A stretch of 64,000 nucleotides of DNA from Octopus vulgaris (lineage: Eukaryota): NCBI GenBank assembly GCA_951406725.2, contig OX597818.1:5208001-5272000 (forward strand), in the 5' to 3' direction. Every line of letters starts with the position of its first letter. Position 1 is the stretch's first letter. The translations under genes were made by a program, and so were the position numbers. The notes below the pieces were generated by a model. It made no database searches. It was not told where the DNA came from and worked only from the letters and a program-made list of their open reading frames with translations. Positions 1 through 64,000 of the stretch are shown here, piece by piece.

Positions 1-1885
1 GTTGCCGTGTCGTTGTGTGGCTGCTGCCCGTTAGCCTTCCCCGTGTGCTGGGCCTGGTTGAGGTGAAGAGGTGTATCTGGATTTTTAGTTAGCTCTGAAT
101 CTCTCCTGGAGTTAAATATTCTGTTATTTAGGGTATCTATAGTTTGCGATACATTAGGTGTGGTGGAGTAGGATAACTTTATATTGCGTGTATGAAAGAT
201 TTTGTGGTATTCATGTATGTGGAGAAAGTATCTGTCTAGTGCTCTAAAGAAAATGCCGGGTATATCTGAAGCAATGTTCGATGCAAGAGGAGGGTTAAAC
301 CATATTATACTTAAACCATATTTTGCTTACCAGCTTGGTTAGTATTCTGTGCTGTGGGCCAGGCCAGATATCTTAACAACACTTTGCTTACTGCCATCGG
401 GTTTTCTCCAACGCTTAGAGTGTTGCTCTACGATTTTATTATGGTCTGTGTAGTGTAGACGTTCTAATTTATTTCTGTGGGGACGTAAAGTCGTGCTACC
501 TAGTGTGTAGTCTAGCCTATTTAACTCAGAGTTATGTGGTGATGGGAGGTGATCGAGGGTGGGAGCGGGTGCATTCGCCACTGGTATGTATCCAACACTG
601 GCCAATGCTTCAATGAAGTAATGGGTGCTGTGTGAGAAAATGTCGCTATTCGCGGATAACCTCGATATTCTGGCGGAGAATATTTTACGATTGATCTTAT
701 TGCCATCCTGTGGTGGTTAGAGCATCTATTAAAATACTGGAGGTTTTCATTAGGCTTGTGATAAGAGCTATACAAATCCGTTTTGATTTTCAACGTTACA
801 TCTAGGAAGTTTGCTATCCTATCGATACTGTCTGTTGTAACGGAGAGCCGAAAGTTACAGAAAAGGCTTCAAATCCTCTTGCTGATTCGAGTTCTACTTT
901 ACTATATTTGTAGAATGTGAACAAAGCATTATATCTATAAAGACCACCTCCTATATCTGGTAAGACGGACTTTAATTGGTGCAATAGAAACAATCCAACC
1001 AAATCGGTGACTTGGGCTGAGTCACAAGCATCCACGCTTATGTCAAACTTCCCTACCTAATCCTTATGAAACCATAGTTGGTTGTCGAATGTAATTAAGG
1101 TCCTCTTAGTCGCTAAGTTAATATCTGCATCCCTCTTAGATAAAGACGTTTTATTTATGGCAAAGGTCAGGGACTTATGTAGGACTATATGGTTAACAGC
1201 GTAATTTAAATTATTGTCAATCTGTAGAAACTTAGGGTTTGTTTTGAGAGGCAACTTTCTAAACCAGAGTATGACGTCCGTGGTGTCCGACCAAAGGTCA
1301 AAAAGTTCAAGTGCCCTGAGATTTAGGGAGCATTTTGTCTATAATGTTTTAAATTCTGCGGTAGATTGACAAGAATATCTGGTTTATGGTCTTTTAATGT
1401 AATTCTAAATTGTTTGGGTACCTAAGGCTCCGTTCTGTCTTGATTATTTAGGTACTCCTCTATTTTGCGTCCTTCCTGATTGATGTTGTCCAAGTTAGAA
1501 GAATGTGTGGATTTGTATCTCTTAAATAACTCCTTCCTTATATGATCCCTATAATGGTCAATACTTTAGTTGTATAAGTTGCTGGGCTTATCCGGTTGCA
1601 CGTGTACTCCATCACATTTCTTGAGTTCCTTGATGAGATCTCGAAGCTTCCAAAGGTGAATATTCTTGCGTAGCGGGTTTTACTTAATCTTCAAGTTGCG
1701 TATCATAACTATCACATTTTCTTCGAAAGCATCGAGTGGTGTGTTCTAGATTTTAATTCCTGTTCAAGTTGGCGTCTGGTTTCGTTCTTTTTTTATTACT
1801 CTTGTTACGATTTGTTTGATGTTCGAAGTGGAACGCCTTCCATCTCATACGACTGATAAAAGATTTGGTCATCTGATGTAAACAT
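1..1885 (-). mobile_element. Degenerate Penelope-like retroelement ('IIWFNPP' type, possibly Hydra clade), RT region, runs off window start
   Basis: Minus-strand fragments in order: SFISRMRWKAFHF (N-term), IDNNLNYAVNHIVL, MDACDSAQVTDLVGLFLL...GGLYRYNAL (degenerate MGSYDGAE/LYRDD), NFLDVT..YHKPNENLQY, IIWFNPP (~290-310). Many stops and frameshifts; abuts (TA)n/(TG)n at ~1890. Confidence 0.8.
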
Positions 1886-1890
1886 GCATG

Positions 1891-1891
1891 C

Positions 1892-1980
<89 letters not shown>

Positions 1981-2055
1981 AGTATATATATATATCTATA
2001 TATGTATGTATATATATGTATCTATCTATAACTCTAGTTCTCTCTCCCTCTTTCA

Positions 2056-2115
<60 letters not shown>
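1891..2115. repeat. Compound microsatellite (TA)n/(TG)n/(TC)n
   Basis: Directly visible dinucleotide tracts. Confidence 0.97.
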
Positions 2116-2119
<4 letters not shown>

Positions 2120-2503
2120 TTATTATAATTAAAAAACTGTTTCTTCTTTACTTATATATAGCTCATATGAGTAAATTAAAGAAACGAATAATAATATTTT
2201 ATGAATTTTTGTCAATATTTTATCAAATAATGGCAATCAATTTCAGTGACTTTTCAGAGAATCACTATTTTCCCAAAGAAGACAAGTTCATGAATGGCAA
2301 TAATTTTCCTTACTTACTAAAAATGGAAATAATAGTGGCTTAAATTTCTTTCATTGAAATTATGTCTTTATCTAAAATCTGTAAATCAATATAAAAATTA
2401 TCATACGACTAGAGACATCTCCGTTTATTCTAAATCGGTTTAAAGTGATTTCTGTTTGTATAACTCTTCCTGTCACTCACATTCCTTCTGTTTCTCTAAT
2501 ACA

Positions 2504-2506
<3 letters not shown>

Positions 2507-2590
<84 letters not shown>

Positions 2591-2700
2591 GTGTCTGTGC
2601 GTGTGTGTGTATGAGTGTGTATGAGTGTATGTGTGTGTGTGTGTGTATATGAGTGTGTGTGATGAATGTGTGTGTGTGTGCGGGGGTGTATTTGTGTATA
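2507..2700. repeat. Compound microsatellite (TA)n(TG)n
   Basis: Directly visible. Confidence 0.97.
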
Positions 2701-3673
2701 CCTATATAATTGTTCACACTCAAACTCATTCATCTACGTAGAATTAATTGTGAATGTGAGTGCGTGTAGGTCTCTCTCCATATGAATATAAATCAAAAAG
2801 ACTTAGGATGTTTTGGTTGTTGGAAGGCATACTTTACATGGATTATATTTTATTAATGTGCAAAAACTAGATGATGTATTGAAATCGTTCACATATCTAG
2901 TTGATCGATTTGAAATCGGACATTATGATTTCAATTTACCATGCATTATTTTGCGCACGCGCACACATACATACATGCATATGCACACAGAAAATTCGAT
3001 ACACCTCTCCACATCTATTGCGTTGTGTATGTGCTTATAAGTATCTATGTGTATAGAAAACTTGAAAATTTTCTTGGCAAATGGAATATTTTCCACGGAT
3101 TATATTTCATCCATATTTTATAAATATATGAAAAATTAAGTCATCCACATGCTATTTAATATTTCAGTGTTAGATTTTAATCATCACATTGGGATATTAA
3201 TTTACTAAACGTTATTTTGTATATATCTAGTCTCATAAAGAAATATTTTTCTGTTTATACTGAAATTAGTAAAAAGATTTACAGCCAGTTCATGAAGAGA
3301 GCATTCCTTTTAGCTCGTCATATCAAAATACGAGTTGTTAATCTTGACTATTGGACATTAAAATTCTATGATACCTAAGACGTCTTGAGAAATGTTGACT
3401 AATTTGTGAAAGATAGCCTCTGGCTATTTTATTGAAACATCTGGATTGACAAAGGAAGGTCAACTAGATTATATTTCTCTTCCTAACGCTTCGGGAATGA
3501 TGAGGATTTGTGGCAATTCCATATACTCTAACTTATCTGTAAGCCTTTCCTTGCTGAAGGTGCCTCGATACAATGGTATACAGCCTGATGAATATCACTC
3601 TGTCCGACAATACACGGAGTCTCATTTTCCGACGCCTGCAATAGATAAGTTAACTCCGAGGTAGATGCATGTG

Positions 3674-3729
<56 letters not shown>

Positions 3730-3827
3730 AGGGAATATATATATCATTAATATTTGAGGGAATAAAATCTAAACCTTACAAGGAAAAAAATTCAATTTAG
3801 AAATACTAAATCAAATTTTACACAATA

Positions 3828-3894
<67 letters not shown>

Positions 3895-4018
3895 GAAAAA
3901 ACACCTTTTATCAATTCAAAAGGAACAATTAAATAACACCATCTAGAAAATTAAATATAATTGAAATATTAACATTAAAATAATAAAATGTCAAAGATTA
4001 AGTAAGTTGCAAAAAGAA

Positions 4019-4070
4019 AATAATAATAACGTATATAAATTGTATACAATTTATATACGTTATTATTATT
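4019..4070. repeat. Perfect 52-bp palindrome within a (TA)n-flanked AT-rich element relic (~3727-4510)
   Basis: AATAATAATAACGTATATAAATTGTA|TACAATTTATATACGTTATTATTATT is self-reverse-complementary. Confidence 0.9.
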
Positions 4071-4508
4071 ATTAAGTGTGTATAACCATAGGTAATTATA
4101 CACTAAAAGGAAAACCACTAAGTGGTTTCCTTGCGTTCTAAAAGAAGATGGCAGATCTTCAAACCACGAAAGAAACATTCCCTTACATAGCGCATTGGAT
4201 TTATGCGAGCAATACAATATAAAAAAGACTTTGAAGTTTCACCATAAATAATTAAACAATCATCTGTGGAACTTCAATAGAAACTGCCGGAGATGCATAA
4301 TAATAAAACTCAAATATATACCATATCTAAAAAGGACACACGTGCATACCGAATTCTATCTTTATGCGTCTTCAAACAAAACGCCAGGACATATTAAATC
4401 AGCAGTGAATTACCTGACTGAACAACTAAAATATTTAAATATATGTATATTAAGGGTATAAATTATTGTAATCATTTTTATCCTTAATATACTTATATAC
4501 TTATAAAC

Positions 4509-4575
<67 letters not shown>

Positions 4576-4577
4576 TA

Positions 4578-4899
4578 TGCTGCGACCCCCTTCGGTCATG
4601 ACTGACCATGGGATTGCACCTACAAAGTTACCCTCCCAGGCACAAGTCCAGGCAAGGTTGTTTTATGCAAGACCACCAGTCGCCCATGCATACCGGCCTC
4701 GCCTCTCCACGCCACCAGTGTTATCCAAGGGAAAGGCAAAGGGCGATACAGCTTGGCGCCTGTGACATTGCAGCTCATTTCTACAGCTGCGTTAACTGGA
4801 GCAACGTGAAATAAAGCGTCTTGCTCAAGAACACAACGCGCAGCCCGGTCCGGGATTCGAACTCATAACTTCACGATCGTAAGCTCGACGCTGTAACCA
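4578..4899 (-). mobile_element. tRNA-derived SINE (octopus OK-like family)
   Basis: Minus strand has a tRNA-like head with B-box GAGTTCGAATCC. The body is homologous to 54430-54741. Family name is from recalled consensus. Confidence 0.8.
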
Positions 4900-4919
4900 A
4901 TGTGTATATATATATATAA

Positions 4920-5527
4920 ATCAATGCAGTGTAAACATCTTTCCTCACTTACTCCAAAAGAGGCCAGTTTAGTTTCATCTGCTGGAAAGCTGATGGCTTC
5001 AGCCTTTCGGGGTGTAAAATGCATTGTGTTTATTGACCATATTCAAAACAGCCACATCATCAATAGGGAGTACAATGCTAATTTACCGAGGCAGTTACGA
5101 AGGCTATCAAGACTTATTTAAATTGTATACAATTTATATACGTTATAGGGAAACAAAAAGAAACGGCTCTTGCTTTATCACGACAATGCTCCAGCCCACA
5201 AGTCTTTGATTTCAGTGGCTGCTGTGCGTGACTGGTTTTTAACTGACTCATTAACATTCTCCTGATTTTGCTCCATTTTTCTTATCATCTGTTCTCCAAG
5301 TAGAAAAATCACTGGATTGGGAACCACTATCGTAGTGATGGAAACACTATAAGTGCTGTTGATGGATTTTTGAGTAACAGAATGAAAGCTTTTTCACTAT
5401 TGGGATAGAAGCTCTGCAACACCGTTGGAAGAAGTGTGTGGACTGCAAAGGGGATTATGTTGAAAATTCAACCTCTTTTGGTCACATTCCATCAGAGTAT
5501 CTTGATCAGCGTATGAACTTTTCATAC
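4920..5527 (+). mobile_element. Mariner (DD34D-type) transposase 3' relic
   Basis: SAGKLMASAFRGVKCIVFID (cf. SAGKVMASVFWD), HDNAPAH, SPDFAP, CVDCKGDYVE; frameshifted. Confidence 0.85.
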
Positions 5528-5537
5528 ATGCATAAAT

Positions 5538-6355
5538 GTGGTCTAATCAATAAGTATCTGGACTGTTGCCCTAATAACGAAGCTAAAGCATGCAGAGTAA
5601 AGCGACTTGGCACAGATTGACCTTCAAATCTGCTGTGCATGCGCACTAAGGCTTAACGTTCTATCGCACTTCCGCTATTTACAGCAATGCTTGCAATGAA
5701 CGTTCGTCGCACTGACCATGACAGAAATTTAAGTAAAGAATCTTCATCAAATTTTGCCGGATGCAAAGTTTTCGACAAGTTTCGAAAAGTTTTCATCGTT
5801 CTCGACACAATCAAGGAGATTTTGTGCAACTGAACCCGAGTGTCTTTTTGGTCAGCTGAAAGCAGTTTAGGTGTCTCATATCCATATCTTCAGTGATAAT
5901 GGACTGAACGGAACCGTAACTAATCTACACATCCTGATAACTCACGGATGGTGATTCGACGATTTCCCTTCACAGCTGCATGCATATCTGCGATTTTTTT
6001 CTCAGTTCTACTGGTTGCAGGTCTCCCAGAAAGTTCGTCAATATCGACATTTTTTTCGGCCATCTCGCAAACGTTTGAAACATTTGTACACTTGTGTGCG
6101 GCATATGCACTTCTTTCCATACACCTTCTGCAATATTGCGTAGGCCTCTGAACAGATATCGCCATGACAGATATCTGTCATGGTCAATGCGACGATCACA
6201 CGTTACACACTTTACTTCGAAGTACTGCTGTAAACGGTAGAAGTGAGCTAGAACGTTAAAACAGTACACATGCACAGCAGAAGTTATGGTCCATTTGAGC
6301 TAAGTAGTTTTACTCTACTATGGCAACAGTCCAGATACTTATTGATCAGACCACG
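5538..6355. mobile_element. Non-autonomous mariner derivative with ~33-bp TIRs, built from two inverted 5' ends
   Basis: GTGGTCTAATCAATAAGTATCTGGACTGTTGCC (5538) vs GGCAACAGTCCAGATACTTATTGATCAGACCAC (6322-6354). Minus-strand HTH remnant SGRPATSRTEKKIAD..RRITIREL. Confidence 0.85.
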
Positions 6356-6356
6356 C

Positions 6357-6391
<35 letters not shown>

Positions 6392-6421
6392 TATACATAC
6401 ATACATACACACACACACGCT

Positions 6422-6458
<37 letters not shown>

Positions 6459-7427
6459 ATATAAATATATACACACACATCGGTTTTGAGGCTGTAATTT
6501 CCTCGTAAGTGACTTCTTATAAATCCGGATATCAACTGGTCTCATCAAATCTATTGAAAGAAAGTTACGGAATATATATGGATAAACTGTCTAATAATAT
6601 GTAATGTCAATAAAAGAAAAAAGGTTATACTTGGTTAATTTTATTTGTATCACGATGAAAAAAGCTTACTGCCACGACTTAACACATGAGGAGAAACCTT
6701 ATTTGAACAAACATGAAAATATAGAAACAGAATAGGTTAGAAAACATTTCAAATCAAGGAAACATCCGCCGCATAAAAGAGATCTTGATTCTTTCGAAGA
6801 TCATATTTGGATGCAATATAGAACATTACATTTGTGAAGCACCCATTTAGAAATCAGCACATGGGGAAATTAAAGAACATTATCTTAGAACTGAAATCTA
6901 AAGAAGGAATATTGGTTACCTCCGGCAAGACTTGAAATCTGTCCAATATGAACATTGATTTATACCATGATCTTATTCAGAAGGAAATTACAAAAAATAT
7001 AAAGTAGCAAATATAAACAAACTTTAAAATATTAAATTTGAGTGTAAAAAAATAATGACAAAATATAATATTGATGATTTGACTGAACCTTTAATCCCTT
7101 TATGACCTAGAATATCCCTTAAGGACCATATACCTAATTTCTTTACTTATCCTAAAGTTAAATTACTTTGCCCAGGAAAATCAGACATAGGTAAATTAAG
7201 TAAATTAATTTTAGATAGATATATACTCCAACTTAAGAATACATTAAGATTACACCTCTGGTCTAGTTCACAAGATATTATCAATTGGCTTAATACAATT
7301 GATAATAAAGATAGGCATAGATTTATACAGGTAGATATAAATGATTATTAATCTTCAGTAAACTCCCTAACATTAAATAGTGACCTCATCATTGCTATGT
7401 GTCAAACTAACTTGTCTCGCCAAGAAA

Positions 7428-9601
7428 CACTGTGCAACACTCAAAAAAGTACAAGAGATCTGTGGTCATTTTTATATGCAAAATGACATGGGAAATCCAT
7501 GGTTTCTACAGATTTGTCACTGTATACTCTTTTTGTCATTATTATTAAATAAAATTCTCTACCGCATTGTAAAATGGGTTTCAACCCAGGGCTAGAGACC
7601 AATCTTAGTAACACCTACAACGTGATTCAAAGCTTGTGTTTAATGTTATTTTTTATCTTTCAGATCTTATTTGTTTTCAACAATGAGTGCAAGACAGGGC
7701 AAAAATGATCCAAACAGATTCTGTTATATCTGGGGGGAATTGACTTTTGCTTAAGAAAAGCGCAGTATTACATGCCATATCAAGAAAATATACGAGGTGT
7801 ACTTCGATTGTTACTTAGGAGACCAGGATAAGTCATGGGCTCTTCATGTGTGCTGCCTTACATGCGTGAAGACATTGAGTGCCTGGTTTGCAGGAAAATG
7901 TTCACATGAAGTTTGGTGTGCCAATGATTTGGTCTGTGCAGAAAGAGCACTCTAATGATTGGTATTTCTGTCAGCATGACTTTACAGGCTGCAGTACAGC
8001 AAAGAAAAAGAAACACATTGTTTACCCAAATTTGAAATCAGCAATGCGCCATGTAGAGCACTGAGAAAATTTACCTGTGCCCAAATCTCCAGATCAAGAA
8101 ATACAGAGTCCCAGCAGTGCTGATGAACATTCCAGTGGTGAATGTGTGGAGCCCAATGATCCAGAAAGTGAGAATAAACCAATACCATTTTCTCAAAAGG
8201 CTCTAAATGACTTGTGCAGGGATCTCAATTTAACCAGGGAAAAGTGGGTTTCTGGCATCAAGGCTTCAAGAACGTAATCTTCTTGAGAAAGGATTGAAGA
8301 TAACATTGTACAGAAAACGTACAGAGGATCTGCTTGCATTATTCGCCATGAAGGATGACTTATGCTTTTGTAATGATATCACTGAACTTTTTGAGCAACT
8401 GGAAATAACATATGATAAAATCAACTGGCGACTTTTCATAGATGCATCCAAAGACAGCATCAAAGTTGTTCTGCTACACAATGGTAACATTCTGCCTTCT
8501 GTTCCCATAGTTTACAGCACACCCATGAAAGAATCATATGGAAATCTGAAAGCAATTCTAACAAGCACACAGTATGATGACCGTACCTGGCATATTTGTG
8601 CAGATTTTAAGGTTGTGGTCATGTTCACTGGCCTTCAGCTTGGCTATACTGAATTATGCTGCTTCCTGTGCTTATGGAATTCCAGAGCAAGAGCTGAATA
8701 TTATGTTCGCAAGGATTGGCCGATGAAATTGAATAAGGAAAACAATATCATGCACAAACCACTTGTGAAAAGTAATAGAATTCTTTTACCACCTTTGCAT
8801 ATTAAACTTGGTTTGTTTAAGCAATTTGTTAAAGCCTTGGACAAGGAATCCCCCGCATTTGCATATTTTGTAGAAAAGTTCCCTTTCCTGAGTCAAGCTA
8901 AAATGAAAGGTATCTTCATAGGTCCCCAAATTCGAAAAATTGTACTTGATGAAACCTTCATCACACATCTCAAGAGAAAAGAGAAGCTTGCCTTTGAGTC
9001 ATTCAAGAAAGTTTGCAATAACGTCCAGAGCAACCATCATTCAGAAGACCATGTGCAAGTTGTGAATGATCTGCTGAGTCATTATCATGATATGGGATGT
9101 AACATGTCTCTAAAAGTTTATGTGCTTCACTCTCATTTGAATTTTTTGCGGAAAGTCTTGGTGATGTGAGTGATGAACATGGCGAAAGATTCCATCAGGA
9201 TATTTCAGTGATAGAGTGACGATTCAAAGGAAAATGGAACCCTGGCATGTTGGCAGACTACTGCTGGGGTATGAAAAAACAGAAGATCACACTCCGCACA
9301 AGAGGCTTAGAGGGGCAAAAGTTGTTTAAACTGACAGGTGTGTTTTTAATTCATAACCATTATGTTTTGTTTTACCAACTAAATTTTTTGCTTTGTTTTC
9401 TGTAACTTTCAGTATTTGCAATGTTGTGTTCAATACGCAATACTATGCAGTATATTATAAAAAATATGGTTCATGGTACAGGAAAACGGTGCCTAATCAG
9501 GAGAAATAAATGTCAGAATCAGAATACGGACAATTTTTTGACCCAGAAACAAATCTTACTTAACTTGTACTTTTTTTGAACCTGAAATTTGTTGCACAGT
9601 G
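7428..9601 (+). mobile_element. Chapaev3-like (CMC superfamily) DNA transposon, full length but disabled
   Basis: Termini CACTGTGCAACA...TGTTGCACAGTG, subterminal TCAAAAAAGTACAAG shared by both ends, 3-bp TSD AAA. Confidence 0.85.
7683..9328 (+). pseudogene. Chapaev3-type transposase, frameshifted
   Basis: FCYI.G, GDQDKSWA.HVCC, FGVPMIW, WRLFIDASKDSIKVVLLHNGN, CCFLCLWNSRA, LLPPLHIKLGL, GIFIGPQIR, GCNMSLKV..LHSHL, SDEHGERFHQDI, MLADYCW; several stops and frameshifts. Confidence 0.88.
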
Positions 9602-9784
9602 AAATTAATATCATACTTACAGCACGAAAATTAATATTCTTTTATGTTTATTTCTTTTGTTGATTCGCTTCCTTTACATCGTGAATCTTTTATGTATTAC
9701 TTTTTTTCATCGTGATACAAATAAAATTAACCAAGTATCCACTATATTTCTTTATTTTCTTTTATTAACTTTACACGTTATATA

Positions 9785-9839
<55 letters not shown>

Positions 9840-9846
<7 letters not shown>

Positions 9847-10588
9847 TAATAAAGGGTTAATTGCAGCAAGTTGCTCAAAACCACATACCGAAAATATTAG
9901 AAATAGCAGCCAAATTGATCACTATTTCTCCTACTAATAAAAAAAGTCTCCACAAACAAACAGAATTTGTAACCCGTAAATGGTAAAAAAAAAAAGAAAA
10001 TAACGAAATCCCAGCCTATGGATTAATTATAGACGAATCATTTCTGGATTAGAACCGAAGGCTCATTTCCTTGTCAATATAATATTTCCTATAAATCTAG
10101 AAATGCTACGGAAAAATACTCACCCATTACACCGGCTTGACCAGCGACATCGAACGATCTAACGGACTGTTAGCATCCCTACATTTATATAGACATGCGA
10201 ATTCGTATCTCCCTCCAAAATTACCACGTGAGTTACAAAAACATTACCAACGAAACGAAGTTTCGTAGATTTCTTGTAAGGGAGCAATAGTATTCAATAT
10301 ACAAAAACGGGTGAAATATAATTAATTTAATAAAATTAATAAATTTCACCTAGTAGATTTATCGGTATGGAAAAGACCATATTTGGTAAGAATTATATTA
10401 ATTATAATAAAAGGGTTAATTGCAACAAGTTGCTCAAAACCACATACCGAAAATATTAGAAATAGCAGCCAAATTGATCACTATTTCTCCTACTAATAAA
10501 AAAGTCTCCACAAACAAACAGAATTTGTAACGCGTATATGGTAAAAAGAAAGAAAATAACGAAATCCCAGCCTATGGATTAATTATAG
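9840..10588. repeat. ~190-bp direct repeats (9840-10032, 10399-10588) flanking a ~370-bp core; probable non-autonomous PLE-type partial tandem
   Basis: Near-identical direct repeats seen by eye, starting at a (TA)n tract. The PLE assignment is inference. Confidence 0.7.
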
Positions 10589-10699
10589 GTGTGAGCAAAA
10601 GCCGTATTACAATTTACAAGGAGTTGATTCCTGTAAATTCTCTGAAGGCTGGCAACACCTGCATGACTCAAGCATTTCCTCCCACAAATCACACACATA

Positions 10700-12065
10700 A
10701 AATAGCAACACTCCCTCATTTTCCACAGGTTCATTCTTTCTAAACCTTTTCTTGATTCTCTCGTGCTTCATTCTCTATTTCAAACATCGAACACCACTGC
10801 ACACTCTTTTTCTCCATCCATTTTGATCTTATGCCTTTCTCTCCTAATCAACAACTGAAACTCATTTCTGTGTTAGAGCAATTCTGAAGCAGACTTAAAC
10901 CTCATTTTGGGCTTATGTACTGGACTCCTACCGTCTTCCAGCTCACTATCCAAAAGTTGCTGAGGAAGTCTTTCACCATCCGTTCTCACCAGATGTCCAC
11001 CTCGCCCCAAAGAACACCACTTTTCTCAAGTGCTTCCACATCACTGATCGCCATTTTCTAATTTATCCCACGAATTTCCCGAAGACAATATTGATGATAT
11101 CATTCCAAATGCCTTAAATGCCTACAATAAACAACCCATGTTTCACTTCCATAGAGCAACGATGGCAGAATACATGTGCTACAAGATCTAACTTTTTTCG
11201 AAAGATATACCATGACGTGACCAGAGACGCTTGCCAAGCCTACCAAAGGCACTACTAGCCTTGTTGCTTTTATATGAAATTTCATCATCAAGACCAGTAG
11301 TGCTCAAAGTACTTCTTAGATAAATGAATTTAGTTACAACGTCTGTCCATACACAGTCACAGAAGGTTCCATATAAAGTTTAGAGGGGGTAGATTGGTAC
11401 AGTAGAATCGGCCCAATGTTGTATATGTTACAGAAATCGCATTCACCATGTGCTGTATATCTTCTTGGGAATGTGTTAACAGGTCACAATCATCAGCATA
11501 CAAGAACTCAGTGATATGAGAATGAAGAACTTCCGTTTTGGTACAAAGTCTTTTGAGTTTAAAAGTTTTCTCACTACCCTACATCTTATATAGACTTCTA
11601 CAGCATAATCGTCGAAGGCTGTTTGAAAGACTATTGTAACATACAGAACAAACAAGGTAAGAACGGGAATACTACCCTGTTTTGCAGCATTTTCTACAGA
11701 AACCGGATCTGACAAGGTGCCTCCAGCATTACCACTTACATCAACCTCGTCATGAAATTATCTAAGCATTCTTACAAATTTTCAGGGCAGCTCAACTTTT
11801 TCAGGATCTCCCAAAATCAAACGCTTTCATCAGATCAATAAAACCTTCATATAAGTCAATATCCTGTTCGATGCACTTCTCTTGTAACTGTCTAGCTGAA
11901 AATATCACATCTATGGTACTCGTACCACCTTTAAACCCACGTGATTCTGGTAGAATCTCATCAGTAATGTGCAGAAACAATCTATACAGCATTGGCCTAC
12001 AAAGGACTTTCCCAACCAGAGCTAACAGACAGATGTCACAAAAGTTACTGCAGACATCCTTTCCA
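10700..12065 (-). mobile_element. RTE-clade LINE relic (RT and C-terminal region)
   Basis: ILPESRGFKGGTSTIDVIFSARQLQEKCIEQDIDLYEGFIDLMKAFD; VENAAKQGSIPVLTLF; ILPSLLYGSETWVVYCRHLRHLE. Confidence 0.85.
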
Positions 12066-12208
12066 CCTTTCTATGTCCGTCTACCAAATTCACTCCCACG
12101 GCTTTGGTCAGCCCGAGGCTGTATAAGAAGACACTTGTCCAAGATGCCATGGAGTGGGACTGAATACCAAACCATGTGATTGGGAGGCAAACTTACCACA
12201 GCCACTCC
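12066..12208 (-). mobile_element. SINE 5' portion (OR1-like)
   Basis: Homologous to 27706-27860; tRNA-like head on minus strand. Confidence 0.75.
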
Positions 12209-13867
12209 TGGAAAGGTAACAGTATAGACAGGTCTTGACAGAGATTCCCTGAATGCTCTTGCTAAAGATTGAACTCTGTGGAAGCAGCTAACCTGATGAT
12301 GGTAAGCTTTCCGCCGCAGGCTGAGGTAGCGGGAAATAATGCTTCTTGGATTTCAGATGTGCCTTTATTACATGTTGCCTTTTTATGGCAACAGAAGTAA
12401 AATCTACATGAAATATAAACATTCTTAGTTTGTGTTACGTACAGAACTTCCAGTTCTATAGACAAAATAATAATAATAATAAATTAAAAAATATAAAATA
12501 ACACAATATTTAAACAAAATATAAACATCTCATTCTGCTTAATATTCTGTGAATTTGAATCTCACAAGATAAATCTATCTCAAATTGTACATGCAATGTA
12601 CGTAATTTCGACGCTCTCAAATATGTATCACTACTTGGGTATACATGTTTCTGTTCTCTTGAAATGGATTGCTCCAATTTGTGGAAAATAGGCCTAAAGT
12701 TGCTAAGAAGTATCTAACTAAATAGATATATTTTCTTTACTTTGTATAAACATTCTTCATATAATAGGAATACCTAAATTTTAGGCAGTATTAGATTAGT
12801 CAATAAATCACTATTCAACCTTTTCATTATTTTTAATGTTAGACATAATTAAATACCAAAATAATACACCAAGTATTTATATAATGCAAAAAGAATGCTG
12901 TTAAAATGTTCGAAATTAATGAAATATTTATTAATTTAATCATTCACTGTTGCGCATTAAAAAAATTAAACCGATGTTAAATTTAATTAATACTTGTCCT
13001 GAAATGAAATCTTACTTTCAGGTTTGGTGAAATTCTGTAATGGATATTAAAGATTTCAAAATAAAATATATCTCTCAAAATATCGCCAAACAATAAATAT
13101 TTGTATTTCTAAATTAATTTTGAGAATGATATTGATTTTTCTGCAATGTTTCAAAGTTGATCGACCAAGTTGAATGAAACAGTGTGTTATGAAAAGTTAA
13201 TTTCTATAGTGTAAAATTTATGTGTTATGTATTTTGTGAGAATTTACATGCATTCAATATATTGTGGTACTAAACTACGTATCACTGAGTCTCATGAAGA
13301 TCTCTTCTCTGCAACAAAATTGAATATATAAAATTCTTTATGTATAACTATTTGAATGAAAAGTAAGTTGAGAGATGTAAATCCAAAGTTTAGCACTAAT
13401 TATGAAATAAAAATTTAGTTGTTCTGTCAGGCCCCAGCCCGGAGGTATTTTAAAAGGAAATATGTTTCATCTGAAGTTCCATGTGGCTGCAGTGTTGGAT
13501 AAAAAGATGCGAGGGAAAGTTAAGTGAGAGGAAGTAAAAATAGTTAGTAAAAAAGTGAGAGGAAGTAAAAAAAGTGAGTAAAAAAGTCAGCTTGGGATTC
13601 GCACGCAAATATTTTACTGTTCTCCATTGACAGCTTTTAAGTACATTTCTCATAACAACAACTATCTAGCAAGTTGAGGCAAATTTTGCTCTGCTGGCAA
13701 TGCTGTATATAAATCCGTAATCAAAAACTGTAGTAATATTTCACTTTGTAATAAAACTGATATCCTCTCAAACGAACAATTGTTTTAATAAGATCTGTTG
13801 CTTATTGCGACCTCAAATACCGGTTGATATTAGCAAAATATGTTAAGATGATTCTTTTTAATTTCAT

Positions 13868-14062
13868 GAACAAGTCCAGTATCTTTGAGAGGAGTGGTAA
13901 GTCGATTTTATTGTCTCCAATATTCAACTGGTAGTTATTTTGTCGAACCGGAAATAAAATATAAAGTTAACCTGGGAACTATAAGAACTCAAAACGTAAA
14001 ACTGGAAGAAATGTCGCCAAGCGTTTTGTCGAGCTTTCTAACGATTCTGCCAGCTTGCCGCC
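13868..14062 (-). mobile_element. Old CORE-type SINE (OR2-like)
   Basis: Minus strand begins GGGCGGCAAGCTGGCAGAATCGTTAG, homologous to the copies at 19642, 20227 and 23363. Confidence 0.7.
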
Positions 14063-15666
14063 CTAAAATATGTTAACAGGAGCATATAACATACATTTAG
14101 TCGGACCAGTGTCTATATGGTTAAATTTTACTATATAAAACTAAATATATTTAAAGAATCATGGTTTGATTTATCGTAGATTTTGTGTTCCTAATGTTGC
14201 AGGTCCAGCAATTTCTAACAAGCTATCTCCTGGAATCAAGATGCTAAACATCACATTGGCGTATATAGGAATTTACTTTTACGTTTATAGGAATTTACTT
14301 TTTCTCTGAGCTTTTAAATCATTTAAATTGAGAATTGTAAAATTCCGTCTTAACATTTATTTAGACGTCATTAATTTCTTCATTCAAGTGCTAATACCGC
14401 TATAGTAAAATGGTGCAACTTGAAATATAAATTTTGACGTTCAATTACATCAGCTTACTATCTCTTCATATACCAATGAATCTTAAATTGCAATTCACAT
14501 AACATGACATGAGCTGGATTATGGATTCTGAAGTAGCAAAAGTTTCATATTTTGTTCAAATTATTAAACACCTTTTTGTGTATTTTGAAACATTTACTCG
14601 CATATCATTTCCATTAGCATACAACTTATTTCCCATATATTTAAAAAAAAATATTAGCAGCAGTTTTCAGATTATTTTCTCCTCGCTGACATTAACTAGG
14701 AAACAATCATTATGTTTCTGTTTGTATTTGTTTTTTTTTATATCTAATTGAATATTATAGCTAGTTATCAAAGAAACTACTCATTTTGTTTAACATTTAG
14801 AAGTGAAGAGAACGGTGCAAGTTTGTTTCTATTGTAATATATTTATCTATATAACAGTGACATGCAACCAAGGTTGAGGCTACAGAACATTTATCGTATA
14901 AGTACATGATAGTGTATCATAAAGAAAGAAAGATGTTTATAATTTATTTATCGGCTGAATGCACTAGTATGTGACAAAATATTGAGTGAAAAAGATTGTG
15001 ATCACTACTGTACAGCAGCAACGACACTAACACCTACGCTCGCTCATAATCACATTCTCGTGCACAATAGCATACAACTTTATGCGTCTACAAGTGTATC
15101 TGTTATACTGTATCGCCTTCGAAGACACATCAGAGCCCCGAATATTTCCAGGAAAGTACAACGATACCATAATCAAGAAATACTTTTAAAATGCATAGAA
15201 AAATATGGGTAGATGTTATTGTCTGATCGAGATAAGTGAAGATACAAAAGAGTTTGTTGTTGCTCGATCCTAGAATGCTGTTAATCAATTTCATACGAGC
15301 ATTGATCAAGCAGAGCTGTTATCGGAGTATTGATTTGATAAACATCTAAACTTATATTCAAACAATTGACCAGATTATGTTATAAAATAATGTATCATAT
15401 TTCAACATGACAATATAAAGTATGAGAAGATTTTGACGCTATGATTGTCTATACAGTAACCACATCCAACGTTGATCAGTGAATGCAGTTTAAAATATAT
15501 GCGGTTTGATCGTATTCTATTCTTCAATTTGCAATTGGAAATAATTGTATTTTTCATGTATTTTAGTCATCACAATACAAATATTTCTAATCTGTTACTC
15601 GAAAATTCGTATTTTACTAAATAATAACAAAGGCAAATATGCTTAACAAACTTTGTGTCTAATATT

Positions 15667-15815
15667 TGTGTGTGTGTGTGTGTGTGTGTGTGTATCAGAT
15701 CATTAAGAATGAAATACATACATACATGCATACATACATACATACATACATACATACATACATACATACATACATACATACATACATACATACATACATA
15801 CATACATACATAAAC
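15667..15815. repeat. (TG)n and (TACA)n microsatellites
   Basis: Directly visible. Confidence 0.97.
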
Positions 15816-15849
15816 ACATATATCATGAACTCCGTAACCTCGGTGTGAA

Positions 15850-16200
15850 ATAGTATTTTCCCTAGGTTTTTTTCGAGTGCATTCAACGTTATCTCACCTC
15901 CAAAGATTTGGCTGCTATTTCTAGCACGCTCTGCTGCCACATAACAGCTATTTGCAATAAAGGATCCGACATATCTGTTATGTGGTAGCAAGAAATAGCA
16001 GCCAAACTTTTCCTTTTCCTGGGAAAGGAGCCGTTTACACGTAATTTCGAAATCACATTCGTTGAGAACATGCAAAATAACCCCCCAAAAAACCCCATGA
16101 AACAAAACTCCGTTGCTGGAAGAATGAGTTTCCCGGTGATCTAATGGGTCAGGGGTAGTCTAGTTTCATTATAAATTCGTCTCAGCTAAAAGCAAAAAGA
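15850..16200 (-). mobile_element. Highly degenerate Tc1/mariner-like relic
   Basis: Minus strand *PIRSPGNSFFQQRSFVSWGF resembles WPxRSPDLxPxDFFLWG. Confidence 0.35.
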
Positions 16201-19200
16201 AAACTAATGGTTAAAATATAGGTGTTGAAATATAGCGGACGGTGCTATGTATTAAGTAATTATGCTCATTCTATAACATTGAACCAAAATATTATAATAT
16301 CATACTGCCACATGACACTGAAATCAATATATCGCTATGATAAACTTTGCCTTCTCATAAATATATATTTTATTTCTTGTTAAGTGTACTGTAATTTATT
16401 AATTATCATGAAATGCCTTTATTTCAGCGACTCTCATTGCATTCATACAGATGTGTGATAATAACTGGCAGGAAGCCAAGTTTGTAATGTACCCAAAGGG
16501 TTAGTTAATTTGTTGTATGTTCAAAGTACATAATTATTAATCAATGCTTATAGTTTGGCATTCATGTTGGACAAACAACCAACGATGCATCATTAGAGTG
16601 CTTGTTTCCATAATAAACGGAATAATATTGATTTCAAGAAATATTCTATATAATAAACTGACAACATGGAAACTAGATATGCAAAATATTAGACCAAATA
16701 CAGCAATGCGATGTATATTTCTGGCTTGCATGATGTACATTTAGTATTGATTGCTGCTTATTAGGAATATTTTAGGCATCATGTCAGACAATACATCAAA
16801 AACTATTTTCTTTTTCTGCTTACATTTTAAAAATAAATTAATCATGGAAATTCTTTCTGTTTTTTCTATATTTACTGTCCGTTTGATATATTATAGTCAT
16901 AGAAGAGAATGCATTCATGCTAATACCAAATCCTCCAAGACTTAATTTTATTCGCATAATCACTTTTATAGCAATATCTTATTTAAAAAAAAAAGTTTTC
17001 TATTTTTAAAAATTCATACATATTTGATATTTACAGGTATATTTCAGATACTAATAGAATGAGCATATTGTATTTTGAAGATCAATTATGAAACCGGGTA
17101 CAAACTGTTGTTATACTTTACATGCCTTTAAAGTATCTGTAATCATATTAAGTATATGAGAAGTAGCCAACTTATCAAACATCCAAGATTGCTAGCAACA
17201 TTCTTGTAACGTTGTGATTTTCCCAGAATATAATTTAATTTCCATTCCAGCCAGCAGTTGTTGTTGTTGGTATGCTGGCAGTGGTTTTTGTATATTGTTT
17301 TGTACGTGTTTTGGAAGCGCGTTGTTTTCCTATTGAGGATGTCGCATTTGTTGATTTTATTTCTATATCTTGTTATTAAGTCGAGAATGATCATAAGGGT
17401 TTAATCGACGTTTTAATCTCTCGCATCACGAGGTGAATTTTGAAAGGAACAAATTTTTGTCACATCAAAAGAGATTTTTCACATATATTTCCCCCGAATT
17501 TCGTCAGCAAGAGGGAATTTTGAAAATGAAAGTATCAATCACAGTCAACACCTTCCACTGCAGAACACTACAGCTGTAGTTATCACCAGCAACAATGATA
17601 GCAGCAACAACAGCAGTAACAACAGCAATTTCAATAACAACAGCATGAGCAACAAGGTCATTCTCAACTAGTTTATTCTCAATTCAAAGAGTTTGGTTAT
17701 ACGGACCCATAAATTGGTAGGGTCTTTTAGTAGCAAGGACTTAGCTAACTTAGACAGGATTAGGTAACTTTTTAAGCAGATGCTGACAGGAGCAATCGTG
17801 AAAAACAAATGGGCTTCGGCCTGTAAAAGGACAATTAGATTGGAATCAGTATGATTTTAAAATGATCTAACGGGTGAGAAAATAAAACTAAAGAGAAACA
17901 GTTATGCTTTTGTTTATTTGCTTTTGTGCTAGTTCATTGCCAAATACATTTCAAATATTTTCACCCCTTCCCTTCGATTGGATTTACTGATCAACTTATA
18001 CTTATTGGAATATTTGCGATTAGCAAATCATTTTCGCTGTTATGATTGTTGCTATTACTTTTGGGGTTGTTTTCAGGTGATGCATTAAATTATCGGAATT
18101 GTACCTGAGCCGGGCGAATTTACTTGCGGTTTTCATTTTCACTGATTTGAGTTATTTTATAAATTGTGTTTAGAAATTTTGCTACATCATTCCATTAATT
18201 TTAAAATGTTTCCTCCTTAAACGAGCCATCAGTTTTTGTCAGTTGAGTTCTTTAGTTAGTTACGCTCTCCATTTCCATCTTATTCTTAGTATAATGGTGT
18301 CTGTAGGCTTCGAAGGAAAAGAATTATGTTTTCTCTTTGTACTTAATACGTAGATAAATTTCGACCAGAATTTAACCAGACCATGTCTAACTTAATAGCA
18401 TCACCTGGAAAAGATATTTAATGATGTTATATATTAGTTATTCTTTTGGCACCATAGTCCATTAGAATAAAGAGTTATTGTTTGCAGAGATATATCCGGG
18501 TGTTAGGGGTTTATCTAGAATTTGTTGGAGATAATTGTCCAGGACCCTTTTCAGTGTTGAAACTTTTGCTTCTCTTATGTGTCTTAAAGAGAGTAGGGCT
18601 TGTTGAGGTGAAATAGTTTTGTCTTAATGTGGTGATATGCTGCACGCAGGATTTTTTGTAGGGGGCAGATGGCACGGGGACCAAGCGTTGGGTAAATTTT
18701 GAAGTAGATGCCAACATTATTTGGCAGTGCTGAGTATCAACGCTCATGAAAAATATTCAGGTTTTTCATAATCCACATAGATTTACATACGAACTGTCAA
18801 TAAGACTTCGAAGTCTCTGGATCCCGTTTTGTCGAATCAAGACGTTAGAGATCTTCGTTGTTAATGAATATATAATCCATAGATCAGGAGAAAAAATAGA
18901 AAATATCTGTGGTGCAGTGAGATTACTGAACATTTTAATTTGGAATAATGCTGAGTAAATATCTTGCTAAGCTTAATATCGATATTAAAATAGAGAATAA
19001 TGTATACAGAGAAAATTGTGTATTATATTTAAAGAATGGGATCGCAGAGAAAAATAATCTCTAACTTTTTATATTGATTTGAAATGCATTTCCTTAGGGT
19101 AGAAAACAGGTAAATATTTTTAATGTAATTACCACTCAGCATTCAAAAATATGATGATGGAAAAATTACCAAACTTTTCTATTCTGTTTCTAATTAAATT

Positions 19201-19641
19201 TAAACATTAAAATTAATATATTTGCATATATGTAAATTATTGTAAGGTTTAAAATGCTGTCCCACAGAAAAAAACTTCCCAGTTTAATTAAATGAAGTGC
19301 ACATTTATGCATTTTTAGGTGTGATTTAACTGTAGAAATTTTTTCATCAAACATTTTATGAACATTAACTATTGATTTATTTATGCAGTAATGTTCCTGG
19401 CTCCTTTCTAATTTCTGTTATATTTACAATAGCAATAGTTATGCTAGATCGGATCTATTGTGTGATGATTTCTTCTAAAATGATTTCATATCCAATCGCT
19501 ATATAGTTTACTAAACAATTTGGAAAATCAACAATACCATATCACATAAAATAACACACACACGCACGCACACGCACACAATAATGGAGGATTAGACTAT
19601 AGGTGTTCACTTGTTTTTAATTCCAAAATTATCCCGCTTTA

Positions 19642-19850
19642 AGGTGTCGAGCTGGCAGAATCGTTACTGCGCGGGTAAAATGCGTATTGGCACTTGTTTC
19701 AACTTCACGTTTTATGTTCAAATGCGGCCTAGGTTCACTTTGCCTTTCATCCTTCCTGGGTCGATAAAAATAAGTACCAGTTGAACAATGACGTCGATGT
19801 AGTAGAGTTGTCTGTCCCCGAAATTGCTGGTTTACGCCAAAATATGAAAT
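19642..19850 (+). mobile_element. CORE-type SINE (OR2-like)
   Basis: GAGCTGGCAGAATCGTTA head; CORE-like CTTTGCCTTTCATCCTTCCTGGGTCGATAAAA. Confidence 0.8.
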
Positions 19851-20226
19851 TAATGTTATCCTACGCTTGATAATTAATAGTATTAAAAATAATTGAACTT
19901 AAGATAAATTTGTAATGTATTCAACACATATTATACTTTCCTTTTTTTGCCTCACCCGCTCTTTTATTTCCCATAATATCGGCAAGATCTGAGAATGATA
20001 CAAATTTGTTTTGCTTTTGATCTCTCAAATAGATTTTGATTTATTTTAACAGTCTAAGTTCATTTCCTTTAAATCAAAATATATTCGTAGACTAAAATGT
20101 TTCCAGGTTAGAGACACTAACCGCATCTTTTTTTTTAAAAAGAAACTCCTCTGCATGTTATATACAATGATATATAGGAGGTTATAAATTTATTCTTATC
20201 CACACTGTGCCGTATTGTAAAATTTA

Positions 20227-20438
20227 GGGCGGCGAACTGGTAGAGTTGTTAGCACGCCTGGTGAAATGTTTAGCGACATTTCATCCGTCTTTACATTCTG
20301 AATTCCAATACCGTTGTCGTCTTTGCCTTTCATCCTCTCGGGGTTGATAAAATAAGTACTAGTTGAGTACTGGGGTCAATGTAATCGTCTTACTCCCTCC
20401 GCCGAAATTGCTGGCCTTGTGCCAAAATTTGAAATCAA
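20227..20438 (+). mobile_element. CORE-type SINE (OR2-like)
   Basis: GGCGGCGAACTGGTAGAGTTGTTAGCACGCC head; CTTTGCCTTTCATCCTCTCGGGGTTGATAAAA core. Confidence 0.8.
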
Positions 20439-21489
20439 AGTTATATGATAATTAACTTTTATTGTTTTTTTTTATTAATATGTTGATAATTCCAAGCTGA
20501 TTTGCATTGTAATCCATTTTGGCATATCCACGTAAAGATGTATCAGGAGCTCACTAAATATTTTTCAGACACCGAGTGTAAGAAGAAAGAATTTGTGCAT
20601 AAATTAGTATAATATATAGATGTAAGCAGGTAAGATATTCTGCATTTAGTTTAATTGATAAAAGTTTAGATTGACATGCAGTTAAACGTTTATATGCTAT
20701 TTTGTCAATTCCAGTTTATGTGCATTGAAATGCAAAATTTGGTGATTTGCTGTATTGTTTAATTTTTCTTTATAAGCGGATCCCATTGAATTTGAAGTGC
20801 ATCAGGCCCCCGATGATTTACATCTGGCACTGATAATTAGATTCTTACCCTCTAATTATTTCTGGAAATATTACTGCTTGATTAGTGATTCTTCAAATCA
20901 GTATTCACGTATTCCCGTAACAATAATATAACTAACATGATGTATGTTTCTATTCTGCTATTGACCTAAGAATGCAGAATAAACACTGCTGGAATACCCC
21001 TTAACGTAAATCAACATGATATTTTCTATTTGTCTTTGTTATTTTTAAGTAAACGCATGATTTCTGCATGTAGGAGGTCGTTTTGACGTGTTACTCCTAA
21101 TAATATTTCTCATGCATGTAATGTCATATACACACCATATATAATGAAAAGACAGGTTACATTATATGTTTGCATTTGATTCTTAGTGAATGGAATATGA
21201 TATTACTTTGTTGTGTGTAGTGAATTAAGAAGGCTCAAAAATCCCCGAGTAAAGTGGAATTTACCGTTTAGTCAGAAGTGAAACTGAAAAATAATACCAT
21301 TTGCTAAATATTATCAATAAATTAAGAGTCAATTGCACACAAATTTAAATGTTCATGTTAGGATGGAAATTCGATATTTTGAACACTTTGTGCGTTGAAT
21401 TAGACAAGCTGAATTAGATAAGACTTGAAGGGGTACATGAGTGGACTGGAAGAAGGAGAATCAGTGCCATCTAAGCAGCATTATGACCC

Positions 21490-21809
21490 CCCCCCTGGGT
21501 ATATTAATGCTGTGGGCCCCCGCAGCATGTATTTATTAACAGCAAGCCACAGCATACTTAGATCAGACCTATTGACAACTGGGTAAAAGGCATATAGAAT
21601 CATATGGCAGAGAAGTAGAGTTGGAGGTTGCTAATTACGGGAAAAGTATTCGCGACTGAAAATGGGGCGGATGCGGTAGACAAGAGTAGACATGCGGTCA
21701 AGCGGAGAAAGTGGGTGACTGTAGTTTAGATATTTATGTCGAATGAAAAGGTGGACCATGTATTGTGGGACAGTGTCACAAGTCGTGATGGTAGTGGCAT
21801 AGACAATGA

Positions 21810-21841
<32 letters not shown>

Positions 21842-23000
21842 TAACTACGTGTACTAAATGTCCCGTCCCATTAAGTGTTAGTGGTGAGGAGCATAATAAA
21901 ATAAAAGGGGTGGTGTTGCGGAGAATGTGGGCCAAGTGTTTGAAGCAGAGGGAGATGTTTACAACATTGATGTATTTTTCCGAAATATCCAATGAAGGAT
22001 GAAAGGGGGTTTGGAGTTAAATGAAAAGGTTGAAATGTTCTCCGTAGAATGTGATATCATGTTCATAGTCGCAGAGCACTAGCTTCGTTGGTGTCCTTTC
22101 TAGTTCCTGTACCAAATACATATATGTTGAGGGAACTTGCCCACGAAAGAGAAGGCCTTCATCATAAGCACTAATTAAGTTATGTGGTGAGGCGTGAAGT
22201 ACTAGTTTGAAGAATACTTCGATGGTTAAAGAAGTATTAGGGATCTACGAGACCGACGTTATGAAGGATGGCAGTATAGAATGATTTATGACGAAAAGGT
22301 GACAGAAAGAGCGAGACAGAACGAAAAGTATTGAAGATTTGAAAGTTTTAATTGGGGTAGTGTATTGCGATCGGGAGGGTAACAACGAAGAGTGAAATAA
22401 TAGAATTAAAATTAATGGATATCAGTTTTGAAAGGTAGTTATATGCAGAAATGAGCAAGGTGAGGAGTGTTTGGACAATGAGTTTGATATCGACACGGGA
22501 GAAGAGATGAGGAAATGAAGTTATGAATGTTGGGGAACGCATGCTCATGATAATGGCGACAACAAGGAGTATAGAGCATGAGATAATACAAAACACGTTT
22601 AGGAAGTTGTTGGAACGCCTTCATTTTGCTGAGGTTTGTGCCTCGCACAACAGCGGTTCCTCCTCTTTCAACCAGTTTTATGGCGTTGTCCATCAGTGAC
22701 TGTTGTTGTTGGGGACTCAATGGCATATTGACAACAGCGTATGGCAGTGGGCGAGGGTGGAAATGTGTTAGGTGAGTGGAGAGCAGAGAGTTATTAACGG
22801 TGTGAAAAAGTGAAGATGTGGGAAGTGTGTGAAGAGAATAAATGCGATACTGCTAAGGAAAAGGCGTGTAAATACAGATGGAATGAAAAGGTAGAGAAAT
22901 TGAGAGGGATAATTGGAAGAGATACGAGCCAATGCTTCTGGATGCTATTCAGCCCATCTGAGCTGTACCCTCGACAGCAGTCATGGCGGTAGCTGTCAGT
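21490..23000 (-). mobile_element. Very degenerate Penelope-like element relic (N-terminal region)
   Basis: C/T-rich minus strand with remnants such as LFVVTLP and LDISEKYINVVN, resembling PLE N-termini. No clean catalytic motif. Confidence 0.4.
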
Positions 23001-23089
23001 TTCCAACGCCATTACGCAATATCTAGCTTGGTGACGTCAAGCTTCTCTCGCTTTTTGCTGGTTGGGGGTCTTTATTCCACATCAGCTAG

Positions 23090-23325
23090 CCCTGATTTCA
23101 TAAGGATCTCATAGCATTCAAACAGACCTTGGAAGAGTATCTCCTACATATTCCAGATCAACTAGCTACTTCAACCCGCATATATTACTGGAAACAACAC
23201 TTTCTTCGAATGGGCAATGGTGCCCAAAAATGACTGCAATATGCAACTCATTAAATGCCTCTCCAGGTGGTGTAATTAAGTTAGACTGGGTCTGATCCAA
23301 TTTTGGCCGAAGCTAATCTAAGTAT
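23090..23325 (+). mobile_element. CR1-group LINE 3' end fragment
   Basis: DLIAFKQTLEEYLLHIPDQ parallels the C-terminus ADVFKMKLDLFLSGIPDE of the LINE at 31052-34682. Confidence 0.6.
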
Positions 23326-23362
23326 TTATATGTAATTAAAAGAAAGGCTATAACATAAAATA

Positions 23363-23570
23363 TTCTTTTCTACTCTAGGCACAAGGCCCGAAGTTTTGGC
23401 GGGAATGGGCCAGTCGATGAGATCGACCGCAGTACGCAAATGGTACTTAATTTTCAATGGATGAAAGGGAAAGTTGACTGCTGCGGAATTTAAACTCAGA
23501 ACATAAAGACAGACGAAGTATCGCTAAGCATTTCGCTCGGCGTGCTAAAGTTTCTGCCAGCTTACTGCCT
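23363..23570 (-). mobile_element. CORE-type SINE (OR2-like)
   Basis: Reverse-complement homology to the 19642 and 20227 copies. Confidence 0.8.
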
Positions 23571-24006
23571 TTATAACATAAAATATATTATCTAAGTTAA
23601 TGCATCGTTCGTATCTTACAAAATTTCTAATATTCCTCCGAAATTCTTCGTAGCGCTTGATACATATATCCCACCTTCCAGTTGATACGGCGAATTATTT
23701 AATTGCCATAAAGTACAATTTTCGTATTCAACTACCAGAACTTTAACCGAAATTATCGTCCCATATAAGAAACAAAATAAGTAAACCCTGGTAGGAATGA
23801 TTAGGTAGATTGTGCTTCATTCTGAAATTATTTATACTCGTAGTGTTTTAATGTAGATCATCTTAGTAACCGCAAGAGTTTTCATCATATATGGAATATG
23901 TACATGCGTGTATATCTGTCAATCTATCTATATCAACAATATTAATAATAAGGATTATACGAAGTTGCTTACCTTTAATTCTGTTAATATATATACAGCG
24001 TTAAAT

Positions 24007-24090
24007 AGAGCTACACGTTTCAACTGCACGGATTAGTAACCGTTGCAATCGCAACCCTACTATAATACCAGAGCACTTTCTTCAGGGTCT
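24007..24090 (-). ncRNA. Degenerate type-I hammerhead ribozyme motif with long stem II
   Basis: Minus: AGACC-CTGAAGA-[AAGTGC...GTTGC GATT GCAAC...GCAGTT]-GAAA-CGTG-TA-GCTCT; mismatches in stems I and II. Confidence 0.5.
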
Positions 24091-25239
24091 TTGCTTAATA
24101 TCCTTCGATTTAACTGTTTAAAGATTTTCATTTATCTACTCTGCGTTGTATGATGTAGAGTTGTTCGTTAAGTTAGACGCAAACAAACTCCATTTAAAGT
24201 TTTAATTGGATAATCACTTATGATCCGTTATTTCAAACTATTCTGTTGTTTAAATGCTTATTATTCATTAATACTTGGCAAATGTGAATTTCCTTATGTG
24301 TAAGCATCTCAAAATTTGTTCTTGTGTAGAATTTATCACATTACCCTCGAATGTAAAAATTTGGTAAAACGTAAACACGTGGACTACAATACCTCTATAC
24401 CAGAGCTATGAAACTGAGTAAATATTTAATCACATATACATTCACATCTCTACTAATCCTCCTTACAAATGTACATTGCCGTTTCTCAGTTTCTCGTTTA
24501 TACATCACCAAGTAGAATGATTATACAACCCCTGCACAAACGCGTACAAAACAAATACATGGTTTTTAATGACTCTAACAAAAGGGGCAACATTCTTTAT
24601 TCATTCTAAACAGTTGAAAGGAGCAGTTATACTCAGTGCTCAGAGATAAAGCTATAAATAAAGAATAAAGAGAAGGAAACAGCAGTGACTTTGACTTTGT
24701 GAGCCACGGGCAGCCGCGATATGACAGATGTTTCAACACGTGTCCGAAAGCAGTTGTCAAGGTGTTAAAGCTGTAAAGACGGACCCATCTCTTAATGTCA
24801 CTGGACAAACGAAAAATGAAATAAGGTGATATACACATACTACACTGTAACGTTATACTCAAAGCACACAGGAATAAACACATACACTAAATGCCCAATA
24901 CGATGAACAACTCCCACATGTAGCATACAGGCTTGATATCCAACAGAAGCATACAACTCGCATTACACACATAACACACAGCACAAAATCTAATACAACA
25001 GAAGATTCAAACCAAATCCATAACAAATCATACTGATGTAATACAATGCACTCCAAAAGACAAAAAAAACTTACAATGTTGCATACACCTCAGCGACACG
25101 AAAGTGTAGTAAGTGATGCAGTAGAAAGTTACTTGAAACTATCAGATGTCGAGTATTAATAGCGCCGATGATGAAAGTGGCGAGCATTACCGTACCTCAG
25201 TTTATGAGAGACATGAGTTTACACAGAAACCCTGTTGGT

Positions 25240-26695
25240 AACAAAAAAAAATGGGGCTGGACCTTTAAGTGAAGGCCTCTCGCTTGGCAGTGATTAAGTA
25301 CAGATGCAACTGAACACAGCTGTTATCCTAAGACAGCATCAGCAGATAATAGGGAAAGGAGAAAGAAGTGGACTAGTGAAGACAATAAGATAGTGATGCA
25401 GTGCTATTTAGAAAATGAACCTATAAGGAGGGACTACAGAAAACAGATGTTGACACTTTAGGTAGAGAAGAGTATGCTTGAAGTAAGTGAGCTGAGACTA
25501 GCAAATCAGGCTAATGGTCTTAGGAACAGAAAGTAAATGATAGAATTTGAGGTAGAAGAGATCAAATGTGAACTGGAAAAAAAGACGAAATAGAAGTAAA
25601 GCCAAACAACAACATAAGATATACAATTAAAACCAGAGAACCTAAAGGAAAAAATAATGATAGCACTTCGGACTAGGAAGGCACAATTTGCACCAGCGAC
25701 TCAAGTGACTTAAGTGAGGAAGACCAGAATATTTTATATGAGTTGAATGAAGCAATGAGTAAAGAAAGAAAAAGACTACCAGTATTACCAGGTGTCAAAA
25801 GAAGGAAGTTGTTAGATATGACAAAGAAGTAGATTCTGTTATCAGCAGGGCAGATACTAAAATTATAGTTGACACTAATTTATTGTCTATGCAGAGAGGG
25901 GAGTAGTCACTAGAAGGTGGTCGTAGGAAGTAATAATTACTCATGCAAAAAGAAAGGCTGAAAAGGGAGGCAAATGTTTGCTTCTTGCAGCTCATGATCA
26001 TGTGTTGAGGACTAATTGGATAAAAGTCAAGATAGAAAAACTCAGGTAGATTCCCACTGTAGGTTATGTAAATCAAAGTGTTACTCATACAGTAAGCGAA
26101 TGTAGCATGCTGGCACAGAAGAAATACAGGAAAAGAAATGACAACTTAGAGAGGATAATCTAATAGGAGATATATAAAAATCTAGGACTTGAACATACTG
26201 ATGAATGATATGAACATGAACATGGAAAAGTGCTAGAAATTAAGTCTTATAAGATGTGGGATATTAAGACTTAGACTGACACAGTAATAGAAGCTTGAAG
26301 GCCTGATTTAGTAATTGCAGACAGAGAGAATAGAAAGTGTCATGTAATTGATTTTACAGCCCCAAGTGAGGAGAAAGTCAATAGGAGATGTATAGAGAAA
26401 ATAGCAAAGTAGAAGTATGTAGCCATTGAGTTACAGCGGTTATGGAAAGTGCATGTAAAATGAATGCATCCCTGCAGTTATAATTGAATTCGGCACTATC
26501 CCTTAAGATATGAATGTATGAGGGGAGAGAGAAAGAGAGAGAGAGCGGGGGGGGGGGATATACATAAAACCTAGTTTAGTGCAACTCTTGAGAACAGTGA
26601 GAGCTATGATAGTTAGGAAGGTTTTTGACATCTAAGGTTACTTGTAGCCTGATATTAGGAATTTTGCTTTTCCAACAGTTAAATTTGTTGTGCTT
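25240..26695 (+). mobile_element. R4/Dong-type (RLE) non-LTR relic, internally deleted
   Basis: N-term RRKWTSEDNKIVMQCYLENEP..DYRKQML. C-term restriction-like endonuclease RPDLVIADRENRKCHVIDFTAP..EKIAK. Followed by (TAG)n(TAA)n. Confidence 0.75.
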
Positions 26696-26699
26696 ATAT

Positions 26700-26786
26700 G
26701 TAGTAATAGTAGTAGTAGTAGTGGTGGTAGTAGTAGTAGTTGTAGTAGTAATAAGAGTAATAGTAGTAGTAGTAGTAGTAGTAGTA

Positions 26787-26836
<50 letters not shown>
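26700..26836. repeat. (TAG)n(TAA)n trinucleotide tract
   Basis: Directly visible; lies between two R4/Dong-type segments. Confidence 0.95.
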
Positions 26837-26838
<2 letters not shown>

Positions 26839-27260
26839 TAAGGGATTACAGAAAACCAAGAAGATGATGTATTTGAGGAACCTTCTGTGGGTAATGAGAT
26901 AGAAGAGCCTACAAAACAATCAACAGCACGAAACAGTGACATGGATAGGGAGAAATATTTGGAACTAAAAGAACAAATACAGAGAATATGAGAACAGGTC
27001 AAAGCATAGACACCACAAAAGTCAGCTCTTACCAAAAGTCAGTTTGTATAAGAACCTGAAGGAGTTGATTAAAATTAGCAATAATGTCATAGATGAGATA
27101 AAATCAACAACGATAGAAGCACTAAATATAACATCGCTAAACCAACTAGCCTATGAAACAGCTACAGCTATTACTGAAGCAAAGGCATAAAACTAAAAAG
27201 AAAAAGAAAACTGCTGAACAGAAGAAGAGACAACCAAGATAGAAAGAAAACTTAGAAAAT
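26837..27260 (+). mobile_element. R4/Dong-type fragment, near-identical duplicate of ~36110-36532
   Basis: Direct sequence match by eye (e.g. LPKVSLYKNLKELIKISNNVIDEIK). Confidence 0.85.
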
Positions 27261-27274
27261 GAGGTTAATATATA

Positions 27275-27665
27275 GATCCACGCCCAGGTGGCAAAAATGG
27301 AAAAAAATATGTGTAACAGATGTAAGGCAACGTATATTGAAGGAAAATGACAAAAAAAAAAGCGCGCTGAGAAACGGGGGGTGGGGAAGGGGCTCGGAAA
27401 ATTCCCACGATCAACCGTAGAGGATCCGCGCCCAAGTGGCAAAAATGGAAAAAAATATGTGTAACAGGTGTAAGGCATCGTATATTGAAGGAAAATGACG
27501 AAAAAAAAAGCGCGCTGACAAACGGGGGGTGGGGAGAGGGCTCGGAAAATTCCCACGATCAATAAACCGAGCAATAAATCGAGCAATAAACCTCAACACC
27601 CGGTCGCAGGAGCGCAACAGAAACCGTCTAAATACTTCTCATGCAATGTGTATACAACAAATATT
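27275..27665 (+). repeat. Modular G-rich tandem array (units ~150-165 bp), inverted relative to 34683-35172
   Basis: Repeated block GCGCGCTGA(G/C)AAACGGGGGGTGGGGA.GGGCTCGGAAAATTCCCACGATCAA. Confidence 0.85.
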
Positions 27666-27705
27666 GTTGGGTGGACAAACACACGCACACATATATATAC
27701 ATATA

Positions 27706-27860
27706 TACGACGGGCTTCTTAAAGGTTCCGTCTACCAAACCCACTCACAAGGCTTTTGCTGGCTCGAGGCTATAGTAGAAGACACTTGACCAAGGTACCA
27801 CGCAGTGGGACTGAACCCGGAACCATGTGGTTGGTGAGGAAGCTACTTACCACACAGCCA
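27706..27860 (-). mobile_element. SINE 5' portion (OR1-like)
   Basis: Minus strand GGCTGTGTGGTAAGTAGCTT...CCGGGTTCAGTCCC tRNA-like A/B boxes. Confidence 0.8.
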
Positions 27861-28535
27861 TCCACTCTTTCTCGAACACATCTCTTCTAAACCCTGCCAA
27901 CGCTGTTTCCCCGAACACACTTCTCGACAAAACTCATATTTTTTTGTAACTTTCAAATAAAATAATAAAAAAAAACCCCTTAATTTCATATTGATGTGGG
28001 GAAAATACTCCGAAAGAAATATTTGCAGAAAGGTGAGTAGATTCATTACACAATTCATTTCATTGTGTTACCGCAGTTTAGTGAGATTTGGCTGTTATTT
28101 CTAGCATGAAAATAGCCGGCTTGAGGGGGATATATCTTCTCTATATATAAAACTGAAATGCGTTTTTACCGCTTGGATCGCTTTCAATGCCACTACATCC
28201 CGTCCGATTCGCTCCAGGGACATGTAGAATGAGGTGACGATGCTCGTGGGCTACCTTAGAAATTTCTATCTTAAAAGGTGTGGTTGCTAGGGGCCATCTT
28301 CCTCACTCACCCTATTTCCTCCTTTCCCTCTCTTACTCCCCTTCATAACTTTCAGAAGTCCACTACCGTTATTTAAAGTATCTGTCACTATCGCTATTTC
28401 CTTTCTTTTTCACTGACTCTGTTTCCTACCTTCCTATCACTTCGGCGACGTTCTTTTAAGTATATGTTTGTCACCAACAAACAACACACGAGCATGAGAA
28501 CAAATATTATGAATCAGATATTCTTGCGTTCATTT

Positions 28536-28730
28536 ATATGTGTGTGTGTGTGTGTTCTATATATAAATATGCATATATAATGTATGTGTGTGTGTGTGTT
28601 CTATATATAAATATGTATATATAATGTATGTGTGTGTGTGTGTGTTCTATATATAAATATGTATATATAATGTATGTGTGTGTGTGTGTGTGTTCTATAT
28701 ATAAATATGTATATATAATGTATATATACA
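28536..28730. repeat. Minisatellite, ~45-bp unit built of (TG)n-TTC-TATATATAAATATGTATATATAATGTA, about 4 copies
   Basis: Directly visible tandem units. Confidence 0.9.
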
Positions 28731-28872
28731 AAGTGTATATATCTGTATTTATGTATATTAAACTTTTTCATACTTTTTCATAGTTATATATATTTTTAAA
28801 CAAATTATAAATATAATTTAATAAATTTTATTTTCAATTTAAATAATTTAAAGTTTTCAATTTTATATTTTA

Positions 28873-29275
28873 CTAGCAGTATCGCCCGGCGTTGCTCGGG
28901 TTTGTAAGGGAAATAACTATATAAGCATTTTTAGTGAGTTATAGCAAAAGAAATAGCAAAAAATGCATTAAAAATGGAATAAAAAATGATAGTAATTTTT
29001 TTTTAAATCGTTGACTCATCGTAGACATTTTTAGAGAGTTACTTCCCTTATATAATAGCGAAAAATGCATTAAAGTGGAATAAAAAATGATGGTAAATAT
29101 TTTTTTAAATCGTAGACTCGTCGTAGACGCGCGCTAATACCCAGAAGGGCTCGATATGAATCACGACTATAAGATACCCGGTTTTGGTTACACTGCACCG
29201 CAAAATGTGGGAGTAGTTAGGAATCTAAATCGAAGGGGACAGACACTCACACAACTACAGTTTTATATATATAGA
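28873..29275 (-). mobile_element. Non-autonomous Helitron (family A)
   Basis: 5' TCTATATATATAAAA; 3' hairpin CCCGAGCAACGCCGGG then CTAG; homologous to the 30671 and 43349 copies. Confidence 0.85.
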
Positions 29276-29423
29276 TATATTTTCTATGTTATATTTTCTT
29301 TTTTTATGTTTTTGTTTTTGGTTTTTCACTGTTTGATTTACCTATTAGTGGTTTTATCTCTAATTTAATTTATACAGATATATATCTCATTTGTATACAT
29401 TTGTATATAAAATGCGTGCATAT

Positions 29424-29459
<36 letters not shown>

Positions 29460-29467
<8 letters not shown>

Positions 29468-30670
29468 ATATATATATAATGTGTGCATTACGTAGTCGGT
29501 CGATTCAGCTGAAAATATGCACACCTATGTTAAAGGTGCTGACAAGTTTGCATGACAACCATTTTGTTCCTCAAATGAAAGGCGTCACCTCCAGGACAAA
29601 ATTCCTCATCTTATAAAATGTGGCCCCAGTAGACCCGAATGAAATCGGGTTATATTAACCAAAATGTGAAAAGGGGTCTAAATGGGGCTGGAAGGGGATT
29701 AAAATTTCAAGGAGCGGGTGTTTAGGAATTCTCTGTTACATCAAGCTAAAAAATTTGCGCCAGCCTTTTAATCGTCAATGTGTTGCCGTCCATGATAAAG
29801 AAGTTTTGAATGCTTGCAATGGTGAGTCTACTGTCGTGAGAAAGAATCACTTCAAAATTTGGTGTTTACGAATTGTCTTTTACATCAAGTTCAAAATTTT
29901 ACGCCAGCCGTTAAACTGTCACTACGTTGCTGTCCGTCGTTAACAAATGCCAGCCATGGTGACTCTACTATCCTCACATTCCATCCCTTCAAAGTTTGGT
30001 TTCCAATATTTTATTATTTTTATTCAGCTCGCAAGTTCGTCTGTCCCTTTTAAATGTTAGCGTTTTGCTGTCTGCCTTGAAGCAGACCTTTCCATTGCCA
30101 CTGCCTCATATTTCTGATTGATCTTTCTAAATATTTTATTTCTCAACTTACTCGAGATCTTCTGTTGTTTATAAATGGGAGAAAGATAGATAAAGATAGA
30201 CAGTAAGAGAAAGCGAGGGAGAGTCCGAGAGAAAAGAAAAATAAGAGAGTGGGAAAGTGAGAGAGAAAGGAGAGAGAAACAAATACGGAGAATCATCATC
30301 ATCATCATCGTTTAACGTCCGTTTTCCGTGCTAGCACGGGTTGGGCAGTGTGACCGGGGTTTCGGAAGCCAGGAGGCTGCACCAGGCTCCAGTCTGATCT
30401 GGCAGTGTTTCTACAGGTAGATGACCTTCCTAACGCCAACCACTCTGTGAGTGTAGTGAGTGCTTTTTTCGTGCCGCCAGCACTGGTGCCAGGGGGGCTC
30501 GCAGTGGCAACGATCGGTTGGTGCTTTTTACGTGCCACCGGCACAGAAGCAAGTCAAGGCGGTGCTGCAATCGGCCACGTTCGGATGGTGCTTTTTACGT
30601 GCTGAAAGGAAGCAACTGAAAGTAACACCCACACTCTTACCCGCGCGTAGAGCGGGTTACCTTCAGCTTG
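29460..30670 (+). mobile_element. Non-autonomous Helitron (family B) carrying a captured retroposon tail
   Basis: 3' hairpin ACCCGC-GCGTAGA-GCGGGT then CTTG (CTAG in the second copy). About 1.1 kb is duplicated at 52698-53844. The 5' boundary is approximate. Confidence 0.75.
30296..30600 (-). mobile_element. Retroposon (SINE/RTE-like) 3' segment with (TGA)n tail, inside Helitron B
   Basis: (ATC)n-GTTTAACGTCCGTTTTCC... tail structure; the same segment lies at ~53457-53775. Confidence 0.65.
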
Positions 30671-31038
30671 TCTTTATATATAAAAGTGAGGTTGTGTGCT
30701 ATCTGTCTCCTACGATTTAGATTCCTAACTACTCCCACATTTTGCGGTGCAGTTTAACCGAAACCGGGTATCTTATAGTCGTGATTCATATCGAGCCCTA
30801 CGATGCGTCTACGATTTAAAGAAAAATTTACCATCAATTTCCCCCATTTTCAACGCATTTTTGGCATAAGGGAAGTAACTCTCTAAAAATGTATTATTAA
30901 ATCTCAGAGAACGTAAAAAGCTACAGTAACACCCCCCCCTCTTTGCGGTTAACCATATTGAGATGGCTTTACATCTCTAAAAATGCTTATATAGTTATTT
31001 CCCTTACAAACCCGAGCAACGCCGGGCGATACTGCTAG
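30671..31038 (+). mobile_element. Non-autonomous Helitron (family A)
   Basis: 5' TCTTTATATATAAAAG; 3' CCCGAGCAACGCCGGG-CGATACTG-CTAG. Confidence 0.85.
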
Positions 31039-31049
31039 TCTATATATAT

Positions 31050-31095
<46 letters not shown>

Positions 31096-31163
31096 CTAGT
31101 TTCAGCTCATGAGCTGTGGCCATGCTGGGGTACCGCCATTTGGTGTTGCTACATGGTTTTACT

Positions 31164-34100
31164 TCACGACAGCGTTTTAGCAACTGCCATTTGGTGCATG
31201 AGAGAGTTCGATGCAGCTGCCCTCATCTGCACCTCCTGCCGTGAAGTTGCTTCATCTGGGATACCTGACAGGAAGAGATCCAGTTTCATTTTAAAGACAT
31301 CTGCATCCACCCCATGCAGGTCTCTTAGGTTCTTCGGGAGGATATTGAAGAGCTGTGGGCCTCGGAAGCCCAGGCTATCACAGTATCTTGTCCTACATCT
31401 TGATGGCAAATTTGTAGTCCTAGGCACCACGTAGTGGCGCCCAGTTCTGGCATTTGTGTAACTCTCGATGCCAAAGTTTGGGATAAGTCGCTCCAGGATC
31501 TTCCAGATGTATATTATGGCATATCTTTCTCGCCTACGCTCCAAGGAATAGAGTTTTAATCTCTTGAGTCTTTCCCAGTAGCTTATATTCTGCATAGAGG
31601 CTATCTTCTTCGTGTAGGATCGCCTCAAGTTCTGTGATCAACTTGACACTGGATGGTGACCATAACTGAGAGCAATAGTCAAAGTGGCTTAGGACAAGTG
31701 TCCTCCAGAGGACCATCATGGTTTCTTGTTCTCTTGTTCTGAGAATCCATCCGGCCAGTCGTCTACATTTCATTGCCAATTTAGCAACATGTACACGAAA
31801 GGTTGCGTCATCACTCATGTAAATACCCAGGTCACGCACTGATTGTGCCTCTGGGATTGCAATTCCTCCGGGTCCAGTGTATTCATTGGGTATTGCATTT
31901 AGTTTTGCATGCTGATAGTATAAAGCTTGAAACTTTTCAGCATTGAACTGCATGCTATTCTTTTCAGCCCACTTGTATATTTTGTCCAGCTCACATTGCA
32001 GGCGTTTAGTGTCCTCAGGGTTCTGTATTGCCTGTGAAACTTTTGTATTATCTGCATAACTTGTGATCGTGGCTCTCTGCGTGGCTGAGGGCATGTCTGA
32101 GAGGGCCATTATGAACAGTAGTGGTCCCAAAACAGTGCCCTGCGGAACACCGCTCACTATTTGCGTGTTAATGGAAGTGGCTACTACCACCTGACTTCTA
32201 TCTTTCAGAAAGTCATGAAGCCATTCTACTACCACCTGACTTCTATCTTTCAGAAAGTCATGAAGCCATTCTCCCAGTTTTCCAACTATGTTGAGATCAC
32301 GCAGTTTGTGACATATAATTTCATGATCGACTTTATCAAAGGCCTTTGCAAAGTCGAGATATATCACTTCCACATTTGAGTGGTTGAGCAGTCGTTTCAG
32401 CACCCAGTCATAGTGTTGTAGGAGTTGAGTTAAACAGCTTCTCCCTGGTCGGAAACCATGTTGGGTGTCGGGCAGCAAGTCATTTTCTTCAAGGAAGGTG
32501 ATCAGTTTCCTTCTGACTATTCGTTCCATGACCTTGCTGATGTGTGAGGTGAGAGAGATAGGTCTGTAGTTCTTGGCCTCCGCTCTGCTACCTCCTTTAT
32601 GAATAGGGCATATTTTACCTCCCTTCAGATTTCTTGGAAGTTTGCCAGCTGCAAGGAAGCTCTGAAAGAGGAACTGCAGTGGTCTTGCTAGGACTCTCTT
32701 ACATACTTTTAGGAGGATTGCCGGGAATCCATCGGGGCCAGTAGCTGAGTCTGTTTTCATTTCATCTATAGCCTTTATTACATCGTCTTCCTTTATATCG
32801 ATGTAATTTATCGTCGCCGCCTCTGATTTTATATCTGCAGTGGTAAAGAAGTCAGTTGGATTGGTGATTTGGAAATGCCCAAGGGGTGGAGTGAAAACAC
32901 TCTTGAATTGCTCATTCAGTATTTCACTTACCCTCATTGGTTTTCCTGTGAGTGTGCCATCCTTGTCAAGGAGTGGCCCTATCCTACAGCGCACCGTAGC
33001 TGTTTCTTTGGCATACCTGTAGAAAGCTCTGGGGTTAGATTTTATGTTGTCTATAGCCCAGGTTTCTTTGTCTGCTCCTTTCTTTTCATGGGAGAGTTGC
33101 AGACATTTTTCAATTTCCAACAGTTTTATTTTCAGGCGGGACTTTTCACTGCTTTCAATTTGTTTGTTTAGGCGATTTGAAATTTTTGTACGCCGTCTCA
33201 TTAAAATTTTTCTCTCTCTGGGGATTTTGTTCTTGTGTACAGTGGCCTTTCTCTCTGGGACACATTTGTAGCATATGGCTTGCATTACAGACATGAATTG
33301 TTGAAGTTTCACGTCGATGTCTGTTGAGGAGAGACATTCAGGCCAGTTTTGTTTGAGGATCTCTTTCTCAATTTGCTTCCAGTTTGCCTTATGGTAGTTC
33401 AAGCTGGAAAGATTCTGAGGGTTTCTTGTAGGCTGCATGTCCGTGCTCTCTTTTGGCCCGTACATGGTCAGCTCTATCATGTTGTGATCCGAGAGTAGTG
33501 TCGATGTCACTTTCACATTATGGATGAGATCCATATTATTTGTGAAGCAGAGATCCAGTGTGTTACCTGCCCTGGTTGGTTGGAGTATTACTTGCTCCAT
33601 GTACAGGGTGTTGATGAGGTTCAGGAGGGACCTCGCCTGTCCTCGTTCACATCTTGTCATTCCTGGGAGAGAAAGGCCCTCGGGCCATCTGACATTGGGT
33701 AGATTGAAGTCTCCCATAAGAAGTACACTTCATGTGTTGTTCTAATGTGATTAGAACTTCTTCTATTTTTATAAGGCAGTCTTCAAACTTGCCTACATGG
33801 CTTGGGGCATCTGGAGGGCGATATGTAGCACACACAGCTACATCAAGTTGCCTTATATGTACAATTAGTGTGTCACACACCGAGTTTGAGTATGACAAAA
33901 GGACCTGGGGTGTGAGGTCCTCACGGATGTACATAGCAACTCCTCCATGACTCCTTTCTTTTCTGTCGGTCCGTAGTACAACATACTGTGGTATGTGTAA
34001 TTCCGCATCTGCTATGTCTGGTTTCAGGTGCGTTTCCGTAAGTGCTATGCATAAGGCTTGATTGCATGCAACAAAGTCTCTCAAGAACGGGATTTTTGGC

Positions 34101-34180
34101 CTGTTGCTGAGTGTTTGCAGTCCTCTGATGTTCAGTAGGAACATCCAGGTGAGGTGTATGTTGTTGCCGGCGGTGTCCAT
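31164..34180 (-). pseudogene. LINE ORF2 (APE endonuclease + reverse transcriptase), disabled
   Basis: Split over ORFs 33647-34288, 31534-33717 and 31164-31628 by frameshifts; YADD changed to YADN; in-frame 45-bp duplication. Confidence 0.9.
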
Positions 34181-34680
34181 CTTGGGTCTGTTTGCTGTGG
34201 TGGTCTTGTATATTGTGGGTAGTCCCACCTGCGAGCTTGGGTTTGATGAAGCCAGGTTAGCTGCTGTACAATCTTTTGTGCCATGCACAAAAAAGATTCT
34301 TGCTCAGCAGCTGCCCTTTCAACAACATCATGTTGGCGGTTTGTGGCACGCACCACATTTGCGTACCTCTGTTTTGGGGCAGGTGGTGCGTGGTCCATCC
34401 CTTTTCCTTTTGTTGATGGTTTGTTTCTTATCTGTTTCGTGTCTCTGCGGCAGGGTCCCCGATGTGCAAAGCGGCAGCCTGCACCTTCCTCTCCATGCCA
34501 GCAGGTACCTCTCAGGTAGAACCTACACACCCGTGTGCGCTGTTTGTTTCCATCCTTTGTGGTTCCACTTCTATTCCTGGCTGTTTCACCCTTTGGTCCT
34601 GCTTGAGCTTTTCCTTTAGTTCTTTTAGTCCTTCTTTTAGTTCTTCCTCCCTCTATTTCGTCCTTGGGCTCTTCATCTCC
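34132..34680 (-). pseudogene. LINE ORF1 C-terminal part with CCCH zinc finger
   Basis: CRFYLRGTCWHGEEGAGCRFAH (C-x7-C-x8-C-x3-H) upstream of and overlapping the probable ORF2 start. Confidence 0.65.
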
Positions 34681-34682
34681 AT

Positions 34683-35172
34683 TCAGACGGTTTCTGTTGC
34701 GCTCCTGCGACCGGGTCTTGAGGTTTATTGCTCGGATCCTCTATGGTTGATAGTGGGTATTTCCGAGCCCCCTCCCCACGCCCCCGTTTGTCAGCGCGCA
34801 TTTTTTTCTCGATATTTGTTGTATACACATTGCATGAGAAGTATTTAGACGGTTTCTGTTGCGCTCCTGCGACCGCGCGTTGAGGTTTATTGCTCGGATC
34901 CTCTACGGTTGATCGTGGGTATTTTCCGAGCCCCCTCCCCACGCACCCGTTTGTCAGCGTGCATTTTGTTCTCGATATTTGTTGTATACACATTGCATGA
35001 GAAGTATTTAGACGGTTTCTGTTGCGCTCCTGCGACCGGGTGTTGAGGTTTATTGCTCGGTCCTCTACGGTTGATCGTGGGAATTTTCCGAGCCCCCTCC
35101 CCTCCCCCCGTTTCTCAGCGCGCTGTTTTTTCGTCATATTCCTTCAATATAGGATGCCTTACACCTGTTACA
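34683..35172 (-). repeat. Modular G-rich tandem array, about 3 units of ~165 bp
   Basis: AGACGGTTTCTGTTGCGCTCCTGCGACC repeated at ~34685, 34847 and 35010; reverse complement of the 27275-27665 modules. Confidence 0.9.
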
Positions 35173-37930
35173 CAGCTAAGAAAATATGCAAAAAGCATGG
35201 AATCAAACAGAACAATGAAATACATGAAGCAAAAGAAAACCTAAAGCAAAAAATCCAAGCAAAGGCACAACGACTGTCACGATATAAAGGGCATATGGGG
35301 TATTTTTTAGTGATAGTACTTCTGTTCACCATCTGTCGCATGCCAAGAGCATGGATAATGGTCACTAGTTTACAACAAAGCTCAGCTCTCACTTATGACT
35401 CCATGTAGCCGGTTGCGCACGCCGACGGCCATGTCCCGGAACCTCCACTCGACAGTGGTGCAAAGTGAGGGGCAACGGCAGTTAGGGTGCTGTTGTGGTT
35501 GAAGGGATACCTTCCTTTAAGTGCATGAAGTCTGAGGCGGCGGAACAAGGAATGTGTGTGATACCCATAGCGCACACTCCGGTACTCAAGGAGAATGTGG
35601 CCAATCACCATGAATACACCCAGTAGTTAACCAATAATGGATAAAGCCAATAAAACAATCCATACCGCATCGCTCGTCTCACGGGTCAACAAGGAGCACG
35701 TCCCCTAGTTAGAAGTCAAGCTGGGAGCAAAAAGTTGTTTACTGATTCAAATTCTACCCACTCCCGGGCAACTTAACCGAGGAAAACCTCAACCTGAGCC
35801 CCATCGATGCAAGTCATACTACACGCAATACCCGTGGAACTAAATGGAATCGGGAAGAGTATAAACTAGTCATGGAAGAATACTACACGGTGGTAGTCAC
35901 ACCATCAGAAGATAACAGGACAAAAAGGACTTATCAATTATAGACACCAAAATCAAACTTCAAGGTTAATCATGGATCCCAACAAGTTAGGGAATGTTCG
36001 AAGAGATACCATTAAAAACAGGTGGCTCACAGACACTGAGCTGGAAAAATAAAAGAAAAAGTCAACAGGTTTCACCCTATAACACCAAATACAAATGAAA
36101 TAATAGAAACAGGGACTACAGAAAACCAAGAAGATGATGTATTTGAGGAACCCTCTGTGGGTAATGAGATAGAAGAGTCTACAAAACAATCAACAGCACG
36201 AAACAGTGACATGGATAGGGAGAAATATTTGGAACTAAAAGAACAAATTCAGAGAAAGTGGGAACAGGTAAAAGCGCACAAGACATCACCGACAGAGGGC
36301 CCCTACCAAAAGTCAGTTTGTATAAGAACCTGAAGGAGTTGATTAAAATTAGCAATAATGTCATAGATGAGATAAAATCAACAACGATAGAAGCACTAAA
36401 TATAACATCGCTAAACCAACTAGCCTATGAAACAGCTACAGCTATTACTGAAGCAAAGGCATAAAACTAAAAAGAAAAAGAAAACTGCTGAACAGAAGAA
36501 AAGACAACCAAGATAGAAAGAAAACTTAGAAAAGAATATACAATGCATGAGAGGCAACTTATCAATACTGACCGAAATAAGTAACGGAAACCTGGTCAAC
36601 CAAAGAAAAGCCAATAAAATATGCAAAAAAGCATGGAATCAAACAAAACAATGAAATACATGAAGCTAAAGCAAAAAATCCAAGCAAAGGCACAACAAAT
36701 GACACAGAAAACCCAAAGAACTATAGACCAATCACCTGTCTACCAACAATGTATAGAATATTAACATCTGTAATCACTGAAAGAACATACACATTACTAG
36801 AAGAAACCAACCTACTACCACCAGAACAAACAGGTTGTCGAAGTGGGACCTACGGATGCAACGCCCAATTGCTGATAAACAAAATGATCCTTGAAGAAGA
36901 CTGCAAAACCAGGAAAACGAACCTGAGCACATCATAGATCGACTATAAACAGGCGTTCGATAGTGACCTCAATCATGGATGCTGAAAGTGATGGAAGTAT
37001 ACAAAGTATCCCCAACTCTCATCAAGGTTATAAAGCACAGCATGAAAACATGGGAAACTACGTTGACGCTGAACCATTCCAGTGGATCAATAACAAGTAG
37101 ACCAATCAAAATCAAAAGTGGTATCTTCCAAGGAGACTCGCTGTCACCCTTAATATTCTGCTTAGCACTGGCACCATTAAGTACCATGCTAAACAATACC
37201 GGATAGGGATATGAGATCAAGAAGAAAAAAGGGAATCCTCTGTTCTACATGGATCTGAAAATGTACTCAAAAAATGACGAACAAGAAGGACTATTTGCTA
37301 GGGTTAAAAAGTTGAGTGATGATATCAGGATGCAGTTTGACTGGAGAAATACGCCAAAACCACTTTCATAAGAGGCAAACTGGCATGTTCTGCAAGTTTC
37401 CACGTATATGCAGAGGCAAGAATTCGAGCACTGGACCCGGAAGAAGCATATAAATACCTTGGCATAAACGAAAGTAACGGCATAAAACATTCAGCAATGA
37501 AAGAGATTAGAAAAGGGTACTACAGGAGAGTACGGTTAGTAACAAAGACTGAACTCAACGCTGCAAAAAAGAAGCCATTAACACTCTTGCAGTACCAATC
37601 GTAGCTTACAGTTTTAACATAATCAACTGGCAAATGAGCGAAATAAAGAGGCTAGACTCCAAGATCAGAAAACTACTAACCATGGCTCGAATGAACCACC
37701 CAAAAGAATCTGTGCAGCTTAAAAACAACTGATGAAGGCGAGTGAGAAAGTAACCCAGTTTGCTAAAAGAGTTAAAGAAGAGATGAAAAAACAAGCCCAG
37801 AAGAATGGCTAGAAAAACCGATGCATGGCCGATACCCATGTAGAGTGAAAAAAACGAGACCCTCATGTATAGATGAAGAACTCAGAACTGAAGGCTGAAA
37901 CCGAAGGTTTTATCATAGCAGTACACGATA
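35173..37930 (+). mobile_element. R4/Dong-type non-LTR retroelement relic: short continuation of copy 1 (35173-35290), then 5' UTR and deleted ORF of copy 2
   Basis: KQKIQAKAQRLSRYK; NYRPITCLPTMY; PEQTGCRSGTYGC..QLLI; IDYKQAFDS; GIFQGDSLSPLIFC; FYMD; YKYLG; LKAETEGFIIA. Many stops; no RLE domain retained. Confidence 0.85.
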
Positions 37931-38499
37931 ATATTCCTCTCGAATCGATTTTACTCCATGAAGATGGCAAGCAGCTTGTTAGAATACTTGAATAAATGCA
38001 GTCTCTTCCTTACTTTTAGGATTATCTTAATGATTGTGGAGTTTCTATTAACCATTTTTGTTAGGATACTGTAGTTTTTTGGCTGTTATCGTTCATGGAT
38101 ATGTTTTGGCCTTGAAGACATCTTGATGTATAAGTGGGGAACGGTTCTGCAAAGATGGTACAGACATCTTTCCTACATCGTTTTCTAAAGCACAGTTTTT
38201 GAACACATTCCCATGGAGCAGGTGTTCAGACAACTTATATTATAAAATTAGAATATACATAAATCAAAATACATATTCGTCTACAAGCGTGACTCCATTC
38301 ATATAGCTTTGAATAAATTAACTTGTCTACGTAATTAAAAAATATTGTGGCATAGATAATATAAATGAATCGTAATTTGCACAAATGATTATTGGTGTGT
38401 CTTTATGTATATACGCTATATATTTATATATATATATATATATAATATACATATTTATATATAAGTGTGTATGTGCGTATATATATATGTTTATATATG

Positions 38500-38548
<49 letters not shown>

Positions 38549-38633
38549 GTAGGTCCCGGGTTGAGTCGGGGTTAACCACAGTAAATAAGGTACTCAATAC
38601 ATAGCAGAGTAAATTAATTTATTTTATAGAAGG

Positions 38634-38684
38634 AGCTTCTACAGGACTAGAACTGTTTCATTCAAAAGAAATCATCAGGAAGCT
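38634..38684 (-). ncRNA. Minimal type-I hammerhead ribozyme
   Basis: Exact reverse complement of 39795-39845. Confidence 0.8.
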
Positions 38685-39794
38685 AGGTGACAAGAATAGT
38701 TTTGGCATTTATACATTTAGGCAAGTTTAAAGGGGTGGTGGTGGGGGACTTTTTGGGGTAGGCATGGCGCAAACTATCATTCTTAGGGGAGTGGTCAAAG
38801 GAATCAGTGATAAAGTAGATAAAGGAATAAATAGAATAATAGAGTTTAGGTAAATAAGGAGACTCTCACTTATACATATATATATATATACATAAACACA
38901 CACATATACATATACACACACACACATATATATATACATACATACACATATATACATATATATATATATATATATACATACACATACACACATACATCCA
39001 TATACACATGTACATATGCACCCATTTACATACATCTACGTACACACCCATACCCATACTCATACATACACACATATATCTTCACACATATATATAAAAA
39101 TAAATAAATATAAAAACAAATATAAAAGAGGATATACACCCCCATACACACACGCTCATATATCTATATATATATATATATATATACACACACTCATACA
39201 CACTTATATATATATATATATATATATATACATACATATATACATACACATACATATGCATATACATGCACACACATACACACACATTTCTTCCCTTATT
39301 TTAATTTTATTTTTATGTCTATTTTTATTTTTATTTTTATTTTGACCTCCACCAACCAGGCCGGCACTGAAGTATGGTTCTCCCAAGGGATCTAGCTTAG
39401 CTGGCCTAAAGAAACCATTTATTGCCCCTCTCCCTTCCTTTCTATCTTTCTTCCCACTGATACGAACACAAACACTCACACACGCACACACACTCACACG
39501 CACACTCATACACATACACATACGCACGTGTTATATTCATACATACATAAGTGTACCGACTTTCACATATAACTATGTACACACAAAACCACATATATAA
39601 ATGTACTTCCGTACACATACGATGGGTAATTGCACGTATATATATTTATTATTTATTATTTGAGTATGCATGTATGTATATATGTATATGTTTGTATGCA
39701 TGTATGTATTTATGTATATATAGATGCGCGTCCCCCACCACCACCCCTTTAAACCTGCCTAAATGTATAAATGCCAAAACTATTCTTGTCACCT

Positions 39795-39845
39795 AGCTTC
39801 CTGATGATTTCTTTTGAATGAAACAGTTCTAGTCCTGTAGAAGCT
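39795..39845 (+). ncRNA. Minimal type-I hammerhead ribozyme
   Basis: AGCTTC-CTGATGA-T TTC TTTT GAA T-GAAA-CAG TTCTAGTC CTG-TA-GAAGCT: 6-bp stem I, intact core, 4-bp stem III, GUA cleavage triplet. Confidence 0.8.
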
Positions 39846-39860
39846 CCTTCTATAAAATAA

Positions 39861-39899
<39 letters not shown>

Positions 39900-41112
39900 C
39901 AGAAAGCTTCATCTGCGGTATAAACCAGGAAACTTAGAATTGTATCTATCATTGAATAGCCTATACCGAAGCTGTTTATTTGGTAGCAAATGACCGTAGG
40001 TAACATCTACACAACTACTGAACTCACTTGAGAATCTTGTATTTCTATTTATGGATACTTTATCAAAACCTATGTGTTTTACAATAGATGTATAAAGTTC
40101 ATGGAGCATCCAAACCCAATAATAAATCCTTCTAGAATTATAATTTCGATATGTAATGCAGATTTCTTTGAAGATACTGCTCTCATACAGACTCTTCCTA
40201 ATGTAAACTGGCACATGTTATATGCACTTTATAAATTACCACTGACAGAGGTACAATAGAAATATCTTCACATCAGTATAGACACGTTTCATAAGATTAT
40301 ATTGCTTTTTGAAATGTGTGTTAGTGTATGAATGCCTAACATACATAATGCATATTTATACATACACTTACATAATTATATAGAATATTTTAGTGCAAAG
40401 TTATACGTATACACGCATATCGGTTTCTATTTTGACCTCTACTTTTTTAACTCGAAAATATGAAAACATGTATGTGATCACGCACAATAATGCACAAATA
40501 TAATCGGAGATGATATATGAAATATGCAAAACATAACTGAGGCGTATGGGTTAAAAACTTAAATCTCGTGCGTATAAAATCAACAGCTCACATAGCATAG
40601 TTGTTATTACTTTGTAAGATTCACAAAATTTATTTTCTGAAACCACATGTATTTCTTTTTACTTGGGAAATATATATTTGTTTCTTTTTTAAATGTGCAT
40701 AAATGTACACTCGCAGATAAATCCGAATAGTAACGTACACATGAGAAGTAGTAAATAGAAAATGCATTTTTATTGTTCTAGAAAGCATGCGCCTTTGAGT
40801 TTTCAAATATTATATTGTATTGTAAAATATTTGTAGTTATACGTAAGTTAAGCAGTAATACAAAATCATTCGCACAAATGAATGCATATATATGCATATG
40901 TTTATGTGCGTGTGTCTGTATATGACTGGGATCGAACATTGTTGTGTATGAAATTCTGTTTCGGTGGATTCGTACATGACTGAATTGCAAAACGAGCAAT
41001 TCGTTTCTTGTGAGAAAACAGGCGGTGTGGCATAATAAATTATTTGAAATAGAGAGACAAATGATATAACCATACCGAATACAACTTTGGTGTTTAAATT
41101 ATGTTTAGTAAA

Positions 41113-41335
41113 GAGGCACGCGGCTTGATGTATTGCACTCATTAGCGTAAGATTATAGTTTCAATTCCTGTACCAAGCAATGTATTGTGTTCTTGAGCAA
41201 AACACTTAATTTCAAGTTGCTTTAGTCTGCTCAGCTGGCAAAAATGAGTATTCCTGCGACGGACAAGTGTTCCGTGCAGCAGAGTAATATATACGCTACA
41301 GAACCCGACAAACCAGCCTCATGAGCCAATGGTTC
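41113..41335 (+). mobile_element. Old tRNA-derived SINE
   Basis: TTGTGTTCTTGAGCAAAACACTT..TTTCA.GTTGCT matches the head of the 4578-4899 SINE; the 3' part differs. Confidence 0.55.
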
Positions 41336-43348
41336 ATGTTGATCGTCTTTAGTATCCTTCTTTTGCAGGAGGGAAAATGATGTCCTATGAATTTTGAGAT
41401 ATTGCGCAATGTAGATTTACCAAGCCTTTTAAGATTCATGATATATTCGATAAAATGCATTAATGTAGTGACAAAAATTATTTCCCTACAAACTATCTGC
41501 ATTGTGATTAGAAAAATCTACAAATATTTATGTAAAACTAAATTTAATTTTCAGAAATGAAAACTAGCTGAATAGCAATGGAAAGGAATGAATGTAAGTG
41601 CATCGAAAAAATTTCAGCTGTTGTTTCAGATGTGGTTAGGTTTACTAAAACGCGTTAATAGAAGTGAAACGACCAACATAACTATGAAACTGTTAGAGAT
41701 TGCATCATAAAGAAAGCATTTCATTTTACGAATAGATTGAGTGTTTCCTATAATTTATACCAACAACTTTACATGGAAAAAGCTTGTGTTAGAATTTAAA
41801 ATTGCTTAAGGCGAAGATGGGTAGCATCTAGAAAACCATATATGTAACCATAGTCTTTCACATTTCAGAAGAGCTTCTTCTCTCTCTAAATGTAACCTAT
41901 GAAACGAAGTTAATTTCCCCACATCAGTAGATGATTGTACAATACAGTAGGAAGTACTTAACGGTATTTCGAATCTTTTTGTATTATCTGGCAAATTCTA
42001 ATCTCAACAAAAACTAGGATCTTTCTGTTGTTCATAAAAGAAGGAATTACATGCCAAGAATTGTGGTCACTTATATCTAGTACATACCTATTTTCGAAAT
42101 ATTCACACTAGCGTCTATATTAGCAATCATTTTAATAAATAGATACTGCAACCAGGGGAGTTACAAAATTGGTATTAGAGTGATGAGTAATATAATGGGA
42201 TCGATTAAATCTAATATATCCAACAAAAAGACGATGTTAAAAATGAACACTTTGAACCACCAGCCTTGTCAGTGTTCTTTCCATTACCTTCGAACTATAT
42301 ACCAACAATCTAATCCCATTATCAGTAAACATTCTGCGTCAATCTTTACAATGATTTATTCTTACCTTCAGAAATATGTTGCAGCGTGTTCCTTTGCCCG
42401 CAAAAGAAAACCTCAAGCATTAGAAATCATCGATATCTCGTTTCACTTAGATCATAATAATACTGACGGGTAGTTGATGACAACAAAATTATCCAACATT
42501 TTCAACACCTCCACCTTACCCTTGAGAACTACTGGAAAGCTGCTGTCTTATCGCTAGTGAGACCCCATACTCAAGAAGTTTGGTGAAAACGTTGTTGCAT
42601 TTGGCTTTAACAAAGAATGTGCAGTGCGAATGACATGCGAATCCGGTTAAGAAATTATTTCATGTTTAGTTTTCAGTTTTCTACCGGAGTAAATGACGAC
42701 ATCATAGTAAATGAAATTAAATATCAATCAAGTATATGACGAATGACTAGAATTATACTCTTATCTTTGTTTTTGAGATCAAGAACGATTGACTATGTTT
42801 GAATAGAAAAACAAGAAATGCATAGAGATTCCCTTTTTTCATTCAGATATACAAATTCATTCACACACATACTAAATAACTTGTTCTAGTTTATCATTTT
42901 CCTGAAATATACGAATATCTTAAGCCACCTTAAGTTCAAAGTCGCATCACTGAAATTGCTACTATATCATAATCGAAGATATATTGTCTTTGAAAAGATG
43001 GTTCGTATCGGTTTACGATTCATTTAGGAATAACTTCTTTCTAAAACGATTTTCTGGTTATCAAGAGTTATTATTATTTCTTTTTGACGTCACTTCTAGT
43101 GTCATTCAGTAAAAGTAAGTTCTCTTCTCCTGACTTAATTTTAAAAAATAACTGAATAGTTTTTCATTGTTTTTAATCATTTTCCACTTAAAGCTTTGTA
43201 GTTAACCATCTTCTTGTAGTTAACCTATCACCATATTGCTATGAACAAAGATATTTAACATTGTATTAGAACATGTAAAATCTCAATGTTTTGTTTCCAG
43301 TAATATTTGGCGAAGCACTATTAAAAATTATTTCTTCCCTAAAATATA

Positions 43349-43746
43349 TCTTTATATATGAAAGTGAAGTTGTGTGTCTGTCTCCTACGATTTAGATTCC
43401 TAACTACTCCCACATTTTGCGGTGCAGTTTAATCAAAACCGGGTATCTTATAGTCGTGATTCATATCGAGCCCTTCTGGGTATTAGCGCGCGTCTACAAT
43501 GAGTCTACGATTTAAAAAACAATTACCATCATTTTTTTCCATTTTAAGGCATTTTTTTCGTTATTATATAAGGGAAGTAACTCTCTAAAAATGTCTACGA
43601 TGAGTCAACGATTTAAAAAAAATTTACCATAATTTTCTTTCCATTTTTAATGCATTTGTTTGCTATTTTTTTGGCTATAACTCTCTAAAAATGCTTATAT
43701 AGTTATTTCTCTTACAAACCCGAGCAACGCCGGGCGATACTGCTAG
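43349..43746 (+). mobile_element. Non-autonomous Helitron (family A), complete
   Basis: A|TCTTTATATATG...CCCGAGCAACGCCGGG-CGATACTG-CTAG|T: TC start, hairpin, CTAG end, inserted between A and T with no TSD. Confidence 0.9.
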
Positions 43747-44196
43747 TTTTCAATAATTTCCCTTTTCCGTCCTCTCTCACGTTGTCATTGTTGTTGTCTT
43801 TGTCTCTCCTTCAGATTTTCATTTTAGCCCCACCCTCTCTCACTCTTTTGCTCTTTATATATCTCTCTTCTCTTTCTGCAATTCTCTCCATTTACCACAA
43901 TGTCTTTAACTTAATTATTAATTTTTTCACGGTAATATCATTTTCCCCTTTTTAATCATTAAATGCATGACAATTTATATTCTTGAACTTTTGTATATTT
44001 CAGTGGGCTCCATTTATTTCGTTCAACACTTTTAATTCTATTTCCTACACCATTGCTTTAAAGATATTTTTCTTGGTATTCCTCTTGATTTTATTTATTG
44101 TCTCTAATTTGTTTCATTCAAACACCGCGCTACAATTAGATTTAATCTTTTTCCTAGCCCTCACAAAAGATTCAACAACGAATCTGAGCTCTTATT

Positions 44197-44276
<80 letters not shown>

Positions 44277-44279
<3 letters not shown>

Positions 44280-44540
44280 AGAATTCACAAAAAAAAAAAG
44301 AAAGGACGAAGCCAGGTGGTGTAGACAATAAACAGATGTATTAGTTTAACGCCCGGGAGTGAAAATGTCTTTAAAGTTTCGAGCCTACGCTCTTCCACAG
44401 AAAAAAACACAGAAAGAAACAGGGAGAGAAAATAAAGAATGTGTAGTGGCTAGCGATCTATTATGGCGAATGCTGAACTGAGGGGTCACACAGCAGAGTT
44501 AGGAAGGGGAGATAATAAAGTAATGGTGATCCCAAAACGA
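44277..44540 (-). mobile_element. PLE-type terminal fragment next to (TC)n(TA)n, with a degenerate hammerhead-like motif
   Basis: Minus: CTGTGGA-A-GAGC GTAG GCTC-GAAA; microsatellite-adjacent like the other PLE ends. Confidence 0.4.
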
Positions 44541-45974
44541 AGGTCTTATTTAATGATAGAAAAAAAGCAAAATATTCGACTTTAGGTATATGCATTACAT
44601 GAAATTTGATTATAATCAATATAGAATGAATATAAAGGCCTTCTTCCATCATATTTGATGTCTATAAAGGAGTGTCAGTTAAATAGAATCTAAAAGTAAT
44701 GGGACGGACCACTATATGGTAAACATTTCTAGAATGAATCTACCTTGTGATTGAAACAAAATTATAACATCATTATGCAACAGCTGTACAAATAAACAGA
44801 ATATGTGTGACGGAAGCATTGGAAGAATTGCTTAAATTAATAAGGGACACCTGTACAAGATGCATAATCGATTGTGAAAAGGAAGTGTCACTATAGTAAC
44901 AGTAGTTATAACAAACTACAACTCTATCCAAACAAAAAAGTCCCATGAGAATACCCTCTGTTGTTGGCATAAACACAGTTTTGCCTTTTCCAAAACCGCT
45001 CCTAATTGCAAACATTGCAGCTACGGTATTTTATCTTTTCATAACGACCTTATAAACATATCCTTCCTTTTATAAAAATGCCGATGCGTGATTTGACTTA
45101 GATTCAGCTATTACATCTCATGAAGAGTTTTCCACTGCTGTACACACGTATCAAAATATTTTGATCTCCCAATTATAACGACACCTATTTTGCATTCCTC
45201 AGAATATTGCAAACTATTTTCGTTTCTGGTAACAGCATTTGGATGAATTATACATAAATGTATTTTATAACATGCTCTTATTTCTTAAAGAAAACAAACG
45301 TGAGTCATTAATTTGGATTTTGCTCATAGGAACATATCATATCGTGTTTGAAAAAGGTAACATTTTTCTAGAATTGTCTTTTTTAGAAGAAATAATATGT
45401 CAACATTGGTGATAAGGTAATTGTTATTATTTCCTTCACACATTGACAGTCTCCTAATTTTGAATCTATTACATGGGTCTATATCTGCTTGATTGAAAAC
45501 TTATGTCCCAGAATGATGCCAATTACCACCCATAACTCTATTTTTATCGTTTCAGAGGCTGGTGATGGAAAGAGAAGCGGAGTGATCTTATGACCGAAAA
45601 TCTGGTTTTAATGTATGGACACCACTAAAAAGAGCCCAGGTGTAAGATTGTTGATTTCTAAATGGGTAAACAGTTAAGTCTAATATCCACAAATATGTAT
45701 AGTCGACCGAAAAGATGTTTTAGTATAAATTAATTACTGGATTTTACTTACAGTTTCTGATCCTACATGGAGCTGTTTTAAAATGTGGGATATTATCTGA
45801 AAGTGTACAATTATCAAATGCACATTACACTAAACATCTGTACGATTGCTAAAAGAGAGGTATTAATAAGATGATGAAAATTATATTGGATATGACAATT
45901 CGGGTCATGCTATTAATAATTGCCTAGAGATGTATTGCATATAATATTTTGCTGCTGAATTGTTTAATATTTAT

Positions 45975-46585
45975 CTACGTCCCGAGTACTCAAGAGAAAC
46001 TGGAAATTTGCAATATTATATTACTCACTTAGTTTTACATGTTTACACTCTTATTGGCGTCAAAGTGTTTTCCATTTGAAGCAACGCATCGGTCCACGCA
46101 GGTTTTCCACTATTTGAAGCAGTGCTGGAACTCTTGCGAAATGATGCCTTTTAACGCCTCTGTCGTTTTTTTTCCTTCACCTCTTCCACATCTGAAAATT
46201 CCGTTGCACCTGCTTTTGACACCAATGATGATTTTCCAAAAAAGGTCCGGATCAGATTTCAACTGATCTTTCAGTTCACGACACACATTCAGTCATGACT
46301 GCTTTTTATCTTCCATGAGCAAGCGACGCATAAGATTTGCTGCAACTTTTCATTCGTAATTCCTCACTCAAAATTTGTTTGCAGGAGCTCCAGAACACAC
46401 CAGTCATATCAATAAGTTCGTCAATTGTTCGGTAACGGTCCTCCAAGGTCATTTCATGAATTTTCATATTTTCATTCCTTCGAGAGGTCGTAGATTTTCC
46501 TGAAGGAGGTTGGTCTAAATTCTGGAAACCACTGGTAAATTGTGTTTTGCTCATGGCAGCGGCCTTGTAAGCTGTTTGAAGCATG
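45975..46585 (-). mobile_element. Mariner relic (HTH region), interrupted by (CA)n
   Basis: MLQTAYKAAAMSKTQ, SGKSTTSR, LEDRYRTIDELIDMTGVFWSSCKQILSEELRMK; C-terminal FQHCFK*WKTCVDRCVASNGKHFD. Confidence 0.8.
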
Positions 46586-46588
46586 ACA

Positions 46589-46647
<59 letters not shown>

Positions 46648-47584
46648 ACAAACACACACACACATACGCACACACATACACGCACACACACACAAACGCA
46701 CATACACACACTCTCACACACTTACACATACGCATACCTGGCCGAAGCATTTAAGTCCCTTTCAATATTTTTCTTGTAAAAGAATAAATTTATAACAAAG
46801 GTATTGAGTTATATATTAGTTTAATGTAAAACTGTGGTTATTATTAAACACACACGCATACATATATAAACGAATTGTCTCCATTAGTAGCATCTTTCAA
46901 ACTAATAGTTAACCCGGAAGGTTTTCTCACATTATGGTATACAAATAATGGTGCTGATGGCATTGCATTTATTCCATGGTTTACAATTGCTTCAGTGACG
47001 TGTGGATTGCAAATCAAATACCATGCATGAAAGAATGAATCAGAACACAAGTATAGTCGTGTTAATTATATAATATGTATTACATAAGAGACTCTTCACA
47101 ATCACATAAGAAAAACACGTTAAGCTAGCGTCAATTTGTCTACAGATTCCAGAAGGAAGGACTAACGCTAGAATTTCAGCAAGGCATGGATGGGACAGAT
47201 TAATTGTAATTCTTGGTGGATTAATTCTATTCATCAATCATCTGAAGTTTTCAGACAAGTGTCTGATTGTTTCTTCTATATATCAAAATCCTAGGTATAT
47301 TTGTTAATTCTTACTAAGTTATTTTATATCAGATTAGAGGAATGGATTCAGTCATCAAGAAAAGGGTTTTAATACAAAGAAGGAAGAGAGGATATGTGCA
47401 TCAGACTGTGAAGTGTATGATTTATGTCCTATATATTCTTACAATATAACACAAGCGTCCATATAAAAAGCTGCGCATAAACATACATGCCGTTATACAA
47501 ATACTATATTATTACCGAACCAAACATTTATATACAATAATACAATAATACCAACGTATGCATACAAGCTTTATATATATATAT

Positions 47585-49560
47585 GTATATATATAGAGAG
47601 AGAGATAGATAAGAAAGTTGGTTTGTGAAAGCACGTGGTTGAATATATAGAAAATAGTAAAAAGTGAAAAAACTACAGAAGGCTTAAAGGTTAAAAAATA
47701 TATATATTTGCGTCAATATGTCTGAAGAATATTAAAATTTTTTTCTTACAATGACATAATTTAGAAGAAAGACCGGTTTCGCGTTTAGCTTTCCAAATTT
47801 CTTGCGACGTTATGTTTATCTTGAACAGAGTTATCTTTATGTTTATGATTAAAAGAGTTCTAAATAAGGGGAGGTAGTGAGTGATTTCTTCCGGTGTAAG
47901 GGAGATAATCGCTTAAAATTAAAAAAAAAAATTTTCCTTTCCCTTGGTGTGAATTTCTCTGTATCAGTATGTTGGCATGGTTAAGTCTGGGCTTGTACTT
48001 TTCAATGAAGGATGTTTCTTTGTTTAGTCTAATTTGTGTTGAAGATCCGATAGCACATTGGTAAAAATGGAAAGATTAAACATTGTGGTAGTAGTTGCTT
48101 TGCGCATTTCTCAATATGCTCACTAAAGGGTATCATTCTCTATTCTGGGAATGCAATCTGTTGTCGATGCAGTGTGCATCTACGTCTGAGTGATAGTCCC
48201 GTGGATCCCACGTAGTACTGGTGGCAGCCCGAGCATTTAATGACATAAATTATGTTTTCAAAGGCACAAGTAAAGTTAGATTTGATCTTGAATTTCTGTC
48301 CCTCTTTAAAGAGGAATTCTAATCCTTCTAGCAGGTTTGGACATGTTGCACAGTTCGATCTACCACATTTTTTTACTTTTGCATCCGTAATTTCAGAAAA
48401 CAATTTTGCCTTTGTGAGAATCTTTTTAAGTGATTTAGGTTGTTTGTAGCTTTTAATGATTTTATGTATGTTTAGAATTTCCTTTAATTTGGGGTCCTTA
48501 TGAAGTATTGGTAAATTCTGGGTGATGATGGTGAAGGCTTCTTTGTTTCTGGGGTTGTATGTAGATATGTAAGGTAGTATTTTCGGGGAAGGTGTGTTGT
48601 TGTGTTGAACTTTTCTTAAAGTTTCTATGTTGATTTCTGTTGCACGTCTGGGTTTTCATTCCAGAGTATAAAACAATCGTCTAAGAATCGTTTCCAATTC
48701 TCTTTTATGTATTGAGAAAGGGGGTTTCCAAAGATTGATAAAGATTCCTGGTAAATGATTATTTCCATGTAGCCCATTGTTAGGTTCGCAATGACTGGTG
48801 CTGCCCATAGCAATTCCGGATTTTTGACGGTAAAATGTATTGTCAAACATGAAGTGGTTATTATGTAGGATGAATTCAATTGATTTAGTAATGAATTCTT
48901 TACTGATCCTTTTTGGTATTTCTTCCGGAAATTGGTCCAGCCAGAACTGTATTGCCTCTAGTCCATAATTATGAGGTATACTGGTATACAAGTTAACTAC
49001 AACAAATGAAACCAGGATTGTTTCTTCCTTGGCTTTTTTGGGAGGTGGTTTAACATATCTAAGTCATCTCTGATATGGCTATCGATATGTTTAAGGAAGG
49101 GTTTCAGGAGGATGTCCATAAATAGACTTAGTCTGTGTGTTTCACATGTTGGGCCAGCTACAATGGGTCGTAGTTTTAGGTCCCCCGGGTTAGGTGTGTG
49201 TATGTATGTCTTAGGTGATTTTTTAATGGTTTCATTTATAATTTGGCTTTTATGGATTTTTGGTAGACCATAGAAGAGGCTAGGATTGCATTTAAAGTTT
49301 GTTAGAAAGTCAGTCTCTTTGGTTGTTAGTTCCTTTTCATGGGTTTTAATTAGTGAAGATAGAGTTTTCATTATTTTTTGTGGGGTGTAGTTGGTAATTT
49401 TTTCATAATGTAGGTCGTCATCAAGCAAGGAAATTACAAGATTTCTATAGTATGATGTATCCATTATTACAACTGCATTTCCCTTGTCTGCTTCCTTAAT
49501 AGTTATATCCTCATCATTTTGAAGTTCTATCAGTTCCTTCCATTGTGTAGTGTTAAAATA
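47585..49560 (-). mobile_element. Penelope-like element (Neptune-type), 5'-truncated, internally deleted
   Basis: IKEADKGNAVV, FYGLPKIHK, LRPIVAGP, LYTSIPH, QKSGIAMG, WKRFLDDCF, linker CGRSNCATC, GIY-YIG IIYVIKCSGCHQYYVG; frameshifted. Confidence 0.93.
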
Positions 49561-49611
49561 TATATATATATTGTGTATTAAAATATATATATATATATAT
49601 TGTGTAGTGTT

Positions 49612-49664
<53 letters not shown>

Positions 49665-49748
49665 AAGGGTGGAAAGGAACACACGAGTTGATATATATGA
49701 AAAAACAAGTCAAGAATAGAAAATGCTAAGATAATTTTATAGTGAATC

Positions 49749-49792
49749 TTTCAGTACCGGTTTCGGGCATTTTGAGACCTTTTCAACTGTAA
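49749..49792 (-). ncRNA. Candidate hammerhead ribozyme, U3-A8 core variant
   Basis: Minus: TTACAG-TTGAAAA-GG TCTCAAAATGC CC-GAAA-CCGG-TA-CTGAAA, in the PLE 3' terminal region. Confidence 0.55.
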
Positions 49793-51283
49793 CGATTAAA
49801 TAATTAAATTTAGAAAAATTAGAAGAAAAGTTTTTTTAAGGGAATATTTCTATAGTAGTGTTCAGATATAAGTGGCATTCTGCCTTTCTCTGACTCCCTT
49901 GTTTGCACTTGTGTGTTCGAGGTCGTTGTGAGTTCTTGGTAGGGTAGGAGAAGCAGAAGGCTGATGTGGAGAGGGGGTGGGGAAATCTGGGAATGCCTTG
50001 ATGGTCGTATTTTGAATGGTCAGTGGCGGACAGCAGTCGCAGTTCAATTCAGGAATTGTTTATGGAATTTGCGTAGGCGTTATACTGAAAGGCATTAGTG
50101 ACAAGGTTAAGGGGTAGAATGTGGAGAAGTAGAAGAAGAAGAAGATGACGATGTTGATGATGATGATGAAGAAGAAGAAGAAGAAGAAGAAGAAGAAGAA
50201 GAAGAAGAAGAAGAAGGAGAAGGAGAAGATGATGATGATGATGGTGGTGATGATGATGACGACGATGATGATGATAATGATGATGATGAAGAAGAAGAGG
50301 AAGAAGAAGAAAAAAACAGAGAAGGGAGAATATGAATGGGTGAAAGTATAGCTGTGATGGGGCTGATTAGTAATGGATTCTATGGAATGTAATATTTGTG
50401 TGTGTATATATTTCTTTTATTCTAAAGTTGAGGTATATTAATTGTTTGTCGTAGACCCGTTAAGAAGTGGCCTGTATTTTGTAATAAAGAGATTTTCTTT
50501 ACTTATTCGTTGTCTCGAGGTTGTATCGTCCCTAAATTGGTAGAGGGGGAAAATCCTGAAGTTTGGTGTTTTTTTGTTGGCGCAAGTATCTATGTGTTGG
50601 CTAAAAGCTATTTTTCTGTTTTGGGGAATTTTTATCTGGGATCTGTGCAGGGCCATTCGTTTACGCAAGCCATTTTTTGTTTGGCCTATGTACTGCTCTT
50701 GACACCCGGAGCAGGTTAGTGAGTATATTAGGTTCTCCGAAGCACATGTGAAGTTGCTTTTCACTGTAAACCGTTGTCCCTGTTTGAAGGAGAACTCTGA
50801 TCCCTCAATTAGATAGTCGCATATCCCGCAATTGGGTCTTCCACATTTTTTTACTGTCGGCTTCTGTGAATTCGGGCTTGTGTTAGGAGACTTTTCATGG
50901 ATCTAGGCTGTCTTTTGCTTTTTATGATCGTGTGTGTTTGGAAGATTGTGTTCATTCTGTGGTCTTTTTTAGGAGGGGTATGTTGTGGAGGATGTTGCCG
51001 AAGGCTTCGTTATTGAGAGGGTTGTGTGTGGAAATGTATGGTAAGGCTTTTGGTTGTAAGTTTTTCTTTGATTTGGGATGTCTCAGTTCCTTGATGTTAA
51101 GTTGAAGGGCACGTTGAATGCACTTGTCAATAAGTGAAGGTGGATAGTTCCTGGTGATAAGGGTATCTTTTAGTTCTTGTAGTCGTGTGTCTCTGGTGTT
51201 TGCATTAGAGACTATAGTGCATATCCTTTTTGCTAGATTGAAGGGGATATTCATCCTGGTGTGTCTGGGGTGGCATGAATTGA

Positions 51284-52423
51284 ATGTATCGTAAGGTTCT
51301 AGAAAGATATGGCAGCCCTTTCTCCATCTACATAGAAAACAACTGGAAGAGATATCTAGATGACTGTTTCATTCTTTGGCATAAAAATATAGAAAAACTC
51401 ATAGAATTCCAGGAAATTTTAAACGGACTGGACGTAAACATCCAATTCACGATGGAATATAGCCAGCAACAACTCCCCTTCCTCGATATCCTCATTAAGA
51501 AAGCTAATAATATAATAGAAACAGACATATACTATAAGCCTACAGACTCTAAGCAATATCTTCCATTCAATTCATGCCACCCCAGACACACCAGGATGAA
51601 TATCCCCTTCAATCTAGCAAAAAGGATATGCACTATAGACTCTAAGGCAAACACCAGAGACACACGACTACAAGAACTAAAAGATACCCTTATCACCAGG
51701 AACTATCCACCTTCACTTATTGACAAGTGCATTCAACGTGCCCTTCAACTTAACATCAAGGAACTGAGACATCCCAAATCAAAGAAAAACTTACAACCAA
51801 AAGCCTTACCATACATCTCCACACACAACCCTCTCAATAACGAAGCCTTCGGCAACATCCTCCACAACATACCCCTCCTAAAAAAAGACCACAGAATGAA
51901 CACAATCCTCCAAACAGACACGATCATAAAAAGCAAAAGACAGCCTAGATCCATGAAAAGTCTCCTAACACAAGCCCGAATTCACTCTTCAACACAGAAG
52001 CCGACAGTAAAAAAATGTGGAAGACCCAATTGCGGGATATGCGACTATCTAATTGAGGGATCAGAGTTCTCCTTCAAACAGGGACAACGGTTTACAGTGA
52101 AAAGCAACTTCACATGTGCTTCGGAGAACCTAATATACTCACTAACCTGCTCCGGGTGTCAAGAGCAGTACATAGGCCAAACAAAAAATGGCTTGCGTAA
52201 ACGAATGGCCCTGCACAGATCCCAGATAAAAATTCCCCAAAACAGAAAAATAGCTTTTAGCCAACACATAGATACTTGCGCCAACAAAAAAACACCAAAC
52301 TTCAGGATTTTCCCCCTCTACCAATTTAGGGACGATACAACCTCGAGACAACGAATAAGTAAAGAAAATCTCTTTATTACAAAATACAGGCCACTTCTTA
52401 ACGGGTCTACGACAAACAATTAA
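51284..52423 (+). CDS. PLE RT C-terminal half + GIY-YIG endonuclease (open 379-aa frame, 5'-truncated)
   Basis: WKRYLDDCF, PFLD, YYKPTD, SCHP, CGRPNCGIC, NLIYSLTCSGCQEQYIGQT, R..LHR, HID.C, E..FI..LN; no stops. Confidence 0.9.
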   Translation: MYRKVLERYGSPFSIYIENNWKRYLDDCFILWHKNIEKLIEFQEILNGLDVNIQFTMEYSQQQLPFLDILIKKANNIIETDIYYKPTDSKQYLPFNSCHPRHTRMNIPFNLAKRICTIDSKANTRDTRLQELKDTLITRNYPPSLIDKCIQRALQLNIKELRHPKSKKNLQPKALPYISTHNPLNNEAFGNILHNIPLLKKDHRMNTILQTDTIIKSKRQPRSMKSLLTQARIHSSTQKPTVKKCGRPNCGICDYLIEGSEFSFKQGQRFTVKSNFTCASENLIYSLTCSGCQEQYIGQTKNGLRKRMALHRSQIKIPQNRKIAFSQHIDTCANKKTPNFRIFPLYQFRDDTTSRQRISKENLFITKYRPLLNGSTTNN

Positions 52424-52697
52424 TATACCTCAACTTTAGAATAAAAGAAATATATACACACACAAATATTACATTCCATAGAATCCATTACTAATCAGCC
52501 CCATCACAGCTATACTTTCACCCATTCATATTCTCCCTTCTCTGTTTTTTTCTTCTTCTTCCTCTTCTTCTTCATCATCATCATTATCATCATCATCGTC
52601 ATCATCATCATCACCACCATCATCATTATCATCTTCTCCTTCTCCTTCTTCTTCTTCTTCTTCTTCTTCTTCTTCTTCATCATCAACATCATCATTT

Positions 52698-53844
52698 TCT
52701 AGGACAAAATTACTCATGACAACTATTTTGTTCCTCAAATGAAAGGCGTCACCTCTAGGACAAAATTCCTCATCTTATAAAATGTGGCCCCAGTAGACCC
52801 GAATGAAATCGGGTTATATTAACCAAAATGTGGAAAGGGGTCTAAATGGGGCTGGAAGGGGATTAAAATTTAAAGGAGCGGGTATTTAGGAATTCTCTGT
52901 TACATCAAGCTAAAAAATTTGCGCCAGCCTTTTAATCGTCAATGTGTTGCCGTCCATGATGAAGAAGTGTTGAATGCTTGCCATGATGAGTCTACTGTCG
53001 TGAGAAAGAATCACTTCAAAACTTGGTGTTTAGGGATTTTCTTTTACATCAAGTTCAAAATTTTACGCCAGCCGTTAAACTGTCAAAACGTTGCTGTCCG
53101 TCGTTAACAAATGCCAGCCATGGTGACTCTACTATCCTCACATTCCATCCCTTCAAAGTTTGGTTTCCAATATTTTATTATTTTTATTCAGCTCGCAAGT
53201 TCGTTTGTCCCTTTTAAATGTTAGTGTTTTGCTGTCTGCCTTGAAGCAGACCTTTCCGTTGTTACTGCCTGATATTCATGATTGATCTTTCTAAATATTT
53301 TATTTCTCAACTTACTCAATATCTTTTGTTGTTTATAAATGGGAGAGAGATTGATAAAGATAGAGAGTAAGAGAAAGCGAGGGAGAGTCCGAGAGAAAGG
53401 AAGAGTAAGAGAGTGGAAACAGTGAGAGAGAAAGGAGAGAGAAACAAAGAGGGAGAATCATCATCATCATCATCATCATCATCGTTTAACGTCCGTTTTC
53501 CGTGCTAGCACAGGTTGGACAGTTTGACCGGGGTCTGGGAAGCCAGAAGGCTGCACCAGGCTCCAGTCTGATCTGGCAGTGTTTCTACAGGTAGATGCCC
53601 TTCCTAACGCCAACCACTCTGTGAGCGTAGTGGGTGCTTTTTTCGTGCCGCCGGCGCAGGTGCCAGGGGGGCTGGCAGCGGCCACGATCGGTTGGTGCTT
53701 TTTACGTGCCACCGGCACAGAAGCCAGTCAAGGCGGCGCTGCAATCGGCCACGTTCGGATGGTGCATTTTACGTGCTGAAAGGAAGCAGCAGAAAGTAAC
53801 AACCACACTCTTACCCGCGCGTAGAGCGGGTCACCTTCAGCTAG
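52698..53844 (+). mobile_element. Non-autonomous Helitron (family B), second copy
   Basis: Direct repeat of ~29550-30670; ends ACCCGC-GCGTAGA-GCGGGT-CACCTTCAG-CTAG|T. Confidence 0.8.
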
Positions 53845-54429
53845 TCTATGAATAAAAGTATACTGTGCCGATGCTCGAATTTGCTTTGAATGTGCTGCAA
53901 ATGTGTAATGTCGACTTCAGTTGTTGGTATTGTTGGTTAATATTCCTTCTATTAACATTATGGAGCAAAAAATTACCTGTAGATTTAAAGCAAACGGAAG
54001 CTCAAGTTTCGTTGACGACCTTGAAAATTAGTGCATTCACGCAGCGAACATTAGGGAACAGAACCTCCCTCCTGTCGATTCAAGCAACACTCATCTGTGG
54101 ACATAACAGCCGCATCAATCGAACTCCCATACAAAGACGGTTTTCTATTAGACAAATTATTAACTTTAGTTATCTCTCTTGCACCCTCAAGTTTCGAACT
54201 GCACTGCTTTTTGATGTAAATATTTTTGGGTGTTAACATGGTCCGACTTGAATTCTTTCTTCTACGGAATGATGAGCAAGCCTTCTTCTAGCATACTCTC
54301 AATTTTGGTCAACTTGAGATAGTGTTAGTTGAAGGCTACCAAACCTGCCACACACACACACACACACGCACACAGACAACTTCAGCTTTATAGATACAGA
54401 TATATATATATATATATATATAAAGACAG

Positions 54430-54741
54430 CCTTCGGTTATGAATGACCATGCCATTGCACCTAGAAGCTTCCCCTCCGAGGCACAAGTTCGCGCAAAGTT
54501 GTTTAAGGAAGACCATTAGTCACCCATGCATACCAGCCTCACCACCGGTGTTATTCAAGGGAAAGGCAAAGGCCGATACAGCTTGGAACCAATGACGTCG
54601 AAACTTATTTCTACACCTGACTGAACTGGAGCGACGTGAAATAAAGTGTGTTGCTCAAGAACACAACACAGGCTGGTTTGGGAATCGAACTAATTTCTCT
54701 ATAATTGTGAGTCAGATGCTCTAACCATTGAGCCATGCACC
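54430..54741 (-). mobile_element. tRNA-derived SINE (OK-like)
   Basis: Homologous to 4578-4899; minus-strand head GGCTCAATGGTTAGAGCATCTGACT. Confidence 0.8.
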
Positions 54742-55835
54742 TTCACTTATATGAAATATATAAGATAGTAATATTTACATATTATACACACACGTACACA
54801 CACACACACGTACTCTCTCACACACACATATATATATATATATGCATATACAATATGCAGAATCATACATGCATATGTAAAACTGTTATCATAATTACGG
54901 ACCGCACCTCCATATGCATTCTGTATGTAATTAGTTCACTTATAATAAAATATTACTATCGTATATATTTCATATAAGTGACATGAGTTTACACAAGAAA
55001 AGAATAACCTAATGAAAAATATTATTTGTACCGATTTCATGCTGCGCTGAACACAATGCGACATAATTTCTATATATGCGGTTGATTTCCATTTTAAATA
55101 CCTGCTTTGTATTCCATTGATTATTATTTTCATTGTTTCTTGATTTTAAAGTATTATTTAAAATGTCTTGTCTTCCACTCGCGGTATATTATTTAGTTAT
55201 GTTTTACTTTTAAAAAAAAAACACACTTTTGGCTTTTTTTCCTCTGTTTCAAAACTATAAGTTTTTCCAAATAATATTTTATAATGAGGAATTTACGCGC
55301 CACAAACACTCATACTCACACAAACACTCATTCTCTCTCGCTACTCATTTTGATTATTAGTTTCGCTATAGTCAATGTTTTTCTTTTTATTGTGTATTTA
55401 TTTTTGCTGGAAGCAATGAAAAAGTTGTGATTTTTGTGCATCACTGGAACTTAAAAGAATAAAGATTGTCGATATGATTCATTCAAGAGGAAATATATTA
55501 ATTCATGAATGAATGGATTTAATATTCTAAAAAAAGTACTGGCATCTCACTACAATAATATTTCACGATACTTTTTTGCTTGTGATACACCATACATTTA
55601 ATGCAAAATTTTGGCTACAAGGTAAAATTTCATAAACACACAAATATATGCATCTAAGCGTAAAATGTTGGAAATGTCATGCAAATTTATTGTACATATA
55701 TTTCGCAAGGGATGGAGAATTTATATCAAAGAGATAGAAAGATAAAAAGACATAACATATTTAAACGTGAAAACATAATCTATTGCATATATTCTAGCAG
55801 TAAATTTGAGCAAGAACTTCATTTATATGAGTGTG

Positions 55836-55900
<65 letters not shown>

Positions 55901-55901
55901 G

Positions 55902-55967
<66 letters not shown>

Positions 55968-55987
55968 CATCCATCCATCTATCTATC
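55836..55987. repeat. (TATC)n microsatellite, left flank of the Tx1 element
   Basis: Directly visible. Confidence 0.97.
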
Positions 55988-57768
55988 GAGACCTTTTGAC
56001 ATTGCACGTTCGGTCCGTCAGGGATGCCCCTTCTCGTCGCTTCTATACGTATTGACTCTCGAGCTACTACTGCGGAAGCTGGCGACTCTGAGGGGCATCC
56101 CGCGAGAACTGGGATGCGGGACGAGCGTGTCTGCATACGCAGACGACGTCATCGTCATAGTGTCAAGCCACGAGTACATCGAGTTGGTCGGCGAGACACT
56201 GAAAGACTACGGAGCGGTGACAGGAGCGAAAATCAACCGGGAAAATTCAGTGGGCTTGCAGCTCGGCACCAGGAGAAGCAAGCCCATGCCGTCCACCAGC
56301 GCCTCCGTCGTGGGAAGCTGGACGGACGGCCCGGTCGAGTTCCTCGGGGTCTAGTTCGGTCCGGACCTCCAAATGGAGAAGAACTGGAACGAGATAACGA
56401 GTAGGGTGGTCACTCTCGCCCGGCAATGGGCCGAGAGGAAACTGTCCCTAAAACTGTCAGGCGGAGGTGGCGAACACGTACATCGCGTCCATCATCTACT
56501 ACCGCCGGACCGTCGTACCTTGTCCCGACCCTACCATCACCAAACTAGAACGCACTCACTTCCGCTTCTTGTGGAAAGGATGCGTCCCGATGGTCAGGCG
56601 ATCCATTTGCTGTCAACACCTGTTAAAAGGAGGGCTGGGCATGCCGTGGTTGATGATGAGCAGACACGCGCTGAGACTGCGACATCTCCAGCTCTACGTA
56701 GACGACGGTGAACAGGTGTGGTCGCCGTTTGTGAGGCACGCCTTCCTGCAGCTCGTCTCCATGACCGAACTGCAGTCGTAGATCAAAAAGGGGCCGAGGA
56801 AGGGCGAATGGCACCGCGAGTGTCGCGTTGCTCTCAAGCAACTATGCTGACCCGGGTCGACCTTGAATGACTTCAACACAACCAAAGCATTCTATAGGGG
56901 ATTAGTGGAGGGGAGGTACGACGACGATCTTGGGGCGAACCTGGGCGTCGACGAGGAATACCTGACCTGCCTTTTTGAGACGACTTTCGGGCCGGGACCT
57001 ATGGACAACTTCCAGATATCCCTGGCCTGCAGTGCTACCGAGAAGCGCTAGCTGTTCGGAATAAGCTCTATAGCCATGGCTCGAGAAACGCGGGGCCGAC
57101 TTGCCCGAGATGTGTGGGACGTGTCGGTTTATCAGCCGAGTATATCGTTAATATCGTCACGCCTCCTTCCTTCAAACGGGAAGGAAGATCTATTTTTATC
57201 ATACTTGTGGCTATGGCAAAAGAATGTATCTGGTGGACGCGCCTGAAAGGATTAGAGACAAACACTTTCCTCTCTGGTCAATCTCTCATCAACTTCTTCA
57301 AGTATCACTTGAAAAGGAAAGTGAGAGTAGAGAGGCAAGTTTTGTCTAGTGAATGATTTAAAAAAAGGTGGGTGAATGTAGCAAGAATGGCACGTATGAA
57401 TGACGAAGCCACCTTGAGTATGATCCTATGAACGGTAAAAATTTAATACATAGAGTTACTTATTTGTAAAAAAAAAGTAACATGTGACTTTATTGACCGA
57501 GGTTACCGTGGTCTTTTCCGTAGGCTTTTCTTTCCACGAGTAAACCTCACCTGTCTTCCCCTTTACACTTTATATTGACATTTCTGTGATAACGATCCCT
57601 ATTGATCGATTTTTTCTTTTTCCTTTTATTTTATTCCCCCGACCTTTTTTGGGGCTTTTGCTTTCCTCTTTCTTTCCTTTTACGATCCCTTTTGATCGAA
57701 AACCAGCCCCCCTTTTTTTATCCCCAAAAGAAAAGCTCTACCTTGTAATTTGCCCCGTCATACATTCA
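55988..57768 (+). mobile_element. L1/Tx1-clade LINE, 5'-truncated and disabled
   Basis: [42 protein letters not shown], zinc-finger remnant TCPRC; stops and frameshifts. Confidence 0.88.
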
Positions 57769-57851
<83 letters not shown>

Positions 57852-57862
57852 ATATATATATA
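57769..57862. repeat. (TATC)n(TA)n microsatellite, right flank of the Tx1 element
   Basis: Directly visible. Confidence 0.97.
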
Positions 57863-58368
57863 TTCTTCAAGCAGAAATGAGTATATGAAAGGGGATGAAA
57901 CAGGGATTTGTTGAATAGAGTGGAAACATTTAGATATAGCTTAAATGAGATTGGTTGATGCATTGATACATGAACTTTTTTTTTCAGATAAATATGTATA
58001 TATACACATGTACATAAAAAATGTAGAAACGTTTTGTGGTCAATGTACATAATGTATATAACAAACATGATTAATTTCTAACAGTTTACTTAGGTTCTAA
58101 GTTTATATTTCTATATCTTATATACTTGAATATACGCATGTACACATAAAACTCTCTACACCCTCACATACAAAATGATTAAGCAGACCCTTTTGCATAT
58201 GACTAGTTAAAATGTTGATATTTGTTATGTTAGATTTTTATAAAATCTACGCAATACGTATGATATATAGCTTTACAAATCGCTTCATATACATACATAC
58301 ACATATATCTATAGATAGATAGACATATATAAATACATACATAACTACATGCACACACACACATACAC

Positions 58369-58421
<53 letters not shown>

Positions 58422-58426
<5 letters not shown>

Positions 58427-59668
58427 TTAAGGGACCAAACCACCCTCAAGCAACTCAATCAACATTGAACAACATTGTCTATGATAGAGATACATAAGAT
58501 TACCTTTTATCAAAATTAATATATGCCATTACTATTCTGAATCATATATTAAATTATATAGACTACGCGCGTTTCATGGCAATATATCTATCGGTATTGC
58601 TGAAATAGGTTTCGAAATTCAATACCATATCAATCTATTTATACAACTAGGAATCATCGAAAGAATTCTTCGTTTCTAGATTTAAATTTTGTGCTAATAT
58701 AATTATTACTCTCTACTTCATTGGTGTTAGATGTATTAGTATTATAATAGTATACTTTCCATTTCATCCTGTTAATAAAATTTTTTAAAGTTATTTATTA
58801 CTTTAAACATATATTCTTTTTTAGGTGGTATTGTAATGTCTTTCAATGATGAGTTCCAATCTAGGGGTTCTATCTTTCCTGCGTTCTCCATAACTAACTT
58901 AATTGCGAGTTCGAAACTAACAATTACCTTTAGTTATTATATTATTATTATAATAATTATTAATACTAGGGAGGTTATTTCCGAGTCCACGGGGGAGAGA
59001 AATTCAATTTAGTGAATGAATTTCTCGCTGTATTATATACATATATATAGGTAGATGGGTTTAAGAAACTGAACCACCTTCAAGCAACTCAATCAATATT
59101 GAACGAAATTATCTATGATAGATAATATCTATCGGTATTGCTGAAATAAAAGGTCTCGAAATTCAATACCATATCAATCCGACTATACTGCCAATTTTCA
59201 GGTCTGGATTATATAAAACTATTTTACTATTTACAACCTATATAATGTATTATTTCGACGATTTCTAGTTGTATAATCTTGATTGCCATGTCTTTATATA
59301 TGATGTATATAGTAAAATAGTTTTATATAAGCCAGGCCTGAGGATTGACTGTATAGTCGGATTGATATGGTATTGAATTTCGAAACCTTCTATTTCTGCA
59401 ATACCGATAGATATAGTCATGAAACGCGTGTAGTCTATATAATTAAATATATGATTCAGAATAGTAATTGTAGATATTAATGTTGATAAAATCTAATCTT
59501 ATATATCTCTATCATAGATAATGTCATTCAATTTTGATTGAGTTGCTTGAAGGTGGTTCTGTCCCTTAAACCTATCTATATATATGTATATTATACAGCG
59601 AGAAATTCATTTTAGTACCACTAAATTGAATTTATCTCCCCTGTGGACTGGGAAATAACTTCCCTTAT
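58422..59668. mobile_element. PLE terminal-repeat complex: two tandem minus-strand copies plus one inverted copy, with an N-terminal ORF remnant
   Basis: 58422-58635 and 58966-59245 are inverted relative to ~59300-59666. Minus-strand remnant SSLKDITIPPKKEYMFKVI..RMKWKVYYY. (TA)n flanks. Confidence 0.8.
59334..59436 (+). ncRNA. Type-I hammerhead ribozyme with extended stem II
   Basis: AGGC-CTGAGGA-T TGACTGTAT..(~56 nt)..ATATAGTCA T-GAAA-CGCGTG-TA-GTCT. Confidence 0.7.
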
Positions 59669-59669
59669 A

Positions 59670-59759
<90 letters not shown>

Positions 59760-59760
<1 letters not shown>

Positions 59761-61130
59761 CGCGTGTAAGGCGTTTCAGAGACCATTTTCAGGGAAAAGA
59801 AGCACTCGTATATCTGTCAGTAGACTTCACGCTCATTAGATTTAGCCAATATGGAAGGGAATATGGCGACTGCTCTCTATTGTCGAAGGTGGATTAACAC
59901 AACTACTCAGTAGTTGCTGTGAAAAAGGTGGTGGAATGGAAAAAGGGCCAGAGGATTAGTTTAGGAGTTATGTCCCTTGGTTGTGTGTTATGAAGCCGGT
60001 AAGAGTTAACTTGGAGTGGGGAAAGTGTATATTATTAATGTGGTGCTCTTGTGGGGATGGGGTGTGTGGTATGTGCAGCGGTGTCATGCGTATAACTTTT
60101 TTCAGGGGTGTAGGTATATATAGCTGTGTTCATTTGTCTGACCTCTTTCTGTAAAGTCGTTTGTGTGTGTTTGTGGCAAGGGTTATGTTAGTGTACGATG
60201 TGTAATGTTTATGTGTGGGAAATGTGTATAGGTGGGAGTACGATTTGTGTGAAGAGATGTGTTTGAGGGAGAAACAGTTTATTTTGTGGGATGTCTGCTT
60301 TATAAGGGTGTGTGCGTGTCTGCCTTATAGGGGATAGGGGTGGTGTGCGTGTGTGTACATAGGTGCCTTGGTGTGTGATTTGGTCAAACTCTTTTTGCCG
60401 AGGGCATTGGTTGAAGGTTGTTAGCGGAAGGTCGAGGCAGAGGAACTGTGGTTGCAGTCACGGTGGGGCTAGCAGGTACAATAGAATTTACTTCTTTTCA
60501 CGCGGGCAAGGATTAATTAAACATCTCACTCCTGCTATTTAGGTAAATCTTCGGGTGTTGGGTACGTCTTAAATTCGCTCTCTTCTCAGCCAGGTATAAT
60601 CCACACTTCCTGCCGCTATTGAAGTACGTTTTGAATCATTCCAAGAGCTTCTACTTTATGCCGTACTCCATGGAGCTTTCTTTGAAAGTCCAGACGTGCT
60701 TAGCTAGGGTTGTGGCGTTACCACTCCCTGGGATGTTGAATGAGCACTTGTGGTTATTAAAGCGGCTTCTGAAGGGGCCCTCCATTGCCCCCACATACTT
60801 CCGCACGCTCGGTTGTCCATTGGATCCTGTGACTGTTAATTCTGCCTTGTATACTAAGCATCCTGCCTCAGCCTCTCTTGCTGACGCGCTTAACGAAGTT
60901 CCTGAACACCTGCAACACGAGTTGATCGCTGTTGTTATTCGTTGGTCATCGTTTGTTTAAGGTAAGTTGTAGTGGTGGGATTTTCAAAGTTTTGAATGGG
61001 TTCCACAGGGGCGCTGTAGTCGCGTCGTTGTTCTGGCAACTTTCAATTGTTTGTTTACACTCAAAGTGAGGAGACCTCCCCAAAAGGCGTTCTGCGTTCT
61101 CGTGTGTGATTTTTTCTTGTGGCGATATGT
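59760..61130 (-). mobile_element. PLE 3' fragment with GIY-YIG endonuclease remnant (probably the 'IIWFNPP'/Hydra-like type)
   Basis: Minus: CLVYKAELTV..RKYVGAMEGPFRSRFNNHKCSF..TTLAKHVW..CGLYLAEK; (CA)-rich 3' UTR ending at (TA)n. Confidence 0.75.
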
Positions 61131-61134
61131 AAAA

Positions 61135-61425
61135 AAATGAGTTTATGGTCCAACACTACCCACTGACCCCGATGATCTTAAACATCGAATAATAATAGCG
61201 ATCAACTCAGTGGATCGTGACATGCTGATACGCGTCTGGGAGGAATTCTTTTATCGCATTGATGTTGCCCGTGCTGCAGTTGGTGGCCACATTGAACACT
61301 TCTAAGAGGGGAAATAAAAGTTGATTGGGAGTCAATACTTGTGACGTAGCTGGAGTTTTCTATTGCTTTTCCTTATAAAAATATTGCGTAATGAAATCAC
61401 CTCATTCTTTTTGAATAACCATGTT
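61135..61425 (+). mobile_element. Tc1/mariner-superfamily 3' end fragment
   Basis: VYGPTLPTDPDDLKHRIIIAINSVDRDMLIRVWEEFFYRIDVARAAVGGHIEHF*, a typical transposase C-terminus, followed by TIR-like TTCTTTTTGAATAACC. Confidence 0.7.
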
Positions 61426-64000
61426 TATTTCCTTGTAGAGTACAATATATTTAGAGATTTTCATTTACCATTATATGTACATAAAAATGTATGTACACGT
61501 AGATTATGTAAAACTGACTAATATCGAAGACAGCTGAGTGGCAGTGCTCCGTTACATCGTATGTCGTTAACTAACAATACCCTTCAATATATTGCTGCCA
61601 TATATGACCATGTTATTTGCATTTTAGTTTCAGATACATTATATGTAACATGTGCCAATAAACCGATAATTTGTGCATGCTAATTTTCTGTCAAAGGAAT
61701 CTATATAATAAAACTGCTTTCAATAAAGTGTCTGTCACTCGCCACTTTCTTCAAAAGTACACATCAATATAATTTGCAGTGTATAACACTTTTGTTGTGG
61801 TACTATTTCAGATGGCTTCACATAGAAATTGAATAAGCAACGAAACAGAAATGCATGCCATTCTATGTAGCAAGGAGGAGAATATTAATCAATATGTTAT
61901 TAACCTCTGGCTTCACGGTCACGTCATTGGACTGTTTACCTCTCAGTGTGGAATACGTCAAATATAGTAACTGTAATATTTATCTGGAACTGAGCCCGTC
62001 TTGCCGTCAAATATTTCCTATTAGAGAATATAATAAAGACCTTCAATCAATTCTCATACGTATGTGTATTCTGTAAGTATGCAGCTGCATATATTTCCAA
62101 CATAAATGAAGCATCACAATGGAATATTGAAACGAATAATAAAAAAAGGTTGCATAAAATCAAGTGAAAACTTGAACGGGGCTGGGTGTCACAGTAAATT
62201 CCTATTTACATGCACATGATAGTAACAACTCCAGAACAAATGCATGGCAATGAAAAATCGTATTTCGCAACATCTTTATGAATTTTAAGACAAATTCTAT
62301 TGATTAGGCCACCAAATTACAAGTGCTAACCTTTTCTGATAACCTTTCGTGGATATAACATGATATATCTGGCTACCTGCCATTCAAAAGCAGTTACAGC
62401 TGTATAAAGTCATTTCTTTTACATTTGATGTAAGATGTATTTATCATTCATTTTTGAGATGAATCTGATTATAGTTTTTATTTTTTAATTTCCTTCACCT
62501 ATCTCATTTGTCATTCGGTGTTGTAATTACCATTTGGAATGTCCAACGTGTTAAAAAAGGTCTTTAAATGGGTTCAGCCGGCATTACACAGAAACAAAAC
62601 TCATTGCTCGAATGCCAAAATTGATATATTTTTATATGCTCTAATAACAATGTAAACATAGTTTCTATTTTAATTTAAACGAAAAGTTATATAAACATAC
62701 TGATTTCATATGAGCTACTGCATGTTGATAATATTATATAAAGATGTTTGATAATATTATATAAAGTTGTATGGAAACAAACTGAAATTACAACTGTTAC
62801 TCGCACCGGTGTATATTATAGCTGCACGTACGATATTTTCACTTATTGATTTAGATATGTAGTTTTGAACGGACCTAGCGACTGCTCGGCTTCCAAAGAC
62901 AGTTCTATCTTAAAATCAAATAGGTGGCCTTTTGCGATTTAGAAAACTGCATCTGGGCTCGTTTGATACTCATCTCAGCTGTGTAGAGGGAAACAGCATG
63001 AAATATAGACCATTTTTGAACAACACAAACAGTCACTGCCTGCTCAAAGCTATTTACGTTTAACTAAAGATTTCCTCATTCTGTTATTTTTTTATATGCA
63101 ATTCGTATAAGTATTTTAAACTTTATATGTTTTGAAAGTCTTATGGAGCGGATATATTTGGCTGGGCACAACATAAATTTGTGTTAGATTGCTTTTGAGA
63201 AATAAATATTCATTCCAGTTTTACAATTAGAAAATCTGGAATTTATTGCGATATCGTCGCTATATTCAAAACTGAGGGAGAATTTATCTTTTGAGATTGT
63301 TACGGATTGATATACTTTTGGCAAATGACTCTCTGCAATGTGTGCAGAGGTTCTCAGATGGTAGCTGTAAGAAGGGTGTATGGAAGCGTATCTCGAATTT
63401 AGAGGGACGACAATCAAACAAGAAGAAATATACAGCTGGTGCGCAACATGCACGAACAAAGGCGGGAAGTAGGTTACTGGGTTACATGAAAACCAAGAAC
63501 ACACTAAGAATTATCTTCTTTTGTACATCACAGATGATTATTTAGTGAAGATTGAGATATCATAAACAAGGGAGACGGTGGATTTCGTGGGTCTCCTCAT
63601 ACTGATATCGTTAATTTTCACAACACAATGTGTGAGATGCAGACGAATGATCAGGCATAGATGTAACGAGTCAGATTATTTGTGAAAGAGATGCATCACA
63701 TTTACTATGCATGTATTAATAAAGCCGTTTTAAGGATTTCCAGCCGAACAATAGAACGAGGAAACACCGCAAAAAAGATAGCACTTAGACAAACGTTATC
63801 AACAACAGGTATTATATAAGGAGAAAATTGCCATTGCTAATATTGGATCCAGAAAACGGCTAGTTACAGTTAGAAGCATAATCAGAAGCAAGGGAAATCT
63901 GAACCACCTTCAGTCTGGAGCGATTAGGGCTCAAAACCCATTTGTATCGTTTCCATTCACGCAATGTTTTCAAAACATCTTAAACCCAGTTTATCTCTCC

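What the first reader, a model, noticed from the sequence alone, without database searches (positions are those of the whole stretch)
38549..39862. Coding-free PLE-type element bracketed by two inverted hammerhead ribozymes with a U-U pair at the base of stem II
Seen: 133-bp inverted repeats (one mismatch) enclose ~1 kb of low-complexity DNA between (TA)n tracts. Each repeat holds a complete type-I hammerhead: stem I AGCUUC/GAAGCU, CUGAUGA, GAAA, stem III ACAG/CUGU, GUA site. Positions 10.1/11.1, normally G-C, are U-U, and loop III contains palindromic CUAG. Known: PLE pseudo-LTRs carry minimal hammerheads, some cleaving as dimers, and inverted 5'-truncated insertions are typical. Inference: a young element where transcripts of either strand would self-cleave. 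It is either a truncated PLE or a retrozyme-like non-autonomous family with an atypical core.
Basis: partly seen in the sequence, partly recalled or inferred. Interest (0 to 1): 0.75.

Follow-up and report, generated by a model that had tools for sequence, protein, structure and literature searches.

The report
Cut-short Penelope element with ribozyme-first RNA
This is a one-off, head-to-head pair of cut-short ends of a common protein-coding Penelope-type jumping gene; its U-U hammerhead variant is already in print, but thousands of sister copies stop at the ribozyme's first letter, which likely marks the capped start of the element's RNA.

Summary
Observation confirmed; retrozyme reading rejected. 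The insert is two head-to-head 3' ends of a coding Penelope-like element (PLE), likely of the Hydra clade by protein motifs. The 'coding-free' interior is the family's long 3' UTR. A sister copy has an intact 713-aa RT + GIY-YIG frame, and the inversion join is unique in the genome. U10.1-U11.1 is family-wide (2162 of 2171) but published: Perreault 2011, and 14 of 25 Hydra families in Craig 2021 File S2. Subfamily changes inside the ribozyme fall on N7, loop II and loop III, which fits selection; cleavage is untested. Added here: a TATA box lies 29 nt before the first base of stem I. In a census of 121 arms, 52 stop at that base and 5 in the 28 bases upstream, often with an extra G (9 of 12 where no partner explains the base). 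The RNA likely starts, capped, at the ribozyme; uncut RNA is the main template, and cleavage at +45 would remove the cap. The scan noted head-to-head ends in this genome and the cap reading in another genome before.

The parts
38417..38548 (.). (TA)n-rich target tract, left
   Evidence: 29 of 30 top copies start at the same base after (TA)n or a similar dinucleotide tract
38549..39619 (-). Left arm: 3'-terminal 1071 nt of the PLE (UTR, pLTR, hammerhead, tail), sense on the minus strand
   Evidence: same landmark order downstream of the ORF in L032
38549..38609 (-). About 60-nt tail, on this arm only; in full-length copies it lies just upstream of the ORF
38634..38684 (-). Type I hammerhead motif, U10.1-U11.1; predicted cut between 38640 and 38639; inferred transcript +1 at 38684
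   Evidence: +1 inferred
38708..38713 (-). TATAAA, 29 nt upstream of stem I (predicted TATA box)
   Evidence: sequence; spacing across subfamilies
38750..39619 (-). Distal part of the long low-complexity 3' UTR, shared by other copies
39618..39729 (+). Proximal 3' UTR piece, which starts about 380 nt after the stop codon in coding copy L032; joined to the left arm through 2 shared bases (inversion join, unique in the genome)
39730..39866 (+). Right arm: pLTR end without tail, reached by a jump over about 2.2 kb of UTR with 2 shared bases; right end blurred into (AT)n
39766..39771 (+). TATAAA, 29 nt upstream of stem I (predicted TATA box)
   Evidence: sequence
39795..39845 (+). Type I hammerhead motif, U39808-U39819 at 10.1/11.1; predicted cut after 39839; inferred transcript +1 at 39795
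39836..39854 (+). Predicted 8-bp hairpin that covers the cut site and the 3' strand of stem I
   Evidence: stem I pairing probability 0.99 for +1..+51, 0.09 for +1..+68, 0.14 for +1..+135
39857..39899 (.). (AT)n target tract, right

Best explanation
The insert is two head-to-head, cut-short 3' ends of a protein-coding Penelope-like retrotransposon, likely of the Hydra clade, and its hammerhead likely forms the very first 51 bases of the element's capped RNA. Shown: intact relatives read pLTR(hammerhead) - tail - 713-aa RT/GIY-YIG frame - about 2.5 kb low-complexity UTR - pLTR(hammerhead) - tail. Shown: insertions sit in (TA)n, and where both arms of a pair were seen one usually carries the tail and the other lacks it. 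Inferred: the protein nicks both strands of a (TA)n tract and reverse-transcribes from two AT-rich start sites, about 65 and about 135 nt after +1. The two cDNAs then join at short microhomologies. This copy was primed in a 3' pLTR, so both arms run upstream past the promoter; the right cDNA jumped once over about 2.2 kb. Inferred: priming in the 5' pLTR runs off the capped RNA end at +1, often copying the cap as an extra G, and gives the abundant mini-palindromes. Inferred: uncut RNA is the main template. The U-U ribozyme is likely slow, dimer- or protein-assisted and gated by a competing hairpin; when it cuts at +45 it would remove the cap from the mRNA.
For: Coding link: L032 and L035 join the window's UTR and pLTR landmarks to RT/EN sequence. 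The window pLTR is 248/255 identical to L032's and 264/288 to intact L111's. L111 has an uninterrupted 713-aa frame between two hammerhead pLTRs. 18 of 20 ORF-centred 10-kb regions show a sense hammerhead about 2.5-4.5 kb after the ORF. Hydra motifs: DKT, CxCX5C, CxxC and CxH late in the EN, no CCHH. The inversion join has 1 match in the genome with one mismatch allowed. U-U: 2162 of 2171 and 115 of 115 promoter-bearing arms, where the frequent changes are only N7 (40 U/75 A), one loop II base and one loop III base. The loop III change lengthens the palindrome (duplex -14.8 to -17.2 kcal/mol). Start site: TATAAA or CATAAA at -29 in subfamilies whose spacer differs. Census of all 121 listed arms with intact stem I on C1:1-50.3 Mb: 52 stop at +1, 5 stop within -1..-28, 64 carry the promoter. 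The base before +1 is G in 25 of 52, and in 9 of 12 where no partner arm explains it (G background 0.176, p about 2e-5). No promoter-bearing arm has G at -1. At the cut site only 4 of 25 truncated arms have G. An untemplated G is attributed to copying of the cap for L1/SVA (PMC3287187 passages). Uncut RNA as dominant substrate and protein-assisted cleavage were reported for Poseidon_Ac (PMC11167929).
Against: No cleavage assay and no RNA-end data: the only runs were contigs of guessed RNA status. Clade placement rests on motifs; no tree was built, RWK reads RWR, and the element is about 4.8 kb against 'generally <3 kb'. No intact full frame was found for the window's own subfamily; the best is a 587-aa 5'-truncated piece, 93% nucleotide identity to L111. 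20 of the 52 stops at +1 are joins on the self-complementary AGCT, which could attract joins whatever the RNA end. D. virilis Penelope has a TATA-less internal promoter (PMC2377424 passages), so an upstream TATA box is not the known PLE pattern. No compensatory stem change was seen, so structure is supported by the position of changes, not by covariation. A few subfamilies, not 115 independent events, underlie that pattern. The 9-of-12 count rests on few loci from part of one contig.
Confidence: 0.8

Rival explanations
1. Same truncated PLE, but the pile-up of ends at stem I comes from RT stalling or cDNA fold-back on stem I and its palindromic AGCT, not from a transcription start; the extra G is terminal-transferase activity.
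For: 20 of 52 stops at +1 are perfect AGCT palindromes. The second AGCT, 3' of the cut site, also collects palindromic joins (9 of 20 truncated arms). 18 of 69 cut-site arms are stem-I-homology joins.
Against: The boundary is one-sided: 52 at +1 against 5 over the next 28 bases. TATA spacing is fixed across diverged spacers. G is enriched at +1 ends (9 of 12) but not at cut-site ends (4 of 25). In L362 both arms reach +1 and each carries the extra base.
Confidence: 0.13
2. A non-autonomous, retrozyme-like family bracketed by inverted hammerheads, spreading as a unit through self-cleaved or circular RNA.
For: This copy has no coding sequence. Animal retrozymes are proposed to derive from PLE pLTRs (10.64898/2026.07.22.740005, abstract and first fifth of the text).
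Against: The inversion join is unique in the genome, and neither join occurs in any other locus held. The interior is the UTR of a coding element. There are no head-to-tail tandem units. Arms ending at the cut site are about 35-60 genome-wide against roughly 2,600 at +1 (estimates).
Confidence: 0.03
3. The hammerhead motif no longer cleaves and is kept only as a promoter or RT-binding structure.
For: U-U weakens stem II, and the active fold is out-competed once the RNA passes +60. There is no clear excess of arms ending at the cut site: about 35 (plus about 25 ambiguous) against about 22, 18 and 47 at neighbouring offsets. Hammerhead mutants did not affect Poseidon_Ac insertion in vitro.
Against: Frequent changes avoid all catalytic bases and fall on N7 and loops. 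The loop III palindrome is kept or lengthened. In five loci both arms end at the scissile bond (L173/174, L198/199, L325, L344, L353), a weak hint of cut templates. U-U supports more cleavage than any other mispair at this position (PMC3088659 section 8).
Confidence: 0.2

Closest known systems
Hydra-clade PLEs (Craig et al. 2021, PMC8557442; section 11, File S1 Hydra sheet, File S2, two protein passages seen)
   Same: C-terminal GIY-YIG, DKT, CxCX5C linker, late CxxC and CxH, no CCHH, (TA)n targets, inverted 5'-truncated partner and one-sided tail. U after A9 and U before GAAA in 14 of 25 listed families. N-terminal half clearly similar by eye to Hydra-1_Obim and Hydra-1_Ajap.
   Different: A different family from Hydra-1_Obim, whose hammerhead sequence is unrelated. 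RWR for RWK. About 4.8 kb because of a 2.5-kb low-complexity UTR. Tail about 60 nt against 30-40. Loop III 8 nt against 1-3 nt in the listed Hydra motifs.
Poseidon_Ac of the green anole (Frangieh et al. 2024, PMC11167929; first two of four parts read)
   Same: Two internal RT start sites that define the tail, AT-rich targets, uncut RNA as dominant template, no clear RNA or DNA ends at the cut site.
   Different: There the ORF starts inside the hammerhead; here it starts 183 nt after stem I. Both ends here are AT-rich and blend into the (TA)n target. No transcription start was given in the parts read.
Natural U10.1-U11.1 hammerhead (Perreault et al. 2011, PMC3088659; section 8 and passages)
   Same: Stem II opened by a U-U mismatch, weak stems, palindromic stem/loop III proposed for dimers.
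   Different: The source organism and rate are in figures and a PDF that I could not see; here the variant is fixed in more than 5,000 motifs of one PLE family group.
Metazoan non-LTR retrozymes (Li, Clavereau, Pollet 2026, 10.64898/2026.07.22.740005; first fifth read)
   Same: Type I hammerhead, no coding sequence in this copy, PLE ancestry.
   Different: Retrozymes are head-to-tail tandem units; this is a single head-to-head pair with a unique join.

Membership tests
EN+ Penelope-like element | Single ORF with RT and C-terminal GIY-YIG | tested here: met
   713-aa frame with YRDD and VY..YIG; 1115 homologues, some carrying PF01541 or PF00078; Pfam itself gave no RT or GIY-YIG hit on this protein
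EN+ Penelope-like element | Hammerhead-bearing pLTRs in partial tandem, inverted truncated partner, one-sided tail | tested here: met
   definition from PMC8557442 passages
Hydra clade | DKG changed to DKT | tested here: met
   DKT at residue 116
Hydra clade | CxCX5C linker; CxxC and CxH around the conserved E and N; CCHH absent | tested here: met
   CNCPDKTTC at 567; only CxxC at 667, only CxH at 695
Hydra clade | RWK motif; GxKF/Y not conserved | tested here: inconclusive
   Reads RWR (conservative change) and YGFKS
Hydra clade | Insertion into (TA)n | tested here: met
Hydra clade | Placement in the Hydra RT clade on a tree | not tested
   Reference proteins were seen only as paper supplement text and compared by eye
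Hydra clade | Generally under 3 kb (descriptive, not diagnostic) | tested here: not met
   About 4.8 kb from +1 to the next +1 in L111
Non-LTR retrozyme | Head-to-tail tandem non-coding units spreading as a unit | tested here: not met
   No such tandem; unique join; interior is UTR of a coding element
Non-LTR retrozyme | Circular RNA | not testable with these tools
   Only contigs of uncertain RNA status were served
Type I hammerhead ribozyme | CUGANGA, GAAA, UH and three stems | tested here: met
Type I hammerhead ribozyme | Paired 10.1-11.1 (usually G-C) | tested here: not met
   U-U in 2162 of 2171; a published natural exception
Type I hammerhead ribozyme | Self-cleavage | not testable with these tools
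   Needs a bench assay

The most novel reading that the evidence does not exclude
In this PLE family the hammerhead is a self-decapping switch at nucleotide +1 of a TATA-driven mRNA. It can fold only while the first ~51 bases are out, before a hairpin locks it off; the U-U pair and dimer-dependent stem III tune it to cut a minority of transcripts. That would limit protein output, while uncut capped RNA serves as mRNA and RT template. It would answer the open question of what hammerheads do in endonuclease-bearing PLEs.
Probability: 0.3. Interest if true: 0.7.

Novelty: new member of a known kind. Interest (0 to 1): 0.4.

Why it matters
The locus itself is an ordinary PLE fragment, and the U-U core is known. 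The family is useful because it is young, has more than 5,000 motif copies and intact frames, and its copy ends record where the RNA began and whether it was cut. Craig et al. state that hammerhead function in EN+ PLEs is unclear. Placing the ribozyme at the likely capped +1, with cleavage predicted to remove the cap, gives a sharp test: 5' RACE or CAGE, a reporter, and a cleavage assay. I did not find this start-site placement in the papers seen (searches; listings only for most hits; subscription papers and PMC5785218 not held).

Tried and rejected
Rfam: no hammerhead family hit. Pfam on the ORF: no RT or EN hit. No RNA holder listed; four contig runs laid on the pLTR/ORF junction gave no start or end information, so they count neither way. 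Test for cut-RNA templates: no clear peak at the scissile bond. Truncated arms were 14 of 30 seen (48 total) at offset -1; 25 plus 18 ambiguous of 69 seen (96 total) at 0; 3 of 30 (183) at +1; 20 of 30 (71) at +2. Four rows that the script called truncated at offset 0 (L191, L346, L350, L358) were reclassed by eye, and ends joined to TA filler are under-counted there. The pooled G counts were not used, because 17 of the 20 regions were picked for having G; the census uses all listed hits in one interval instead. Two of its 121 arms (C1:33330858/870) were classed from coordinates alone. The 660-aa ORF first found in L050 belongs to another PLE family (about 32% identity) and was dropped. The '506-aa RT-only' copies are full-length with a frameshift at one C-run, real or an assembly error, not endonuclease-less. 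A bulged-U register for stem II gives no better pairing (by eye). The translation was out of frame and the regex was faulty; both were redone. Lunse et al. (PMC5785218) was not held; it may already cover U-U PLE variants. Figure S6 of PMC3088659 yielded no text on U-U. No structure prediction, tree or covariance model was run.

Full report
1. Observation. The arms, the two hammerhead motifs, U at 10.1 and 11.1, the CUAG in loop III and the (TA)n flanks are all present as described. The inner 133 nt of the arms differ at one base. Rfam does not detect the motif. It is not chance: the core pattern has 2171 matches in the 2.8-Gb genome against 0 for the reversed control, and a wider pattern has 5385.

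2. What it is. The left 322 nt had 1355 first-look candidates, of which 40 were scored, at 94-100% identity. The low-complexity interior continues in the other copies, so it is family sequence. Twenty 10-kb regions around these copies gave the order in the sense direction: ORF, proximal UTR (window 39618-39729), more low-complexity UTR, distal UTR (window 39619 down to 38750), hammerhead, tail. A protein search with the 565-aa piece from L035 returned 79 matches from 77 scored candidates. In 18 of 20 ORF-centred regions a sense hammerhead follows the ORF. L111 is complete: pLTR, tail, uninterrupted 713-aa frame, 2460 nt to the next stem I, pLTR, tail. The window's pLTR matches L032 at 248/255 and L111 at 264/288; the L035 and L111 frames are 93% identical in DNA. 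No intact frame of the window's own subfamily was found.

The window copy therefore has three pieces. The first is a 1071-nt tailed 3' end on the minus strand (38549-39619). The second is a 112-nt UTR piece on the plus strand, joined through two shared bases. The third is a tail-less pLTR end, reached by a jump of about 2.2 kb. The inversion join has one match in the genome with a mismatch allowed, and neither join is in any other locus held. An inverted truncated partner and a one-sided tail are the published PLE pattern (PMC8557442 passages). The retrozyme reading fails.

3. Clade. The protein has DKT, a CxCX5C linker, CxxC and CxH late in the endonuclease and no CCHH, the features given for the Hydra clade (section 11). 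RWK reads RWR, the element is longer than typical, and no tree was built, so membership is likely, not proven. Pfam gave no RT or GIY-YIG hit; the best listed homologues are 37-52% identical and nearly all unnamed. Earlier scan notes call this genome octopus; I did not test that.

4. The U-U pair. It is in 2162 of 2171 motifs and in 115 of 115 promoter-bearing arms. The frequent changes in those arms are N7 (U or A), one loop II base and one loop III base; other loop II variants occur in further subfamilies. The loop III change lengthens the palindrome and strengthens the predicted dimer. This fits selection on a hammerhead, although it reflects a few subfamilies and shows no compensatory pair change. 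The variant is not new. Perreault et al. report a natural U10.1-U11.1 and say U-U supports more cleavage than any other mispair there (section 8). Craig et al. File S2 shows U at both places in 14 of 25 Hydra families. Cervera and de la Pena describe G10.1-C11.1 as highly conserved in the PLE motifs they found, and low in vitro activity (parts 1-2 of 4).

5. Where copies end. Of 98 arms anchored on the core and loop III, 23 ran past -39, 5 ended at -9 to -14, and 70 ended between -1 and +7, with 28 exactly at the first base of stem I (arms cut further 3' cannot be counted by this pattern). A full census of the 121 listed arms with intact stem I on C1:1-50.3 Mb (59 non-T, 62 T; classed) gave 52 stops at +1, 5 within -1..-28 and 64 with the promoter. 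Before +1 the base is G in 25, A in 21 (20 AGCT palindromes), C in 4 and T in 2. Where no partner arm explains the base, it is G in 9 of 12 (p about 2e-5 at 0.176). No promoter-bearing arm has G at -1. TATAAA or CATAAA stands at -29 in subfamilies with diverged spacers; two arms have it at -30 and two have a spacer deletion. An untemplated G at full-length 5' ends is attributed to copying of the cap in L1/SVA. I infer a capped start at 39795 and 38684. I wrote this idea down; the scan's note e1-8021554, seen, gives the same reading for another genome, and is an unchecked lead rather than support. Against it: the AGCT palindrome attracts joins by itself, D. virilis Penelope has a TATA-less internal promoter, and no RNA ends could be seen.

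6. Cut or uncut template. Estimated truncated arms are about 22, 35 (plus about 25 stem-I-homology joins), 18 and 47 at offsets -1, 0, +1 and +2 from the scissile bond. There is no clear peak, and these compare with roughly 2,600 ends at +1 (52/121 of 5995 motifs). Five loci with both arms ending at the bond are a weak hint of some cut templates. G precedes only 4 of 25 of these ends. Folding predicts stem I at probability 0.99 for +1..+51, falling to about 0.1 once a downstream hairpin can form. For Poseidon_Ac, uncut RNA was the dominant substrate and cleavage needed protein.

7. Mechanism. Shown: anatomy, coding link, family-wide U-U, end distribution. Inferred: two primings on a doubly nicked (TA)n target from two AT-rich RNA sites, joined at microhomologies. 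Priming in the 3' pLTR gave this copy; priming in the 5' pLTR with run-off at the cap gives the mini-palindromes. Predicted: a slow, gated ribozyme whose cut at +45 would decap the mRNA. For this locus each arm keeps its TATA box and would point outward into the flanks; a read-through RNA would more likely form a long duplex than self-cleave (inference).

8. Verdict. The start-site placement is the part worth following. It was not found in the searches; Lunse et al. was not available. Interest 0.4.

Noticed in passing
G000:C1:1.7-41.6 Mb (L051-L080, L131-L170): 46 of the first 100 listed motifs are in mini-palindromes with 4-27 nt between the two cores, with many different joins and from several subfamilies.
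   Followed up: yes
L038 minus its + strand 9167; L052 + strand 1139: Hammerheads of other families in this genome also have unpaired 10.1/11.1 (U-U in L038, A-A in L052).
   Followed up: partly
L121-L129: Many near-identical full-length copies share a frameshift at a C-run just after the RT (query residue 346); it may be a real mutation, an assembly error or recoding.
   Followed up: no
L035, L042, L032, L050: Several insertions join the inverted arm directly into the middle of the ORF or show extra template jumps, so multi-jump copies like the window's are common.
   Followed up: partly
window 48997-49725 (-) and 51284-52423 (+): Pieces of an unrelated PLE with a GIY-YIG hit and several CxxC motifs (Neptune-like by recalled pattern), in inverted arrangement.
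   Followed up: no
window 31534-33729 (-): 731-aa LINE-type ORF with endonuclease and RT Pfam hits.
   Followed up: no
window 8234-9169 (+): 311-aa open frame without a Pfam hit; looks transposase-like (recalled resemblance, no call).
   Followed up: no
window 27275-27562 and 34681-35123: 148-nt and 163-nt tandem units that share sequence in opposite orientation, judged from the consensus text.
   Followed up: no
L111:2089-2272: The inferred 183-nt leader holds two upstream ATGs, at +24 (inside stem II) and +84.
   Followed up: no
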